DNA of 64,000 nucleotides from Patescibacteria group bacterium. Lineage in GTDB: Bacteria; Patescibacteriota; Saccharimonadia; Saccharimonadales; 2-12-FULL-41-12. Below are positions 1 through 64,000 of this stretch, piece by piece. Each line of letters opens with the position of its first letter. Within the stretch, counting starts at the first letter, position 1. Made by a program: the position numbers and the translations under genes. The notes under the pieces are model-generated. The model was not told the origin of the DNA. It made no database searches and saw only the letters and a program-made list of their open reading frames with translations. Where the stretch lies: NCBI GenBank assembly GCA_038064875.1, contig JBBTSC010000001.1, positions 123,004-187,003 of the forward strand. Reading direction: 5' to 3'.

Positions 1-434
1 AAATTCAGATAATTACTGTTGGCAAAAAGCATGATCCAGAATTTGCAGGAAAGATTGAGGCTTACGAAAAACGTCTTCGGGGACAGTTGAAGTTATCTTG
101 GCAGATAATTCCCTCCAGCGACAAGCCAGCTGAATCGGTTAAGATCCTAGAGAAAATCAACAAGGATGATTACGCAATCTTACTTGATGAGCGAGGCGTT
201 TTGGTCAGTAATGCTCAGTTAGTCCAAGCTTTCGAACTTCTCTCCCAGCAGGCGAAGAGATTGGTGATTATCATTGGTGGTTCATACGGAGTAGATCAAC
301 CAGTATTCAACAGAGCTAACCAAATTGTGGCTTTATCCGGGCTTGTTCTTCCCCATCAAGTTGTTCGACTGATAGTTATTGAGCAAATTTATCGGACAGT
401 ATCAATAATGAATAATCAAAATTATCATCATTAA
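1..434 (+). CDS. rlmH: 23S rRNA (pseudouridine1915-N3)-methyltransferase RlmH; N-terminus cut by window edge
   Basis: Frame open from nt 3 (IQIITVGKKHDPEF...) into listed ORF 87..434. SPOUT/RlmH pattern: LLDERG, IIIGGSYG, LPHQVVRL, EQIYR. Confidence 0.85.
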   Translation, partial: IQIITVGKKHDPEFAGKIEAYEKRLRGQLKLSWQIIPSSDKPAESVKILEKINKDDYAILLDERGVLVSNAQLVQAFELLSQQAKRLVIIIGGSYGVDQPVFNRANQIVALSGLVLPHQVVRLIVIEQIYRTVSIMNNQNYHH

Positions 435-447
435 ATAAGCGCTAGTT

Positions 448-3303
448 TTATTTCTTTGAACGAAGTTTTTTCAGCGCTATCAAGACGATCACTGCAAGTA
501 TCGGAGCAGATATTGCTAGAGGTGTAGCTATTTTACTCAGGGCAAATATTAGCACAGCAGTTAAAATTAACCAGCCAATACCTGTTTTTCGTGATATCTT
601 GGCACGTAAGAATTCACTACCGAGGTAGTAATATGGGAACACGGTAATAACCAAGAACGTACTTGAGAGCAGTCCACCAATAAGCACGACGGCCAGTCCT
701 TCCCAGAACGGGCTGGTGATAGCAAGTGGGATCAATGAGAACACAGCTGTTAGACTTGTAGCAATAAGTGGCCTGAACCTCTCTGCGAGCGCCTCGTGGG
801 CTGCGTCTACAGGGTTCATCCCTGATTTTCTAGCTTGGTTAGCATAGTCTGTCAATAAAATACTGTTCTTAATACTGAGGCCAATCAGAGCAAAGAGTCC
901 AAGCATAGCAAAGAAGCTAAATGCATTGTCAGTGATAAATAGTCCAAGCGTGATCCCAAATAAGCTAAACGGAAGGGCTAAGAATATGAGAAGTGGTTGG
1001 AGCATACTCTTGAATTGGAAGGCCAAGAATACATAGATCGCAAGAAGTAATATTGGGAATGCTAGAGCAAGTGTCTTGAAGCTATCTTGGTTCTCATCTT
1101 CTTGTCCGAAGTTGAAGCTCAAAGCATCTTTACCTACCCCGTAGCTTGCGACTTTGTCTTTAGGGAAGTTCTTTTCGACCGATTGTTGAGCCAAGGTTAC
1201 TAGGGTTGTGGTATCGTCGTCTACGAATGTTGCGGTAACTTCTATGTACTGTTTGTTATTCTCTCTGTTGAATATGCTAGAGTTAGACACTTCGACTGAT
1301 TTTAATTTTGCACTTGAACCGTCAATTCTCTTCAACTCGGTATTTTTGAGTTTATTTGAGATATCTTTAGCTAGTTGTATAGCACCGTCACGGTTTTCAC
1401 TAGAATCTATTCTTGCAGAAAAAGCTGCTGCTGGTGGTCCAGCGTCTACTTGACTCGCAGTTATTTTTGCCCCTTCAAAATTCTCAAATACATTATTCAA
1501 ATTATCTACAATAGCTGGGGCACGGATCTCTCGTTCAGTATATTTAGTGATATCTACGTAAGCGATAGCACTGTCAACAGTCCCCTGCCCGTAGTATGCA
1601 GTTTGTATAAAATTAGAGCCGATAGAATTACCAAGTATTTGGTTGGCTTTGTCGGTCGTATCCTCAGCTTGTTCTATTGTGGTATCAGGTGCAAATTTTA
1701 GACTGACCATGAGCTGGTTGGAGTCTTTGCTTGGTGGGAAAATATTGAATGTAACTTTTTGCATTAGGTAGCCACTTGTCCCAATAAATCCAAAACCAAT
1801 TATGAGCGCAACTATACCAACTCCGAAGAGCTTTTTGGTTGAACCTTTTGCCCACAGCATAGGAGCAGAGATAAATCTGGCAATAGAGGCTTCAAATCCT
1901 GCTGAGAATTCTTTCACGTTCTTCTCGCCAAGTTGTTTTTTGCCAAGAAGTATAAATTTCGCAAAGAACGGAATAAAAATGAGGGCAACAAGGAGGCTGA
2001 CAATAAGCGCAGAGATGATAGTTATTGGTATTGCTCGGATAAAGCTACCTAGTATTCCGCTTACAAAAAGCAGAGGTGCAAAACTAAGTGCTGCTGTCGC
2101 AGTGGCAGCGATCATGGCGCGACTAATCTTCTTTGTTGCTACAGACACTACTTCGCGGGCGTCTTTTCTCTTTTTGCGTTGGGCATCAATCGCTTCAACC
2201 ATAATGATCGTGTCATCAACGATCAACGAAAGTCCCAGAATAAGGGCAAACAGCGTGATTGTATTTAGGGTGTTGCCCGTGATCAATAGTATGGCATTGA
2301 CGATTGCAATGACAGTGACCATAGCGATGACCGTGATCAAGGACGCACGTATAGCTATCACTATTGAGCCTACGATCAGCACAGCCAAAAGACCTTCAAG
2401 AAGTGATTTTTGGAGTTCGCTAACCTGGTCGTTGATTTGTGAGGCAAAGCTGGCGCTGACAACCGCATCATAGTCAGAGAATTTTGAATCGGCATTTAAT
2501 TTGTTGAGCGCTTCTTGGACTTGTTTGTCTAGCTCAAGGTTATCAGCACCTTTCTTGGCGATAACTCCAATGCTAATTGAATTATGAAAAGCATTTTTCC
2601 CATCTTCTCTTTTGCCAAATCGATCAAAGTTCTTTTGAGTGGTTTGGGACTCACCTGTTAAAGGATTCGTAGCTGTCTCGAACGGGTCAATAATAGAGAC
2701 GTTCTCTACTAGGCTTAAGTTCTGAGATTGTATAAATGATGCAGCTTCTTTAGCTTTTGAAGCTAGTTCGGCTGTCGGTGTATCGTTGTCGCCATAGAAC
2801 GCAATAACCATATTATCGCCACGTGGAGTGAAGCCAAATTTGTAAGCTTCTATCTTGGTCTGAGCATTTTCTGGGAGGATCTTTTTATCAGCAATCTCTT
2901 GTCGGAGATTTGTGCTTTTTTCTTCAGCATTCGTCCCTTCTTCGTAAGAGATAACAACTGTGTAAAAATTATCAAAACTTTGTGCTTGTACGAGCTTCAC
3001 ACCCTCTTGTTTTAGTAAGAATTCGCTAAGAGGCTTGGATACTTCGTTGTCTACTTTCTGTGCATCATTGACCAGATAGGTACCTTGCGCAAATGCAAAT
3101 GGAGTCTGGATGCTCGGGAAACCTTCTCGTTTCAAAAATGTCGTATAACTGAGTGCGCCAAAGAGGAGCAGTGCTACCCAAATAATTGCTGTGAATCTGG
3201 TTCTGTCAAAAAAGAATAAGCTTAGCTTTTGTGATTTTGTATTACTTTCTTTTTGGATAGTCTTTTTTCTCTTAAATTTTGAAAATACGCCTTTTATCAT
3301 CAA
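448..3303 (-). CDS. RND-superfamily (AcrB-like) efflux permease
   Basis: 951 aa with multi-TM plus two large loop domains. RND motifs LSLIVDDTIIMVEAI and NSILLTDYAN. SD-like GGGAGA upstream. Confidence 0.8.
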   Translation of the reverse strand: MMIKGVFSKFKRKKTIQKESNTKSQKLSLFFFDRTRFTAIIWVALLLFGALSYTTFLKREGFPSIQTPFAFAQGTYLVNDAQKVDNEVSKPLSEFLLKQEGVKLVQAQSFDNFYTVVISYEEGTNAEEKSTNLRQEIADKKILPENAQTKIEAYKFGFTPRGDNMVIAFYGDNDTPTAELASKAKEAASFIQSQNLSLVENVSIIDPFETATNPLTGESQTTQKNFDRFGKREDGKNAFHNSISIGVIAKKGADNLELDKQVQEALNKLNADSKFSDYDAVVSASFASQINDQVSELQKSLLEGLLAVLIVGSIVIAIRASLITVIAMVTVIAIVNAILLITGNTLNTITLFALILGLSLIVDDTIIMVEAIDAQRKKRKDAREVVSVATKKISRAMIAATATAALSFAPLLFVSGILGSFIRAIPITIISALIVSLLVALIFIPFFAKFILLGKKQLGEKNVKEFSAGFEASIARFISAPMLWAKGSTKKLFGVGIVALIIGFGFIGTSGYLMQKVTFNIFPPSKDSNQLMVSLKFAPDTTIEQAEDTTDKANQILGNSIGSNFIQTAYYGQGTVDSAIAYVDITKYTEREIRAPAIVDNLNNVFENFEGAKITASQVDAGPPAAAFSARIDSSENRDGAIQLAKDISNKLKNTELKRIDGSSAKLKSVEVSNSSIFNRENNKQYIEVTATFVDDDTTTLVTLAQQSVEKNFPKDKVASYGVGKDALSFNFGQEDENQDSFKTLALAFPILLLAIYVFLAFQFKSMLQPLLIFLALPFSLFGITLGLFITDNAFSFFAMLGLFALIGLSIKNSILLTDYANQARKSGMNPVDAAHEALAERFRPLIATSLTAVFSLIPLAITSPFWEGLAVVLIGGLLSSTFLVITVFPYYYLGSEFLRAKISRKTGIGWLILTAVLIFALSKIATPLAISAPILAVIVLIALKKLRSKK

Positions 3304-3369
3304 TCTATCTCCCTCTAGTAAAATGTTACATATACTATATCAGCTCTGGACGCGGTTTAAAAAATTGTT

Positions 3370-4098
3370 TTAGCGGTATTCTGGGTTTTCAAAATCGAAG
3401 CGGGCACCGTCGTCCCATTTGTCTCGAAGGTTGCCGTAGGCAGGTATCCCCCCGGTGTTTTTTAGTAATTTTGCTATATGTAGTAAGTTCCAAGTCATAA
3501 AAGTTGTATTGCGATTGGTGAAATCGTTGTTTAGCCCAACTACGCTGCCGTCATCTAGTTTTTCTCCGTAGCTTGGCCCAGGTCCAGCCTCACCGATCCA
3601 TCCTGCATCTGATTGAGGAGGGATTGTATAACCAAGATGTTGCAGGCTATAGAGCACATTCATAGCACAGTGTTTAATGCCGTCTTCATTTCCTGTGATT
3701 AGGCAACCCCCGACCTTACCATAATATGCGTATTGCCCAGAAGAGTTGAGGATTGACGAGTTTGCGTAGAGTCGTTCGATAACTTTTTTCATCTCAGAGC
3801 TGTTGTCTCCGAGCCAAATTGGACCTGCCAAAATCAAAATATCTGCATCCATAACTTTTTTTTGAATTTCTGGCCACTGATCTTTTTTGAATCCGTGCTC
3901 AGTCATATCTGGGTAGACACCAGGCGCAATATCGTGATCGACAGACCTTATTAGTTCTGTTTTTACGCCGTGCTTTTTCATGATATTCAGACTAATATCA
4001 ATAAGTTTTTCAGTGTTGCTAACCTGTGGGGAGGGCTTGAGGGTGGCGTTGATAACCACAGCTTTTAGATCCGAGAAATCCCATTTTTTGTCTGACAT
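3370..4098 (-). CDS. flavodoxin-fold NAD(P)H-dependent FMN reductase family protein
   Basis: 242 aa. VVINATLKPSP and DILILAGPIWLGDNSS flavodoxin-like motifs. Starts 4 nt after the msrA stop. Confidence 0.6.
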   Translation of the reverse strand: MSDKKWDFSDLKAVVINATLKPSPQVSNTEKLIDISLNIMKKHGVKTELIRSVDHDIAPGVYPDMTEHGFKKDQWPEIQKKVMDADILILAGPIWLGDNSSEMKKVIERLYANSSILNSSGQYAYYGKVGGCLITGNEDGIKHCAMNVLYSLQHLGYTIPPQSDAGWIGEAGPGPSYGEKLDDGSVVGLNNDFTNRNTTFMTWNLLHIAKLLKNTGGIPAYGNLRDKWDDGARFDFENPEYR

Positions 4099-4102
4099 CG
4101 TA

Positions 4103-4639
4103 CTACCCCTTTATCCTGTGAGCAAAATCTGCTCTTAATTTAGACAGCTTTGGGTTTATTATAACCTGGCAATAAGCTTTTTCTGGATTATTTTTAAAAT
4201 AGTCATGATGATACTCTTCGGCAGGATAGAACTCTTCGAGTTTTTCTACTTGTGTGACGATCACGTCTTTCCAGAGAGCTTGAGTCTTTTTGATAGAATC
4301 TTGAATTGTTACTAATTGTTCATCTTCAGAATAAAAAATTACTGATCTGTATTGTCTTCCTATGTCATTTCCTTGTCTGTCTGGAGTCGTTGGGTCATGG
4401 ATAGCCCAGAAAATATCGAGTACTTCCCCGAGGTTAATTTTAGTAGTATCAAAGGTCACTTTTACCACCTCAGCATGATTAGTAAGTCCAGCGCAGACTG
4501 CGTCATAATTTGCTTCTTCTTGTTTGCCTCCGCTATAGCCCGGTTCGACTTTTACAACACCGATTATGAGCTGAAAAGATGCTTCCAGGCACCAAAAACA
4601 GCCACCACCCAGTACGATTGATTTACTCGATTTAACCAT
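4103..4639 (-). CDS. msrA: peptide-methionine (S)-S-oxide reductase MsrA
   Basis: GGGCFWC active-site motif. Start set at ATG 4639 (MVKSSKS), which overlaps the msrB stop in ATGGTTAA; the longer ORF to 4657 is less likely. Confidence 0.9.
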
Positions 4640-5027
4640 CTTTTTTCTCAAAATCAAGCGAACAAGAATTAATGCAGTAGCGCTGTCCGCCTTTGTCTAC
4701 CGGTCCATCGTCAAATACATGCCCAAGATGGGATCCGCAGCTGGCGCATGTTACTTCTTCTCTAACCATGCCATGACTATAATCAGTCGAGAGGACTATG
4801 TTTTTCTGATCCATTGGATTGGTAAAACTGGGCCAACCGCTACCTGAATCAAATTTTGTATCACTAGAAAACAGACGATGACCGCAGGCTATACACTTGT
4901 AGTCTCCGGATTCTTTGTTGTCTACATATGCTCCAGAAAAAGGCGCTTCAGTTCCCTTTTCCCGAGTGATTCGGTATTGTTCTGGAGTGAGCTTTTCTTT
5001 CCAGTACTCGTCAGATTTCATGCTCAT
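4632..5027 (-). CDS. msrB: peptide-methionine (R)-S-oxide reductase MsrB
   Basis: [26 protein letters not shown] and RYCINS motifs. Confidence 0.9.
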
Positions 5028-5111
5028 ACTCTTAATTATATAGGAAATTTTCGCATTTGATTTATCTTGCTAATGCTTGCATAATAGTCTATTTTGGTAG
5101 ATAATTGCAGA

Positions 5112-6059
5112 ATGACAGAAACAACAGCAGGTGTAGCACCGCAACAAGATTTAACTTTAGTAGTTACAGAGTCGGTCATTGCAAGAAGACGACGTGATAT
5201 ACAGCTTTTGCCTGAAGAACAAGCTATCCTCTACTTGCTTGGAGGAAGAGGCCCGATTGACACCCAACCTGCCACACCACAAGAAATAAGTGAGATTGAG
5301 TCCAGAGTGCCAGATTTAACGGTCCAGGTTGCTTATAGAGATGCCTTGCCACGAAATAGCTTTTCTGTGCCTTCGCCAGATGATGAAAGAGTAGATCAAG
5401 TAGCTCAGAGACTCCAGAGACTAGAGCTTGTGGGCCTAATAGCTGGGCTAGCTATATTTGAAAGTGATGGTGAGCTGGTAAAAAGAGATGCTCTTGAGGT
5501 TTCAGTGGTTTCCCTGCTGATCAATCATCCTGATTACAATGACATAGAATTAGACGCAATGGCAATTACCGACAAAGATGAGTCGGATCAAGAGACAGCT
5601 GGTGATAAAGGTGCGAAACTTATGTCTAGCCTAAGTGAGATGGAACAAAAAGTTGCCAAGCTATGGCACAAATCATCACCTAATATGGCAGAAGAACTCT
5701 TTATCGAAGATTCAACGGTGCGATCTCATAGGGTGAATGTAAATATTAAGGCTAAAAATCTTGGTTTGACTGATGATACAGTCGCAGTAGCTTTATTTGA
5801 ATCGGGCGATCTAGATATTAGCAGAGAAAGAATTGAGAGACTTGTTGAGAAGGTTGAGCCTCTATCAGGGCGTCAATTAGATTGCTTTAGGCTACAGATA
5901 CGAGGGATGACATATGAAGATATCGGCCGAGAATTATCAATTTCGCCTAGCACAGTCAGAGTTCATTTGCACAATACATCGAAGAAGTTGGGCGGTAGAA
6001 ACTCTAGAGAAAATGCTATTATTGCTCACTGTTCTGAACTGGTTGATTTTGTGCTATAA
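5112..6059 (+). CDS. transcription regulator with two tandem LuxR/GerE-type HTH domains and an unassigned N-terminal region
   Basis: C-terminal LSGRQLDCFRLQIRGMTYEDIGRELSISPSTVRVHLHNTSKKLG, plus an upstream second copy LSEMEQKVAKLW..MAEELFIEDSTVRSHRVNVNIKAKNLG. Start moved to ATG 5112 behind TTGCAT-17-GATAAT. Confidence 0.7.
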   Translation: MTETTAGVAPQQDLTLVVTESVIARRRRDIQLLPEEQAILYLLGGRGPIDTQPATPQEISEIESRVPDLTVQVAYRDALPRNSFSVPSPDDERVDQVAQRLQRLELVGLIAGLAIFESDGELVKRDALEVSVVSLLINHPDYNDIELDAMAITDKDESDQETAGDKGAKLMSSLSEMEQKVAKLWHKSSPNMAEELFIEDSTVRSHRVNVNIKAKNLGLTDDTVAVALFESGDLDISRERIERLVEKVEPLSGRQLDCFRLQIRGMTYEDIGRELSISPSTVRVHLHNTSKKLGGRNSRENAIIAHCSELVDFVL

Positions 6060-6070
6060 TCCACCTGAAG

Positions 6071-8755
6071 ATGTGGAAAGTGATTCGTCGCCTATTACCA
6101 AAACAAAAACTAACTATTTTTCAAAAATTTTCCCTATTTTTCTATGATCATTTTAAAGTAGGGTTTTTTATATGGATACTTATCTTAAGCTTTGGAGCCT
6201 TGTCGTATACAACGCTCATGACCCGAAAAGGCTTCCCCACCGTAAATGTTCCACTTAGCACAATAAGTGGAGTTTATGTCGTCGGGGATAAAGACAAAGT
6301 AGATCATGATCTCACAGAGCCGATTAGTAAAAAACTAGAAACGATTAATGGCGTTAAGTCTACAGATATTCGTGCTTTTGACAATAACTTTTTTGCCCTT
6401 GTTGAGTACGATGAAAACGTTGATCTGCCCAAGATTAGCTCTGAGGTGCAAAATTCAGTTAACAATCTTTCCCTGCCTGCCACAGCTCAGCTCGAATTCA
6501 AAGTTCTTGATGTTAGTAAATACAACCAAGCTTACGACATAATCGTCAGCGTCTATGATAAAAATGGCCAGCCAGTCAACGAAGCACAGGCTAGAGATAT
6601 CAGTCAACGCCTTTCATCAGTAAATGATGTTGCAAAAGCTGAAGTAATACCCCAGTCCAAGCAAGCGATAAGTCCTCTCGATGGATCTAAGATAGATCAA
6701 AAAGTTGCCTTTGACCGCGTTGGAAAGCGAGACGGCTCTCAGGATCGTGCGCAGGTGTATCAAAGCTACAGTGTTGGTATTGTCGGCACAAGCAAAGCGG
6801 ATGATCTAAGACTTTACGATGATGTTAGTGTCAAGATAAAAGAGATAAATAGCTCCGGAGACTTGAAGGTTGTAGTCTCTGCTGACTACGCAGAAGGTAT
6901 CCATGAGCAATTATCTAGTTTACAAGGAAGTCTGCTCGAAGGATTCTTGATAGTTATAATTATAAGTTTTGCTTTGATCAGTTGGCGGGCTGGGTTGTCC
7001 ACGGCGCTGAGCATGGTGACGGTACTACTTGCGACAGTTGGGCTTCTCTATGTATTTGGTTACACGCTCAACACTATCACCTTGTTTGGTTTAGTGCTGG
7101 CGCTGAGCTTAATAGTTGACGACACTACCATTGTCGCCGAGGCAATTGATGCTGCCAAAGGCAGACATCGAGACAAGCGTGAAGCTATCAAAGAAGCAAT
7201 TTCCAAGGTAGCTAGAGCCAGTATGACCGGTACATTTGTGACCTGTCTGGCATTTGCTCCGATGTTATTTATCAGTGGGATATTGGGTAGTTTTATCAAA
7301 GTTATGCCAATAACCATCATTACTGCTATCATCCTGTCCTTGGTCGTATCTCTTGCTTTGATACCTCTTTTGTCGCGAAAACTTATTCTTGCAGGGAGTA
7401 CAAAAAATATTAATCCAGTGACAAAGATCGAGGTAAAAATCAGGGATTGGCTCGTTGCCAATATCTTGAAGACGAGAGACTCCTTTACATTAAAAGTCAC
7501 GATGGCAATACTATCAATTACGCTCGCTGTGTGCTCGATCGGGGCTTCATTTTATATATTCTCAACTCTGAAGTTCGATATCTTCCCTGCTCCAAAAGAT
7601 GGCAATGAGCTTATGTTGACCATCAAATTTGACGAAGGTACGAGCGTCGCTAAAGCCGAAGAAATAACAGATGAGGTTAATGATAGGCTCGCCAAAGCAC
7701 TTAATTCTTATGTTGAGAGGATAGCCTATACCAATAACGCTGATAACAGGCATGCTGTCGCGGTAATCACCTTGACACCTTATAGGGATAGGCAACTCAG
7801 CTATGTTCAACTCAAAGATTCAGCCAATGCAGTTATTGGTTCAGTGAGTGGCGCTAAAACCAAAGTAGATCTTTTGGCTGCTGGTCCACCGAAAGACGAC
7901 GAGCCACTTAGTATTAGGATTACTTCAGAAGATAGCCAAAAGGCACTGGTACTCGCACAAGATATTGTTAAATCTATCAACAATAAAGAATTAACACGCG
8001 TAAATGGCACCAAGGCAAAAATAATCCAACCAAACATCGTCAACCAGCTTTCTACGACCAGGTATGATTCTGCAAAAGTTATTGAGGTCAAAGCTAAATT
8101 TGATGCAGATGATGTTTCTCAGCTTGTTCAGCTAGCTCAGAGTGATATCAATAAAGAATATACAGATGAAAAAGTTGCGAGCTATGGTCTAGCCAAAGAT
8201 GCGCTAAAATTTGACTTTGGTAACGAGACAGATAATCAAGAGTCGTTTGGGTCTATGGTAAAAGCATTCCCTATCCTTCTAATCGTGATGTATCTTTTGA
8301 TGCTACTGCAATTTAGGAGTTTTATTCAGCCACTCCTAATATTTTTGGCGATTCCATTCAGCTGGCTTGGTGTTGCTCTTGGGCTTAAACTCAGTGAAAA
8401 TCCAATCAGCTTCTTCGTGTTAGTTGGCTTTTTTGCTCTGATTGGAATTGCAGTCAACAACACTATTCTTCTAACAGACTACGCAAATAGAGAGATTCGA
8501 AACGGTAAATCTCACGTTGAAGCAATTGCCGAGGCTTTGAAGAACAGGTTCCGCCCGCTACTGACTACCAGTGTTACTAGTGTAGCAGCGCTTATACCTC
8601 TTACTCTGACTGATCCTTTCTGGGAATCGCTTGCTATAACATTGATGGCAGGTCTAATATCAAGTACAATTCTAGTTGTGCTTACCTTCCCTTATTTCTG
8701 GCTCATGACAGAGTTTGTGCGTGGTAAGACAATGGCAATATTCGGCAAGAAATAA
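6071..8755 (+). CDS. RND-superfamily (AcrB-like) efflux permease, paralogue of 448..3303
   Basis: 894 aa. LSLIVDDTTIVAEAI and NNTILLTDYAN motifs. Starts 11 nt after the regulator. Confidence 0.8.
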   Translation: MWKVIRRLLPKQKLTIFQKFSLFFYDHFKVGFFIWILILSFGALSYTTLMTRKGFPTVNVPLSTISGVYVVGDKDKVDHDLTEPISKKLETINGVKSTDIRAFDNNFFALVEYDENVDLPKISSEVQNSVNNLSLPATAQLEFKVLDVSKYNQAYDIIVSVYDKNGQPVNEAQARDISQRLSSVNDVAKAEVIPQSKQAISPLDGSKIDQKVAFDRVGKRDGSQDRAQVYQSYSVGIVGTSKADDLRLYDDVSVKIKEINSSGDLKVVVSADYAEGIHEQLSSLQGSLLEGFLIVIIISFALISWRAGLSTALSMVTVLLATVGLLYVFGYTLNTITLFGLVLALSLIVDDTTIVAEAIDAAKGRHRDKREAIKEAISKVARASMTGTFVTCLAFAPMLFISGILGSFIKVMPITIITAIILSLVVSLALIPLLSRKLILAGSTKNINPVTKIEVKIRDWLVANILKTRDSFTLKVTMAILSITLAVCSIGASFYIFSTLKFDIFPAPKDGNELMLTIKFDEGTSVAKAEEITDEVNDRLAKALNSYVERIAYTNNADNRHAVAVITLTPYRDRQLSYVQLKDSANAVIGSVSGAKTKVDLLAAGPPKDDEPLSIRITSEDSQKALVLAQDIVKSINNKELTRVNGTKAKIIQPNIVNQLSTTRYDSAKVIEVKAKFDADDVSQLVQLAQSDINKEYTDEKVASYGLAKDALKFDFGNETDNQESFGSMVKAFPILLIVMYLLMLLQFRSFIQPLLIFLAIPFSWLGVALGLKLSENPISFFVLVGFFALIGIAVNNTILLTDYANREIRNGKSHVEAIAEALKNRFRPLLTTSVTSVAALIPLTLTDPFWESLAITLMAGLISSTILVVLTFPYFWLMTEFVRGKTMAIFGKK

Positions 8756-8775
8756 CTAATCGGGAAAAATACCAA

Positions 8776-9720
8776 ATGAAAAAAAACTTTCTACACTTCC
8801 AGCACCGCAGGCATTCAGGCTCAGTTTTGCACCACCGACATACTTCTTATCGAGCGATGTTAGCAGTGCTTATTCTAGCCGGCATATTCATGATATGGAT
8901 CGCAAATTACGTAGGTACTGTCGACAAGCAGATAAAAAGCCAGGTTAGTCAAACTGCTCCTCTTCCAGATAAGATACCTTTCATAACAAATCCCATTATT
9001 GGCGCTGAAATTACAGACGATAATATTGAAGTAGTCGGCACTTGTTCAAATAACACAAAGACCTACGTTATTATCTACAATTCATCAGAGGTCGTAGGGT
9101 CTTCAGTTTGCTCATCGACGGGTAATTTCTCGTCGTCTGTTCCCGCAGAATACGGCGTAAATAAATTAAGTGCAGTTGCTATAAATATTAACAATCAAGC
9201 AACCTCTCGCAGTGTCGAAACCAATGCCAATAGAGCTGGAACAGTGGATGGCAATAGTGTGCGTATCAAAGTACAAAACCCGGTTATTCATTATAAGCCT
9301 GGCGAAGAGTTCGTTTTGACTATCGGTGTCCAAAGAGGAGCTGAGCCAATCACTGGGAAAATTAGTTGGGGAGATTCTCAGAGTCAGGATATCTCGTTCT
9401 CAAGTGGCAGATTAGAGCTCAAGCACACATATAAGGACAACGAAACGCGCACGATCAACGTAATGGTAAAAGATAATGCTGGAGTCACCAAGAACTATAT
9501 GTTTGTGGCAGATGATATCACGGACTATGTTAGCCCTGTAGGCTCTACTGCATCGTCCACAGGTTCTGCTATAGCGTTGGGCAGTAAATCAGCTGAATTT
9601 ATTAGGATTGTAGCCTTTAGTCTATACACGGTACTTGCTATTAGTATTGTTCTTTTTGTGAGGCATCAGCGATTCGCTCCGGAAATTATTACTTTGCCCG
9701 AAGATTTTGATAATAACTAG
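8776..9720 (+). CDS. membrane-anchored protein with PKD/Ig-like domain
   Basis: N-terminal TM (AMLAVLILAGIFMIWIA). PKD-like ISWGDSQ...KHTYKDNETRTINVMVKDNAGV. C-terminal TM. Confidence 0.55.
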   Translation: MKKNFLHFQHRRHSGSVLHHRHTSYRAMLAVLILAGIFMIWIANYVGTVDKQIKSQVSQTAPLPDKIPFITNPIIGAEITDDNIEVVGTCSNNTKTYVIIYNSSEVVGSSVCSSTGNFSSSVPAEYGVNKLSAVAININNQATSRSVETNANRAGTVDGNSVRIKVQNPVIHYKPGEEFVLTIGVQRGAEPITGKISWGDSQSQDISFSSGRLELKHTYKDNETRTINVMVKDNAGVTKNYMFVADDITDYVSPVGSTASSTGSAIALGSKSAEFIRIVAFSLYTVLAISIVLFVRHQRFAPEIITLPEDFDNN

Positions 9721-9721
9721 T

Positions 9722-10081
9722 CTATTTTTTCTTCTTGTCGATCTTCTTATCGAGCCCGAGTCCATGGACGATGTAATAAACCACCAAAGCTATAACTAGG
9801 AAGTTGATAAGATCGTTTAGGAAAGTACCATAGTGAATGATTGCTTCCTGCCCTTTTGGTGTTTTGCCTAAGCTAAAAGTTAAACCCTTTAGCCCCTCAG
9901 CTGATCCTAGAACAAAACCAAGTGGTGGCATGATAACGTTGTTAATCAGTGAGTTTACAAGTGTAGCTACTGCAGCACCTATGACAAGACCTACAGCTAG
10001 ACCAACGACGCCTTGTTCTCTCGCAAATTCAGAAAATCCTTGCAATTGCTTTTTTGCTACTTCTCTCTTTTTTCTGACCAT
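9722..10081 (-). CDS. mscL: large-conductance mechanosensitive channel MscL
   Basis: FSEFAREQGVVGLAVGLVIGAA...NNVIMPPLG. Start at ATG 10081 with GGAGG 5 nt upstream. Confidence 0.85.
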   Translation of the reverse strand: MVRKKREVAKKQLQGFSEFAREQGVVGLAVGLVIGAAVATLVNSLINNVIMPPLGFVLGSAEGLKGLTFSLGKTPKGQEAIIHYGTFLNDLINFLVIALVVYYIVHGLGLDKKIDKKKK

Positions 10082-10152
10082 AATTCCTCCATTTATAGAG
10101 GTAATTATACAGTTGGCGAGGTTAAAGATCAAGAAAAGGTATAATACCTAGA

Positions 10153-10722
10153 ATGAATTTTATTAGTCATTCGAATATCAATAAATTGCTGTCAATCATC
10201 TGTATTTTATTTGGGATATATCTAGTGTCTGCTCCATTTATCAAGTTGCCGATAGATGCATCAGAGGATTTTCCTTCCGGTAAGAAGATAGAGATGATAA
10301 CCGGCACGGACCAAAAGCTATCAGGGCAACCTAATTATATTGAGTTTCTGAGCAATCCTACGATTAAGTCTGAGGTTATTGAAGGCTTATCAATTGGCAG
10401 TATCGACAACGGTGGAGTTTGGCGCGTGCCAACTTCCAGCAATGACCCGAATAGCTCGAACATGGTTGTCGTTGGACACAATTTTACCTATTCTAATACG
10501 TACCCACCTTTTCGTACATTACCAGAGTCAAAGCCGGGTGATCGCATTCGTATGGTTTGGCAGGATAAAATCTATGAGTATGAAATTAAAAGGATCGAAG
10601 TGCACAGTCCAACAGATACCTATATCGAAAATCCAACAGATAAGCCTACGCTGACTATGTATACATGTTATCCGATGTTCATGGCAAAAGAACGTTTTGT
10701 AGTTATAGCGGAGAGATTATGA
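10153..10722 (+). CDS. sortase-family transpeptidase
   Basis: N-terminal TM, VVVGHNF (His), TLTMYTCYP (Cys), C-terminal Arg region. Confidence 0.75.
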   Translation: MNFISHSNINKLLSIICILFGIYLVSAPFIKLPIDASEDFPSGKKIEMITGTDQKLSGQPNYIEFLSNPTIKSEVIEGLSIGSIDNGGVWRVPTSSNDPNSSNMVVVGHNFTYSNTYPPFRTLPESKPGDRIRMVWQDKIYEYEIKRIEVHSPTDTYIENPTDKPTLTMYTCYPMFMAKERFVVIAERL

Positions 10723-10834
10723 AGATATCAAAGGATTGGGTGTTAACCATCATTTTACTGGGCCTAATAACAATAGCCTCTGCTTTTGTTTATCTGCAGA
10801 GGCTATCGAGTAGTTCTATTTTGAACTAAAATTC

Positions 10835-11758
10835 TTAACTTTTTCGAACTACTACTGCTCCAAGTCCAATCATCAAGAATCCTAGGATAATTGAGTAGAT
10901 CGCTAGGTTGTTGCCAGTATGTTGTAGTGTCGCAGGTGAAACCGTACTTGCAACGATAGTTGCTGGTGTTGTTGATACTGCTGGAGTAGCAACTGGCACA
11001 CTTGGTCCAATCGGATCGCTGATTGATCCATTCACCGTACCGTCGCTATCACCAAGTTCGCCATCAATTATTGACCATTCAAGAACAGTTCTGAGGTAAC
11101 CAATATTCTGAGTAGAAATAGTTACATATGGGGAATAGTCTATGTATGAGTCAGTCAGTGGGTCGTATTTCTCCATGGTCCAGTTAGATGTGTCCATCAC
11201 TCTATCAAAGATTAATTTTAGGTCAGCAGGAATTGGTGAGGCCACCCATTCACAGCCTTCTTCTGTATGAACTTTGTTATATTCAACGCATCCGTACCCG
11301 TTATCTATAGATATGGAGTCTTCTCTTCCATCTTGATTCTGACACGACAACTTAATGTCAAACATTCCTAGTGGAAAGACCTTACCTTCAGGTTGCGTTG
11401 GCAGGGTCGCTACGTCTACTGCTTTGAATTCGTCGATTTTCCAAGCAGAATCAGCATATGTGTAATTAAACTCAGGACTTTCAACCTGATAAGTATCCCC
11501 CACTTGTAGGGTTACAAAAGCATTTGGCGATGCTGTGTCGTTAGGGTTAGTAATAGTAGCAACAGTGTTTTGCTCTGAATCAGACGCGCCATCATAGTTG
11601 TTGTCTCCACTGTTTGGCGTGCTACTGTCTTCTACCACTGTTGGTACAGAGTCGTAGTCTTCGTCTGGCTCATATGCTTGTGCTGATGGTGCAAAGCTCA
11701 AAACTCCCAACACCAGAAGTGGCACAAACAATAATTTTAATATAAGTTTTCCTCGCAT
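10835..11758 (-). CDS. secreted cell-surface protein with C-terminal sorting signal (LQHTG + TM + RKS)
   Basis: Signal peptide ending SAQA. C-terminus SPATLQHTGNN-LAIYSIILGFLMIGLGAVVV-RKS, with the motif at 10913..10927. Confidence 0.7.
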   Translation of the reverse strand: MRGKLILKLLFVPLLVLGVLSFAPSAQAYEPDEDYDSVPTVVEDSSTPNSGDNNYDGASDSEQNTVATITNPNDTASPNAFVTLQVGDTYQVESPEFNYTYADSAWKIDEFKAVDVATLPTQPEGKVFPLGMFDIKLSCQNQDGREDSISIDNGYGCVEYNKVHTEEGCEWVASPIPADLKLIFDRVMDTSNWTMEKYDPLTDSYIDYSPYVTISTQNIGYLRTVLEWSIIDGELGDSDGTVNGSISDPIGPSVPVATPAVSTTPATIVASTVSPATLQHTGNNLAIYSIILGFLMIGLGAVVVRKS

Positions 11759-11852
11759 AAAATCTCCTCACAGAATTTATTTTGTCTATGAGTAATATAG
11801 TACATAAATGTAGTTAGTGCAATTTTATTATAGCGATAATATCATTCGGGAC

Positions 11853-12974
11853 TTATGTTAAGCTGTGAGCCACAACTTTTGCTACTTCTGGGTCAAAGAC
11901 ACTTGGAATGATGTTTTCCGGAGTTGGATCTTCCACTATACTGGCGATTGCTTCTGCAGTTTTGATCTTTATTTCTGTTGTTACTGAGCGTATGTTGCTG
12001 TCGATCATACCTCTGAATATTCCTGGAAAGACAAGTACATTGTTTAGTTGGTTTGGGAAATCATTACGTCCAGTAGCAACTATTTTTGCGCCAGCATTTC
12101 TAGCTATATCTGGCATTATCTCGGGGGTAGGATTTGCTAGAGCAAAGATGATTACGCCGTTAGATGCTGATTTAACCATATCTTCTGTGATTGCCCCGGC
12201 TCTAGAAAGCCCGATGATAGCATCAGCTTCACTGCAGGCCTTAAGGGTGCTTGTCTCTGAAGAATACAAATCAGTAGATATTTCTTGTTTATGGGGATCA
12301 AGGTTCCCCCGGTTGCTAGTTATAACGCCTTTGCTATCGCATACAACTACATTACTCACCCCATAGTCTTTAAGTAGTTTAGCAGTAGCATAGCCAGCGG
12401 GACCTGCTCCAGCCAATACAACCTTAGCTTTTAAGATATCCTTTCCAATAACTTTGTTTGCATTGATCAGCCCAGCAAGAATAATTATTGCTGTGGCGTG
12501 TTGGTCATCATGCATGACTGGGATATCTAGCTCTTCTTGGAGTCTCTTCTCTATTTCGTAGCAACGGGGGGCGGATATGTCTTCTAAATTGATACCAGCG
12601 AAATTAGGTGCAATAGCTTTAACGATTTTGATGATTTCTTCGGTGTCCTGCGTGTCGAGGCAGAGAGGAAAAGCATTTACGTCAGCCAAAGCTTTAAAGA
12701 GCATAGCCTTACCTTCCATCACGGGTAGTGCTGCAGATGCACCAACGTTGCCGAGTCCCAGTACTGCTGAGCCATCGCTTACTACCGCTACGGTATTTCC
12801 TTTTATTGTCATTTTATTAGCAATTTCAGGATTATTTTTGATTGCTGTTGAGGCCTCTCCTACTCCCGGTGTGTAGAGTAAGCTTAAATTATCTGGAGTG
12901 AGATCTGTCTTTAATCCTGTCTCAATTTTTCCAGCTAATTCTAGATGTTTTTGTATCGCTTTACTGTCGCCCAT
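11853..12974 (-). CDS. NAD(P)-dependent malic enzyme (short form)
   Basis: LLYTPGVGEAS, VLAGAGPAGYA dinucleotide fold, 373 aa. Confidence 0.8.
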   Translation of the reverse strand: MGDSKAIQKHLELAGKIETGLKTDLTPDNLSLLYTPGVGEASTAIKNNPEIANKMTIKGNTVAVVSDGSAVLGLGNVGASAALPVMEGKAMLFKALADVNAFPLCLDTQDTEEIIKIVKAIAPNFAGINLEDISAPRCYEIEKRLQEELDIPVMHDDQHATAIIILAGLINANKVIGKDILKAKVVLAGAGPAGYATAKLLKDYGVSNVVVCDSKGVITSNRGNLDPHKQEISTDLYSSETSTLKACSEADAIIGLSRAGAITEDMVKSASNGVIIFALANPTPEIMPDIARNAGAKIVATGRNDFPNQLNNVLVFPGIFRGMIDSNIRSVTTEIKIKTAEAIASIVEDPTPENIIPSVFDPEVAKVVAHSLT

Positions 12975-13019
12975 TGATAACTAATTATATCACGTGGTGT
13001 TATAATTAACTTTGAATCC

Positions 13020-13721
13020 ATGTATCAAGAATATATTAGCGAAGACCATAAAATCAGTCGTTCACAGTGGCTCCGGGCTGCTGTGCTTGGAGCCAATGAC
13101 GGAATTGTCTCAGTATCCAGCGTAATAATTGGTGTGGCTGCAGCAGGCACCAGTAGCAAAGGAATCCTGGTTGCAGGATTTGCATCAACTGTAGCTGGCG
13201 CCATATCTATGGCTGCTGGAGAGTATGTCTCAGTCAGCTCACAACGAGATGTTGAAAGGGCCGATCTGGCTCTCGAGAAAAAGGAGTTAGAACTCTATCC
13301 AGATCAAGAACTCGCTGAACTTGAAGCAATATATGTAAAACGCGGTTTGAGCTCAGCTTTGGCTAAAAAAGTTGCAACGGCAATGCATGAACATGACGCA
13401 CTCAGTGCACACGCCCGGGAGGAGTTGGGTATTGACACAGAAGACCTGACTAGTCCGTGGTTGGCAGCAATTGCATCGGCTGTTGCTTTTACGTTTGGGG
13501 CGTTGTTACCACTTGTTGCCGGAGTTGTAACGACTGGATCGAGTGAGTTTAATCAATTTGTTATCGGTATAACTCTAATTTCTCTAGCATTGTTAGGGGC
13601 CTTGGGCGCACACTTAGGTGGTGCGTCACTGCTCAGAGGCTCGGCGAGAGTATTGGTAGGTGGATCAGTAGCTATGGCGTTAACCTACGTCATAGGCTCA
13701 TTGGTCGGAACGCACTTATAA
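13020..13721 (+). CDS. VIT1/CCC1-family Fe/Mn transporter
   Basis: LRAAVLGANDGIVSVSS motif and C-terminal TM bundle. Confidence 0.75.
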   Translation: MYQEYISEDHKISRSQWLRAAVLGANDGIVSVSSVIIGVAAAGTSSKGILVAGFASTVAGAISMAAGEYVSVSSQRDVERADLALEKKELELYPDQELAELEAIYVKRGLSSALAKKVATAMHEHDALSAHAREELGIDTEDLTSPWLAAIASAVAFTFGALLPLVAGVVTTGSSEFNQFVIGITLISLALLGALGAHLGGASLLRGSARVLVGGSVAMALTYVIGSLVGTHL

Positions 13722-13722
13722 T

Positions 13723-14709
13723 TTACTGTAGAGAGCCAACCACCGGGTATTTGCTAAGAGCAGACTTGCCATGAGGTGATTCTTTGATTTTCTCAGATAG
13801 GTCATTGCCACACTCAACACCTGAGGTTGTGGTGTGTTCTCCATTTGACCACTTACTAGAATCTGTGAGGTTGTAGACTTTACCGTCGATAGCAACCCAG
13901 CATGCTTCACCATTTTTACCATTTTTGGCACTTAGTTGTTGTAGAGTAATAACGCTCGTGGTGGTAGTTGTTGGCTGGGCTTCGATATTTTGGCTTTGGT
14001 TTTCAGAACTGCTCTCCTGAGTTGTTGATGAGGATCTAACAGGTTCTTTCTCGTCTCGGAGAACAATGAACGACACCACTACGAGTGCAAATATTACTGT
14101 CAATATCCCAAATATTGATAATACTTTTTTCTTTTCCGCCATGTATATCTTCCCTATCATTAGTAGCAACGTAACCCCTATTATATAAAAAATAACCCGG
14201 TTTGTACTGTCTTTTAAAACATAGCCAAGCACTAGTGCGTGCATGGTTATCGCTATCATCGCAAAATTACTCAAATGCTCCAGGATAGTTTGAGTCTTTT
14301 TGCTTAGTTTTTCCTTAAAATCAAAGGCGATGAAGATGCTCAGACTTAAGATCCCTAAGTAAACAAACAGTGCTTTAGATGCTCCAAAGAAATTGCTGTA
14401 GTTAAACGGAGGTAGCCCGTAACCCTTATCGATAAGGTAATAACTGATCAGCACCGGGTGAGCAATAAGACAAAAGGATACGAGATATCTCGTGATCTTG
14501 TAAAGTGTTTTCGTATCACTCTCTGGGAAGAAAGCATCTCGGATCAGTCCGTTAAAAAAATGCACCCACATGACTGTAAAGGCTGTCAGCCCCAACATAC
14601 TTGCAAGGAAAAACGGCGAATCTCTAAATCCCAAGCTTGCATAGACAACCCAAGCAATAGACACTAAATATATGCTGAAATAAATAATCTTTGGGAGTGT
14701 AAGTCTCAA
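13723..14709 (-). CDS. polytopic membrane protein (His-bearing TMs, ferric-reductase/MsrQ-like?) fused to C-terminal cytochrome b5-like domain
   Basis: About 6 TMs with WVHFF, IAHPV and TMHALV. C-terminus ITLQQLSAKNGKNGEACWVAIDGKVYNLT..W.NGEH..G.D...I..SPHG...L...PVVG. Confidence 0.55.
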   Translation of the reverse strand: MRLTLPKIIYFSIYLVSIAWVVYASLGFRDSPFFLASMLGLTAFTVMWVHFFNGLIRDAFFPESDTKTLYKITRYLVSFCLIAHPVLISYYLIDKGYGLPPFNYSNFFGASKALFVYLGILSLSIFIAFDFKEKLSKKTQTILEHLSNFAMIAITMHALVLGYVLKDSTNRVIFYIIGVTLLLMIGKIYMAEKKKVLSIFGILTVIFALVVVSFIVLRDEKEPVRSSSTTQESSSENQSQNIEAQPTTTTTSVITLQQLSAKNGKNGEACWVAIDGKVYNLTDSSKWSNGEHTTTSGVECGNDLSEKIKESPHGKSALSKYPVVGSLQ

Positions 14710-15800
14710 GGACTTTTATCCTTATACAAAATAGAGAATGAATCTTTGGTTGTACCGGTTTGGTTTTCTATGAGCTTGGCTGAGAGTTTGTTGTTTGTAA
14801 CTTCAACGAGTAATGCGCCATAGACGGCACCGGTATTGCTCCCATGATAAGTGTTAAATAAGTTCATGGCGACAGAACTCTTGTTGATTGGTCTAGCTTC
14901 TGCACCGCCCGTCCCTACGATAGCAAAAATACTGCCACTTCCCTTTTCATACTGCGACTCTTTGTTCTGAATTGCACACGAGCTGGAATTAATTTTGCCC
15001 GGGATGATTGTCAGACAGGTAGGACTAAATGCAAGTTGATGGCTTCTTGCGTAGCCATGTTCATGACCCTGCAGTACTAGATCTACGGGGCTCTTTATCA
15101 ATAGATCATTCAGATCTTGCCCAATTTCGCATGATTTTTCACCTATGCTCAGGCAATTCTTGTGCATCGCTACAACGACCCATCTTATCTTTTGCTCTTT
15201 TGCATCGCCCAGGGTTTTTTGTAACCACAAGTACTCCTCGCTACCTGACTTAAATTTGTTTGGATTAGCATCTATGGCTACGTCTGGTGAAATAACTATC
15301 GTTCTGAGAGTTTTTCCTTGGTCAAAATAATATCTATCGGGATAACTTCCTACAATATCTTTTATCCTGTTAGGCAAACAACGCGCAAATTTGCTTATCT
15401 GTGATTTTGCTTCAATATCATGATTTCCTGGAACAATCTCAAAGGGCTTATTCTCAAGAGAAGAATTAACCTGATTACACCAATCTTGCTCAGTTGCCTT
15501 ACCATAACTTAAGTCTCCAAGAGCAAGTGTAAATTCTGTGTCTAGCTTTTTGATGGTGCTAAGAGTTTGTGTGAACTTTTCGCCAATATCAAAATCACCC
15601 ACCGCGCTAAATTTGATGGCTTTCTCTTCTATAATTTTAGCTGGCAGGCTTTCTGTTGGAGTCTTTTGGACGGTTTCTTTGCTCTGAGCTTTTTGTGCAA
15701 TTTTCTGATAATCAATAAAAAATGAAGATACTATCAAAAGTGCTAGCCCACCAATGATGATCAGTGCAATAATAATTTTTCTGCCAACTGTCATTAGCAA
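14706..15800 (-). CDS. membrane-anchored calcineurin-like metallophosphoesterase
   Basis: GDFD, GDLSYG, GNHD, GHEH motifs and an N-terminal TM. Confidence 0.75.
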   Translation of the reverse strand: MLMTVGRKIIIALIIIGGLALLIVSSFFIDYQKIAQKAQSKETVQKTPTESLPAKIIEEKAIKFSAVGDFDIGEKFTQTLSTIKKLDTEFTLALGDLSYGKATEQDWCNQVNSSLENKPFEIVPGNHDIEAKSQISKFARCLPNRIKDIVGSYPDRYYFDQGKTLRTIVISPDVAIDANPNKFKSGSEEYLWLQKTLGDAKEQKIRWVVVAMHKNCLSIGEKSCEIGQDLNDLLIKSPVDLVLQGHEHGYARSHQLAFSPTCLTIIPGKINSSSCAIQNKESQYEKGSGSIFAIVGTGGAEARPINKSSVAMNLFNTYHGSNTGAVYGALLVEVTNNKLSAKLIENQTGTTKDSFSILYKDKSP

Positions 15801-15843
15801 AATTATAACATTTTATGCCAGATCTAGAGATAGAATATTCGCT

Positions 15844-18396
15844 TTAGCGCAGAGATATCGTGGTGTCATGTTCCAGTAGCCCAGAATCAGGTTTTTTGGC
15901 TGTTTTAGGCTTTGGTTTTTCTGCTACTTTAGATTCAGGTTGAGCTTGTTTAGTGGTAGGTATGTCTGGGGATGCTTTTTTCTTTTTGCTTCGTGTACGT
16001 TTGCGCTTTTTCTTTACAGGCGTGTCCTCAGGAGCTTTGGCTTGCTCAGGTTGCGTAACTGGGCTTTCTTCCTTTTGACTTTGCAGAGACTGAGATGGCC
16101 CTTTAACAGTGGGTTTTACGGCTGAGCCGGAAATATTGTACCGGTCATGTATGTAGTTCTCAACTTCTTGCAGTGACATTGAATAGTTTGCTCGACTGCT
16201 TGCAATAATTTGCTCCGAACTATCTTGGCCAGGCTCAGGTAAGTCGGAAGTTGTTGCAGAAAATGCTTGAACCTTCTCCCCTGCTATGGTCATACTGATT
16301 ACAAAATGCCGGTTGTGCATATGCACCAAATCATGCTCAACAAATTTTGGCTCAAAATATTTTAGCATTCCCCGCGCATCATCAGCACTTGTCCTGAAAG
16401 ATACTATTGACCCTACGTTGCCAAATACCGCATCTTTAACACTTTGCATCATCTGTGCTGTGTATTGATTGGCAACAGTTAGATTGAGGGCATACTTACG
16501 TGCCTCTGAGAGAATTGTGGCAAAAGAATCAGTCGCAAAGTTTTGGAATTCGTCAACATACAGGTAGAAAGGTTCACGTTGTTCTGTTGGGATATTGGCT
16601 CTGCTCATAGCGGCCATCTGAACTTTTGTCACCATCAGAGCTCCTAGAAGCGAAGCGTTGTCTTCGCCAATTAAGCCCCTGGATAGATTAACGATCAATA
16701 TCTTCTTTTGATCCATGATTTCGCGAATATTAAAACTACCCTTTGGCTGGCCAATTATGTTACGAACGAGCGGGTTAGCAGTAAAAGCACCGACTTTATT
16801 AAGTACTGGGGCTACAGCTTCTGCTGCAAATTTATCATTCCAGCTGGTGAATTCAACAGTCCAGAAGTTTTTAACGACTGGGTCACTGACATATTCAAGG
16901 ACTTCAGCTCGGAATTTCTTGTCAGTTAAGATTTTAGTTATATCAAGCATAGTTGCATCTGGGTAATCGAGCAAAGCCAAAATGCTATAGCGCAGTATGT
17001 ATTCTAGTCGTGGTCCCCATGAGTCGAACATCCTTTTCAAAACTCCTATGAGTTCTGAGCAAGTATGACTTTTGAGCTTAGGGTCTATCACTTCCATCGG
17101 GTTAAAAGCTATTGGATACATTGCATCCGCTGGGTTGAAATATATAACATCTTTTATGCGAGATTCGGGGATACGTTTGAGAATATTCAGTGCGTAATCG
17201 CCATGTGGGTCAATCACGGCAAAACCATAGTCGTGGTCAATATCTGCAATAGTGAGGAGTTCTAACAGCCCTGATTTACCAGTTCCGGTTTGTCCAATAA
17301 TATACATATGTCTACCGCGGTCGGTTCTGGGTATCCCAAATGATGTTTTATGCCCCCGGAAATTGGTCTGAGCAATCCCACTAACATTTTCGTCAATTTT
17401 TACTGGTAGGTTCGCAGGTGGTTCTGCTGTGGTTGCGTTTGCCCATAGGATATTAGGTGTCTCGACATTTGTGTGTGGCAAGTGGTATAGACTAGCAAGC
17501 TCTTCGATATTCAGCGTCATCGGCTTGTTGGCGTTATTACGATTTTGATAATTATAGATGTCTTCAGCTTTCTGGCTGATTTTCTTTACATCAAAACCGT
17601 TGAGATATGTGGAGTTAAATTGCTTGAAACTTGCAATGATAGACTGCAGCCGCATCCTACTGTTGTCTCCAGTATTTGCGGTGGATCCGTAGACTATTCT
17701 GACGGTTGCTTGATAGCCGAGTTTGTGGCTCTTTTCTTCCGCCGCTGAGGCTCGAGCTGATTCATGTTCTGCAAGTTTTGTAGCTCCTCCGTCTTTCTGT
17801 TCAGGTGGTTTAGCGAGTGCGCTGATAAGACCAGAATAACTGCTTGAGCTACCTCCTCTGATGCCCTGAGCGTAGCGTTCACTTTTTTTGTACCATCCGC
17901 TTTTGGCGGGCTGTACAATAAGTTGGATCCACGCACTTTCCCCTTCACCGAACTGAGCTAAAGATGCTGTAATAGAAGCCAGCGGGTCAACTTCAAAGCT
18001 TGGAAATGTTTTTATTGGCAAAGGATCTGGAGCAATTAGCTTGAGCTCACACGAGGCGTACGTATCTCCAAGTGCCTCTGCTTTTGCGTAATCTTCTATC
18101 TCAGATATATGAACATTAGGATATTGGGCATAGATTTGGTCTTCAACATATTGTTTTAGTCTATCCGGAACCCAAACATAAAAGCCAATCCTCCCATCCA
18201 CCACAGCGATCTCAAAGCTTATTTTGTCATGCACTGTGGTAGAAAAGATCCCGGTGCTCGCTTTTGTGAGCAGTCCATGGATAGCAGCCATCATTTGTTC
18301 AGCTGCGAGCTCTTTCTTCTCATTATTGCGCGGAACTTGAAGCAATAATACAATTGTTTTCTCGAGTGAATCCGCTTGTTTTTTGTTGAATAACAT
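15844..18396 (-). CDS. TraD/VirD4/FtsK-HerA-like P-loop ATPase (type IV coupling-protein-like) with Lys/Pro-rich tail
   Basis: Walker A IIGQTGTGKSGLL, Walker B LYVDEFQNF, no obvious N-terminal TM, C-terminal KKKRKRTRSKKKK tract. Confidence 0.6.
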   Translation of the reverse strand: MLFNKKQADSLEKTIVLLLQVPRNNEKKELAAEQMMAAIHGLLTKASTGIFSTTVHDKISFEIAVVDGRIGFYVWVPDRLKQYVEDQIYAQYPNVHISEIEDYAKAEALGDTYASCELKLIAPDPLPIKTFPSFEVDPLASITASLAQFGEGESAWIQLIVQPAKSGWYKKSERYAQGIRGGSSSSYSGLISALAKPPEQKDGGATKLAEHESARASAAEEKSHKLGYQATVRIVYGSTANTGDNSRMRLQSIIASFKQFNSTYLNGFDVKKISQKAEDIYNYQNRNNANKPMTLNIEELASLYHLPHTNVETPNILWANATTAEPPANLPVKIDENVSGIAQTNFRGHKTSFGIPRTDRGRHMYIIGQTGTGKSGLLELLTIADIDHDYGFAVIDPHGDYALNILKRIPESRIKDVIYFNPADAMYPIAFNPMEVIDPKLKSHTCSELIGVLKRMFDSWGPRLEYILRYSILALLDYPDATMLDITKILTDKKFRAEVLEYVSDPVVKNFWTVEFTSWNDKFAAEAVAPVLNKVGAFTANPLVRNIIGQPKGSFNIREIMDQKKILIVNLSRGLIGEDNASLLGALMVTKVQMAAMSRANIPTEQREPFYLYVDEFQNFATDSFATILSEARKYALNLTVANQYTAQMMQSVKDAVFGNVGSIVSFRTSADDARGMLKYFEPKFVEHDLVHMHNRHFVISMTIAGEKVQAFSATTSDLPEPGQDSSEQIIASSRANYSMSLQEVENYIHDRYNISGSAVKPTVKGPSQSLQSQKEESPVTQPEQAKAPEDTPVKKKRKRTRSKKKKASPDIPTTKQAQPESKVAEKPKPKTAKKPDSGLLEHDTTISLR

Positions 18397-18467
18397 TGTA
18401 CAGATTATAACATTTAGCTATTGTTTATCAAAATTACCCACTTCGGTAAAAGCTAAGATAACAGTAT

Positions 18468-19469
18468 ATGGAAAAATATACAAAAATAAAGTATAATAAC
18501 TCTCAAATGAGATATGAACGTGAGCGCTCTATAGTAGCGGAAGCTCAAATGTTACATCAAAATCCACAAAGACTAGGAGAAATAGCCTGTGAGACTGATA
18601 TTGATTACGAGAATGATAACCCAGAGTTACGTGCCCTAAGACGTGAATTTTATATTCTACTGAGTGTTGGCATATCTGATGCAGTCGATACATTTATAGG
18701 TCAGAGTCAAAGCATAGAGCCATTAGGTTTGATACGCCCTTTTAGTCTGGCTAATGCTGTCATCACAGAGCCAGACCTTACGGTAAAACCTCGAGATATC
18801 ACGGAGGCATACATTCCTTATGCGGTTTTGGCTGATAATATGAGATCAACAGTTGACGGGTTAGCTATATTGCGGGAGTCAAAACATACACAGGTGAATC
18901 CGCATATGACAAAAATTTTAGAGCGGATTGATGAGATCGGGCCAAGATTGTCTCAATCTTTATCGCCCGATGACTCTCGCTTAGGTGTTAGAAATTTTGC
19001 CGAGTCACAGATTCGAGTAGGTATGATTACTTTTACGGACAAAGTGCCACAGTTTTTGCGCGCTATAGAGTTAGGCGCTATAAAACAACATGGTCCAGGG
19101 GTTACATTAGAGGAAATATCAAAGATAGCTAATGCGAGTAATCTTCACCAAAGGGTCGCAGCCATGGGTATAGATGAATTTATGCTTTGGAGTATTCGGT
19201 TCCCTAGCACAGGAAATTTTGCTTTTAGCTTTGATGATTACTTTATTATTCATACGGGTGCAGATGGGGAGGCAAGAGTTAGCTTTGCCAGAGAACTACC
19301 ACCTGAGCCAGAGGGTATTGTGTCTTCTAATGAGATTACCAAAAGATTTAATCACAAAATAGGGTGCCCGGCTATGATCAGATTGTTAGATGATTCTTCA
19401 CTTCAAGAAATGTGGGACTGGTCTACTGCCATTGCCGAGCAGACTGTTTGGCAAAGATCTGATAAATAA
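18468..19469 (+). CDS. hypothetical protein (333 aa, no recognised domain)
   Basis: Long ORF with protein-like composition, divergent from the ATPase gene. Confidence 0.6.
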   Translation: MEKYTKIKYNNSQMRYERERSIVAEAQMLHQNPQRLGEIACETDIDYENDNPELRALRREFYILLSVGISDAVDTFIGQSQSIEPLGLIRPFSLANAVITEPDLTVKPRDITEAYIPYAVLADNMRSTVDGLAILRESKHTQVNPHMTKILERIDEIGPRLSQSLSPDDSRLGVRNFAESQIRVGMITFTDKVPQFLRAIELGAIKQHGPGVTLEEISKIANASNLHQRVAAMGIDEFMLWSIRFPSTGNFAFSFDDYFIIHTGADGEARVSFARELPPEPEGIVSSNEITKRFNHKIGCPAMIRLLDDSSLQEMWDWSTAIAEQTVWQRSDK

Positions 19470-19763
19470 GATAGTTGGCACTCCGTTTCGTTCTTTTGAA
19501 CTCGTCAGTGTAAATACACATTTACAGACGGAGAGACAAGTAGAGAGAATAGGAAAAGAGAGGGGTGGTGTAATGACACGTGCGTGTTCGCTCGGTCAAA
19601 TGACGTGTCAGCACTTCTCCGCGCTATTGTGTGGCAGACACACATACAGAAAAGTTCACCAAACCTCAATCTCTTCGCTACTCTTGCTCTACCTGCCCCT
19701 CCGTGTAACTGAGTTGTGGCACTATCTCTATCGGGAGACAGCTTAAAAACTGCTACAACGGCG

Positions 19764-19803
19764 GTCCTCGGTTCCTGGTCGAAATTTCAGAGGGCTCTTT
19801 TTT
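19764..19803 (+). terminator. possible intrinsic terminator
   Basis: GTCCTC (19764-69) pairs with GAGGGC (19790-95) including one G-U, followed by TCTTTTTT. The loop is long (20 nt). Confidence 0.3.
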
Positions 19804-20031
19804 CACTGCACACATGCGTAGAACGACTACCTCCCCAAATAGAGATTTGCACGGACAGGAGCACAAGGGGATGTGCATTTTGATCTCGGTCAGGAGATCA
19901 TTTTACGAGTTGATTATTGTGTTGGCTCACTTTCTGTTGATTATGCGATTATTCGCCTTTGGGATTTTCGGACACGACTTTGTGCTTACTCTTCCCTACT
20001 TCTGACGAAGCATCAATCACCCAGCTCGATT

Positions 20032-20082
20032 GATTAAGACGGATAGTGAGCACTATATTAATGCGCACTATCCGTCTTAATC
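20032..20082. repeat. perfect 17-bp inverted repeat hairpin
   Basis: GATTAAGACGGATAGTG (20032-48) and CACTATCCGTCTTAATC (20066-82), with a 17-nt loop. Confidence 0.8.
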
Positions 20083-20207
20083 TTCTCAATCTACTTGTCA
20101 AAGATCATCCGAATCAAGCTCCCAAAAGAGCGACTCCAGGACACCTCAGAATATACTCTGAAACACCGTATGTGTCAAATTGTCAGATGATCAACCTCGT
20201 AGCTTTT

Positions 20208-20678
20208 TTAGATAATTCTCTCAATAAAATTATCATGAATATCAGACTTTATTTGTTGATAATCTGCGTACTGCAAGCAAGTAGGCGTGATTTTTAGAAC
20301 CATATAGTCTCCCCCATTGACTTTGACAATTGGTGGCACCCATTTGTTGTCGTTTTTTGGTTTGACGTGGGCTAATTTTTTCATAACTACACTAACTATA
20401 TCTTTTGCTGGGACTTTGCTGACTTTTCCAGCTACCTGAACTGTCTTTTGGGTTTCGTTATCAGATATCACAAGAGATACATTATGGTTATTAGCTATAT
20501 TTTGATACTTATGCGTATTTACCCTAGTTATAAAAAAGAAATTTAAATCTTCGTCTGTTGCAAAGTAGATTGATGACCCCCAGGGTTTGCCATCTTCTGA
20601 AACAGTAGACAAGACTCCATGAGAATTATTTTTCAGAAACTCTTTTGCTTTGTCTATTGAGCTCTCTTTACTGTCCAT
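20208..20678 (-). CDS. pyridoxamine 5'-phosphate oxidase-family (general stress protein 26-like) protein
   Basis: HGVLSTVSEDGKPWGSSIYFATDEDLNFFFIT pattern. TGcTAAAAT lies 6 nt from the ATG. Confidence 0.65.
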   Translation of the reverse strand: MDSKESSIDKAKEFLKNNSHGVLSTVSEDGKPWGSSIYFATDEDLNFFFITRVNTHKYQNIANNHNVSLVISDNETQKTVQVAGKVSKVPAKDIVSVVMKKLAHVKPKNDNKWVPPIVKVNGGDYMVLKITPTCLQYADYQQIKSDIHDNFIERII

Positions 20679-20711
20679 AGTTGTATTTTAGCATGGCTCT
20701 AAGGCTGATGT

Positions 20712-20750
20712 ATACAAAACAAAAAGAAGCCTTTTTACAGACTTCTTTTT
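20712..20750 (-). terminator. intrinsic terminator (A-run / 9-bp stem / T-run; bidirectional shape)
   Basis: AAAAAGAAG-12 nt-CTTCTTTTT; on the minus strand it is followed by TTTTTGTTTTG. Confidence 0.6.
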
Positions 20751-20920
20751 GTGAAAGTGTTATTGCTAACAACTTTCTACCGTCCGCAGATGGTAACCAC
20801 CTCAACGATGGTGTTTGAATTTTAACCTGAGATTCTTCAATTTTCAAATGATTTGCTTAATAGTTGTGAATAACATGTGTATAAGTGTTCCTGCAGTGCT
20901 GAAATCTAGAAGTGGTATGT
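20712..20920 (-). ncRNA. candidate ~200-nt small RNA
   Basis: Minus-strand TTTACA (20950-55), 17 nt, TATTAT (20927-32). Intrinsic terminator AAAAAGAAG/CTTCTTTTT (20721-50) plus T-run. No ORF longer than 11 codons. Confidence 0.35.
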
Positions 20921-20926
20921 TAAGGA

Positions 20927-20955
20927 ATAATAAAAGTATAGCTAAAATTTGTAAA
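20927..20955 (-). promoter_or_regulatory. sigma70-like promoter TTTACA-17-TATTAT
   Basis: Read directly on the minus strand, 85 nt downstream of the upstream gene stop. Confidence 0.4.
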
Positions 20956-21039
20956 AACAATCCTGTTTTTGTGGCAGATTAGCAAAAATTTACCGCTTCA
21001 AATCAAGTTATTCATAATATAAATCGCTAGAGTAACACA

Positions 21040-21804
21040 TTATTTCATAACTAGCATAGATGCTATTGGATAGTGGTCAGTCAATTGATCTTTAAGCATA
21101 CCACTCGCCAGAAGACCTATTTCCGAAAATAAGAGATGGTCGTAGCGCCTGCCCCTAGGCGTTGTAGCTAAATGTTGTTTTAGTTCACTGAATCCTGCTT
21201 CAAATAATTCAGGGAATGATTCTCGTAGAGATGACATATCAATATTAAAATCTCCTTGGAGGACGGAGTGACCTTTTGCTCTTTCTAGGATTTTTGCTTG
21301 CATATCATCAAAGATGGCTCTGGCTTCATCGCTTGCAATATCTACACCAAGTCTTCTAAATGGTAGAGCGTGTAGGGTCTGTGCTACCACGGCTCTTTTA
21401 CCCACGCCTAGAGTAACCGAAGTTAACCCTTTATCGTGAGAATATTCTTCTCCAATCTGGAAGTTGGGGTTTATGAATAGTTGAAACGAATGCCCATGAA
21501 TAGGAAAACGAGAAATTACACCTTGCCCTAACATAGAACTATCATCAAGGTGCGAAGGCGCGTAGGTGTCATTTACCCAATGGCCATAACCCAGCGCTTC
21601 AGCAATCATGCGTGTTTGGTTGTCACCGTTCTTTTCGTGGGTTTCTTGGAGAGTGATAAGGTGCGGGTCTCTTTGTTCAAGTGTTGCAATGATATTGTCT
21701 AATCCATCCTCGCAATATGAGCCTGAACTTAGAGGATCAGCCTCAGGGTGACGAATCATACCGCCACCAATATTCCATTGGACTGATTTAATTACTCCGG
21801 ACAT
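21040..21804 (-). CDS. endonuclease/exonuclease/phosphatase (EEP) family protein
   Basis: ITLQETH, LQGDFNID and TDHYPI motifs. ATG 21804 preferred over the TTG at 21840. Confidence 0.7.
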   Translation of the reverse strand: MSGVIKSVQWNIGGGMIRHPEADPLSSGSYCEDGLDNIIATLEQRDPHLITLQETHEKNGDNQTRMIAEALGYGHWVNDTYAPSHLDDSSMLGQGVISRFPIHGHSFQLFINPNFQIGEEYSHDKGLTSVTLGVGKRAVVAQTLHALPFRRLGVDIASDEARAIFDDMQAKILERAKGHSVLQGDFNIDMSSLRESFPELFEAGFSELKQHLATTPRGRRYDHLLFSEIGLLASGMLKDQLTDHYPIASMLVMK

Positions 21805-21977
21805 GTTATAAACAATACCATTAAACTTACGTTTTGTCAAAATGCTGACTAAGACTAGTCATTTAGATATTTGCCAACTAAGTCCAATTAAAAAGGAGAA
21901 AGAAGGTAGAAAACTCAACTTAATCTAATTATAAGCGGTGACATGCTAGATTACCATAAGGGTATTCGGTTCTAGAA

Positions 21978-22454
21978 TCAGAGGAGTAAGTGACGTCCTT
22001 CTATTTCGAGAGAATTTAAGCTAGCCCTGATCGTAGCATCAATTGTTTGATTTACTGTTAGATCTAGCTCTGTTGCAAGCACACAAATTCTAGTTGCCCT
22101 TTTCCATTCAGGAGTTATTGCGATAGCTTCGTAAAGTTCTGGCTGAGGGATTAGAAGTTTCGATCGCTTGCCATGTGCTTTTGGAGCTAGAACTTCTCTG
22201 TTAATAAATCCAGCTCTATCTAGACTGTTAGCTGCTCTGGTGGCGACAACAAAACTTGTATCCAATAGATTTTCTAGATCTTTAGTGACAAGTGGGTTTT
22301 CATGGTTAATCGCGATAAAACCCGCAACATATGCAACTGCTTGATTTCCAACAGAACTTACGGCTCTACCCATGTGGATTTCATCAAACATAGACTGAAT
22401 ATGCCTTTTTCTTGATGGCTCTAAAGGGCCATCTATAAACCTATCCATAATCAT
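21978..22454 (-). CDS. hypothetical protein, possible winged-helix DNA-binding fold
   Basis: 158 aa; the segment LVTKDLENLLDTSFVVATRAANSLDRAGFINRE resembles MarR-like wHTH. TATTAT lies 7 nt from the ATG. Confidence 0.45.
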   Translation of the reverse strand: MIMDRFIDGPLEPSRKRHIQSMFDEIHMGRAVSSVGNQAVAYVAGFIAINHENPLVTKDLENLLDTSFVVATRAANSLDRAGFINREVLAPKAHGKRSKLLIPQPELYEAIAITPEWKRATRICVLATELDLTVNQTIDATIRASLNSLEIEGRHLLL

Positions 22455-22627
22455 AAAACATATAATACCATAAAGTAGGCAAATTTCTACCTACTCTATG
22501 TTGCTTTTGCGCGGTGTATGCAACCAATCCAGCAACATGGTCGGCGCATGCCTGATCGCATTTTTGAAAGGCCAACTCCTATTAATAAACCACCCTTGGT
22601 ATTTTAAGAGACTATTTTTTAAGAATA

Positions 22628-23275
22628 TTACAGTATGTCTACAAGGGTGTTTGTGCTGTTGTTGCTGTTGTCAGTGTTTACTGTTGTGTTGGTAGTTGTA
22701 CTAGTGTTGGTAGTTGGGCTTACGACGCTAGTGTTGCCGTTGTTGTTATTGTTGTCCCATGTCTGGACATTTGTATTGGACGTATTGTTAGTAGTGCTTG
22801 TGTTTGTTGTTGTGGTCGTTGTAGGACTGAATACGTCGGTGTTGCCGTTATCCCAGTTCCATGATTGGCTGTTTGAAAGAGCAAAGCTGTTACCACTGTA
22901 TCTACTGTCTGTGACTGTGCTTGTAGAGGTAGTACTGGTGTTATTAGTGTTTGACTGGTTATATGTTAGATAATATGGAAGAGTACCATAACTTTTAATA
23001 CCTGCAGACAAAAGAGTGTCGACTACAGCTGGGCTACCGTTAGAAACTTCTGGATTAGGAGCTGTGCATAGTCCGCCTACGGTCGCTGAATTAGTTTGAG
23101 GAGCAGAGTTGCTAGTTACTGGGTTGTTGACTGTGTCTATAGCGTTAACTTTTGAGTTAACAAGCGTGTTTGTAATGTACGCTATAAATCCACATACTAT
23201 TGCCATCGAAATCACAAAAGCTATGATTAATTGATTAATATTAATTGAAATGTCCTGCTGTTGTTTTGCAGCCAT
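22628..23275 (-). CDS. membrane-anchored Thr/Asn-rich repetitive surface protein
   Basis: N-terminal TM, then repeats of W.N..GNT.V.SPTT..NTSTT. Start at ATG 23275 behind GAGGAGGG. Confidence 0.6.
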   Translation of the reverse strand: MAAKQQQDISININQLIIAFVISMAIVCGFIAYITNTLVNSKVNAIDTVNNPVTSNSAPQTNSATVGGLCTAPNPEVSNGSPAVVDTLLSAGIKSYGTLPYYLTYNQSNTNNTSTTSTSTVTDSRYSGNSFALSNSQSWNWDNGNTDVFSPTTTTTTNTSTTNNTSNTNVQTWDNNNNNGNTSVVSPTTNTSTTTNTTVNTDNSNNSTNTLVDIL

Positions 23276-23498
23276 TTGACCCTCCTCTAAGTTATTTATA
23301 AATCTCATTACCCCAAAGATCCCACAAAATCTTTAATACCTCTTAGCATAGCGTTCGCCCAAATTATTTTCAAGATAAAGAGTTTTTTTGCGCCATCGTC
23401 GGCTATTTCCATTAGAGTTATTATGCATATTTTTTGTCGCAAAAAATACTATGTTGTAGATATGTTTAATTTGATTCAAATATCGATTGCTATTTAGA

Positions 23499-23795
23499 TT
23501 ATTTTTTGAGAGCCCACTTTACAGACGGGCTTATTGGCTTATCGGGACGATGTATACAGCCTATCCAGCAACAAGGGCGACGCTCTCCTGAGCGCATTTT
23601 TGAAAGACCAACTTTTATCCGTTTGATCCTGGTCTCTTCTTTTTTGCCAGATATTACCCAGCAAATCCACTCATTTCGCGCCAACGGTGTTATGTCTTCC
23701 CATAGCTCAAGGACTTTGGGGTCAGAAATAATTGCATCTCTAAGATCATTCGGCATTTTATGTACAACCCCACCAGCAATTTGTTTTGTAGCCAT
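23499..23795 (-). CDS. YdeI/OmpD-associated family protein
   Basis: ITPLARNEWICWV...KKEETRIKRI...L..G.RRPCCW pattern. Confidence 0.6.
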   Translation of the reverse strand: MATKQIAGGVVHKMPNDLRDAIISDPKVLELWEDITPLARNEWICWVISGKKEETRIKRIKVGLSKMRSGERRPCCWIGCIHRPDKPISPSVKWALKK

Positions 23796-23840
23796 ACCTA
23801 TATTTTACATGCCTTATGTTGCTTACTCAACTCTGTGGGC

Positions 23841-23879
23841 CACAAACAAAAAAACAGAATGCTTTTATCGCACTCTGTT
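23841..23879 (-). terminator. intrinsic terminator of the small ORF
   Basis: 10-bp stem at 23853-62/23870-79. The single non-WC pair is G-U only on the minus-strand RNA. Followed by TTTTTGTTTG. Confidence 0.6.
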
Positions 23880-23898
23880 TTTGGCTACTGGTTGCTCC

Positions 23899-24057
23899 TT
23901 AGATTTGAGCAATGATCCAGGCGGCACCTGCAAGAGACAGAACAAAAAGCCCTAACCCTACAGGAGAACCCCAGCTGAACCATGAACCCCACGAACGCCA
24001 GTGTTTGTGAGTACGTTCGTACCAGTCTGTTTCATCTGCTTTTGTCATTTTTGACAT
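23899..24057 (-). CDS. small membrane protein (52 aa), below the ORF-track cutoff
   Basis: MSKMTKADETDWYERTHKHWRSWGSWFSWGSPVGLGLFVLSLAGAAWIIAQI. GAGGAG lies 7 nt upstream and a terminator lies downstream. Confidence 0.55.
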   Translation of the reverse strand: MSKMTKADETDWYERTHKHWRSWGSWFSWGSPVGLGLFVLSLAGAAWIIAQI

Positions 24058-24218
24058 CAGATACTCCTCATTTAGCTAATATTGAGTCTCTTCAGCTTGT
24101 TTGCCAGAGATAGTTATTCTTGAGACCTCCAAGAACTATTTGAAAATCTGGACTTATCAACAAGCTAATTATACCAGAAAATCTAATGGTCTATTTTGGT
24201 GCTGTATAATAGTTATAA

Positions 24219-24797
24219 GTGAAAAAGCATAAGCATAGAAAATCAGGTTTTGCGAATTTTTGGCATCGCTTTGCTTTTAAGCACACTGTTAGTGCAGTTA
24301 TAGTTATTGCTGTTTTTGTTCTTGTTCTAGATACAGCAATTGTGCAGACACTGATGCAGGACATCATCAGCCTGGGCTATTTAGGCATGTTATTGACGGG
24401 TGTACTTTTTGTGTCATTCTTTACGGCTGCTCCTGCAGTGGTGTTGCTTTTGGCATTCTCGGATAGCTATAACTCATTTGTTATTGCATTGATCGCTGGC
24501 TTTGGCGCTATGCTAGGTGATTATGTCATTTTACGGTTTGCCGAGGATAAGATTGGGCACGAGCTGAAGCCTGTCGCAAAGAAGATGAAGCTTATCGGAT
24601 TTATCAATTTACTCCACAAGAAAAAGTACAAACCGATTACCGCAACTATAGGGGCAATAATAGTCGCATCTCCTCTTCCAGATGAGGCTGGAATAGCGTT
24701 GCTAGGCTTGTCCCGAATATCTACCATGCAACTTCTGCTACTAATATTTGCCCTAAATAGCGCAGGTATCTTTATACTGATCACAGCCTTTAGCTAG
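24219..24797 (+). CDS. polytopic membrane protein (YqaA/DedA-like?)
   Basis: GTG start, 4-5 TMs, weak resemblance only. Confidence 0.45.
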   Translation: MKKHKHRKSGFANFWHRFAFKHTVSAVIVIAVFVLVLDTAIVQTLMQDIISLGYLGMLLTGVLFVSFFTAAPAVVLLLAFSDSYNSFVIALIAGFGAMLGDYVILRFAEDKIGHELKPVAKKMKLIGFINLLHKKKYKPITATIGAIIVASPLPDEAGIALLGLSRISTMQLLLLIFALNSAGIFILITAFS

Positions 24798-25391
24798 CTA
24801 GGTTATTTTGATTAACGTAACTGCAGACATAAGAAATAACAAACCAAATGTGATTCGTATAGCAAGGCTATCAAGTACCTTATCCTTGTTTGGTATCTTG
24901 CCTGTAAGGTGTGAAATTAAAATAAACCAGATTGCCGTAAAAAGAGCCATTTCTGTAGCTATCATTAGTTGAATCGAAGTTGTCACGTCTCTACTGCTTA
25001 ACTGACTTATTATCACAATATAAAAAATAACCATCTCTATATTAATGAAATGGTTAGTGAATCCAGTCCAAAACGATCCAAGATTATGTAGTTTTGGTGC
25101 TTTATCCTTTGGTAAAAAACATAGGATTGCTTGCCATATTAGCCACACAGCCCCAGCGTAGCTAATTATAGTCACCAGAAATGGATAGTGAGTAAATAAA
25201 GAATTAATGCCAAAAACTGATAGCAAGAGTAAGGAAAATGCCCCCAGCCCCAAACCCAAGGCAGTAAGCATGCCAGCCGTTTTCCCTTGCCTCCCAACAG
25301 TTCGCATTACTAAGGCGTAGTCACTGCCAGGTGAGATAATCATTCCAGCTTGTAAGAATGCCACAAGAATAATGGGGCCAAAAACTTCCAT
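24798..25391 (-). CDS. LysE/RhtB-family amino-acid exporter
   Basis: 197 aa, 6 TMs, N-terminal ISPGSDYALV pattern. Confidence 0.65.
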   Translation of the reverse strand: MEVFGPIILVAFLQAGMIISPGSDYALVMRTVGRQGKTAGMLTALGLGLGAFSLLLLSVFGINSLFTHYPFLVTIISYAGAVWLIWQAILCFLPKDKAPKLHNLGSFWTGFTNHFINIEMVIFYIVIISQLSSRDVTTSIQLMIATEMALFTAIWFILISHLTGKIPNKDKVLDSLAIRITFGLLFLMSAVTLIKIT

Positions 25392-25401
25392 AATTTATGA
25401 G

Positions 25402-25611
25402 CTAGGATTTATCGTTTAAGTACTTGCCGGCAATACTAAGCGCGAAAGAAGAAAGAATAACAAACACACTGATCTGCAACAGCTTGGCCATAAATAAGTC
25501 CATGCCATAGTTCAGGTGGCCTGGTTCTGTGTCGGCTAGTACCATATAAATCCCACATGCTCCGAAAGTTAATGATGCGAAAATGAATACTTTGCTCGCT
25601 ATTTTTTGCAT
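25402..25611 (-). CDS. small two-TM membrane protein
   Basis: 69 aa hydrophobic ORF. TATAAT (25618-23) lies 6 nt from the ATG. Confidence 0.5.
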   Translation of the reverse strand: MQKIASKVFIFASLTFGACGIYMVLADTEPGHLNYGMDLFMAKLLQISVFVILSSFALSIAGKYLNDKS

Positions 25612-25623
25612 ATTTTTATTATA

Positions 25624-25653
25624 CCAAATAAAAACAGTCGCGCTAGCGACTGT
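25624..25653 (-). terminator. intrinsic terminator after tRNA-Asn
   Basis: ACAGTCGC-GCTA-GCGACTGT (25634-53), followed on the minus strand by TTTTATTTGG. Confidence 0.7.
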
Positions 25654-25663
25654 CTATTAATAC

Positions 25664-25738
25664 TGGCTCCCGGGGTCGGACTCGAACCGACAACCTCGAA
25701 GTTAACAGCTTCTTGCTCCACCATTGAGCTACCCGGGA
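25664..25738 (-). tRNA. tRNA-Asn (anticodon GTT), CCA encoded
   Basis: Reverse complement TCCCGGGTAGCTCAATGGTGGAGCAAGAAGCTGTTAACTTCGAGGTTGTCGGTTCGAGTCCGACCCCGGGAGCCA. It has a 7-bp acceptor stem, D arm GCTC/GAGC, anticodon loop CTGTTAA and T arm GTCGG-TTCGAGT-CCGAC. Confidence 0.9.
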
Positions 25739-25893
25739 TTAACGCTGACGCTAATGAGACAAACCAAGGTTTTTCTCATCGGGCTTTCCGAAATAAATTC
25801 GGATTCTGATCTTTCAGAACCAGCCCTGCTCTTTTCCTAACAACAGAGCAAGCCAACTAGGATAATTCTACATTACTGACCAACATTAGTAAA

Positions 25894-26057
25894 TAACCTT
25901 GTTGCCAAATAACATCCTGGCTTCAAACATGCCCTTTTTGTCCAAAACCAAACAACCTGCTCCGTACCATAACTTTAGTTATGCTTTGTCACAGTTTGTT
26001 AGTTTTGATCAAAAATCATCATGTTAGACCACGGAAGCTTATTTGGCAATAAGGTTA
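25894..26057. repeat. 164-nt rod-like inverted repeat between tsaC and tRNA-Asn
   Basis: Outer 17-bp helix TAACCTTGTTGCCAAAT / ATTTGGCAATAAGGTTA with one non-WC position. Nested inner helices GCTTC/GAAGC, AACATG/CATGTT, GTTTT+GTTTG/CAAAC+AAAAC and terminal CATAAC/GTTATG. Contains the palindrome TTTTGATCAAAA. Confidence 0.7.
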
Positions 26058-26061
26058 ATAT

Positions 26062-26601
26062 TCAACGTAGTATTTTTTTTGAAGCTAAATCAATAATTCT
26101 AGAGGGCTTCGTGGCTGGAGTCTCAGAGCTACTGATGTAGTCGACTTGGTCAAAAAAGATTGCTTCGATATCCGTAAGATCATGGACATAGTCTTTACCC
26201 GCAATGTTAGCACTCGTGGCAACCACTGGCCCTGTCTGGCCAATAAGATCTCTGAGCCACTGATCTTTTGGCATGCGAACCGCGAGAGTATTTTTCCCTC
26301 GATGCAAATGCTCCATTTCTCTAGTTGGCATAATGACGCTTGTCGGCCCAGGCCAGACTGTGCCCAGGTATTGTTTTTGCTCCGTGTCTATAGCTATGCC
26401 CAGAGATGACAACTGAGAATAATCAGAGATCAAAACGACGAATGGCTTGGTATGCTCTCTATCTTTGACTTGATAAATTCTCTCGACAATCTCTGAGTCT
26501 TTAGCTAGTCCTACGATCCCATAGATCGTATCAGTAGGCATGATAACTATTTTTTTAGACGTTATGAATCCAATTAAATTCGTCTGTTCCTCAGGATTCA
26601 A
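26062..26601 (-). CDS. tsaC: L-threonylcarbamoyladenylate synthase (TsaC/YrdC family)
   Basis: MPTDTIYGIVG and VATSANIAG motifs. 4-nt overlap with smpB. Confidence 0.8.
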   Translation of the reverse strand: MNPEEQTNLIGFITSKKIVIMPTDTIYGIVGLAKDSEIVERIYQVKDREHTKPFVVLISDYSQLSSLGIAIDTEQKQYLGTVWPGPTSVIMPTREMEHLHRGKNTLAVRMPKDQWLRDLIGQTGPVVATSANIAGKDYVHDLTDIEAIFFDQVDYISSSETPATKPSRIIDLASKKILR

Positions 26602-27053
26602 ATGTTTGCCTTTCTTCGGAGTTCACGGTCTGTATCGCGCTTTTTGATAGTTTGTCTTTTGTCATATTCTCTTTTGCCTTTTGCTAGAGCAATTTCAATC
26701 TTTATGTACCGGCCCTTAGTATTTATTTTAACGGGTATTATTGTTAGTCCAGACTGTTTTTTTTCGAGTAATTTTTTCATCTCGGATTTTTTGAGGAGCA
26801 ATTTTCTATTTTGTTTTTGTTCGGACTCGCTGATTGGAACACCAGAAGTGCCAAAGACAGTTGCACCGATCAGCCAAAGTTCGCCCGCAACAAAATTTAC
26901 ATATGCTCCGCTAAGATCAGCTTTGCCCATTCGAATTGCCTTGGTCTCGCGACCGTTCAAAACTAGGCCAGCTTGGTAAGACTCCACTACCGAGTAATCA
27001 AAAGTGGCGCGACGATTTAGTATCTGGTTTGGCTGAGTTTTTTTCTTTGCCAT
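26598..27053 (-). CDS. smpB: SsrA-binding protein SmpB
   Basis: NRRATFDYSV...GLVL.G.E.K..R..KA.L..AYV pattern and basic C-terminal tail. Confidence 0.9.
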   Translation of the reverse strand: MAKKKTQPNQILNRRATFDYSVVESYQAGLVLNGRETKAIRMGKADLSGAYVNFVAGELWLIGATVFGTSGVPISESEQKQNRKLLLKKSEMKKLLEKKQSGLTIIPVKINTKGRYIKIEIALAKGKREYDKRQTIKKRDTDRELRRKANI

Positions 27054-27091
27054 GTATGTATTATCTAACAGATAGGGACAGATTGCTAGTT

Positions 27092-27255
27092 ATAGCCCTC
27101 GAAAGACAAAACCTGCCCTTTTGAAAACATCTGAGAGGCTAAAAAACTCGTTTTCTCCTTCTTTATATTTACGGATATGATTCAGTCCAAGAACAGATTT
27201 TTTATCTCACTCAGCTATCTCTCAAAATTGACAGGTTTTGTCTTTCGAGGGCTAT
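27092..27255. repeat. 164-bp imperfect palindrome with perfect 24-bp terminal inverted repeats
   Basis: ATAGCCCTCGAAAGACAAAACCTG (27092-115) and its exact reverse complement (27232-255). The interior is also largely self-complementary (TTTTGA, CTGAG, TAAAAAA blocks). The right arm covers the stop codon of 27252..28343. Confidence 0.85.
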
Positions 27256-28343
27256 CTGGAATAATACTGTATTTCTTCGCGGGCAGTATCCCAAAGTTCT
27301 GGATGTCCGTTGACTTTTTGCCAATACCACCACTCAAAGCCCCAGAGATCAATATCTCGCATCCCAGTATCTACGCCGTATTTGATACGTTTGCTCAAAA
27401 TATCTGCGTTCATGGTTTTGTTTTGTTCAGGGATATCTTCTACTCGGTTCATTTTGAATCCGCCCTTCTCTGGTAGCCAGGCTTCTGTTTGGAGCTCGTG
27501 AATGATCATTGTTTTGCCGTGTATCAACTCTTGAACACCGGCAAGCGAGGAATAAAACCAAGGCGGATATGGATATTCGACGTAGCGTTTAGTCAGGGAT
27601 TTGTCCCAAACTCTTTTGTAGACTGACATCGCATACTCATCAGGTTTTGGATCTCCGATAGGGTATCCTCCCCAGTTATTGCTTCTGCTGACAATCAATT
27701 TAGTGTCTGGATCTAACTTTTTAACAAAGTTGTATTCATTCACAAGGCGCTCTCTGCTAAAATCTGGGCATTCACCGAAAACGCTCAAGAAATATTCATT
27801 TTCTAACTGGTAGCTATCTAGCGCTGGACTAGACTTGTAGCGTTTCACTACTGCCTCCATAAAGTTCATGAGCTGTGGTTCCCAATTCTCTTTAGGTGTG
27901 TCTATCGCCCATTTTGGCATGTGGCACTCTGGCCAGCGAGGTTGACGTAGGCCTATCGCAAGGCTTACTTTTGATCCAGATTCCTCGGCTTTTTTAAATT
28001 GCCAGTCGAGCTCACTGAAGTTGTAAGTTCCTTGTATTTTTTCAATGTCTTTCCAATAACTAACGAGTCTGAACCTCTTGATTCCGAGATCATTTATAGC
28101 TTCGTCCATGACTTCCTTAGGATCCAGGCCATAGTATCTGGCGTAATTTGGCACAAAAGTCACCCCAATATTAAGCGGATCGTTACGGTGTTTGTGTATA
28201 TAGTATTGCCCTGTTGTGAATGAAAAGACAGCAAATAAGATCAGAAAAGCCAACACTATATCTAGCACTTTGTGGGCGTGATTAAATTTCCACCAATGTT
28301 TGCCGGCACGCCTTGTAAGTTGCTTTAAGTTCCTTTTGTTCAT
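27252..28343 (-). CDS. membrane-anchored glycoside hydrolase, clan GH-A (GH5/GH42-like TIM barrel)
   Basis: N-terminal TM. YQLENEYF (acid/base NE) and IIHELQTEAW (nucleophile E) patterns. Confidence 0.6.
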   Translation of the reverse strand: MNKRNLKQLTRRAGKHWWKFNHAHKVLDIVLAFLILFAVFSFTTGQYYIHKHRNDPLNIGVTFVPNYARYYGLDPKEVMDEAINDLGIKRFRLVSYWKDIEKIQGTYNFSELDWQFKKAEESGSKVSLAIGLRQPRWPECHMPKWAIDTPKENWEPQLMNFMEAVVKRYKSSPALDSYQLENEYFLSVFGECPDFSRERLVNEYNFVKKLDPDTKLIVSRSNNWGGYPIGDPKPDEYAMSVYKRVWDKSLTKRYVEYPYPPWFYSSLAGVQELIHGKTMIIHELQTEAWLPEKGGFKMNRVEDIPEQNKTMNADILSKRIKYGVDTGMRDIDLWGFEWWYWQKVNGHPELWDTAREEIQYYSR

Positions 28344-28359
28344 GTATAATATAGCTCCG

Positions 28360-29214
28360 ATGAATCATACCAAAAAAGCATTAACGTTATCAATAGTTAT
28401 ACCGTGCTACAACGAAGAAAAATACATCGGTTCTTGCCTAGATTCGATTGCTGATCAACAGACTCCACCAGATGAAGTCATAGTGGTTGATAACAACTGT
28501 ACTGACAATACTATCGAAATTGCTCACAAGTATAGTTTTGTAAAAGTTATAAAAGAATCAAAGCAAGGGCCTCTGCATGCTCGAAATGCAGGCTTTATGG
28601 CTGTATCGTCTGACCTTATTGGTAGGATTGATGCAGATACTACAATAAGCAATAACTGGGTTGGGTACGCAAAAGATCGTTTTATTGAAGATCCAGAGCT
28701 TATTGGACTCACAGGGACTGCTCTAGCTCAAACAAATGCATTTTTCAAAAAATCCCCCTACTCGACCTTTTTTCCGAGTAATTTTTTGCGTTATAACAGA
28801 TGTCTTTATCGTGCAAACACCTTTTGGGGGGCTAATCAAGTCTGTCGAAAGAGCGATTTCCTAAACGTTATCGATGCTCTTGCCAAAGATGATCTTAACT
28901 ATCATGAAGACATAGATCTAAGCTTGGCTCTCATCTCCCAGGGGGCAAAGATAAAGTATGATTCAAAACTACTTGTTACTGTGGATGGTATGAGGATGAT
29001 GTCATTTAAGAAAAACTGGGAATATTTTCTAAAAGCACTCAGAACTAGGAAAAGACACAAGGCCCTTTATCGTTCAGGGTCAGAGCTTTTATTCCCTGTA
29101 TTTACCCCGCTGTTCTCAGTGTTTTTGTTCATCTTCCCTGGGAGCTTCTACTTCTTAAATGTTTTGATTTCACCATCATCTACAGAAATTGACAAAAACA
29201 CAAAAAACAGCTAA
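28360..29214 (+). CDS. family 2 glycosyltransferase
   Basis: LSIVIPCYNEEKYI and VIVVDNNCTDNT motifs. Start ATG 28360 lies 9 nt after TATAAT. Confidence 0.8.
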   Translation: MNHTKKALTLSIVIPCYNEEKYIGSCLDSIADQQTPPDEVIVVDNNCTDNTIEIAHKYSFVKVIKESKQGPLHARNAGFMAVSSDLIGRIDADTTISNNWVGYAKDRFIEDPELIGLTGTALAQTNAFFKKSPYSTFFPSNFLRYNRCLYRANTFWGANQVCRKSDFLNVIDALAKDDLNYHEDIDLSLALISQGAKIKYDSKLLVTVDGMRMMSFKKNWEYFLKALRTRKRHKALYRSGSELLFPVFTPLFSVFLFIFPGSFYFLNVLISPSSTEIDKNTKNS

Positions 29215-29230
29215 TATATTATCAATATTT

Positions 29231-30226
29231 ATGAGTGCAGAGCGTACGAACCCTCGGTTAGAAAACTATTTTGAGCGAACAGGCGAAATGTCATATGGTC
29301 AGTGGAATAATGAGTATGCTCCAAACTTCGTCTTTGGGCACAGGTTCATGGAGGATGGCTTCGGTATCAGTATTGACCAATACACCCCAATGGGTTATTC
29401 CGGGTCGCATGGTGCTGAAGAACAAGGACTTAATCCCATAGTTCACCTACTGCCTCACACGCAGACAAGCACGCCACACATGCAGATTCGCTCTGCTATT
29501 TTAGGTGAGACGCAGGCCAATGGACCACGCAAAGTACTCACAGTGCCTAATAATAATTTTGGCGCTCGGGGTCATCTAAAAGCAAAATTCGAAAATGGTG
29601 ACTTTAGTCCGTACGGCGAGCTTGTTGCCATAGCGCTCGAGCATTACGGCATTAAAAAGGTAGATGTTGTGGGCTATTCACTCGGTGCATCTACAGGTGC
29701 GTCTGTTATTGAAAGATCTCTTGGAGAACATAGTACTTTCGAGGTTGGACATGCCTGGCTTGGTGATCCGCCGAACACAGTTGAAAGAACATCGAAACAA
29801 TTGCAAAAAGATTTTAAGGGCGAAGGTTGGTCAGAAATTGATACATTCCTTCGTACTGTAGCAGAATCCGAATATCAACCATACATTGACGCTATAGGAA
29901 GTAAGGGTGTGTTCCTTATAGATTTGTTAGAATTTGCGGTAGGTTCTCAATACCCTTGCAATAGAGCTCTTCAAAAGGGTATGGCTACTGACTCATTTAT
30001 GGGGACTATGCAGAGAATCTCGGATAGGCACTGGAGTGATTTGTATGTGACTCTTGCCCGGGCTGAAAATAGTCGTATTACGCTTGTAGAGCCTCTTAAC
30101 AAAATTATGACAATGAGGCATAACCCCACTTTATTCACAGAGACAATTAAAGGTGGTGGTCACGAACGAGGCGATCAAGTTCGGCAAATTGCTGGCCATG
30201 TAGCTACTGCTTTATCTGTCAGGTAG
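29231..30226 (+). CDS. alpha/beta-hydrolase-fold protein
   Basis: Nucleophile elbow VVGYSLGAS and C-terminal GGGHE. Start ATG 29231 lies 8 nt after TATTAT. Confidence 0.55.
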   Translation: MSAERTNPRLENYFERTGEMSYGQWNNEYAPNFVFGHRFMEDGFGISIDQYTPMGYSGSHGAEEQGLNPIVHLLPHTQTSTPHMQIRSAILGETQANGPRKVLTVPNNNFGARGHLKAKFENGDFSPYGELVAIALEHYGIKKVDVVGYSLGASTGASVIERSLGEHSTFEVGHAWLGDPPNTVERTSKQLQKDFKGEGWSEIDTFLRTVAESEYQPYIDAIGSKGVFLIDLLEFAVGSQYPCNRALQKGMATDSFMGTMQRISDRHWSDLYVTLARAENSRITLVEPLNKIMTMRHNPTLFTETIKGGGHERGDQVRQIAGHVATALSVR

Positions 30227-30227
30227 T

Positions 30228-30755
30228 CTACTGAGGACAGCTGGCCCACAATCCTTTGTTCTGCTCCCTCGCCTGTTTTTCTAAATTTACAAACTGATCT
30301 GTTTTTGTAAATGGAAAAGCTGTGAGCGCAAATCCATAGCCTTCCTCAACAAGCTTTGCATTGTAGAGTGTGCCGTCTTCTAAGTAGACATATCGTAGTA
30401 GTCGATCATATCTATCGCGGTTTTGGTTGATGGGATCAGCTTCAAGTCTGACTTTTCTGCCATCGAGCTGTGTATGAGTGTAGTCACTGGCAGCCTGACC
30501 AAAACATTCAACAGGCTTTCTAGGATCATGGGTCTCTGGGGTATTGACCCCTATCATGCGAATCTTTTCTAGGTTGCCGAGCATATCTACTTCTATGGTG
30601 TCACCGTCGTAGACTTTGACAACTTTGTAATATCCGGTATCTTTTATTAGCGCCGAAGAATTGATTTTTACATTGCCTATATTAGGGTTCACCCCAAAAT
30701 ATATAACTACTATTAATAAGATAGCCTGCAATATCTTAGTCAGCTTTTTGCTCAT
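30228..30755 (-). CDS. membrane-anchored thermonuclease (staphylococcal nuclease homologue)
   Basis: YDGDTIEV, IRMIGVNTPE and DRYDRLLRYVY motifs with an N-terminal TM. ATG 30755 preferred over 30782. Confidence 0.8.
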   Translation of the reverse strand: MSKKLTKILQAILLIVVIYFGVNPNIGNVKINSSALIKDTGYYKVVKVYDGDTIEVDMLGNLEKIRMIGVNTPETHDPRKPVECFGQAASDYTHTQLDGRKVRLEADPINQNRDRYDRLLRYVYLEDGTLYNAKLVEEGYGFALTAFPFTKTDQFVNLEKQAREQNKGLWASCPQ

Positions 30756-30790
30756 GCTATAACTATACCAGCTCAAAGACAATAAAATGC

Positions 30791-30819
30791 TTGCATATTA
30801 TTGATAAATATAGTATAAT
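30791..30819 (+). promoter_or_regulatory. promoter TTGCAT-17-TATAAT, 7 nt upstream of ATG 30827 (leaderless)
   Basis: Hexamers at 30791-96 and 30814-19. No SD in the 7-nt gap. Confidence 0.6.
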
Positions 30820-30826
30820 ATAACCA

Positions 30827-31534
30827 ATGAATTCAATTGAATTTGAAGCAAGACCAGTATTAAAGCAGGATCAAAATGCTGACCCGATACATACATTTAT
30901 TGGTTTGATACCAGAAATGATTGACCAAGCACGTACTAGCGCTGAGCAAAACGCTATTTCTCACCGTGACTTCCACGTTGGGGCTACTGCTTTTTTTGTA
31001 GATTCAGCGGGCCAAGGTTTTACCTATGACTCAGCAAATTATAAGATTGAGCCAGATTCACCAAAAGTTTGCGCCGAAATGGATATATTATTCAAGCTCG
31101 ACCAAGGATATGATGAAAATAAAATTGTCGGGTTTGTCATAGCAGGCACGTCAGATGTTGGTGAGATTGAAGACGTGAACGGTCATAAGACAGATACACT
31201 TCACCCTTGTGCAGATTGTATTAAAGCGCTTGATGCAAGCCACGCTGTTGATGACGATACGCTTTTCGTAACAGTTGGTCTGGATAAAGATGTGGTGCAA
31301 GTGCAGACATTTGGTGAGATGAAGCTATCTTACGCTAGTTTAGACCCAGCAAAGGTTCCAGCTCAGATCTTTGAGGATCTTGATTGGTTCGAAAGACAAG
31401 ATATATATGATCAGATGACCCAAGGCCTTGTTCATTTGGAGCAAAGTGACCCAAGACGTATTGTTATGGCACGAATGGCGCTCGCCGGTAATCATCCAGC
31501 TGAGCTGTCCATAGACTTACCTGCTTCAAAGTAG
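30827..31534 (+). CDS. cytidine/deoxycytidine deaminase-fold protein with ~60-aa C-terminal extension
   Basis: FHVGATAF, zinc motifs VCAEMD and HPCADC. Confidence 0.65.
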   Translation: MNSIEFEARPVLKQDQNADPIHTFIGLIPEMIDQARTSAEQNAISHRDFHVGATAFFVDSAGQGFTYDSANYKIEPDSPKVCAEMDILFKLDQGYDENKIVGFVIAGTSDVGEIEDVNGHKTDTLHPCADCIKALDASHAVDDDTLFVTVGLDKDVVQVQTFGEMKLSYASLDPAKVPAQIFEDLDWFERQDIYDQMTQGLVHLEQSDPRRIVMARMALAGNHPAELSIDLPASK

Positions 31535-32335
31535 GCTGGCAACTTTGTCACGTATTTGATCCAGAGTAACGTCAGTCGTTGGATGGGTGTAGCCATTATG
31601 TTCATGGAAAACTTCTGCCGTAAAGACAAGAGGACGTTCATATAGGTCAAAAGCAAATTCTGTTAATCTTCCTGGCTGTACAAATTTAACGGCTTGTTTT
31701 TCGACAACAAGCAAAGTTGTGTTATCTATACCGGTTTTTTTAGCTTTAACTACATCACAATCTGGATCTATAACTGCCTTTACTACCGTACCAGCAGGAT
31801 ACTCTCTGCCATCTACTTTGGTCGCAGTAAGGGTCAATGATGTTTTTGCTCCAACCGATTGTTGAAATAGAATTGGCTGTCCATGTTCGTCAACAACTAT
31901 CTTTTGATAGCGAAGAGATGCATCGCCGTAGCGTGGTGGTTCTTCAATCTCCAGGCTTTTTAGAAAGTTACCTTCAGTGTCTGGACACACAGCAAGGTTC
32001 CGTGCTTTTCCGATCTGAAAGTCAGGTATATCAGCTCTTATTTCTTGACGGGGCGCTAAGGCTACAGCGAGCATTCCTCCAAGGGCAGTTCTGGTCGGAT
32101 CATCCAAAGTAATTTCAGGTGGAGTGCCTCCATAATACTCTGGGTCTGCGCTTGATTGAGCTACTAGGGTAAAAGCGTTGAGCATGTTGCTCCCGTATTT
32201 GAAATGGTTTATTGGTAAAAAATTTGGGGTATGCCCCTCAAGACAGCTGATAATATCAAGTTCATCCGTTGTTGTCGCAACAGCCTCAGCAATTAATCTT
32301 GTATCATGTGCTAACATCTCCGCACTCATTTGCAA
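31526..32335 (-). CDS. hypothetical protein (269 aa, no recognised domain)
   Basis: Long ORF starting 27 nt downstream of the tandem-LuxR gene. Its 3' end overlaps the convergent deaminase gene by 9 nt. Confidence 0.55.
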   Translation of the reverse strand: MQMSAEMLAHDTRLIAEAVATTTDELDIISCLEGHTPNFLPINHFKYGSNMLNAFTLVAQSSADPEYYGGTPPEITLDDPTRTALGGMLAVALAPRQEIRADIPDFQIGKARNLAVCPDTEGNFLKSLEIEEPPRYGDASLRYQKIVVDEHGQPILFQQSVGAKTSLTLTATKVDGREYPAGTVVKAVIDPDCDVVKAKKTGIDNTTLLVVEKQAVKFVQPGRLTEFAFDLYERPLVFTAEVFHEHNGYTHPTTDVTLDQIRDKVASLL

Positions 32336-32362
32336 TATTATATAACAAACTATACAAGATTG

Positions 32363-33367
32363 CTAGTATTCAACATCAGGTTTCGTTTTCCACCTAAGAG
32401 GTATATCTATATTAATACCATTGAGATGTGCAGCTAAAAGGCATCGTATTTTACCTTTATTAACAACTCCAAGTTTTTGATAGATATGATTAATATGAGT
32501 TTTCACGGTAGAAAGAGATAGGCCCAAGCCCTCGACCATATCTTGATTACTCATGTTGTTAGCTAGATAACTGAATACATCTTGTTCTCGTGGTGAGAGA
32601 TCTTTTTTTCTGCCCTCTCTATATTCCCGTATTTCACTTTGGGTGATAGTTGAAAGTCCGCTCCCTATCGACAGCAAAATAAGGTCTCTAACGTTGGGGC
32701 TAATTTTCTTATAGATGTTGGTATAGTGAGTTCTGACAGTTACTTCAGCTATAGAAAATTTTTCTGCAATTTGCTGTGTTGGGAGGTGTATATTAGCCAG
32801 TACCTCTGTTTCGAACTCTGTAAGTTCAGAGAGTTTTTCAATATAAGCAGGATATGTAGACCTTCCTTCAGTGGCTGCTAGTAATAAATCTTTTTGTGGG
32901 TCAAAAGCAATGCTTGATTTTAGTCTACCTCTAGAGGCTATCTCACCCACTATTCTGGTCATAACACTGAATTTGTCTAACTCAGGATCTACTTTGTCAT
33001 CATAGGCAAAATCAACCATGGCTACTCGACGGAGCTGTGTGGGTGATAAATCGCCTCTTGGCATAATAAGCCTTAAAGAATCCTGACCAGCCAGGAGCTG
33101 TATCCCCTCTACCTTGCAGATACCATTGGCAAGAACTAGCAATGAGCCGTCTGCTTGCTGTACGCCGGATTCTTTATTAAACACGGGATGTCTTCTGCTT
33201 TGACCCATATCCCAGCCTTCCAATGTTCTCAGGAGAAAGTTGACATCACCAGGCTCTGCAACTTCTCTATGTAAGGCTGACATCCAATTGACCACCTGTT
33301 CTTGAGGGGCAACAGGTACGACTGGCACCGGAGTTGGGTCTTCTTCGTAAGTTCTTGGTCTAGGCAA
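32363..33367 (-). CDS. transcription regulator with two tandem LuxR/GerE-type HTH domains and an unassigned N-terminal region
   Basis: LTEFETEVLANIHLPTQQIAEKFSIAEVTVRTHYTNIYKKI and LSPREQDVFSYLANNMSNQDMVEGLGLSLSTVKTHINHIYQKLG. TTG start is uncertain. Confidence 0.7.
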   Translation of the reverse strand: MPRPRTYEEDPTPVPVVPVAPQEQVVNWMSALHREVAEPGDVNFLLRTLEGWDMGQSRRHPVFNKESGVQQADGSLLVLANGICKVEGIQLLAGQDSLRLIMPRGDLSPTQLRRVAMVDFAYDDKVDPELDKFSVMTRIVGEIASRGRLKSSIAFDPQKDLLLAATEGRSTYPAYIEKLSELTEFETEVLANIHLPTQQIAEKFSIAEVTVRTHYTNIYKKISPNVRDLILLSIGSGLSTITQSEIREYREGRKKDLSPREQDVFSYLANNMSNQDMVEGLGLSLSTVKTHINHIYQKLGVVNKGKIRCLLAAHLNGINIDIPLRWKTKPDVEY

Positions 33368-33451
33368 AATAGTAACTCTTTCTGGGGATTATCAACATTT
33401 ACCCCACCAGGTAAAATTTGAGTATATTATAACATGAAATGTCAGATTATG

Positions 33452-34021
33452 TTAGTAGTCAATGCCAGGGTTAGCCAGGTACTTTTCGTCAAAGTGATGT
33501 TTGATTTTAGTCATGTTAGTCGCAATATCCACTTTATCGAGCACATCTTTTGGGAAATTTCTGCCAGTCAAACAAATACTGGTCTTCGGGTGCTTTTTTT
33601 CTATTAGATGTATCATTTTACTTTTAGGCAGTAGTCCCTCGTGTACGGCGTTGTTGATCTCGTCACAGATTACTAAATCAAATTTACCGCTAGTGGCGCA
33701 TTGCAGAGCTTCTTTGTAGGTAGCTTCGGCTGCTTGCTTGTGCTCGTCTTCTGTCACGTCTTTGGCGCTGAGGTTCCCTGCATTGTAAAAGCCTTTACCA
33801 CCCTTGTAAAAGTACAATTTTTCTTTAAAAGTAGGCTGTATCATGCCAATAAAATCGTGTTCGCCTACCTTCCAGGTTTTTATAAATTGGATAAAAGCGA
33901 CGCTCCATCCACTACCCAGAGATCTAGCCATTAACCCTATAGAAGCGCTAGTTTTGCCCTTCCCCTCGCCTGTGTAGACTAGAACAAGCGCGTCTTTCTT
34001 TTTGTACTCTTTTAAATCCAT
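33452..34021 (-). CDS. cobO: cob(I)yrinic acid a,c-diamide adenosyltransferase (CobA/CobO/BtuR family)
   Basis: VYTGEGKGKTSASIGLMARSLG P-loop, FIQFIK, VICDEINNAV. Confidence 0.75.
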   Translation of the reverse strand: MDLKEYKKKDALVLVYTGEGKGKTSASIGLMARSLGSGWSVAFIQFIKTWKVGEHDFIGMIQPTFKEKLYFYKGGKGFYNAGNLSAKDVTEDEHKQAAEATYKEALQCATSGKFDLVICDEINNAVHEGLLPKSKMIHLIEKKHPKTSICLTGRNFPKDVLDKVDIATNMTKIKHHFDEKYLANPGIDY

Positions 34022-34083
34022 ATGTAAATCCTATTTTACCATCAATAGACAAACAGATATAAAAGTGATATAATACTATAATT

Positions 34084-34383
34084 ATGACAGATGTAAAAGC
34101 AGGTGTGACAGATTACTTTAGTGGTTTTGGCCTCGAGTCCAGAGAGGCAATGGATCGATACCTAGGTACAAGTGGTGATAATCGCAGTAATAGAATTGAT
34201 CAAATTAATTGCCTAAGCGAATTCTTAATTGAATCTGTGGGCTTACTCCCAATAGAATTAAAAACTTGGTTTCAGCAACAAATGCTTTATCTAGATGGTG
34301 CAACTCCTCTTGATATTCTCTCTGAAATGGATGGTTACGAACGTGTTCTCGATGAAGCTCATAGATGGGTTTTAGAAGATTAG
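34084..34383 (+). CDS. DUF2384-like (MbcA/ParS-type antitoxin toxin-binding domain) protein
   Basis: C-terminal W..Q.ML.LDGATPLDILSEMDGYERVLDEAHRW matches the W..pn..LgG.tPldll.t..G...V pattern. TGaTATAAT lies 9 nt from the ATG. Confidence 0.55.
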   Translation: MTDVKAGVTDYFSGFGLESREAMDRYLGTSGDNRSNRIDQINCLSEFLIESVGLLPIELKTWFQQQMLYLDGATPLDILSEMDGYERVLDEAHRWVLED

Positions 34384-34401
34384 ATTAGGGCAAATATTTT
34401 A

Positions 34402-35835
34402 ATGCAAAATATTGGATTAGGACCAGAGAGATTAGAAGAGATTATCTATACTCCCCCATCCTTGCCAGTGGGTGATGATACTGTGGGGCGAGAATTTATA
34501 AATGAGTCTGATCTTAGTGCTCCATCCATAGGCCCTGGCTATGCTTTTCAAAGATTTCCAAATTTCTTTGACGAAATAAAGGGTGTTTCAGATATTATTA
34601 CTCCCGGTCAGCCATATATTTTGCTCGATGTAGGTTCCAACATCCCGTACTATGTTTGCACAAGAGAATCCTTACAATTCAAATCCTGCAGGATAAACTC
34701 AGAGAATTTATTAAATGCTTATTTACAAAATGGTGAAATATTAAAAGGGCTTCAGGCATCAGGCCAAAGTGAATTTTATAGACTTTACTCGGCCGTAAAG
34801 TCTGGCAAGGGTCAAGACGCTAATGCAACAGTTTATCATGCTATAAAAGATGCGATAGCTACAACTTTATTTAGGCTTACTCCACCGGAAGTAGAGAGTA
34901 GAGCTGAGTTTAATAAAGCTTTTCATAGAACATGTGAAGAAAAAGTAAAAATCTTTGAAAGTGACAAATCTGATGTTGGACCTGGTTCAAGCCTTGAGAA
35001 ACGTCAAGGGATAAAATATAACGTAAGAGAATTTGATGTCTCGTTGGTTGAGTTCATCGCAAGATGTCCAGTGAGGTCCGATGTAGCCGTAGAACTAGCA
35101 GGCCAGATTAAAAGTACAAAACGCAAACCTTCTCAAGAAGAGATGCTAACCCTAAAGTCTACGCAAAGTGCAGGTGAACATAGCTCAAGGATGTTGCTTG
35201 ATCAGATTGGTAAGGCGCTAGAACACATATTGTTTGACAAAGATGAGATTGGCAAAAAGAGATTGCGAGTTGCGAGGTTTATTAGTACAGATCCTATTAG
35301 AGGTGTTGATATCGCAAATGCTGCGATTGCCGATATGTCAGATGATGAAAAGCGTTGGTATACGACAAGTAGAGCAATTGGGCGACTTGTAGGAGATTCA
35401 CCATTGCATATTCACGGAAACTTGAGAAGTATACAGTTGCCCCAGCAGTCGGTTTCGGCAATAACAGCTATTGACTCTTGGCCTCACTATGGAAACGACA
35501 AAAAGATGTCTAGGCAAGCAGTTGCTCGGCAAATCACACGTATGCATGACATGTTGCAAAGAGGTGGAAGGATGTTAATCATGCCCTGGTCTTTTGACGG
35601 TAGATTACATGCCGCTGGTCAAATTCATAACCGCACAATTGATGAACCAGCCTATTCTCCTTACGAATTAGACCAGGCTTTCGCAAAAGGAAGACGCGCA
35701 GAAGAAGATATAGAAAGAGCAGAAAAAATCGGCCACGAAGGCTCTATTATCGTTGCAGGTTTCTCAAAACAAAGACCTCGAAAAGAGTCTAAATATTCAA
35801 TAGACCCTAGTATCTCCAAGCGAGGGATTATCTGA
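34402..35835 (+). CDS. hypothetical 477-aa protein; weak split SAM-methyltransferase-like motifs
   Basis: Starts 18 nt after the DUF2384 gene. YILLDVGSNIPYY (motif I-like) and AITAIDSWPHY...ITRMHDMLQRGGRMLIMPW (motif post-III-like) are separated by ~290 aa. Confidence 0.5.
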   Translation: MQNIGLGPERLEEIIYTPPSLPVGDDTVGREFINESDLSAPSIGPGYAFQRFPNFFDEIKGVSDIITPGQPYILLDVGSNIPYYVCTRESLQFKSCRINSENLLNAYLQNGEILKGLQASGQSEFYRLYSAVKSGKGQDANATVYHAIKDAIATTLFRLTPPEVESRAEFNKAFHRTCEEKVKIFESDKSDVGPGSSLEKRQGIKYNVREFDVSLVEFIARCPVRSDVAVELAGQIKSTKRKPSQEEMLTLKSTQSAGEHSSRMLLDQIGKALEHILFDKDEIGKKRLRVARFISTDPIRGVDIANAAIADMSDDEKRWYTTSRAIGRLVGDSPLHIHGNLRSIQLPQQSVSAITAIDSWPHYGNDKKMSRQAVARQITRMHDMLQRGGRMLIMPWSFDGRLHAAGQIHNRTIDEPAYSPYELDQAFAKGRRAEEDIERAEKIGHEGSIIVAGFSKQRPRKESKYSIDPSISKRGII

Positions 35836-35848
35836 GATACTCTACAGC

Positions 35849-36616
35849 CTAGACGATAAAATCTGGAGAAGCTAGATCCCAGGCGGTGATAATTCCTAGT
35901 GGCTTTTCTTCTTTTTTGCCGTGCTGAGTTATGAATACCATACCGATTCTCTGGTGTTTTTTGATTGCTTGATTGAATAGATCATAAATGTCAGCTAGCA
36001 AGGCATCTCTTGCAACGAATGAGAATGTTTCACTCTTTATATTTTCAAACTCAGTGTAATTACCCAAATCGCTTACTAACATATCTTTGGTTATAATCGA
36101 GTCTTTGTTTGTGGCTATGTATGACACAATGACACTTTCACTGAGTATCCCTACCATCGCCCCATCTTCAATTATGGGCACATGAGTAAAAATATTTTTC
36201 TCCATAATCTCCAATACATCTACAAGGTTAGATTGCAGATTGGCAGTAAATATTTTCTGGGCTGGTATTGCTATAGATAAAGCTTTTGGAGGGTTTATTA
36301 AAGAGTCTCGTATTTTTGCATAGTGTTTTACGATTTCAGCATTGGGTGTAGCTATCGGGTCTGCAAAAGCGTTAAATGGGTTGTGTACAAAAATATTTCT
36401 AAGCTGAGCAAAACTACGAAGGTCCTGTTGATGTTTTGCGACTAATTTGTTATTTCTAGAGACTTCTTGGATTAGGTAAACATGCTCTGCGTTTTTATCA
36501 GAGCGTGTTTCTTTACGTAGGAATGCGTCTATTTCGTTATAAATCTTGGTGATTTCAATATCTAGACGGGGGCTTGAACTACTCATTACTATATATTCTA
36601 ACACTTTTTTTGCCAT
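35849..36616 (-). CDS. HEPN-like (Rx4H) N-terminal domain fused to a CBS pair
   Basis: LRSFAQLRNIFVHNP (RNIFVH at 36383-36400). C-terminal CBS-like repeats (HVPIIEDGAMVGILSE; MVFITQHGKKEEKPLGIITAWD). Confidence 0.6.
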   Translation of the reverse strand: MAKKVLEYIVMSSSSPRLDIEITKIYNEIDAFLRKETRSDKNAEHVYLIQEVSRNNKLVAKHQQDLRSFAQLRNIFVHNPFNAFADPIATPNAEIVKHYAKIRDSLINPPKALSIAIPAQKIFTANLQSNLVDVLEIMEKNIFTHVPIIEDGAMVGILSESVIVSYIATNKDSIITKDMLVSDLGNYTEFENIKSETFSFVARDALLADIYDLFNQAIKKHQRIGMVFITQHGKKEEKPLGIITAWDLASPDFIV

Positions 36617-36637
36617 CTGTGCTCTTGATATGCTACA

Positions 36638-36901
36638 ATGCCAGTAACAATGAAAGACGCGAAAGATGCGCCGAACACTATTGCCAAAACTAATAAACTG
36701 AAGAACTTATTTTTCTTCTATCTCCTCGATATGTCCTGGAAATTAGCAGTTAGCTTTCTAGCACCATTTTTTGCAGCACTTGTTTGGGCGAACGGCGATA
36801 TTGCCAAAATCGTTGCTGGAATTATCGGCGGTTTGGGAATTTCGATCATGACTATCATCCACGAATTTCGGCAAATAAATAAGGCGGTAGAAAATGTTTA
36901 A
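36638..36901 (+). CDS. small membrane protein upstream of atpB (AtpZ/AtpI-like)
   Basis: 87 aa, 2 TMs, overlaps the atpB start by 8 nt. Confidence 0.5.
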   Translation: MPVTMKDAKDAPNTIAKTNKLKNLFFFYLLDMSWKLAVSFLAPFFAALVWANGDIAKIVAGIIGGLGISIMTIIHEFRQINKAVENV

Positions 36902-37673
36902 TCTATTTGCTTCTGAAGGTCCTCACATCGCTATTGCTCCAGAAAAACTTTTTGAAGTTGGCGGTCTTGTCATTACTAACTCTATGGTTTACGGATGGAT
37001 TGTTTGTATCGTGATGATGGTGGCATTGATCTATGGTGCACGCAAGGTCACAATTGGCGGAAGTCGCGGACCAGCACAATTACTCGACGCAGGTGTCGAG
37101 TTTTTCTATAACATGATTGCCGGATCATTAGGCAGTGAGTCAAGAGCTCGTAAATACACACCATATTTTGTAACGATCTTTTTCTTTGCACTTATCCATA
37201 ACTGGCTCGGGCTACTACCTATCGTTGGCAAGCCGTTTACCTATGACGACACTGCCCTGTTCCGTCCTTTTACCGCAGACTTTAACGGAACTCTCGCAAT
37301 GTCGATCACGGCAATTGTATTGATCCAGACCTTTGCTATTAAAGAATCTGGGCTTGTAAAACACCTACGACATTATTTTGCAGGTAGTCTGGCTAACCCG
37401 ATTACATATTTGATAGGACTTATGGAAATTTTCCAAGAGCTTACTCGCCTATTTAGTCTTGCCCTTCGTCTTTTCCTGAACGTGGTTATTGGAGAAATTT
37501 TGATTGCTATCTTCGCATACCTAGGCGGAACGTTCGGGTTCGCTACTGCAGTGCCTTTTACTCTCATGGAAGTATTCATCGGTTTGCTTCAGGCATACAT
37601 ATTCGTTCTTTTATCTGTTTCTTATCTATCCGTAGCGATAGCTCATTCTCATGAACATGAGGAGACAGCATGA
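36894..37673 (+). CDS. atpB: F0F1 ATP synthase subunit a
   Basis: LALRLFLNVVIGE (conserved Arg), 5-6 TMs, operon position. Confidence 0.9.
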   Translation: MFNLFASEGPHIAIAPEKLFEVGGLVITNSMVYGWIVCIVMMVALIYGARKVTIGGSRGPAQLLDAGVEFFYNMIAGSLGSESRARKYTPYFVTIFFFALIHNWLGLLPIVGKPFTYDDTALFRPFTADFNGTLAMSITAIVLIQTFAIKESGLVKHLRHYFAGSLANPITYLIGLMEIFQELTRLFSLALRLFLNVVIGEILIAIFAYLGGTFGFATAVPFTLMEVFIGLLQAYIFVLLSVSYLSVAIAHSHEHEETA

Positions 37674-37736
37674 CCTACATTGGTAAGTTAATGATAATAA
37701 GTGTAAAATAATACTAAGTAATAACAAGGAGAAAAA

Positions 37737-37970
37737 ATGGAATTATTTGCAGCAGAAACAATTAATACAGCCGTATTGGCCAAAGGTATTTTGGTCGGAT
37801 TTGGTGGAATGGGTCCAGCTATAGCCATCGGTTTGCTAGGTGCTAGCTACATGAGCGCGGTTAGCCGTAACCCAGAGTCAGCTAAGTTCTTAGGGCAACT
37901 TTTTGTGTTTGTCGCTATGGCTGAGCTATTCGGTCTAATTGCATTCGCATCAATATTTATTGTTAAGTAA
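37737..37970 (+). CDS. atpE: F0F1 ATP synthase subunit c
   Basis: 77-aa hairpin, AMAELFGLIAF carboxylate motif, AGGAG SD. Confidence 0.9.
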   Translation: MELFAAETINTAVLAKGILVGFGGMGPAIAIGLLGASYMSAVSRNPESAKFLGQLFVFVAMAELFGLIAFASIFIVK

Positions 37971-37994
37971 CAAGACAAGGAAATTTAAGAAATA

Positions 37995-38549
37995 GTGATT
38001 AATAATTTACTTACACAATTTGCAAGCGAAGTAGCTGGCGCAGAAGAGCCAAGTGGTTTTGGTGCTTTGGGCGTTAATTTAAACGCGCTGATTGTACAAT
38101 TCATCACTTTTATAATCGTGTTCTTGGTCCTGAAGAAATATGTTTTTGGCAAAATTGTTGAAATACTGGACAAAAGACAGAAAACTATAGAAGAAGGCAT
38201 GAATTCTGCAAAGGAAATGGCTCAAGCTCGCGAAAAATACGAAAAAGAAGTTGAAAAACTTCGACATGAAGCTCGTGCTCAGGCAGATGAAATTCTCAGC
38301 GAATCAAAAGCACAGTCAGAAGATATCATTACTAAAGCAGAAGAATCTGCCACCGTGAAGACCGACAAGATGATCAGTGATGCTAAAAAGAAAATCGAAG
38401 AAGAATCAGAACGATCTCGGCGTAGTCTCAAATCAGAAATTGTCAGTCTTGTCGTTGATACAACAGAAAAGCTCATTGGTGCAAAAGTTGATTCGTCTAA
38501 AGATCGAGCGATGATTGACGAAGCTCTAAAATCAGGAAAAGGTAAATAA
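37995..38549 (+). CDS. atpF: F0F1 ATP synthase subunit b
   Basis: GTG start, N-terminal TM plus long charged helix. Confidence 0.85.
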   Translation: MINNLLTQFASEVAGAEEPSGFGALGVNLNALIVQFITFIIVFLVLKKYVFGKIVEILDKRQKTIEEGMNSAKEMAQAREKYEKEVEKLRHEARAQADEILSESKAQSEDIITKAEESATVKTDKMISDAKKKIEEESERSRRSLKSEIVSLVVDTTEKLIGAKVDSSKDRAMIDEALKSGKGK

Positions 38550-38551
38550 TA

Positions 38552-38929
38552 ATGAGCAAAGCTAGTCTTGCTAATTTCATAGATCAGGAATCTGATACCA
38601 AAGATATCGCTAAAGCAATAGCTAGCTATTTAATTGACACCAAACAAACCCAGAGTCTAGACTCTTTACTACGTGACGTTATGACTGCTCGTGAATCAAG
38701 AGGAGTGTATGAGATTACTGTTGCCTCATCTCACCCGCTTGAGCAGAAGCAGACTAACGCCATCAAAGAGTATTTTTCAAAGAACTTCAAGGGAGCCAAC
38801 GAAGTCATTGTGCATACCAAGATTGACACTACTCTTCTTGGCGGAATAAGGATAGAATCTGCAAATTACCTGATAGACCAAACTCTAAAGAGTAAATTAA
38901 ATCATATAAAATCAAGTATTGATAAGTAA
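38552..38929 (+). CDS. atpH: F0F1 ATP synthase subunit delta (short, 125 aa)
   Basis: C-terminal OSCP pattern IDTTLLGGIRIESANYLIDQTLKSKL. In-frame stop at 38543-45 prevents any upstream extension. Confidence 0.8.
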   Translation: MSKASLANFIDQESDTKDIAKAIASYLIDTKQTQSLDSLLRDVMTARESRGVYEITVASSHPLEQKQTNAIKEYFSKNFKGANEVIVHTKIDTTLLGGIRIESANYLIDQTLKSKLNHIKSSIDK

Positions 38930-38953
38930 GAAAGGAAATTCGGAAGAAAAGAC

Positions 38954-40480
38954 ATGAGTCAAATATCAGTAAAAGAATTATCAAATGACATCAAGAAAGC
39001 ACTAGAGGAAATTAAAGACCTGCCTGATATTCAGGAGACAGGCGTAGTGACTCGTGTTGGTGATGGAATTGCCTGGATTTATGGTCTAAGGTCTTGTGGA
39101 TCAAGCGAACTTTTAGAAATTGAAGGTGCGAATGGCAAGAAAGTCACAGCTTTTGCCCTTAACTTATCAGAAAATGAGATTGGTGCCGTACTTTTGGGTG
39201 ATGAGCTAGCTGTTTCTGCTGGAGCTCGAGTCCGATTGACTGGTGAACCCCTCAGTGTACCGGTTGGTCCAGAACTTATTGGTCGTGTGGTTGATCCACT
39301 TGGCCGTCCTCTTGATGGAAAAGGCCCTATCAAAACAAAGAAAAAAGGCTTGATTGAAAACCCTGCCCCAGGCGTACTGGCGCGAAAAAGTGTTTTTGAG
39401 CCTCTCATGACAGGTATTGTGGCTATTGACGCTATGGTGCCGATCGGTCGTGGTCAGCGTGAACTTATCATTGGTGACCGTCAGACTGGGAAAACAGCTG
39501 TCGCTATAGACACCATGATTAACCAGCATCGACAAAAAACAGGTGTTATCAACGTCTACGTTGCTATTGGTCAAAAAGCGAGTAAGGTTGCCAAACTAGT
39601 TGAGAGACTAAGTTCTGAAGGAGTTATGGATCAGACGATTGTCGTCTCTACTTCTGCATCTGACTCCGCTTCTTTACAGTACCTTGCACCATACGCAGGT
39701 ACAGCTATGGGAGAATATTTCCGTGACAACAAACAACACGCGTTAATCATTCATGATGACTTGTCCAAGCATGCTAACGCGTACCGTCAAATGAGTTTGC
39801 TACTTCGTCGTCCACCAGGACGTGAAGCCTTCCCTGGTGATGTTTTCTATCTGCACTCAAGGCTTCTAGAAAGATCAGCCAAATTATCTGACGCACTCGG
39901 CGGAGGAAGTCTAACAGCCCTTCCTATCATCGAGACACAAGCTGGTGATGTGAGTGCCTTTATCCCAACCAACGTGATTTCTATTACTGACGGTCAGATC
40001 TTCCTAGAAACTAACTTATTCCACCAAGGTATACGTCCGGCGATTTCTGTAGGACTCTCTGTGTCTCGTGTTGGTGGAGCTGCACAAACCAAAGCAGTTA
40101 AAAGCGTGGCTAGTACCCTGCGACTTAACTTAGCTCAGTTCCGTGAGTTGGCAGCGTTTTCACAGTTCTCTACCGATCTTGATGCTGAGACAAAACACCG
40201 AATTGATCGTGGTCAAAGACTAACAGAGCTACTTAAGCAACCACAGTATTCCCCATATTCTGTATGGGAGCAGACCTCTATGCTAATGGCTGCTACTGAC
40301 GGTGCTTTCGATAAGGTTCCTGTTGAAAAAGTTTCAGCTGCTAAAGAAGCACTTCTCGCTCGCCTAAAATCTAAGCACAGCAAAGTTATGAGTGAGCTTA
40401 ATAAAGGTGACAAACCAACAGATGCAATGAAAAAGACCATACTGGATAGTGCAAAAACAATAGCGGAGGAATACAAGTAG
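38954..40480 (+). CDS. atpA: F0F1 ATP synthase subunit alpha
   Basis: GDRQTGKT Walker A, 508 aa. Confidence 0.95.
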
Positions 40481-40486
40481 AACAAT

Positions 40487-41374
40487 ATGTCAGGCGTAAC
40501 TTCTCTAAAGAGACGAATCACCAGCGTTAAAAACACTCGACAGATCACGAAAGCGATGGAGCTGGTCTCTGCCAGTAAAATGCGTCGAGCTCAAGAGTTC
40601 GCAGTTAATTCTCGTCCTTTTAAAGAACAAGCTAGACTTTTGATCGGTCAACTCTCTAGTGTTTCGGATGTAAAACTCGACAATCTATTCACAACACGAC
40701 CAATTAAAAATGAGCTTTTGATTGTGGTTACAAGTGATCGTGGGCTGGCTGGGGCTTATAACTCAAACGTTCTTAAGCGTCTTGTTACTACGGTACAAGA
40801 GAACAAAGCTTCCAAGGTCAAAAGTAGCATCATAACTATCGGTCGTAAAGCTGGTAAATTTGTTGCAAAGATTGATGGTGTAGATCACCACAGTGCCTAC
40901 CCTATGCTTGGTGATCAGCCAAGTCCACAGGCAATAGTCCCAGTGATTGAAGACATAACAAGCCAGTACCTAGAGAGTAAAGTTGATAGTGTAAAAGTTA
41001 TTTACACGCAATTTATCTCAAATCTTCGTCAGGACGTAGTGACAAACAGTCTTATACCCTACTCAATCGATTCTGATGATAAAAAGACCGAAGTTCGTGA
41101 GTTGTCCCCACTGGAAGTTGCGATTTTCGAGCCATCAGTTGAAGCTATCATCGAAAGCACTGCCGTGCGATTGATAGAAGTTCAGCTCTGGCAGGCACTG
41201 CTTGAAGCTGGTGCAAGTGAGCACAGTATGCGGATGATGGCTATGAAAAATGCCAGCGACAATGCCGCAGATATTATTGATGATTTGACCTTAGAATTTA
41301 ATACCGCCCGTCAGGCAGCGATCACTCAGGAGATAGCTGAAATTGTTGGTGGTGCCGAGGCAGTCAAAGTTTGA
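40487..41374 (+). CDS. atpG: F0F1 ATP synthase subunit gamma
   Basis: IKNTRQITKAMELVSASKMRRAQ N-terminus and ITQEIAEIVGGAEA C-terminus. Confidence 0.95.
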   Translation: MSGVTSLKRRITSVKNTRQITKAMELVSASKMRRAQEFAVNSRPFKEQARLLIGQLSSVSDVKLDNLFTTRPIKNELLIVVTSDRGLAGAYNSNVLKRLVTTVQENKASKVKSSIITIGRKAGKFVAKIDGVDHHSAYPMLGDQPSPQAIVPVIEDITSQYLESKVDSVKVIYTQFISNLRQDVVTNSLIPYSIDSDDKKTEVRELSPLEVAIFEPSVEAIIESTAVRLIEVQLWQALLEAGASEHSMRMMAMKNASDNAADIIDDLTLEFNTARQAAITQEIAEIVGGAEAVKV

Positions 41375-41405
41375 AAATTACAAAGGATATAACGAAAGGG
41401 ATTAA

Positions 41406-42794
<1,389 letters not shown>

Positions 42795-42796
42795 CT

Positions 42797-43225
42797 ATGA
42801 TAAAGCTCAAGTTAATTACACTCAGTGGCATCCGACTAGACAAAGAAGTCTATGAGGTAATGATTCCGACTAAAGCCGGTGAAATTGCCGTCTACGGTGG
42901 CCACGCGCCACTTGTCGGGGTTCTTAGCTATGGAATTATTCATGTACGTGAGCAAAAGTCAGTTAAAGATCCTGAGAGGACCCAAATAGCTGTTTTTGGT
43001 GGAACGCTTAAAGTGCTTAATAATGAACTGATAATCTTAGCAGATGAGATTGAAGACCCGTCACTTATCCGAGAAGACGAAGCCACAAAAGCTTTGGAAC
43101 GAGCAAAAGAATTGAAGAAATCAGCGAAAGATCAGGTATCACTTGATAAAGCTCAAGAAATGATAGATCGTCAGACAGTCAGATTGCAATTAGCGGGACT
43201 GAAGAGACATAAATCTCGAAGGTAA
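42797..43225 (+). CDS. atpC: F0F1 ATP synthase subunit epsilon
   Basis: 142 aa, beta-sandwich plus helical tail pattern, last gene of the operon. Confidence 0.85.
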   Translation: MIKLKLITLSGIRLDKEVYEVMIPTKAGEIAVYGGHAPLVGVLSYGIIHVREQKSVKDPERTQIAVFGGTLKVLNNELIILADEIEDPSLIREDEATKALERAKELKKSAKDQVSLDKAQEMIDRQTVRLQLAGLKRHKSRR

Positions 43226-43255
43226 AGACTTCTGCTCTTTACTCAAGCTGTCAAC

Positions 43256-46200
43256 TTAGTCCTTTGAGAGGTCTTGCTCAAAAGCCCGTATACCTTTTAA
43301 GTTCTTAGTATACTCAGGCTGTTCGTCCAAAAACTTAAGGTTTTTTATATCGCGGTACGCACCAATTATTAGTTTTTCTAGCTCTTTTGCTTCATCTATT
43401 TCAAAATCTACCGAGAGCTCAGCATAATCACTGTTATCAACTAATGATTCAACAAATACTAGCTTACCAGTGTTTATTTGATAATCTTTATACTTAGGAT
43501 GATTTTGGAGGAGTAGGTAGTAAAAGTACAGTTGCTGTCGATATTTATGTAGCTTGATCGCATCAAAATTATCAACGTTGGGACCTGGCCATTTGTTATA
43601 TCCTTTTCCGGTTTTGTAATCAATAATAATGATGGTTTTGTTTTTTTCATCAACATCAATCCTATCTAAAATACCTTTTATCCTAGTATTGTTGCCTATA
43701 GTAACTCCAACTCCAGAAAAATCAAGTTCGCTTACTTGCTCGATTCCCTTTTTAAAGACAATAGAGTGAGGGGCTAGTAGTTTTTCGATAAGGATAGAGA
43801 TCCTCTGCTTTAGTGTTCGCTTTTCTGCGTCTGTAAGGAATAGTCTATCAATATTTTTATGCGATTTAATCTCAATTTCTTTGATCGATGGGAGTTTGCT
43901 AGTTTTACTAAAACTTTGATGTAAGTCATTGATTATGCTGTGTGCTAGTGATCCAAAGCTAGCATCGATACTATAGCTTTTAGGGAATTTGAGAATCTGG
44001 TTCAATAAAAACTGATTATGATCAGAATTAACCACATCTACATAAGAATTTAGGTGGGTTGGACTCAGCTCATAGTCTTCTAGTGTTTTCTGCAGGTAGT
44101 CTTTTAGGTTTGAGTCTTTGGTGATAAATGAAGATTGCGACTCAATCTCAGCTATCGCAAGTTTTCGTTTATTGATCGCTACGGTTTCAACTTGATCAAG
44201 AGATTTCTCACCGATAGCAGAATGTGCCCATTCGTTAAGCAGATTGTCTCTTCCATTTTCATCGGTCTTTGACATAGTTAGTATCAATTCTTCCCTGGCC
44301 CTAGTAGAAGCGACATAGAAAAGCCTATGCTTTTCTGACCATGAGTTATAGTCAGGCAGAATATACTTGTGATGCTCTGGTAGAACTATCTTGCTTGTCT
44401 TTGATTTTTCCTCTACCCATACATATTGTGAAGCATGGATGATAAATACTACGTCAAATTCTTTCCCCTTGGCAGAGTGGGCTGTAATCAAGTTAACACT
44501 ATCGTTCGCTGTTATAACAGGATGATTGTTCGCTAGTTGAATATTTGCAGAAGCTCGTATACTGATCTGAGTCAGTAGATCCTGTATGCTTGAGCCCCCG
44601 CTAACAACCATATTGCGAATATTATTTCTAAAGATGATAAGGCTGGTAAGGATTTGAAGTTCAAAATTATCGTCGTTAAAATAATATTCTTTAAAACTAC
44701 TCATGCCAACCTCTTTTGAGTCGACTATTAGGTCAAGTATCTCCTCAAGCGTGTTATTTCTTGCCCTTTTTGCTAGATGTAGCAACCAGTTGATGGTAGG
44801 TTTCAGCTCAGGGCTTTTTAGGGCAAAATTTATCCAAGAAATTTTGTTTTTGTAACAATGCAGGCTGGCGTCATATAGTACGGCAGGATCTACGCCTACC
44901 CAGTCGTAGCTCAAGATCTCGCTCAGGTAGATGTCGCTATTTGATGTCTTGTCGTTTACGCTGATGATAAATCTGAGTATTGTTATTATTTCTTTTATGG
45001 CGTGGTTTTCTAGCACATTTTGTCTGCGCTCGTAGTTAATATCAATCTCACTATATTGGAGAAATTTTGCTACTTTTTCGAGGTGTTTATGCTTTGGGGC
45101 AATAATAGCGATATCTTGTAGTTTTTTACCTGATTTTTGAAATTGTTTTATTGTATTTACAATCTCTAAGTATTCGTTGGCTTCGTGCTCTGTTTTTACT
45201 AGTTTGGTGATACTTTTTGATTTTTTTTGTGAAGTGAGTTGTTTAGACAAAGTTTCGAAGGAATTTTCTAATCGGTCAGTGTTCTGCACTATGACAGACC
45301 TGGCAAAATCAAGAATCTTGTCTGTAGATCTGTAGTTTTCGGTTAGGTTAACAACCAGAACATCAGTGTATTTATTGATGAAGTCTGAGAAATTTGAATA
45401 CTCCGCACCCTGAAAGCCGTATATTGCTTGATCGTCATCGCCAACAATTAAGATATTGGGTCTGTTTTCATTTGCAGGACTCTCCATGAGTGTCTGAAGC
45501 AGACTAACTTGCAGGGTGCTTGTGTCTTGAAATTCATCAACCATTGTGTAGTAGAAATTCTCCTGGATATTTGCCAGTAGACTAGGATTTTTCTGGAGAA
45601 CTAATATAACTTGGAGGATCATATCATCAAAATCGTAATATCCAAGATCACGAAGTTTGGTCTCGTACATTTCCCACACGTGGGCCAACGACAAGAGCTT
45701 TTTAAGAGACATAGAATATTTTGTCTGAATTTGTAGATCATCATTTTTTGCTGTCCAGAGATTTTTCCACTTAGTCAGTGGCTTTGTGTCTACTACATCA
45801 CTGGATTTTGATAAGTCAAGCGCTTCATCGAGGCTATTTGTTAGTAGACCAAGAAAGGCATTTTTTTCCTTTAGTTGTGATAATTCGTCTAAAAGATTTT
45901 CAAAATTGCCTAAGCTGGATTTTGATATTCTACTGATACTGCCTAAATTGTCCAGGATTAATGTATCTACTTTCTTTAAGATACTAGAGTCGTCAGAGAT
46001 ACTCTTTTTTAGCGTCTGAGGTGAGAATCCTCCTTTTTTATAGAGACTTATTGAGTCGATAATATCGCTTGTGTATATGAACTCATCCTGGACTTTCTTA
46101 GACAAACTATCATCGAAGTTTAGTGTCTCTAAAATACTGTTTACTAGCTGGTATTTTGTTAATTCATCGATATTTTGTTTTAAAAGATACTCATCAAAAT

Positions 46201-46492
46201 AATAATTATAGTTGCTAATAATCCAGCCAGCAAAACTATGAAAGGTGTGAATTGCCACCTTGTATCCATCACTACCAATCAGCTCTACTAACTTATTTTT
46301 TAGGGTTTGTCTTGCAGAATCAGTAAATGTTAGACAAAGTATATTCTCAGCTGAGATATCCGTGCTCTCAAGTATATGTTTTATTCGGTACGTTAGAAGT
46401 GTTGTCTTACCTGTTCCAGGCCCGGCTAGTACAAGTACTGGCCCCTCAATAGCATGAATTGCCTCAAGCTGTTTTGAATTTAAATTCTCCAT
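43256..46492 (-). CDS. UvrD/PcrA-type superfamily 1 helicase fused to C-terminal PD-(D/E)XK (RecB/AddB-like) nuclease
   Basis: LVLAGPGTGKT, MVDEFQDTS, C-terminal ILDRIDVD...IIIIDYKTGK and QLYFYYLL. Confidence 0.8.
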   Translation of the reverse strand: MENLNSKQLEAIHAIEGPVLVLAGPGTGKTTLLTYRIKHILESTDISAENILCLTFTDSARQTLKNKLVELIGSDGYKVAIHTFHSFAGWIISNYNYYFDEYLLKQNIDELTKYQLVNSILETLNFDDSLSKKVQDEFIYTSDIIDSISLYKKGGFSPQTLKKSISDDSSILKKVDTLILDNLGSISRISKSSLGNFENLLDELSQLKEKNAFLGLLTNSLDEALDLSKSSDVVDTKPLTKWKNLWTAKNDDLQIQTKYSMSLKKLLSLAHVWEMYETKLRDLGYYDFDDMILQVILVLQKNPSLLANIQENFYYTMVDEFQDTSTLQVSLLQTLMESPANENRPNILIVGDDDQAIYGFQGAEYSNFSDFINKYTDVLVVNLTENYRSTDKILDFARSVIVQNTDRLENSFETLSKQLTSQKKSKSITKLVKTEHEANEYLEIVNTIKQFQKSGKKLQDIAIIAPKHKHLEKVAKFLQYSEIDINYERRQNVLENHAIKEIITILRFIISVNDKTSNSDIYLSEILSYDWVGVDPAVLYDASLHCYKNKISWINFALKSPELKPTINWLLHLAKRARNNTLEEILDLIVDSKEVGMSSFKEYYFNDDNFELQILTSLIIFRNNIRNMVVSGGSSIQDLLTQISIRASANIQLANNHPVITANDSVNLITAHSAKGKEFDVVFIIHASQYVWVEEKSKTSKIVLPEHHKYILPDYNSWSEKHRLFYVASTRAREELILTMSKTDENGRDNLLNEWAHSAIGEKSLDQVETVAINKRKLAIAEIESQSSFITKDSNLKDYLQKTLEDYELSPTHLNSYVDVVNSDHNQFLLNQILKFPKSYSIDASFGSLAHSIINDLHQSFSKTSKLPSIKEIEIKSHKNIDRLFLTDAEKRTLKQRISILIEKLLAPHSIVFKKGIEQVSELDFSGVGVTIGNNTRIKGILDRIDVDEKNKTIIIIDYKTGKGYNKWPGPNVDNFDAIKLHKYRQQLYFYYLLLQNHPKYKDYQINTGKLVFVESLVDNSDYAELSVDFEIDEAKELEKLIIGAYRDIKNLKFLDEQPEYTKNLKGIRAFEQDLSKD

Positions 46493-46545
46493 TACCTATA
46501 TTATAGTCCACTGTCGTTAAATTAATAAGATGATCAGGGGTAGTT

Positions 46546-47100
46546 TTAGAGGACTTTGCGGTTTTTGACTACCGCCCAGAGTAAAAATGCTACTACGTAG
46601 AGAATGGCTGAATAGAAGCCAACTTCCCCGTATAGCTCGACTTTATAGCCTTCGTTGAAGTTGTTTACGAAGTAACTAACAGCAGTCGTTATGTAGACAG
46701 CTACACAGATCGTCGCAGTTAACAGTAGTGCGCTCAAACTCATCAGCATAGCTATTACTATCAAAGGCACAACGAACAATAACACTGCCCTACTAGCCAT
46801 TCCTCTGGTCATGTAGACGTTGTGAGCTGCGAATATTGTATCTACAGTTGCTAGCCCAAAAATCAGCAATTTATGCAGGTTGTTGTTCTTCGGATTAATC
46901 CTGGCTAAATATGCTATCAACGCACAAAGCACAGCGAGGCAGGCCACGGATATCCAGCGTTCTTTAACTGTCTCAGGCGGAATAAGTTTTGATGCATCAA
47001 AAAGGACTAGTTGAGCAATGTATATAGCAATCAACATAAAATGTGCTTTTATAGAAGTCATGAGTCCCAATATATACACAGGACTTATCTTTTTAACCAT
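46546..47100 (-). CDS. polytopic membrane protein, unknown function
   Basis: Start at ATG 47100 (TACAAT 6 nt upstream) rather than 47214, which would overlap the divergent kinase gene. Confidence 0.5.
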   Translation of the reverse strand: MVKKISPVYILGLMTSIKAHFMLIAIYIAQLVLFDASKLIPPETVKERWISVACLAVLCALIAYLARINPKNNNLHKLLIFGLATVDTIFAAHNVYMTRGMASRAVLLFVVPLIVIAMLMSLSALLLTATICVAVYITTAVSYFVNNFNEGYKVELYGEVGFYSAILYVVAFLLWAVVKNRKVL

Positions 47101-47160
47101 AAGTATATTGTAAACTGTTGCTTCGCTACGAGCAACAAAGATCTGTAGTATTATAGTTGT

Positions 47161-48159
47161 ATGAATAGGCTCATGAGTTTTGCTCGATATATCAGACACG
47201 ACATTGCTGTGCAAAAAGACTACCTTGCCAGCTATCTGTTAGCTTTTGCTATTTTGCTTACGACATTCTTTATTGATAATAACCAGGATTCCCACAAAGT
47301 GGACGGTAGCTATTGGATTGCTCCGCTTGAAAATGTTTTCAATGTGAGTTTTCGGAATATTGATATGACGCCTGTGATATTCACATTCGGCATACTTATA
47401 TCGTCCTTTGCGTTTGTGATAGGAGTAATGATCAAGAGGGCAAATATTGAGAAGAACCTTCTGGTCAACCAAATTGAGGTGCAAGAAGCTCGCGATGATC
47501 TTTTAGCTTTGGCTTCACACCAGCTTAGAACTCCAGCCACAGGCGTAAAACAATATCTAGGAATTATCCGTGATGGTATGGCTGGCAATATTTCAGCGAA
47601 GCAGAAAAAACTTGTCGACGAGGCTTATTTTTATAACGAACAACAACTCCGAATAATCAACGACTTTCTTTACATGGCAAAGCTTGATGCGGAACGTGTT
47701 ATCACTCATCCTGCTGAATTTGATCTAATAGAGCTAACAGAAGAAGTAATTAGAAGTTACGAATATATAGCCGAGGAAAAACAAATATCTATTAAGCTCA
47801 AAGCACCAAAGGAGCTTGTTCTGTATTCTGATAAACAATGTCTCAGGATGTGTATAGAAAATATTCTATCTAATGCAATAAAATATACCAATATCAAAGG
47901 TCAAGTAAGCATTACTATATCAAAACAAGACGTCATTGCCGTTATGGTTGTAGAAGATAATGGTGTGGGAATACACCGAAAAGACAGGCGTAAATTATTT
48001 AAAAAATTCTCACGTATAGATAATCCCCTTTCATCCCAAGAAGGCGGATCTGGTATTGGTCTTTATATAGCAAAAAAACTGATTGAGTTAAATCATGGTG
48101 AGATAAGCTACAAACCAACAGTTGACGGGAGTAAATTTACCCTAGAGTTGCCACTGTAA
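47161..48159 (+). CDS. sensor histidine kinase
   Basis: 2 TMs, H-box LASHQLRTPAT, N/G boxes NAIKYT and GGSGIGLYIAKKL. Confidence 0.85.
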   Translation: MNRLMSFARYIRHDIAVQKDYLASYLLAFAILLTTFFIDNNQDSHKVDGSYWIAPLENVFNVSFRNIDMTPVIFTFGILISSFAFVIGVMIKRANIEKNLLVNQIEVQEARDDLLALASHQLRTPATGVKQYLGIIRDGMAGNISAKQKKLVDEAYFYNEQQLRIINDFLYMAKLDAERVITHPAEFDLIELTEEVIRSYEYIAEEKQISIKLKAPKELVLYSDKQCLRMCIENILSNAIKYTNIKGQVSITISKQDVIAVMVVEDNGVGIHRKDRRKLFKKFSRIDNPLSSQEGGSGIGLYIAKKLIELNHGEISYKPTVDGSKFTLELPL

Positions 48160-48207
48160 ATTTTCTTACAAAAGTATCCTCAAATTTAGGTATATAATAA
48201 AATCTTC

Positions 48208-48594
48208 ATGAGGAGTGTAAAAGTTGGCTCAATTTTAGTTGTTGAAGATGATAAATCTCTCAGCGAAGCATACAGTATCATCTTAGGATCTGCTGGCTAT
48301 GAAACTGCGCTTGCTTTTGACGGTGTTGAAGCTCTAAAGTTGCTTGAAAAAGATCAGTACGAATTGATTCTGCTCGATCTCAAGATGCCACACATGGACG
48401 GAGTGCAATTCTTAAAAGAGTATAAAAAACGATACAAAGACCGCCAAACAAAATTGGTGGTTTTTAGTAACTACGATCTACAAAATGAAGTAAAACAAGC
48501 TTACGAACTTGGTATTGATAAGTATTTTTTGAAATCTTGGGCCAGCCCAAACGATCTTTTGAAGATAATAGAAGAAGTTATTGAGCAAAAATAG
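48208..48594 (+). CDS. single-domain (receiver-only) response regulator
   Basis: ILVVEDD and LILLDLKMPHMDG motifs. 128 aa with no output domain. Confidence 0.85.
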   Translation: MRSVKVGSILVVEDDKSLSEAYSIILGSAGYETALAFDGVEALKLLEKDQYELILLDLKMPHMDGVQFLKEYKKRYKDRQTKLVVFSNYDLQNEVKQAYELGIDKYFLKSWASPNDLLKIIEEVIEQK

Positions 48595-49269
48595 CTATTT
48601 TTTGAAATTTATAGAACTGTAAGAATTTGATATTTCTCTACCAACAATACTTACTACTATTTTTTTGTCGATAATGTATTTCTTTTGACGGACTACAATG
48701 AGTGATTCCTTTTTGAGTTTTGACATTTCAGTAGAAACGGTTTCGCGGGTGAGGCCTAAATTTTCTGCAATTGTCTGGTGAGTCATTGGTATTTTTATAG
48801 CGTATAGACTATTTCCAACTTCTTTACCATAGCGGAGGGACAGGAAGTAAAGGAAGTAAATGATCTTGTGTCGGGCTTTGATCTGTTGAAGTGCCATATT
48901 TCTAACTAAGCCCAAATTAGCGATAATATTGAGTTGGTCTAATATCCCGCGCAATACTTCAGGGTTATTTTCTTGTTTTTTAAATTCTTCTTGGAATATT
49001 ACCTCTGCAGAACAGTCTGTCAGTGCTTGGTAGTAAAATCTAATAACTGATGAATAGCCAAATAGCCATCCAACGGCTAAGAACTCGCCTGGTCCACAAA
49101 ATCTGACGATTTGCTCGGTCCCATCTTCGCTGACAGCATATACCTTTATGAATCCGTCATTAATGAAAAAACTGTTCTTTGGTATTTCTCCTAAGAAATA
49201 GAGCATCTGACCCTTTTGGAACCTGTGGGTCCTGGAATTAAATAGTTGTTTTACTTCTTTACTTTCCAC
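48595..49269 (-). CDS. Crp/Fnr-family transcription regulator
   Basis: cNMP-binding beta-roll pattern plus C-terminal HTH THQTIAENLGLTRETVSTEMSKLKK. GTG start is uncertain. Confidence 0.7.
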   Translation of the reverse strand: MESKEVKQLFNSRTHRFQKGQMLYFLGEIPKNSFFINDGFIKVYAVSEDGTEQIVRFCGPGEFLAVGWLFGYSSVIRFYYQALTDCSAEVIFQEEFKKQENNPEVLRGILDQLNIIANLGLVRNMALQQIKARHKIIYFLYFLSLRYGKEVGNSLYAIKIPMTHQTIAENLGLTRETVSTEMSKLKKESLIVVRQKKYIIDKKIVVSIVGREISNSYSSINFKK

Positions 49270-49441
49270 ATCTTAAGATTACCCTAATAATAAGCTATTG
49301 TAAAATGACCATTTGTGCTAGAATAGCTATAACTTAATGATGACTGCTAGAGATATTTAAGTAAGTACAATAAATAACAAATTTCAGATGGGAGCAGTTG
49401 GCTGTTTTAGGCAGGTACCAGAGAAATAACAAAGGAAAATA

Positions 49442-49699
49442 ATGGGAAAAAGATTATTTGTCGGTAGCCTACCATATAAACTAACAGAAGACGAAATGAA
49501 AGATTTCTTCGCTCAAGTTGGCGAAGTTGTATCTGTCAGAATCATCACTGATCGTGACACAGGTCGATCAAAGGGATTCGGTTTCGTTGAAATGGCAGAA
49601 GACTCTGCTGGTGATGCTGCAATAGCTGACCTAAATGGTAAAGAGTTGCTTGGACGACCTATCACTATTAGTGAAGCAAAACCACAACAACCACGTTAA
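49442..49699 (+). CDS. RRM-type RNA-binding protein
   Basis: RNP2 LFVGSL and RNP1 KGFGFVEM. Confidence 0.9.
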   Translation: MGKRLFVGSLPYKLTEDEMKDFFAQVGEVVSVRIITDRDTGRSKGFGFVEMAEDSAGDAAIADLNGKELLGRPITISEAKPQQPR

Positions 49700-49720
49700 T
49701 AAAAGGTATATTAGCTTTAG

Positions 49721-49750
49721 ATAGCCCTAAGTTTTAGGGCTATTTTTATT
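49721..49750 (+). terminator. intrinsic terminator after the RRM gene
   Basis: ATAGCCCTAA-GTT-TTAGGGCTAT followed by TTTTATTTT. Confidence 0.75.
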
Positions 49751-50504
49751 TTGGGAGCCCACCTTTTTCCCATTTTACTGATGTAAAAAATGACTTAAAG
49801 ACTAAATCGTCTAGTGGTGATATGTAGTATTTGGCGATTTCCTCATCGCTTGGGTCTGTGTCTTTAAAATCAACTTGAGGTAGGTCAGATAATATAGCTA
49901 TGGGTGTGCACTCTGCTCCTTCTCCCATGACAGCTACTGCTCCGGCACAGAGACTTCCGGCCATATTTGCCGAGCTAACTTCTAAAGTCCGCCCAAAGAT
50001 ATCTTTTGTTCCAACGTAATCTTTGATTGGATCAAACCCGCTATGCCCTATTGGTATGCCAATAGTTCCCCACCGTGATAGTCCAATTGTGCTATCTGAG
50101 ATAATTACTCCTACATGCTTGAGGTTGAATCTTTGCTTTAGATAAGCTCTAACTTCGTTTGCTGATTTTATTGAATCCTCTGGCCAGAGGACGTAGAGAT
50201 TATCTGTATTTGAAGCATCGACTCCTGACGATGGGATAAGTGTGTTCTTGACTATACTAAAGCTAAAATCTAGACCTGGTTGTCTGAATTTTGGGTCGTA
50301 ATATAGGCTTGCATTGTCTCTAATGAGCTTTTCTCTATCCGTGCCTTCAATAGGAAAGACTCGATTTTCACAAAGAGCAATTATTTTTGACGTTATAACA
50401 ACAATCGTTCGTTCTTCTAGGTCATTGATATGATTGTCTAAGATTTCAAATATTGTTTGTCGGCCTGCCAAAATAGGTTTTGTTGAAACAGCTTTAATAT
50501 TCAT
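49746..50504 (-). CDS. CofE-like (F420-0:gamma-glutamyl ligase family) protein
   Basis: VVITSKIIALCENR and VIISDSTIGLSRWGTIGIPIGHSG match the KxxSKAEGR and DS.GR.WR.G..g.AIG patterns. ATG 50504 lies 11 nt after TGTTATAAT. Confidence 0.65.
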   Translation of the reverse strand: MNIKAVSTKPILAGRQTIFEILDNHINDLEERTIVVITSKIIALCENRVFPIEGTDREKLIRDNASLYYDPKFRQPGLDFSFSIVKNTLIPSSGVDASNTDNLYVLWPEDSIKSANEVRAYLKQRFNLKHVGVIISDSTIGLSRWGTIGIPIGHSGFDPIKDYVGTKDIFGRTLEVSSANMAGSLCAGAVAVMGEGAECTPIAILSDLPQVDFKDTDPSDEEIAKYYISPLDDLVFKSFFTSVKWEKGGLPK

Positions 50505-50527
50505 CAATTATTTATATTATAACAATT

Positions 50528-51382
50528 TCACGGTACAAAGACATCAATCGACAGCATCACACTAAACACTAGTAACACTTTTAACGAGAATAAAAATAAT
50601 GATTTAGCCCAGAGGCTGTTATCTTTTGCTTCGAATCCTTTAATCGCAATCCAGAGCCAGTATAGCCCAACTCCCAACATAACAATAAGATACGTTATGC
50701 CAGCATAGCCTGTGATAAATAGTAATGTAGTGGCACACATAAAGGCTAGTATGTAGAGAAATATCTGAATCTTTGTTTGCTTCATCCCACTTTTGATCGG
50801 CAGTACTGGGATGCTGGCTTTTTTATAATCGTCAATTCTGCGGATAGCAATCGCATAAAAATGAGGCATCTGCCAGAAGACCAAGATCAAAAACAGTAAT
50901 ATTGCGCCAACATCAAGTGAACCGGTCACAGCCGTGTACCCCGCTACAGGTGGTGTAGCACCAGATATGCTACCCACTAGCGTTCCGTGCACGGATCGTC
51001 TTTTAGCTAAGCCGTATAGCACTATATAATCGACAAATCCGATTACGCCTATAATAACCGTAGTCAAATTAGTGTAAATGCTCAGTAGAATAAATCCAGC
51101 TATGCCAATCAGACTTGCATAGATTAGTGCGTTTATGGTTGGAACTGACCGAATTACCAAGGCACGACTCTTGGTTCTAGTCATTTTTTTGTCAATATTT
51201 CTGTCAATATAGTTATTAAAAACACATCCCGAAGCCATGATTAGGGATATGCCAGCTATCGTAGCTAGAAGTAGCCATATATCAATGTTGCCTTTCGATG
51301 CTAGCAAAAACCCTGCTAGAGCAGTGATCGCATTGCCACGAATTATCCCAGGTTTCGTAAGTAAGTAGTATTTTTTGAACAT
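50528..51382 (-). CDS. cyoE: protoheme IX farnesyltransferase (heme O synthase)
   Basis: UbiA-family NNYIDRNIDKKMTRTKSR motif, 8-9 TMs. Confidence 0.9.
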   Translation of the reverse strand: MFKKYYLLTKPGIIRGNAITALAGFLLASKGNIDIWLLLATIAGISLIMASGCVFNNYIDRNIDKKMTRTKSRALVIRSVPTINALIYASLIGIAGFILLSIYTNLTTVIIGVIGFVDYIVLYGLAKRRSVHGTLVGSISGATPPVAGYTAVTGSLDVGAILLFLILVFWQMPHFYAIAIRRIDDYKKASIPVLPIKSGMKQTKIQIFLYILAFMCATTLLFITGYAGITYLIVMLGVGLYWLWIAIKGFEAKDNSLWAKSLFLFSLKVLLVFSVMLSIDVFVP

Positions 51383-51795
51383 TAGTGAGAGGGATGTTCA
51401 GATTTAGTTTGGTCTGTAGTTTCTTGTTGGCTTGGCAGTTCATCTTCTATGATATAGTTGCTGGTCTCTTTAGGATCCTTAGTCTGGTCATGATGATAGT
51501 CGAGATTTGCCATTATCCACAAAGATCCAATAACAACTACTATGACCACCCCGCTCATGAACAAAAATGCTAGTAAGTTCCAGCGCGCATCACCTTTCTT
51601 TTTCAGATGTAGGAAATATATTGCCTGAACTATGAACTGGATTAAAGCCAGACCTATCAACACAGCGATTATAAAATCATGCGAATAATTCTTATGACCT
51701 GAATTTACATGATCTTGTACTAATGCGTATGCGACAAGAGTCAGGACTATCGATAGCACAAAGCCAGTTATATAAGACCTAAGCGTAGCTTTCAT
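51382..51795 (-). CDS. cyoD: cytochrome o ubiquinol oxidase subunit IV
   Basis: 3-TM small subunit in the cyo operon position. 1-nt overlap with cyoE. Confidence 0.75.
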   Translation of the reverse strand: MKATLRSYITGFVLSIVLTLVAYALVQDHVNSGHKNYSHDFIIAVLIGLALIQFIVQAIYFLHLKKKGDARWNLLAFLFMSGVVIVVVIGSLWIMANLDYHHDQTKDPKETSNYIIEDELPSQQETTDQTKSEHPSH

Positions 51796-51796
51796 A

Positions 51797-52375
51797 CTAT
51801 AGCGCTCCTATCATGTAGACAATGGTAAATATAAATATCCAGACAATATCAAGAAAATGCCAGAAAAGACTCAGCATGGTTAGTCTGCGTAGATTGACGT
51901 TACTAATCCCTGTTCGCAAGATTCGCCATATAAGTAGCATGATCCAGATAAGCCCGGCGGTGATGTGGAGTCCGTGTGTCCCGACTAATGTAAAGAACGC
52001 TGACAAAAACGCACTGGCTTGCCAATCGTGTCCTTCAGCCACCAAGTTGCCAAATTCATATAGTTCCATGCTGAGGAAAGCAAGACCGAGCAAGAGTGTA
52101 ATTGCTAACCATGCCCCAACTCTTTTTTTATCGCCCTTGTGAGCAGCCAGCATTGCTAGTCCACATGTAAAACTACTGGTTAGCAGTATTAATGTTTCTG
52201 TCAATACAAATGGCAAGCTAAATAATTCTGCGCTATCTGGCCCGCTATTGGTGTTGTTCCGAAGAATCATGAACGTAGCGAACAAACTAGCAAAAAGCAC
52301 ACAGTCTGTCATTATGTATATCCAGAATCCAAAGATTGTTTTTTGGCTATTTTTATCTAATACGGTCGTGGTCAT
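51797..52375 (-). CDS. cyoC: cytochrome o ubiquinol oxidase subunit III
   Basis: 5-TM subunit III pattern ([13 protein letters not shown]). Confidence 0.85.
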
Positions 52376-54348
52376 ACATTAGCCTTTCCTGTATCCAGTT
52401 TTTCAAGTTCCTTAGCTGGTATGGTGTATTCAGTATCATCGTTCATTGATCTGATGATAAGAGTGGCTATTATACCAAGTGTGCTCAGAGCAGTAGCCCA
52501 ATAAACATGCCATATGGTTGAGAACCCAAATATAAATGCAAATCCTGCCAGATATATACCTACCCCAGTATTCTTCGGCATATGGATGTCTTTGTAGGCA
52601 GGATTTTTGTCTGCAGTACCGTCCCTTTTCATCTCCCAAAATTCATCTCTTCGTGTAACTTTAGGTATAACTGCAAAATTATAAAAAGGCGCCGGAGATT
52701 TAGTAGACCATTCAAGAGTTCTGCCGTCCCAAGGGTCACCTGTTTTATCTAAGTTATTTCTCTTGTCTCTAAAGCTAACTACAAATTGAAGCACCTGTAA
52801 CATTACGCCAAGACCTATGATACAAGCACCCAAGCCAGCTACTATGAATAGCCCCTGCCATCCCATAGACGGATCATAGTGATCAAGCCTTCTAGTTGCG
52901 CCCATTATACCCAGTATATAAAGAGGTATGAATGCGACCAAAAATCCGATTATCCAACACCAAGCGGCGTATTTGCCAAGTTTTTCATTGAGGGTGAATC
53001 CAAATATTTTTGGGAACCAATATGTTAGCCCTGCAAAGTAGCCAAAGACCACTCCGCCAATGATCATGTTATGGAAATGTGCAACCAAGAACAGGCTGTT
53101 GTGGACCTGAAAATCTATCGCTGGTACCGCCATCATCACACCGGTAACTCCGCCAATAGTAAATGTCGTGACGAATCCAAAAAACCAATACATAGGTGAT
53201 GTAAAGCGTATCCTACCTCGGTACATCGTAAAGAGCCAATTAAAGACCTTTACCCCAGTCGGCACTGCTATTATCATCGTCATGATACCAAAGAACGCAT
53301 TAACATTTGCCCCTGCACCCATAGTAAAGAAGTGGTGCAACCAGACAAGGTATGACAGCACAGTTATTGCTAAGATCGCCCAGACCATAGATTTATATCC
53401 AAAGAGTTTCTTGCGTGAAAAAGTCGCAACAATTTCAGAGAATATACCAAATGCTGGCAGTATCAAAATATAGACTTCAGGGTGCCCCCATGCCCATATC
53501 AAATTGATATACATCATTGGGTTCCCTCCGCCGTCTGCCGTAAAGAAATGCATCCCCATTGTTCTATCAAGTGCCAGCATGGCGAGTGTAGCGGTTAGTA
53601 CAGGAAAAGCAAATATAACGAGTGACATGCTACCAACGACACTCCAGCAGAATACAGGCATTTTCATAAGGCTCATACCTGGTGCGCGCATCTTGAGGAT
53701 TGTCACCAGGAAGTTTATGCCGGATAGCAAGCTACCAATTCCAGCTATCTGTATGCTCCATATCCAATAATCTACTCCAACACCTGGACTGTACTGTGTT
53801 TCTGATAGTGGCGGATATGCTAGCCAACCGGTTGCTGCGAATTCCCCACCGATAGCTAGAGCTAGATTGATGAGTAATGCTCCTGCAACAAAGAGCCAAA
53901 AGCTAGCAGAATTCAGAACCGGAAAGGCTACGTCCCTTGCTCCTATTTGCAGGGGTACAACTAGGTTGATGAGCCCAAACATTAGGCCCATAGCAACAAA
54001 GAAAATCATGATTGTCCCATGCGCCGTAAATACTTGCTGGAAAGTATCTGAAGATACAATTCCTTCAGAATCACCTACGGAGATTGCTTGTTGGATACGC
54101 ATCATTATCGCATCGGCAAAGCCTCTTATGAGCATCAGCACCGCAACTATGATATACATAACACCTATTTTTTTTGGGTCTGTAGTGGTCAACCATTCTT
54201 TCCAGAGCCAAGTCCAGCGTTTGAAATAAAAGAGCGCTCCGGCAATAGTAATAACTCCAAATATCATGGTTAGTGTCGCCATAGTTAGTAGTAGATCATC
54301 AAGTGGAAATAACTCTTTTATCTCAGGTAATTTGGCGGAGAGATTCAT
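52372..54348 (-). CDS. cyoB: cytochrome o ubiquinol oxidase subunit I
   Basis: Heme-copper oxidase motifs [14 protein letters not shown] and HFHN. Confidence 0.95.
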
Positions 54349-55238
54349 TCTGCGTGACCCCCATGGCGTCCAGAAGCAATATATTTTTTCATAATCATAG
54401 TATACAGCTCAGGATCAACGTCTGAATAAATTGTGGGAGTTTCGTTGGCGCTCGGTTTGACTAGTTCAGTATAAGACGCCTGACTCAAGACATTATTTTT
54501 CAGGTGGCTCTCATCAACCCAACGATCAAAGTCTTCACGAGCTGTTGCTTTTGCCACAAATTTCATACTAGCAAAGCCTTCTCCGCTGATATTGGCAGAA
54601 GATCCATCGTAACTTCCTGTTTCATTTGCTATCAAATTCAAGTGTGTAGACATACCGCTCATTGCATAGATTTGTCCACCAAGTTGAGGAATCCAAAAAG
54701 AATTCATCGGAGCATCTGCAGTTATCTCAAAATTTACAGGTGTATTTACGGGGAACTCAACATAGTTGACTGTCGCAATTCCCTCTTCTGGGTAGATAAA
54801 TAACCATTTCCACTGCAATGCTACCACCTGGATAGTTATTGGTTTTTTATTAGACTCTATCGGTTTAAACGGATCAAGATCATGAGAACTTTTGAAAGTA
54901 ATAATTGACAGCACCAGGATCAATATAATTGGTATCCCCCACCATATTGACTCAAGTATTCGGTTGCCTCCCCATTCAGGAGTATACTTAGCTTTTTTGT
55001 TAGATTCCTTGTATCTCCAGCCGATGAAAAATGTTAGTGCAAATACAGGCAGTACGACAATAGCTGAGAGTAGAGTCGCAAACACTATCAAATCTCGTTG
55101 TTTGCCAGCAATTTCACCTTTAGGATTTAGAATGTCCAAGTTCGCACCGTTTAGGAATACACAAAGAGCTGAGATCACACCAACAACAACCAAACCAAGA
55201 GCTATTAGCCTAATTTTTTTGCTAACCTTTTTTTGCAT
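54345..55238 (-). CDS. cyoA: cytochrome o ubiquinol oxidase subunit II (no CuA ligands)
   Basis: [48 protein letters not shown] is CyoA-like and lacks the CxExC CuA site. Confidence 0.9.
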
Positions 55239-55296
55239 ATACCCTCTATAAACACTATCAGTATACTACTCGAAGTTGTTGATGGGCAAATTGATA

Positions 55297-55563
55297 TCAA
55301 CTATTTTTGAGATACCTGGCTTTAACTTGCTGTTCGTTTATACCATTTATGACATTTGTGAATCCCAGAGACTTTAGGATATTCATGGATACATTTGATC
55401 GGCTACCTGATATGCAATATAGGACTATCTCTGTATCTTTAGGAGTGTTGGCTAATTTTTTTGCACCATCCATTATTTGCTGTGGTGGGATATTTATCGC
55501 ACCATCAACATGACTCTTATCATATTCTTCAGGCTCTCTAACATCCACGAATATTCTGTTCAT
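55297..55563 (-). CDS. single-domain rhodanese-like sulfurtransferase
   Basis: VLYCISGSRS active-site loop. Confidence 0.8.
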   Translation of the reverse strand: MNRIFVDVREPEEYDKSHVDGAINIPPQQIMDGAKKLANTPKDTEIVLYCISGSRSNVSMNILKSLGFTNVINGINEQQVKARYLKNS

Positions 55564-55630
55564 ATTAGTATTATCTCATCACCACTTATCTATTCAAAAT
55601 ACCAGAAAGCAGTGTGCCATAATACATACT

Positions 55631-56275
55631 ATGATAGCGAGAAATGTGCATAAATATATTGGTGCAATTGCTTGGATATCCTCTGTCCAGTACTTCGTTG
55701 TTCAAATAATAGTAGCCAATGCTTGGGTTGATCCTTTTAGTGTAAGGAAAAATCCGATTAGCGATCTTGGCAATACTGTTTGCGGTGAATACTCTGAGAG
55801 GTATGTGTGTTCACCTCTGCATGACTTAATGAATCTATCTTTTGTTCTACTAGGATTTACGATGATAGTTGGCTCAGTTTTTATAGCTAGACAATTCCAT
55901 ATAAAACATGGCATTAGTTCTGGGTTCTCGATGTTAGCTCTTGCTGGTTTTGGAACAATTTTAGTCGGGATGTACCCAGAAAATACTATTGCAAATCTGC
56001 ACATGCTTGGGGCGAGTTTACCCTTTTTGTTAGGTAATATCGCTATGATTATCTTGGCAGATCATCTGAGCCTCCCCAAGAATCTACGAATCTACACTAT
56101 GACTTCCGGTATTGTTGGGCTCAGTGCGTTAGTACTTTTTTTGACCGGTAACTACTTGAGCCTAGGGCATGGTGGTATGGAGCGTTTGGTAGCATATCCT
56201 CAGACAATCTGGATGATAGTTTTTGGAGTTTACCAGGTGAGAAATGCCCCAAAAAATAATATCTATCCCAGGTAA
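55631..56275 (+). CDS. DUF998-family membrane protein
   Basis: ISDLGNT...MNLSFVLLGF pattern, 6 TMs. Confidence 0.6.
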   Translation: MIARNVHKYIGAIAWISSVQYFVVQIIVANAWVDPFSVRKNPISDLGNTVCGEYSERYVCSPLHDLMNLSFVLLGFTMIVGSVFIARQFHIKHGISSGFSMLALAGFGTILVGMYPENTIANLHMLGASLPFLLGNIAMIILADHLSLPKNLRIYTMTSGIVGLSALVLFLTGNYLSLGHGGMERLVAYPQTIWMIVFGVYQVRNAPKNNIYPR

Positions 56276-56323
56276 AGGATTTACAGTTGTTGAATGGGGT
56301 GGGTTGTCTCCACTACGACTTTA

Positions 56324-57922
56324 CTAGCTGAGCTGTACTAGTGATTTTTCTTGTAATTTTTTAACTTCGCCTTTCGGAATGTCTAAGATTTGCGCTGTTG
56401 CAAAGGCCGGTAGCTTGAACATCGCTGTCAACGCTAAGACTCTCCTCTGTCGTGTATCTTCGGTGTCAACAATAGCATTTCTAAATGAGGTACGGTCAAG
56501 TGTGACCTGCTTTGGTTCTTCTGGCTTTTCGCTGGTCTTTACCGCTTTATTAGTGCTATTAGCTTTTCGCGATCGGTGTTGTATTTGCTCATTTAGGCAG
56601 GCCATGTATAGTCTCGCCAAAAGCTGTTTACTGTCAACTCCTGTGTATAGTAACGCGCCGTCACGTATATCTTCGAGGATTCTATTGTTAGTTGCTTCGA
56701 CAATATCTCTAACGGTTTGCTGGTTGAGTGCTCCCGAATCTTGCTCTGCAATATTTGTGGCCTGATCTCGTACTGAATTTATCCACTCTTGGATATCTTT
56801 ACGGTTTTGCCCAGCCCAGTCAAAAGGCTTGACTGGCGTTGGCACTTTCTCTCCAGAATATAGAAGAGGCATAGGTTTTCTTTTCGTGAGTGGTAGTGCT
56901 ACGTATTTACCGCTCAATACGATATTCTCAATTGCAAGTCGACAAACATCGAGCTCACTTAGTACGTAGCGGTGTTCTAATTTTTCACTTGATGAGCCTT
57001 TGGCGCGAGATTTTTTAGGAGTTATCGTTTTTTCAAGCAGAGCACCTTTCCACTCAGGGTCATTGATTTTTTTATTTGCTTCCTCTGGATCTTCAAACTT
57101 TGCTACCTCGTTTGCAACAGCTCGAGTTTGTCTGGTATTAAGATTATTAACAACAGAATAAGCTGCAACAACTTTCTGCATTGCAAAGTCACCGGGCAAA
57201 ACTTTGCCAATCTCATCGAGATGTTTTGGTGGGATTGACTCCATCTTTTTGCTACCTGCTCGTTTTCTTGAGCTTTTCAAAAGAGTGGGATCTACTTTCT
57301 GCGCTGTATTAAGATGGCTCAGAATAGTCCCAACTGTAAGATTCCATTTAGTTGCTTTTGAACGCACTACTTCTTTTATTGCTTCAGCATCTTCCTCTGT
57401 CAACCCAAGTTTAACCCCGGATGAATCTCTCTGTGCAAGTGCAAATGCAGAGCTTACTGATATCTCACCGTCAGCGCCCCACGGTGTTCTCTTCCATGCA
57501 TCCTCTATCCACTCAGCTAGCCTTGGAATTTTAGTGGGTTGGTGAGTTGTTGCGTTCAAAATTCTTGAGTCAATAAGCTCTTCCCAGGTAGCGTTGGTCT
57601 TAATCCTGCAAAGTATATATTCATCTCCATCAGCAGTCTTCCCTGCTGTCCTATGAAATCCGTCAGATATATGAAATTTCTCTTCGCCAGGTATTTCTAC
57701 GATCGCAATGTGCTCTTCTTGCCCGGTAGGGTTATCTTCCCCCATTTGATTTTTCATAGAGATAGCTAAATTTCGGGAATGTTCTTCGTCAATAGGTACA
57801 TCAGATTGATCAATAAGTTCTATTGGTACCAGAGCATCGATCATTCTACCTTCATGAGAGTAAATAATTACTTGGTCAAGTAGAGAAGGTTTAGGCTGGT
57901 TTTCTATTTCTGGAGACGTCAT
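56324..57922 (-). CDS. ParB/sulfiredoxin-fold N-terminal domain protein with C-terminal sigma70-region-4/LuxR-like HTH
   Basis: FHISDGFHRTAG (DGxHR). C-terminal RRVLALTAMFKLPAFATAQILDIPKGEVKKLQEKSLVQL. Confidence 0.6.
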   Translation of the reverse strand: MTSPEIENQPKPSLLDQVIIYSHEGRMIDALVPIELIDQSDVPIDEEHSRNLAISMKNQMGEDNPTGQEEHIAIVEIPGEEKFHISDGFHRTAGKTADGDEYILCRIKTNATWEELIDSRILNATTHQPTKIPRLAEWIEDAWKRTPWGADGEISVSSAFALAQRDSSGVKLGLTEEDAEAIKEVVRSKATKWNLTVGTILSHLNTAQKVDPTLLKSSRKRAGSKKMESIPPKHLDEIGKVLPGDFAMQKVVAAYSVVNNLNTRQTRAVANEVAKFEDPEEANKKINDPEWKGALLEKTITPKKSRAKGSSSEKLEHRYVLSELDVCRLAIENIVLSGKYVALPLTKRKPMPLLYSGEKVPTPVKPFDWAGQNRKDIQEWINSVRDQATNIAEQDSGALNQQTVRDIVEATNNRILEDIRDGALLYTGVDSKQLLARLYMACLNEQIQHRSRKANSTNKAVKTSEKPEEPKQVTLDRTSFRNAIVDTEDTRQRRVLALTAMFKLPAFATAQILDIPKGEVKKLQEKSLVQLS

Positions 57923-57926
57923 GATG

Positions 57927-58238
57927 TTAGTTAAGCTGTTCGTTTGCGCCTTCAGCTAGCAGATCTTCATTTAGTTTTAATTGTCTTTGTTCTCTAAAGT
58001 CTCTAATATACTGTGGAATTTTGCGCCCTAAGCTAATTGCAAAGGAGCCAAATCCAACAGCGAAAGCTCCTAAAAATACTGCTGTTGCTTCCTTACCGTT
58101 TGTTTGTGAACCAGCTATTTCTATAGCTGCAACTCCACTAACGACAGCAGAAACTGCCGACACAGCGACTGCTCCTACGGGCAATGCATATCGTTTTGCG
58201 ATTTCATTATCGGGTAGTGACTTTTCAACTTCAGGCAT
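57927..58238 (-). CDS. small two-TM membrane protein
   Basis: 103 aa, Ala/Gly/Val-rich TMs. Stop lies 4 nt before the ParB-like gene start. Confidence 0.5.
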   Translation of the reverse strand: MPEVEKSLPDNEIAKRYALPVGAVAVSAVSAVVSGVAAIEIAGSQTNGKEATAVFLGAFAVGFGSFAISLGRKIPQYIRDFREQRQLKLNEDLLAEGANEQLN

Positions 58239-58298
58239 ATCGAAATTATTGTACGTTTAATTACATAAATTGTCAATGTGGTGATTTAATATATCAGC

Positions 58299-58667
58299 TC
58301 AATAGTGCTGGATAACTAACTCACCTATGAGGAGTGGGGTATTCTTGATTACTGGGCCTAACTGTATGAAGTCTCTGTGTACTCCACCTCTTTTTATATA
58401 GAACACTGGCTCCACATTCTCTGGCTTAACCACACCTCTTCCGTGTCGATAATATATATTCTCGGGATCAACTTCTCCTATTTGGCCTCCATCATCATCT
58501 TCATTACAGCTAGCTACCACAATCTTATCCTCGCTATTGCTTGGGATTATTGCGAATACACCTGGGTCTATGTCGGGCAATAAAATGGGTAACTGATTAA
58601 AATTAATCTTTACTTCTAGAGGCATAATTAGTTCGTAAATTATATTGTCATACGGGCTTTTTGTCAA
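58299..58667 (-). CDS. hypothetical protein (122 aa)
   Basis: TTG start at 58667. Alternative ATG 58625 lies 13 nt after TATAAT. Confidence 0.45.
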   Translation of the reverse strand: MTKSPYDNIIYELIMPLEVKINFNQLPILLPDIDPGVFAIIPSNSEDKIVVASCNEDDDGGQIGEVDPENIYYRHGRGVVKPENVEPVFYIKRGGVHRDFIQLGPVIKNTPLLIGELVIQHY

Positions 58668-58740
58668 TGGATACTCTAGATTAATAAAAGATATAAATAC
58701 TAGGACATTTAGAGATAATGTTGTATAATATATTTAAGTT

Positions 58741-59124
58741 ATGGAATTTCCAAATGATAAATTTAAACCAAGAAAAGATAATTATTCACGTGCTCGTGGG
58801 GGTCCTACAAAATTTCTGTACGTTTCGTGTAGCAGTTGCCACGAACCAGCGATGATCTATCAAAAAGATGGTCCGGGCACGCTGAGGCGATATTATAGTG
58901 ATCGTATTGTATGGCCACCAAAACTTGTACAAGAACAATCAAAAGTTACTGCAGAGACTGTAAAGCAGGCAGGTTCTCTGGCTTGTTCAACTGCTGACTG
59001 TGACAATGTTTTTGCTCACCCAATGGTGTACGAACCAGAAAACAGGCCAGCATACAGAGCTATTGCAGGATCTGTACACGTAGACAAGAACGCGGCGCAA
59101 GCGCAAAACAGACAAAATAATTAA
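58741..59124 (+). CDS. hypothetical protein with possible Cys4 zinc ribbon
   Basis: CSSCHE ... CSTADCDN. Confidence 0.5.
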   Translation: MEFPNDKFKPRKDNYSRARGGPTKFLYVSCSSCHEPAMIYQKDGPGTLRRYYSDRIVWPPKLVQEQSKVTAETVKQAGSLACSTADCDNVFAHPMVYEPENRPAYRAIAGSVHVDKNAAQAQNRQNN

Positions 59125-59132
59125 CTTAGTTT

Positions 59133-59771
59133 TTAAGTAACGGCTTGAACAATCTCAAGGATTTCTTTCGCAGTTTGCGCAGATTTTCCATTATGGTTGA
59201 CCATATGTACATCAATGTCTGGATGAACAAACCCGGCAGTTGCAAGTGAGCCTAATTCTTCAGTTCCAGATTCTAGCCTACCTCCAGCATTCCTCCCGCA
59301 TTCAATAACACGGTTCGTCCAGCTTCTAGTGGATTCAGGGTAAATGTAAAAGTTCAGCAGATCATATTCAGGTCTCCTGAGAGCACCAACAGTAGCAAGC
59401 GGATAATCCAGTATTGGCACTCTACCTTGGCCAAGAGGTCCCAGAATACCTTGCAAAGGAGTTCCGTACCTCACACCGTACAGATCGTTTGTTGTAACGA
59501 ATTGTCTTTGTCTCTTCATAACTTCAAATTCGGTTTTAGAAATTGATAATTTGTCAGTTTCTTTGGGTCGGTTTGGCCTTGTCATCATTGGCTTAACATA
59601 TTCAAAAGCAGGATTTGAAACCCTCTCAATCAAATGACGTATTATCGTAGATTTACCAGTAGCCGATGGTCCCAGTAATAAAACGAAAAGTCTGTCTAGA
59701 TTGAGCTCACGTTGCCCTAAATCTTCAATTTCTTGGTTTCTTTTTTCTTTAGAGAAAGCAAATTCAGTCAC
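59133..59771 (-). CDS. guanylate-kinase-family P-loop kinase
   Basis: LLLGPSATGKSTI, MMTRPNRPKETD (TTRxPRxGE-like), YGVRYGT. Confidence 0.65.
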   Translation of the reverse strand: MTEFAFSKEKRNQEIEDLGQRELNLDRLFVLLLGPSATGKSTIIRHLIERVSNPAFEYVKPMMTRPNRPKETDKLSISKTEFEVMKRQRQFVTTNDLYGVRYGTPLQGILGPLGQGRVPILDYPLATVGALRRPEYDLLNFYIYPESTRSWTNRVIECGRNAGGRLESGTEELGSLATAGFVHPDIDVHMVNHNGKSAQTAKEILEIVQAVT

Positions 59772-59774
59772 ACG

Positions 59775-60629
59775 CTAACCAATCTTTGCCTGGTTAATTG
59801 CATCTCTAAGTTCAATAACTGAACGTCGTGAGGCATCTTGTGAAGTCTCTCCAGCTCTTACTTCTGGATAGATAATTGACCTTGACGCACTTATCATTAT
59901 TCCATAACCTTCTGAGTCTAAGCATAGAGGGACGCTTTTCTCCAGACTGCCACCTTGCGTTCCGACGCCAGCAAGTAGGATTGGTGTCTCTCCTGCAATC
60001 TCTCTTATACCTTCAAGGTTCTCAGGATGTGTTGCGCTCAGTATCGGTATGATGTTGCCGTTATCATTCCATTCTCCCATGCTTTTTTGTAGTACATGTT
60101 GCCATAGCTTCTGGCCAGTTTCTAGCTGAAGGTCTTGTATTTCTGAAGCTGAAGGATTTGATGTATTAACACATAATATAACTAATTTATCAGACCATTT
60201 TGTAAAAGCCCCAATGCCGTCAAATCCCAAGTAAGGGTTTAGTACTACGGCATCAGCATCTAGTTTGCCAAAGATCTCCTCAGCTATCTCTTCTGCAGTG
60301 TGCTGGACGTCGCCAAACTTACCGTCACACACCCTTAGAACACTAGGATGTTCCAATTTTAGGTAGTCAAAAGTATTTTGTAGTGCCTTTCTGCCTAGTT
60401 CACCTTGGAAATAGTTTGAATTAACTTTAAAGTCTACTGCAAAATCAGCAGTCGCATCGATAACACCCTGATTGAATAGCGTAATTCCTTCGCTAATATA
60501 ATCTGTGCCTCCCACTTGCTCCCAGATTTCGGCTGGAATTCTTTGGATATTTGGGTCTATGCCTACACCGGCCATTGAGTCTGTCTCTAGCCAACGACCT
60601 CTAATCTTTTCTATACCTGGACTACTCAT
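59775..60629 (-). CDS. orotidine-5'-phosphate decarboxylase family, type 2
   Basis: GVGIDPN, DFKVNSNYF, CDGKFGDVQHT (DxKxxD), VNTSNP, LAGVGTQGG. Confidence 0.7.
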   Translation of the reverse strand: MSSPGIEKIRGRWLETDSMAGVGIDPNIQRIPAEIWEQVGGTDYISEGITLFNQGVIDATADFAVDFKVNSNYFQGELGRKALQNTFDYLKLEHPSVLRVCDGKFGDVQHTAEEIAEEIFGKLDADAVVLNPYLGFDGIGAFTKWSDKLVILCVNTSNPSASEIQDLQLETGQKLWQHVLQKSMGEWNDNGNIIPILSATHPENLEGIREIAGETPILLAGVGTQGGSLEKSVPLCLDSEGYGIMISASRSIIYPEVRAGETSQDASRRSVIELRDAINQAKIG

Positions 60630-61843
60630 GACTTTTTGCCTTTTCTCCCAAAATATATTTTTGAGTGACGGTGTTTTGCCTTTACGTGACGGTGGGATCC
60701 GTTGGCCCCACTTGTATTTGTTGCTTTACGTTCTACTTTGATTCCGCCTTGTGCGAGACCATCAATTTTAAGTCGATTGTCCGTCTGCAGAACTACAGAT
60801 TCTATTCCCATAATCTCTAGGACTTTACCTGCTCCTTTGTACGTTCTTATATCAAAATCCTCGCCTAACACCATCTTTGCGGCCGTTATTGTGTCAACAG
60901 GCTCTATTTTTCCTCTATTAGTAACTAATTCTATGCCACGTTTCAGTCCTTCTGTTTCCATCTTGGTTGCTGCGCCAAAACCTCGTCCGTCCTGCGAAGG
61001 AATGTGTATAATAAGTCCGTTTTCTACATTTTGGATGTCTTCCAGAGCTGTGTGGAGTTGTTCACGGCAGTCACAACCATGATCATCGTAGATTTGTCCT
61101 ATGTCACATCCTGAATCTATCCTGACTAACATGTTCTTAGCTGACATTTTCTCTAGCCTACGTGGCGTTAGTATCTCATAGTATTTCCATGGGTCATCGT
61201 CTAGAACTAACCCATATGAGTGAACTTTTCCGCCCTCATAAGCATATTTGCGCAGGTGTGTTATCTCTAAAGTGCCACTTTTTATTGTATCTTGGTCATG
61301 TTCAGATGGTTTACTCAATTGTACGCTTATTTCAGGTTCACGTAGACCAGTTGCTAGAACTAGCCTCTCCAAATGTTCTGCAGTTGTTGATTTATCAGGA
61401 GACGGCAAAACAGGTCGTGGGTAGTAAGCCATACCAGTATTGCATGGTCTGATCAGTATATGCTTGCGTTTGTCTCCAAATTGGCTCATTAGTTGCTCAT
61501 ATCCAGGATGTTCAGTCGGGGTTAGTTTATAGCTAGCTTCGTCAACTTCTAAGAGAGATACCGGTATTGTCTGATCATTTAGTGCCTCTTGCGGATTGGT
61601 GTTCACGTAGAGGATCTGGAAATATGAGTAGCTAGTACCATCATCAACTTCTACAGGGCTCATCCAGACATTTTTCTTTTTATCAAGATCTAGAGGGCAG
61701 CCATAAAAGTGAGTTACGCCATTTTCTTGAAACAGCACTAATTGTTTTAGTGATTCGTGGTATGTGTCTGTGATACCAGGGGCATCATGCATCGGGGATT
61801 TTTCAAATTCTGCAATACCAGGGATTAATACCTCGTTATTCAT
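60626..61843 (-). CDS. GTP cyclohydrolase II-family domain (C-terminal ~180 aa) with ~225-aa unassigned N-terminal extension
   Basis: VRIDSGCDIGQIYDDHGCDCREQL (Zn Cys triad), IPSQDGRGFG, His/Lys-rich tail. 4-nt overlap with the next gene. Confidence 0.7.
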   Translation of the reverse strand: MNNEVLIPGIAEFEKSPMHDAPGITDTYHESLKQLVLFQENGVTHFYGCPLDLDKKKNVWMSPVEVDDGTSYSYFQILYVNTNPQEALNDQTIPVSLLEVDEASYKLTPTEHPGYEQLMSQFGDKRKHILIRPCNTGMAYYPRPVLPSPDKSTTAEHLERLVLATGLREPEISVQLSKPSEHDQDTIKSGTLEITHLRKYAYEGGKVHSYGLVLDDDPWKYYEILTPRRLEKMSAKNMLVRIDSGCDIGQIYDDHGCDCREQLHTALEDIQNVENGLIIHIPSQDGRGFGAATKMETEGLKRGIELVTNRGKIEPVDTITAAKMVLGEDFDIRTYKGAGKVLEIMGIESVVLQTDNRLKIDGLAQGGIKVERKATNTSGANGSHRHVKAKHRHSKIYFGRKGKKS

Positions 61844-61951
61844 ATATTATCTATATCACATTAGTACATCAATTGCAAATCCTCTATCTGTAAACTTAGT
61901 AAGTTTGTACATTAGATACATATGGATACATTTGTCTTGTATAATGTGATT

Positions 61952-62344
61952 ATGAACGAAGACATAGTAGCTTTTAACAAAAATCAGGGTGAAGTGAACA
62001 AAGATATTTGTGATTTGTTGGCCCAAGAGATACAGAAAAGTCTAGCAGGCAAAACAACCAGTAAGATATGGCACGGAGCGCCTGTGTGGTTTGACGACGG
62101 CAACCCGATTGCTGGCTATGATGTGCTAAAAAACTGTGTTCGATTGCTCTTTTGGAGTGGGCAGTCATTTGACGAGCCGAGTTTAAAAGCAGAAGGATCT
62201 TTCAAGGCAGCCGAAGCTCGCTATACTAGCCCAGACCAGATAAATGCTGACGATCTCCGTCGCTGGCTGGAAAAATCCCTTGCGATTCAGTGGGACTACA
62301 AGAACATTGTCAAAAATCGTGGTCAACTCAGCCGTATAAAATAG
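61952..62344 (+). CDS. DUF1801 (YdhG-like) domain protein
   Basis: KIWHGAPVWFDDGNPIAGY...VRLLFWSGQSF pattern. TATAAT lies 6 nt before ATG 61952. Confidence 0.6.
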   Translation: MNEDIVAFNKNQGEVNKDICDLLAQEIQKSLAGKTTSKIWHGAPVWFDDGNPIAGYDVLKNCVRLLFWSGQSFDEPSLKAEGSFKAAEARYTSPDQINADDLRRWLEKSLAIQWDYKNIVKNRGQLSRIK

Positions 62345-62357
62345 TATCTAAGAAGAG

Positions 62358-63041
62358 TTAGTCTTTAACTAGTTTACTGACAACCAGAATTCTCTTTTCA
62401 AATTGATTTTTCTTGGAGTCATAGTCCCCGCCACAAGTTATTAGGTTGAGCTGGCTCTCGACTGAAGAGATTTGCCGGTACATTTTTTGAGTCGTTTCTT
62501 CGACTGAAAGTTTTTGTATGTCGACTATCTCAAATGTTTTTGTTGTTTTGTCTCCAAACTCTATGTTGAACCTATCCCCTTTATTTAACTCTTCTAATTT
62601 TTTGAATATTCCGGGATTGTATTTACCACTGGCATGACCGTCAATTATACTAACGCCTCCGCTACCAGGTAGTGGTGAATTAGTATACCAACCAGTCAAG
62701 TGGATGTTGTTTGGCACGGCTATTGCGCCGTGTTGGTCTATACCTACTTGCATGATACATCCGTCGATATTGATATCTGGCAATATAATCTTTCTTGGTT
62801 TGTCAGAAGAAACTTTATAGTTATCGCAGTCAGGCTTTGTCTCATCAGGGTCGTTAGCAGAATTTGTGATGGCTTGTTGATTTATTGTCGGTGATTTTTT
62901 GTGAGTTGCCTGGTATCTCTCCCATAATACTAATCCGCCATAAAATATTAGACTCAGAGCAATCACCAATAGTAACTTCTCTAGATTGCTTGGTTTGAAG
63001 TGACTTGGCTTTAGCTTTCCGATAACTTCTATATATTTCAT
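62358..63041 (-). CDS. sortase-family transpeptidase (class F-like)
   Basis: N-terminal TM, LTGWY, IIDGHASG (His), LNLITCGG (Cys). Confidence 0.75.
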   Translation of the reverse strand: MKYIEVIGKLKPSHFKPSNLEKLLLVIALSLIFYGGLVLWERYQATHKKSPTINQQAITNSANDPDETKPDCDNYKVSSDKPRKIILPDINIDGCIMQVGIDQHGAIAVPNNIHLTGWYTNSPLPGSGGVSIIDGHASGKYNPGIFKKLEELNKGDRFNIEFGDKTTKTFEIVDIQKLSVEETTQKMYRQISSVESQLNLITCGGDYDSKKNQFEKRILVVSKLVKD

Positions 63042-63054
63042 GGCCTACGATATT

Positions 63055-63513
63055 CTAGAACTCTGCGATGATGAGTTTTTTCATCTTCATCATTTTTGCA
63101 AAAGCGCCAGGTCGTTTGAGTAGTTCGTAGGTGTTATCAGGCACGACTTGCCAGCTCAGACCAAATTGGTCTTTACACCAACCGCATTGCTCGGCTTCAG
63201 GTACAGTAGATAGCTTTTCCCAGTAGTAGTCTATTTCTTCTTGATCTTTGCAGGCTATAGAGAAAGATACTGCCTCACTAAATTTGAACTCTGAGCCAGC
63301 GTTTATAGCGACAAATTCCATACCGTTTAGACTGAATTCTATAGTCAGCACATCGCCAGCTAGGTCTTTCTGAAAGTCTGCTAGCCCTTCCTCGGCAGTT
63401 TTTGGGTAATATTCGGTACTGATTATCTTGCTGTCCGGAAATACCGACACGTAGTAGTCTACTGCTTCTTTTGCGTTACCGTCGAACCATAAATTTGGTG
63501 TGATTTTTTGCAT
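63055..63513 (-). CDS. VOC/PhnB-like (3-demethylubiquinone-9 3-methyltransferase domain) protein
   Basis: MQKITPNLWFDGNAKEAVDYYVSVFP...CGWCKDQFGLSWQV. Confidence 0.75.
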   Translation of the reverse strand: MQKITPNLWFDGNAKEAVDYYVSVFPDSKIISTEYYPKTAEEGLADFQKDLAGDVLTIEFSLNGMEFVAINAGSEFKFSEAVSFSIACKDQEEIDYYWEKLSTVPEAEQCGWCKDQFGLSWQVVPDNTYELLKRPGAFAKMMKMKKLIIAEF

Positions 63514-63547
63514 ATTCTAATTCTAACATAACCAGTAATTAAAAGTT

Positions 63548-63576
63548 TTGCTGCAACTTTCGTATTTGTGTATAAT
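63548..63576 (+). promoter_or_regulatory. promoter TTGCTG-17-TATAAT with overlapping inverted repeat AAAGTT-N7-AACTTT (63542-63560)
   Basis: Hexamers at 63548-53 and 63571-76. GGAAGG SD at 63586-90. Confidence 0.5.
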
Positions 63577-63595
63577 GCCTTTGTGGAAGGTATCT

Positions 63596-64000
63596 ATGAG
63601 TACTAAAAAACAAAAACAAGTCCTACAGCACATAAAAGACCACAAGCAAAAAGAAGGGATCAAGCCTACCCTGAAGCAAATAGCTCAGTATATGGATCTC
63701 AGCTCTGTGTCGAACGTCTACGTCCATATAAATGCCCTGATAGATCAAGGCAAGCTACTAAAATCTGATGATCATTCCTCATATGACATACCAGAAAACA
63801 ACGATGATATGAATAAGGTAGTGCGTGAGGCCGGACGACTGCTCCGCCCCGGTGGTGTTGGCGCAAAGAACATGCGCACACTAGATCTTTTTGCTGGTAT
63901 TGGCGGGATACGACTGGGCTTTGAGCGTGCTGGGTTCAAAACAGTCTTTGCCAACGACTTTGAAAAAGCCTGTCAGAGGACATATGACGCTAACTTTACA
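63596..64000 (+). CDS. LexA-like winged-helix domain fused to DNA (cytosine-5)-methyltransferase; 3' end beyond window
   Basis: My own translation, not in the ORF track: MSTKKQKQVLQHIKDHKQKEGIKPTLKQIAQYMDLSSVSNVYVHINALIDQGKLL... then RTLDLFAGIGGIRLGFERAGF (C5-MTase motif I). Confidence 0.75.
   Translation, partial: MSTKKQKQVLQHIKDHKQKEGIKPTLKQIAQYMDLSSVSNVYVHINALIDQGKLLKSDDHSSYDIPENNDDMNKVVREAGRLLRPGGVGAKNMRTLDLFAGIGGIRLGFERAGFKTVFANDFEKACQRTYDANFT

What the first reader, a model, noticed from the sequence alone, without database searches (positions are those of the whole stretch)
19470..20207. 0.74-kb ORF-free, GC-elevated, hairpin-dense spacer between convergent genes
Seen: no credible ORF on either strand. 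The three listed + ORFs lack a promoter or SD and have odd composition. 60-nt lines I hand-counted here gave 27-33 G+C, against 23-25 in three lines counted in another gene (43256..46492). Several strong local structures are present. One is CTC-GTC..TGTAAAT-ACAC-ATTTACA-GAC.GAG at 19501-19533. Another is an 8-bp stem TGACACGT/ACGTGTCA (19574-19610), which competes with the local palindrome ACACG-TG-CGTGT. A third is the perfect 17-bp hairpin at 20032-20082. A stem plus T-run lies at 19764-19803. Inference: one or more structured ncRNAs, or an unusually long structured 3' UTR of the 333-aa gene. I could not match it by eye to tmRNA, RNase P, SRP, 6S or common riboswitch cores.
Basis: seen in the sequence. 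Interest (0 to 1): 0.55.

Follow-up and report, generated by a model that had tools for sequence, protein, structure and literature searches.

The report
Hammerhead-ended structured RNA gene in Saccharibacteria
The "empty" spacer is a conserved gene for a folded RNA of about 620 nt on the opposite (minus) strand, with its own promoter and a self-cleaving hammerhead ribozyme at its 3' end; the ribozyme type is well known, but the RNA matches no described family.

Summary
The spacer has no conserved ORF. Its GC (45.4%) is in the top 4% of the window. Its minus strand is the most stably folding 738-nt stretch of the 64 kb.

Its first "hairpin" (19501-19533) is stem I plus the core of a canonical type III hammerhead ribozyme on the minus strand (19534..19480; Rfam 45.5 bits, E 9e-7). 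Cleavage falls between C19527 and U19526.

A sigma-70-like promoter (TTGACA-17-TATATT, 20178..20150) lies about 615 nt upstream on the same strand. Conservation starts at the predicted transcription start and stops at the ribozyme's last base.

The unit is present in six contigs from six samples of one Saccharimonadales clade (four clearly distinct sequences). I found it nowhere else.

It is not the 3' UTR of the 333-aa gene.

Best reading: a promoter-driven, structured ncRNA of about 618 nt whose 3' end is made by hammerhead self-cleavage instead of a terminator. After cleavage, the new 3' end can tuck into a 177-nt hairpin. What the RNA body does is unknown.

The ribozyme is a new member of a known class. 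The RNA it finishes is new.

The parts
20150..20178 (-). Sigma-70-type promoter: -35 TTGACA (20178-20173), 17-nt spacer, -10 TATATT (20155-20150). The predicted start is about 20144 (+/-3).
   Evidence: scores it 11 of 12 matches. In all six copies both hexamers are invariant. The spacer sequence is only about 58% identical and its length stays at 17-18 nt.
19527..20144 (-). Predicted mature ncRNA (the 5' cleavage product, about 618 nt), running from the predicted start to the hammerhead cleavage site.
   Evidence: High conservation begins at GUGUCC just after the -10 box and ends at the ribozyme. No ORF is conserved. Fold z is -7.6. The consensus structure has 97.4% of cells paired and 11 pairs with changes on both sides.
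19794..20131 (-). 5' domain: a multi-branch fold closed by the helix GCUCUUUU (20131-20124) / AAAAGAGC (19801-19794).
   Evidence: RNAalifold helix 4, 8 pairs, 6 of them invariant.
20032..20082 (-).
   Evidence: Helices 7 and 8. One pair changes C-G to U-A in L002. The apex occurs as two different alleles that each still form a hairpin (my reading of the alignment).
19699..19757 (-). Most conserved block (98.9% mean pairwise identity among four copies). It contains the hairpin 19756-19705 with a CCGAUA loop.
   Evidence: Helices 20 and 21 never vary, so they have no covariation support and their high sequence conservation is unexplained.
19528..19704 (-). Long 177-nt hairpin with a purine-rich 5' strand and a pyrimidine-rich 3' strand, rich in G-U pairs. 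Its last six nucleotides, CUCCGU, are also the 5' strand of hammerhead stem III.
   Evidence: Helix 22 has 40 pairs. Helices 23, 24 and 26 carry 7 of the 11 pairs with changes on both sides. Alternative pairing is shown.
19480..19534 (-). Type III hammerhead ribozyme.
- Stem III: CUCCGU / ACGGAG.
- Cleavage triplet: GUC, cut between C19527 and U19526.
- Stem I: UGUAAAU-GUGU-AUUUACA.
- Core: CUGACGA.
- Stem II: GUUC-AAAA-GAAC.
- 3' core: GAAA.
   Evidence: Rfam RF00008 scores 45.5 bits (gathering score 48.5), E 9.4e-7 for the whole window. The isolated 59-mer folds into the three-way junction as its minimum-energy structure. It is 98% identical across orthologues and conservation stops at its 3' edge.
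18468..19469 (+). Context only: a convergent 333-aa orphan gene whose stop codon lies 10 nt from the ribozyme's 3' edge.
   Evidence: no Pfam match; very small family. It was present wherever the DNA beyond the RNA could be read: the window and four contigs. The L087 contig ends too soon to tell.
20208..20678 (-). Context only: an upstream PNPOx-family gene on the same strand. Its stop codon lies 29 nt before the -35 box, and no terminator was found between them.

Best explanation
The spacer is a single transcription unit on the minus strand.

A sigma-70-type promoter (20178..20150) starts an RNA at about 20144. The RNA folds into three parts: a roughly 340-nt multi-branch 5' domain, a nearly invariant 52-nt hairpin, and a 177-nt hairpin. 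A type III hammerhead follows directly and cuts the nascent RNA after C19527. This releases an ncRNA of about 618 nt with a 2',3'-cyclic phosphate end.

No intrinsic terminator follows, so the ribozyme, not a terminator, defines the 3' end. It also separates the RNA from whatever polymerase goes on to transcribe antisense to the convergent 333-aa gene.

The six nucleotides 5' of the cut (CUCCGU) can pair in two ways. One partner is the ribozyme's 3' strand ACGGAG, which gives the active fold. The other is an upstream ACGGAG at the base of the long hairpin. I infer that cleavage happens during or soon after transcription, and that the new 3' end then tucks into the hairpin with only the final C unpaired. 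That would protect it from 3' exonucleases and disfavour re-ligation.

Shown here: the promoter and ribozyme motifs, their conservation, the strand, the lack of coding potential, the fold and the alternative pairings.

Inferred: transcription, cleavage in vivo, the protective tuck, and any function of the RNA body. My guess is that the body acts as a protein-binding or regulatory RNA specific to this lineage.
For: - **Hammerhead.** Searches find RF00008 at 45.5 bits, E 9.4e-7, the only non-tRNA hit in the window with E below 0.9. Every core nucleotide is present and the triplet is GUC. My own strict type III descriptor finds exactly one site in the 64 kb. The motif folds correctly on its own.
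- **Promoter.** It matches 11 of 12 consensus positions. The hexamers are invariant while the spacer is 58% identical, with length kept at 17-18 nt.
- **Unit boundaries.** Blocks inside the RNA are 93-99% identical. Sequence just before the start and just after the ribozyme diverges.
- **Constraint.** The spacer is as conserved (83-91% nt) as the neighbouring 850-aa gene, whose protein is 93-95% identical.
- **Non-coding.** One search finds no conserved ORF. One search finds no translated similarity to the genes at this position in relatives.
- **Strand and structure.** Searches give z -7.6 against -4.2. One search gives -194.9 against -160.5 kcal/mol. One search gives 97.4% of cells paired and 11 pairs with changes on both sides (0 of 500 shuffles reach this). 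ranks it the lowest energy in the window.
- **No minus-strand terminator.** None lies in or just after the unit.
- **Two-state 3' end.** The minimum-energy fold is -237.6 and the hammerhead-active fold is -230.9 kcal/mol. In the 5' product, all but the final C of the 3' end is paired.
- **Similar layout elsewhere.** In another Saccharimonadales genome (L027), two type III hammerheads each follow a hairpin without a U-tract at the end of a gene and precede the next promoter-like site. For one of them, the product's 3' end again pairs upstream.
Against: - There are no expression or end-mapping data.
- The Rfam score is 3 bits below the curated gathering score.
- The most stable fold hides stem III of the ribozyme (6.7 kcal/mol below the active fold), so activity depends on co-transcriptional folding.
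- Only six copies exist, from one clade, and four are clearly distinct. Covariation is therefore thin and concentrated in a few helices. The most conserved hairpin has none.
- No terminator separates the PNPOx gene from the promoter, so some or all of this RNA could be made as that mRNA's 3' UTR.
- The hammerhead loops show no obvious tertiary contact.
- The L027 hammerheads were found with a descriptor that requires pairing, so their covariation with this one is circular.
- The function of the RNA body is unknown.
Confidence: 0.6

Rival explanations
1. The region is the long structured 3' UTR of the PNPOx-family mRNA (20678..20208, minus strand). The hammerhead trims that mRNA and stops the transcript running antisense into the 333-aa gene. 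The internal promoter would be secondary or inactive. This partly overlaps the best explanation, since both transcripts could exist.
For: The gene is on the same strand. Only 29 nt separate its stop codon from the -35 box, and no terminator lies between them. In L027 the hammerheads sit at the ends of protein-coding units. Perreault et al. 2011 propose mRNA processing for clustered bacterial hammerheads.
Against: The promoter hexamers are invariant across a diverged spacer. Conservation begins at the predicted start rather than at the stop codon. Relatives with PNPOx at 66-73% identity lack the region altogether.
Confidence: 0.2
2. It is a decayed remnant of a typical bacterial or prophage hammerhead cassette. 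In those, ribozymes flank a small non-conserved ORF. Here the ORF and a second ribozyme would have been lost, and the RNA body would have no function.
For: Reviews and Perreault 2011 describe bacterial hammerheads that flank small non-conserved ORFs. L027 shows exactly that arrangement. The block of ncRNA, 333-aa gene and 850-aa gene occupies a variable position compared with relatives.
Against: Blocks 93-99% identical sit beside a promoter spacer that is 58% identical, which indicates purifying selection rather than decay. There are no frame remnants and no translated similarity. No second ribozyme appears even with filters off. I saw no integrase or phage genes among the neighbours I annotated.
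Confidence: 0.08
3. It is a viroid-like or retrozyme-like unit that yields a circular RNA.
For: It has a type III hammerhead, a size of 600-700 nt, and a long hairpin that hides the ribozyme in the most stable fold. These recall retrozymes and Avsunviroidae (comparison from my own knowledge).
Against: There is only one ribozyme and no flanking direct repeats or second copy. A promoter-initiated 5' triphosphate end cannot be joined to a 2',3'-cyclic phosphate end. The locus is single-copy and syntenic in all six contigs.
Confidence: 0.04
4. One reading: a structured 3' UTR of the 333-aa gene on the plus strand.
For: The region lies directly downstream of that gene. The plus strand also folds better than shuffles (z -4.2). 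Weak terminator-like sites exist at 19861-19876 and near 19790.
Against: The hammerhead and promoter read only on the minus strand. The consensus fold is 34 kcal/mol worse on the plus strand. Wobble changes that preserve pairing on the minus strand become C·A mismatches on the plus strand. A homologue of the 333-aa gene elsewhere has no such spacer.
Confidence: 0.04

Closest known systems
Type III hammerhead ribozymes in bacterial genomes (Rfam RF00008; Perreault et al. 2011, PMC3088659; review PMC6155905)
   Same: The three-way junction, the invariant core (CUGANGA ... GAAA), the GUC cleavage triplet, and an intergenic location in a bacterial chromosome.
   Different: Known bacterial examples are mostly linked to prophages or integrases and often flank small ORFs in clusters. 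This one is single. It is not next to phage genes among the neighbours I annotated. It ends a conserved non-coding RNA of about 618 nt that has its own promoter. I found no paper linking hammerheads with Saccharibacteria or the candidate phyla radiation.
Clustered hammerheads flanking single genes (for example Agrobacterium tumefaciens ardA, Clostridium scindens; PMC3088659)
   Same: The proposed role is cutting a longer transcript into units. L027 in this study has this layout.
   Different: In the window there is one ribozyme, no ORF, and the promoter supplies the 5' end.
Retrozymes and Avsunviroidae (type III hammerhead RNAs of 250-1000 nt; comparison from my own knowledge)
   Same: The ribozyme type, the size, and a stable alternative fold that sequesters the ribozyme strand.
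   Different: Those need two cleavage sites, from repeats or rolling-circle transcripts, and they circularise. Here there is one site, a single-copy chromosomal gene and a bacterial promoter.
Large structured bacterial ncRNAs (OLE, GOLLD, ROOL, HEARO; Rfam)
   Same: The size class (more than 500 nt), multi-domain folds and lineage-restricted distribution.
   Different: There is no sequence or structure match to any of them. To my knowledge none is finished by a cis ribozyme.
Intrinsic (Rho-independent) terminators
   Same: Functional analogy: a stable hairpin at the RNA's 3' end defines and protects that end.
   Different: There is no U-tract. The end is made by RNA self-cleavage, leaves a cyclic phosphate, and polymerase is not released by the motif itself.

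Membership tests
Hammerhead ribozyme, type III (RF00008) | Three helices around a junction, with helix III open-ended and helices I and II closed by loops | tested here: met
   The cmscan alignment covers model positions 1-54 of 54. The minimum-energy fold of the isolated 59-mer is this junction.
Hammerhead ribozyme, type III (RF00008) | Invariant core: C3 U4 G5 A6 N7 G8 A9, G12 A13 A14, the A15.1-U16.1 pair, the G10.1-C11.1 pair, and position 17 not G | tested here: met
   The sequence reads CUGACGA-G...C-GAAA with a GUC triplet. These positions are identical in all six orthologues.
Hammerhead ribozyme, type III (RF00008) | Score at or above Rfam's curated gathering score (48.5 bits) | tested here: not met
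   The score is 45.5 bits, 3 bits short. The E-value is 9.4e-7 for the 64-kb window against 4227 families. This is a curation cut-off, not a biochemical feature.
Hammerhead ribozyme, type III (RF00008) | Helices kept through compensatory changes | tested here: inconclusive
   The orthologues are nearly identical here. Twelve of 17 pairs covary with the two L027 ribozymes, but those were selected by a descriptor that requires pairing.
Hammerhead ribozyme, type III (RF00008) | Tertiary contact between loops or bulges of helices I and II that gives fast cleavage at physiological Mg2+ | not testable with these tools
   The loops are GUGU and AAAA (GAAA in L002). No obvious Watson-Crick loop-loop pairing is visible.
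Hammerhead ribozyme, type III (RF00008) | Site-specific self-cleavage | not testable with these tools
   This needs in vitro transcription.
Intrinsic terminator | GC-rich hairpin followed directly by a U-tract on the transcribed strand | tested here: not met
   No minus-strand site lies in 19470-20207 or just downstream. The long hairpin is followed by the ribozyme, not by U's.
Retrozyme / viroid-like circular RNA | Two ribozyme copies or direct repeats that bound the unit | tested here: not met
   One hammerhead only, even with filters off. No other Rfam ribozyme appears at E up to 10. There are no repeats or second copy in the window.
Known housekeeping or large ncRNAs (RNase P, tmRNA, SRP, 6S, OLE, GOLLD, ROOL, HEARO, riboswitches) | Match to the family covariance model | tested here: not met
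   Searches give no hit. ARAGORN finds no tmRNA.
Protein-coding gene or pseudogene | A conserved reading frame, or translated similarity to genes at the same position in relatives | tested here: not met
   (best tblastn E-value 0.43).

The most novel reading that the evidence does not exclude
This is the founding example of a ribozyme-terminated large ncRNA. In this reading it is a lineage-specific, multi-domain functional RNA of episymbiotic Saccharibacteria whose maturation is gated by a four-segment conformational switch (CCGU/ACGG and CUCCGU/ACGGAG). It would show that, in at least some candidate-phyla-radiation bacteria, hammerheads serve as a terminator-independent way to make RNA 3' ends. 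That would give bacterial hammerheads a concrete cellular role. The RNA might work together with the co-distributed orphan 333-aa protein.
Probability: 0.25. Interest if true: 0.7.

Novelty: new variant of a known kind. Interest (0 to 1): 0.5.

Why it matters
The biological role of bacterial hammerhead ribozymes is still described as an open question (PMC6155905, PMC3088659).

This locus offers a clean, testable case away from the usual prophage setting. It has a promoter, a conserved structured RNA and a single ribozyme placed where a terminator would be. The ribozyme's substrate strand can switch into a protective hairpin.

It also adds an undescribed RNA of about 620 nt to Saccharibacteria. 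Their reduced genomes are poorly annotated for non-coding genes. I found no report of hammerheads in this group.

The element is confined to one small clade and its function is unknown, so the impact is moderate.

Tried and rejected
- **Rfam.** I ran gathering and permissive thresholds on the window and the region. The only hits were the hammerhead, one tRNA and noise such as miRNA and lncRNA models.
- **tmRNA and tRNA.** ARAGORN found nothing in the spacer.
- **Other copies in the window.** There are none.
- **Pseudogene test.** tblastn against the 258-, 261-, 261- and 293-aa genes that follow PNPOx in relatives found no similarity.
- **Public collections.** Four patterns against viral contigs gave 0 hits. 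A 20-mer from the invariant block hit four soil or groundwater metagenome contigs. These share only 21 nt inside what looks like a transposase gene, so I treat them as chance matches. blastn against phage and plasmid collections found nothing.
- **Synteny search.** I fetched 80 GTDB loci around orthologues of the 850-aa gene, 34-74% identical. nhmmer found no homologue of the RNA. My hammerhead covariance model found nothing beyond its own training sequences in 1.15 Mb.
- **Nearest relatives.** The nearest outgroup locus, L108 (76%), lacks both the RNA and the ribozyme. PNPOx homologues at 66-73% identity are followed by a protein gene or by a flavodoxin gene instead.
- **Second ribozyme.** I searched the region with filters off and found none.
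- **RNase P idea.** By eye, GGGGAGGUAGUCG and ACAGAAAGUGAGCC resemble conserved regions I and V of RNase P RNA. I rejected this because they occur in the wrong order, Rfam gives no hit, and the RNA is missing from related genera.
- **The 333-aa protein.** It has no match in Pfam, NCBIfam or PADLOC. The AlphaFold model was unusable (pLDDT 33.5), so I ran no fold search. A distant homologue's locus has no spacer.

Full report
**1. The observation**

The region 19470-20207 lies between a 333-aa gene on the plus strand (18468-19469) and a 156-aa PNPOx-family gene on the minus strand (20208-20678).

GC is 45.4% against 40.8% for the window. That places it in the top 3.6% of 738-nt windows.

The minus strand folds at -254.7 kcal/mol (z -7.6 against dinucleotide shuffles). 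The plus strand folds at -230.8 (z -4.2). I also folded 168 other 738-nt stretches tiled across the 64 kb. The minus strand of the spacer has the lowest energy of all, and its GC-corrected z is -4.2.

No ORF is conserved. Indels among orthologues include 1, 2, 4 and 5 nt. Variable sites show no 3-periodicity.

**2.

A permissive Rfam scan finds a type III hammerhead ribozyme on the minus strand at 19534..19480. It scores 45.5 bits against a gathering score of 48.5, with E 9.4e-7 for the whole window.

Every catalytic-core nucleotide is present:
- the cleavage site is CUCCGUC|U;
- stem I is UGUAAAU-GUGU-AUUUACA;
- the core is CUGACGA;
- stem II is GUUC-AAAA-GAAC;
- the 3' core is GAAA;
- stem III closes with ACGGAG.

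Cleavage falls between C19527 and U19526.

My own strict type III descriptor finds exactly one site in the 64 kb. The isolated 59-mer adopts the three-way junction as its minimum-energy fold.

**3. A promoter and sharp unit boundaries**

The best promoter-like site in the region lies on the same strand, about 615 nt upstream. It reads TTGACA-17-TATATT at 20178..20150 and matches 11 of 12 positions.

Orthologous spacers were recovered from five other assemblies:
- L001 and L002, through the 333-aa protein;
- L087, through a PNPOx homologue;
- L106 and L107, through the 850-aa protein.

In all six copies both hexamers are invariant. The spacer between them is only about 58% identical and keeps a length of 17-18 nt. 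This is the pattern expected of a working promoter.

High conservation starts at GUGUCC just downstream of the -10 box and ends at the last base of the ribozyme. Beyond that the sequences diverge.

Inside the unit, several blocks are highly conserved: 97% in the first 68 columns, 99% in a 59-nt block at 19757-19699, 94% in the 3' strand of the long hairpin, and 98% in the ribozyme. Less conserved stretches of 70-77% lie between them.

Overall the spacer is as conserved (83-91% nt) as the neighbouring 850-aa gene, whose protein is 93-95% identical. The region is therefore under purifying selection as a non-coding unit of about 665 bp plus its promoter.

**4. Strand and structure**

The consensus fold of four distinct copies is -194.9 kcal/mol on the minus strand and -160.5 on the plus strand.

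On the minus strand, 202 predicted pairs are 97.4% paired. Eleven pairs change on both sides, and none of 500 shuffles reach this. Sliding the partner columns drops pairing to 40-50%. The caveats are that there are only four sequences and that the structure was derived from the same alignment.

The pairs with double changes sit mainly in the apical arms of the long hairpin (helices 23, 24 and 26) and in the 17-bp hairpin (helices 7 and 8). The apex of the 17-bp hairpin occurs as two different alleles that each still pair (my reading).

One-sided changes such as C-G to U-G at A4 columns 411/436 keep pairing only in the minus-strand RNA.

The architecture has four parts:
- a nearly invariant hairpin (19756-19705);
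- the hammerhead.

**5. How the 3' end is probably made**

No minus-strand intrinsic terminator lies within or just after the unit. The hammerhead is therefore the only recognisable element that can define a 3' end.

The six nucleotides 5' of the cut (CUCCGU) can pair with the ribozyme's ACGGAG, forming stem III of the active fold. They can also pair with an identical ACGGAG at the base of the long hairpin. A matching CCGU at 19761-19758 can pair with whichever ACGG is left free.

The computed energies are -237.6 kcal/mol for the fold that hides stem III and -230.9 for the active fold. In the 5' cleavage product all but the final C of the 3' end is paired.

From this I infer co-transcriptional cleavage, followed by tucking of the new 2',3'-cyclic-phosphate end into the hairpin. 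That would protect the end and disfavour re-ligation.

A similar layout occurs in a different Saccharimonadales genome (L027). Two type III hammerheads each follow a hairpin without a U-tract at the end of a gene and precede the next promoter-like site. For one of them, the product's 3' end again pairs upstream.

Cleavage would also detach the ncRNA from any read-through transcript running antisense into the 333-aa gene, whose stop codon is 10 nt from the ribozyme. The fate of the 5'-OH downstream fragment, for example RNase J attack as reported for glmS products, rests on my own knowledge and was not tested.

**6. Distribution**

The organism belongs to Candidatus Saccharibacteria (Saccharimonadales), judging by the relatives of its 850-aa DUF8128/TrwB-like protein.

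The RNA was found in six contigs from six samples. Four are clearly distinct sequences and two are nearly identical to the window. All share the same gene order: PNPOx, then the RNA, then the 318-333-aa gene on the opposite strand, then the 850-aa gene. L087 ends before the genes beyond the RNA.

The RNA is absent in the following places:
- 80 GTDB loci around 850-aa orthologues, none more than 74% identical;
- the 76% outgroup L108;
- the region next to PNPOx homologues at 66-73% identity, where a protein gene or a flavodoxin gene takes its place;
- viral contigs, phage records and plasmid records.

The one metagenome scan returned only chance 21-nt matches inside what looks like a transposase gene. 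The family therefore looks confined to roughly one genus. The search tools used here detect only close DNA relatives, so more distant homologues could have been missed.

**7. Comparison with known systems**

The ribozyme is a canonical type III hammerhead. It is a new member of that class, found in a phylum for which I could find no hammerhead report.

Known bacterial hammerheads number in the hundreds. They are mostly near integrases or prophages and often flank small non-conserved ORFs. Their function is described as unresolved.

The window's case differs in three ways. There is a single ribozyme. I saw no phage genes among the annotated neighbours. And it ends a conserved non-coding RNA that has its own promoter.

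The unit is not retrozyme- or viroid-like, because it has one cleavage site, no repeats and a single chromosomal copy. The RNA body matches no Rfam family.

**8. Verdict**

The best-supported model is a structured ncRNA of about 618 nt finished by a hammerhead (confidence 0.6).

The main rival is that the region is mostly the PNPOx mRNA's 3' UTR (0.2). The two are not mutually exclusive.

The function of the RNA body remains unknown. Its co-distribution with the orphan, recombining 333-aa gene is a lead and nothing more. Interest is moderate (0.5).

Noticed in passing
window 18468-19469 (+): The 333-aa orphan gene is mosaic. The window's allele is 95-96% identical (nt) to L001 but only 61-76% identical to L002. 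The flanking DNA shows the opposite pattern: 85-91% to L002 and 78-84% to L001. This suggests allele exchange. The family is very small, with about 10 clusters at 50% identity among 1.84 billion representatives.
   Followed up: partly
L027 2174-3018 (-), DATIIL010000001.1: Two type III hammerheads (3018..2961 and 2229..2174) flank a 156-aa lipoprotein-like ORF. Each follows a hairpin without a U-tract and precedes a promoter-like site. This is the classic "ribozymes flanking a small ORF" layout, here in a Saccharimonadales genome assembled from a metagenome.
   Followed up: partly
window ~20900-23490: A block with an EEP-family 266-aa gene, a 158-aa gene and a Thr/Asn-rich 226-aa gene is missing from the otherwise syntenic L001 and L002. 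It looks like a strain-specific insertion.
   Followed up: no
window 15844-18396 (-): The 850-aa DUF8128/TrwB-like ATPase matches the PADLOC model mad8 (E 1.4e-14). In most Saccharibacteria loci it follows genes of about 295 and 621 aa. In this clade it has moved next to the Metallophos gene, together with the RNA and the 333-aa gene.
   Followed up: partly
window 20049-20065 (apex of the 17-bp hairpin): The hairpin apex occurs as two alleles. One is an AAATGAAT-containing type in L001 and L106. The other is in the window, L002, L087 and L107. The split does not follow the similarity of the rest of the RNA, which hints at recombination within the RNA gene.
   Followed up: no
L003-L006 (JGI soil and groundwater metagenome contigs): The 20-mer CCCGATAGAGATAGTGCCAC from the invariant block occurs exactly in what looks like a conserved transposase gene in four unrelated high-GC contigs. 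I treat this as a chance match and not as homology.
   Followed up: yes
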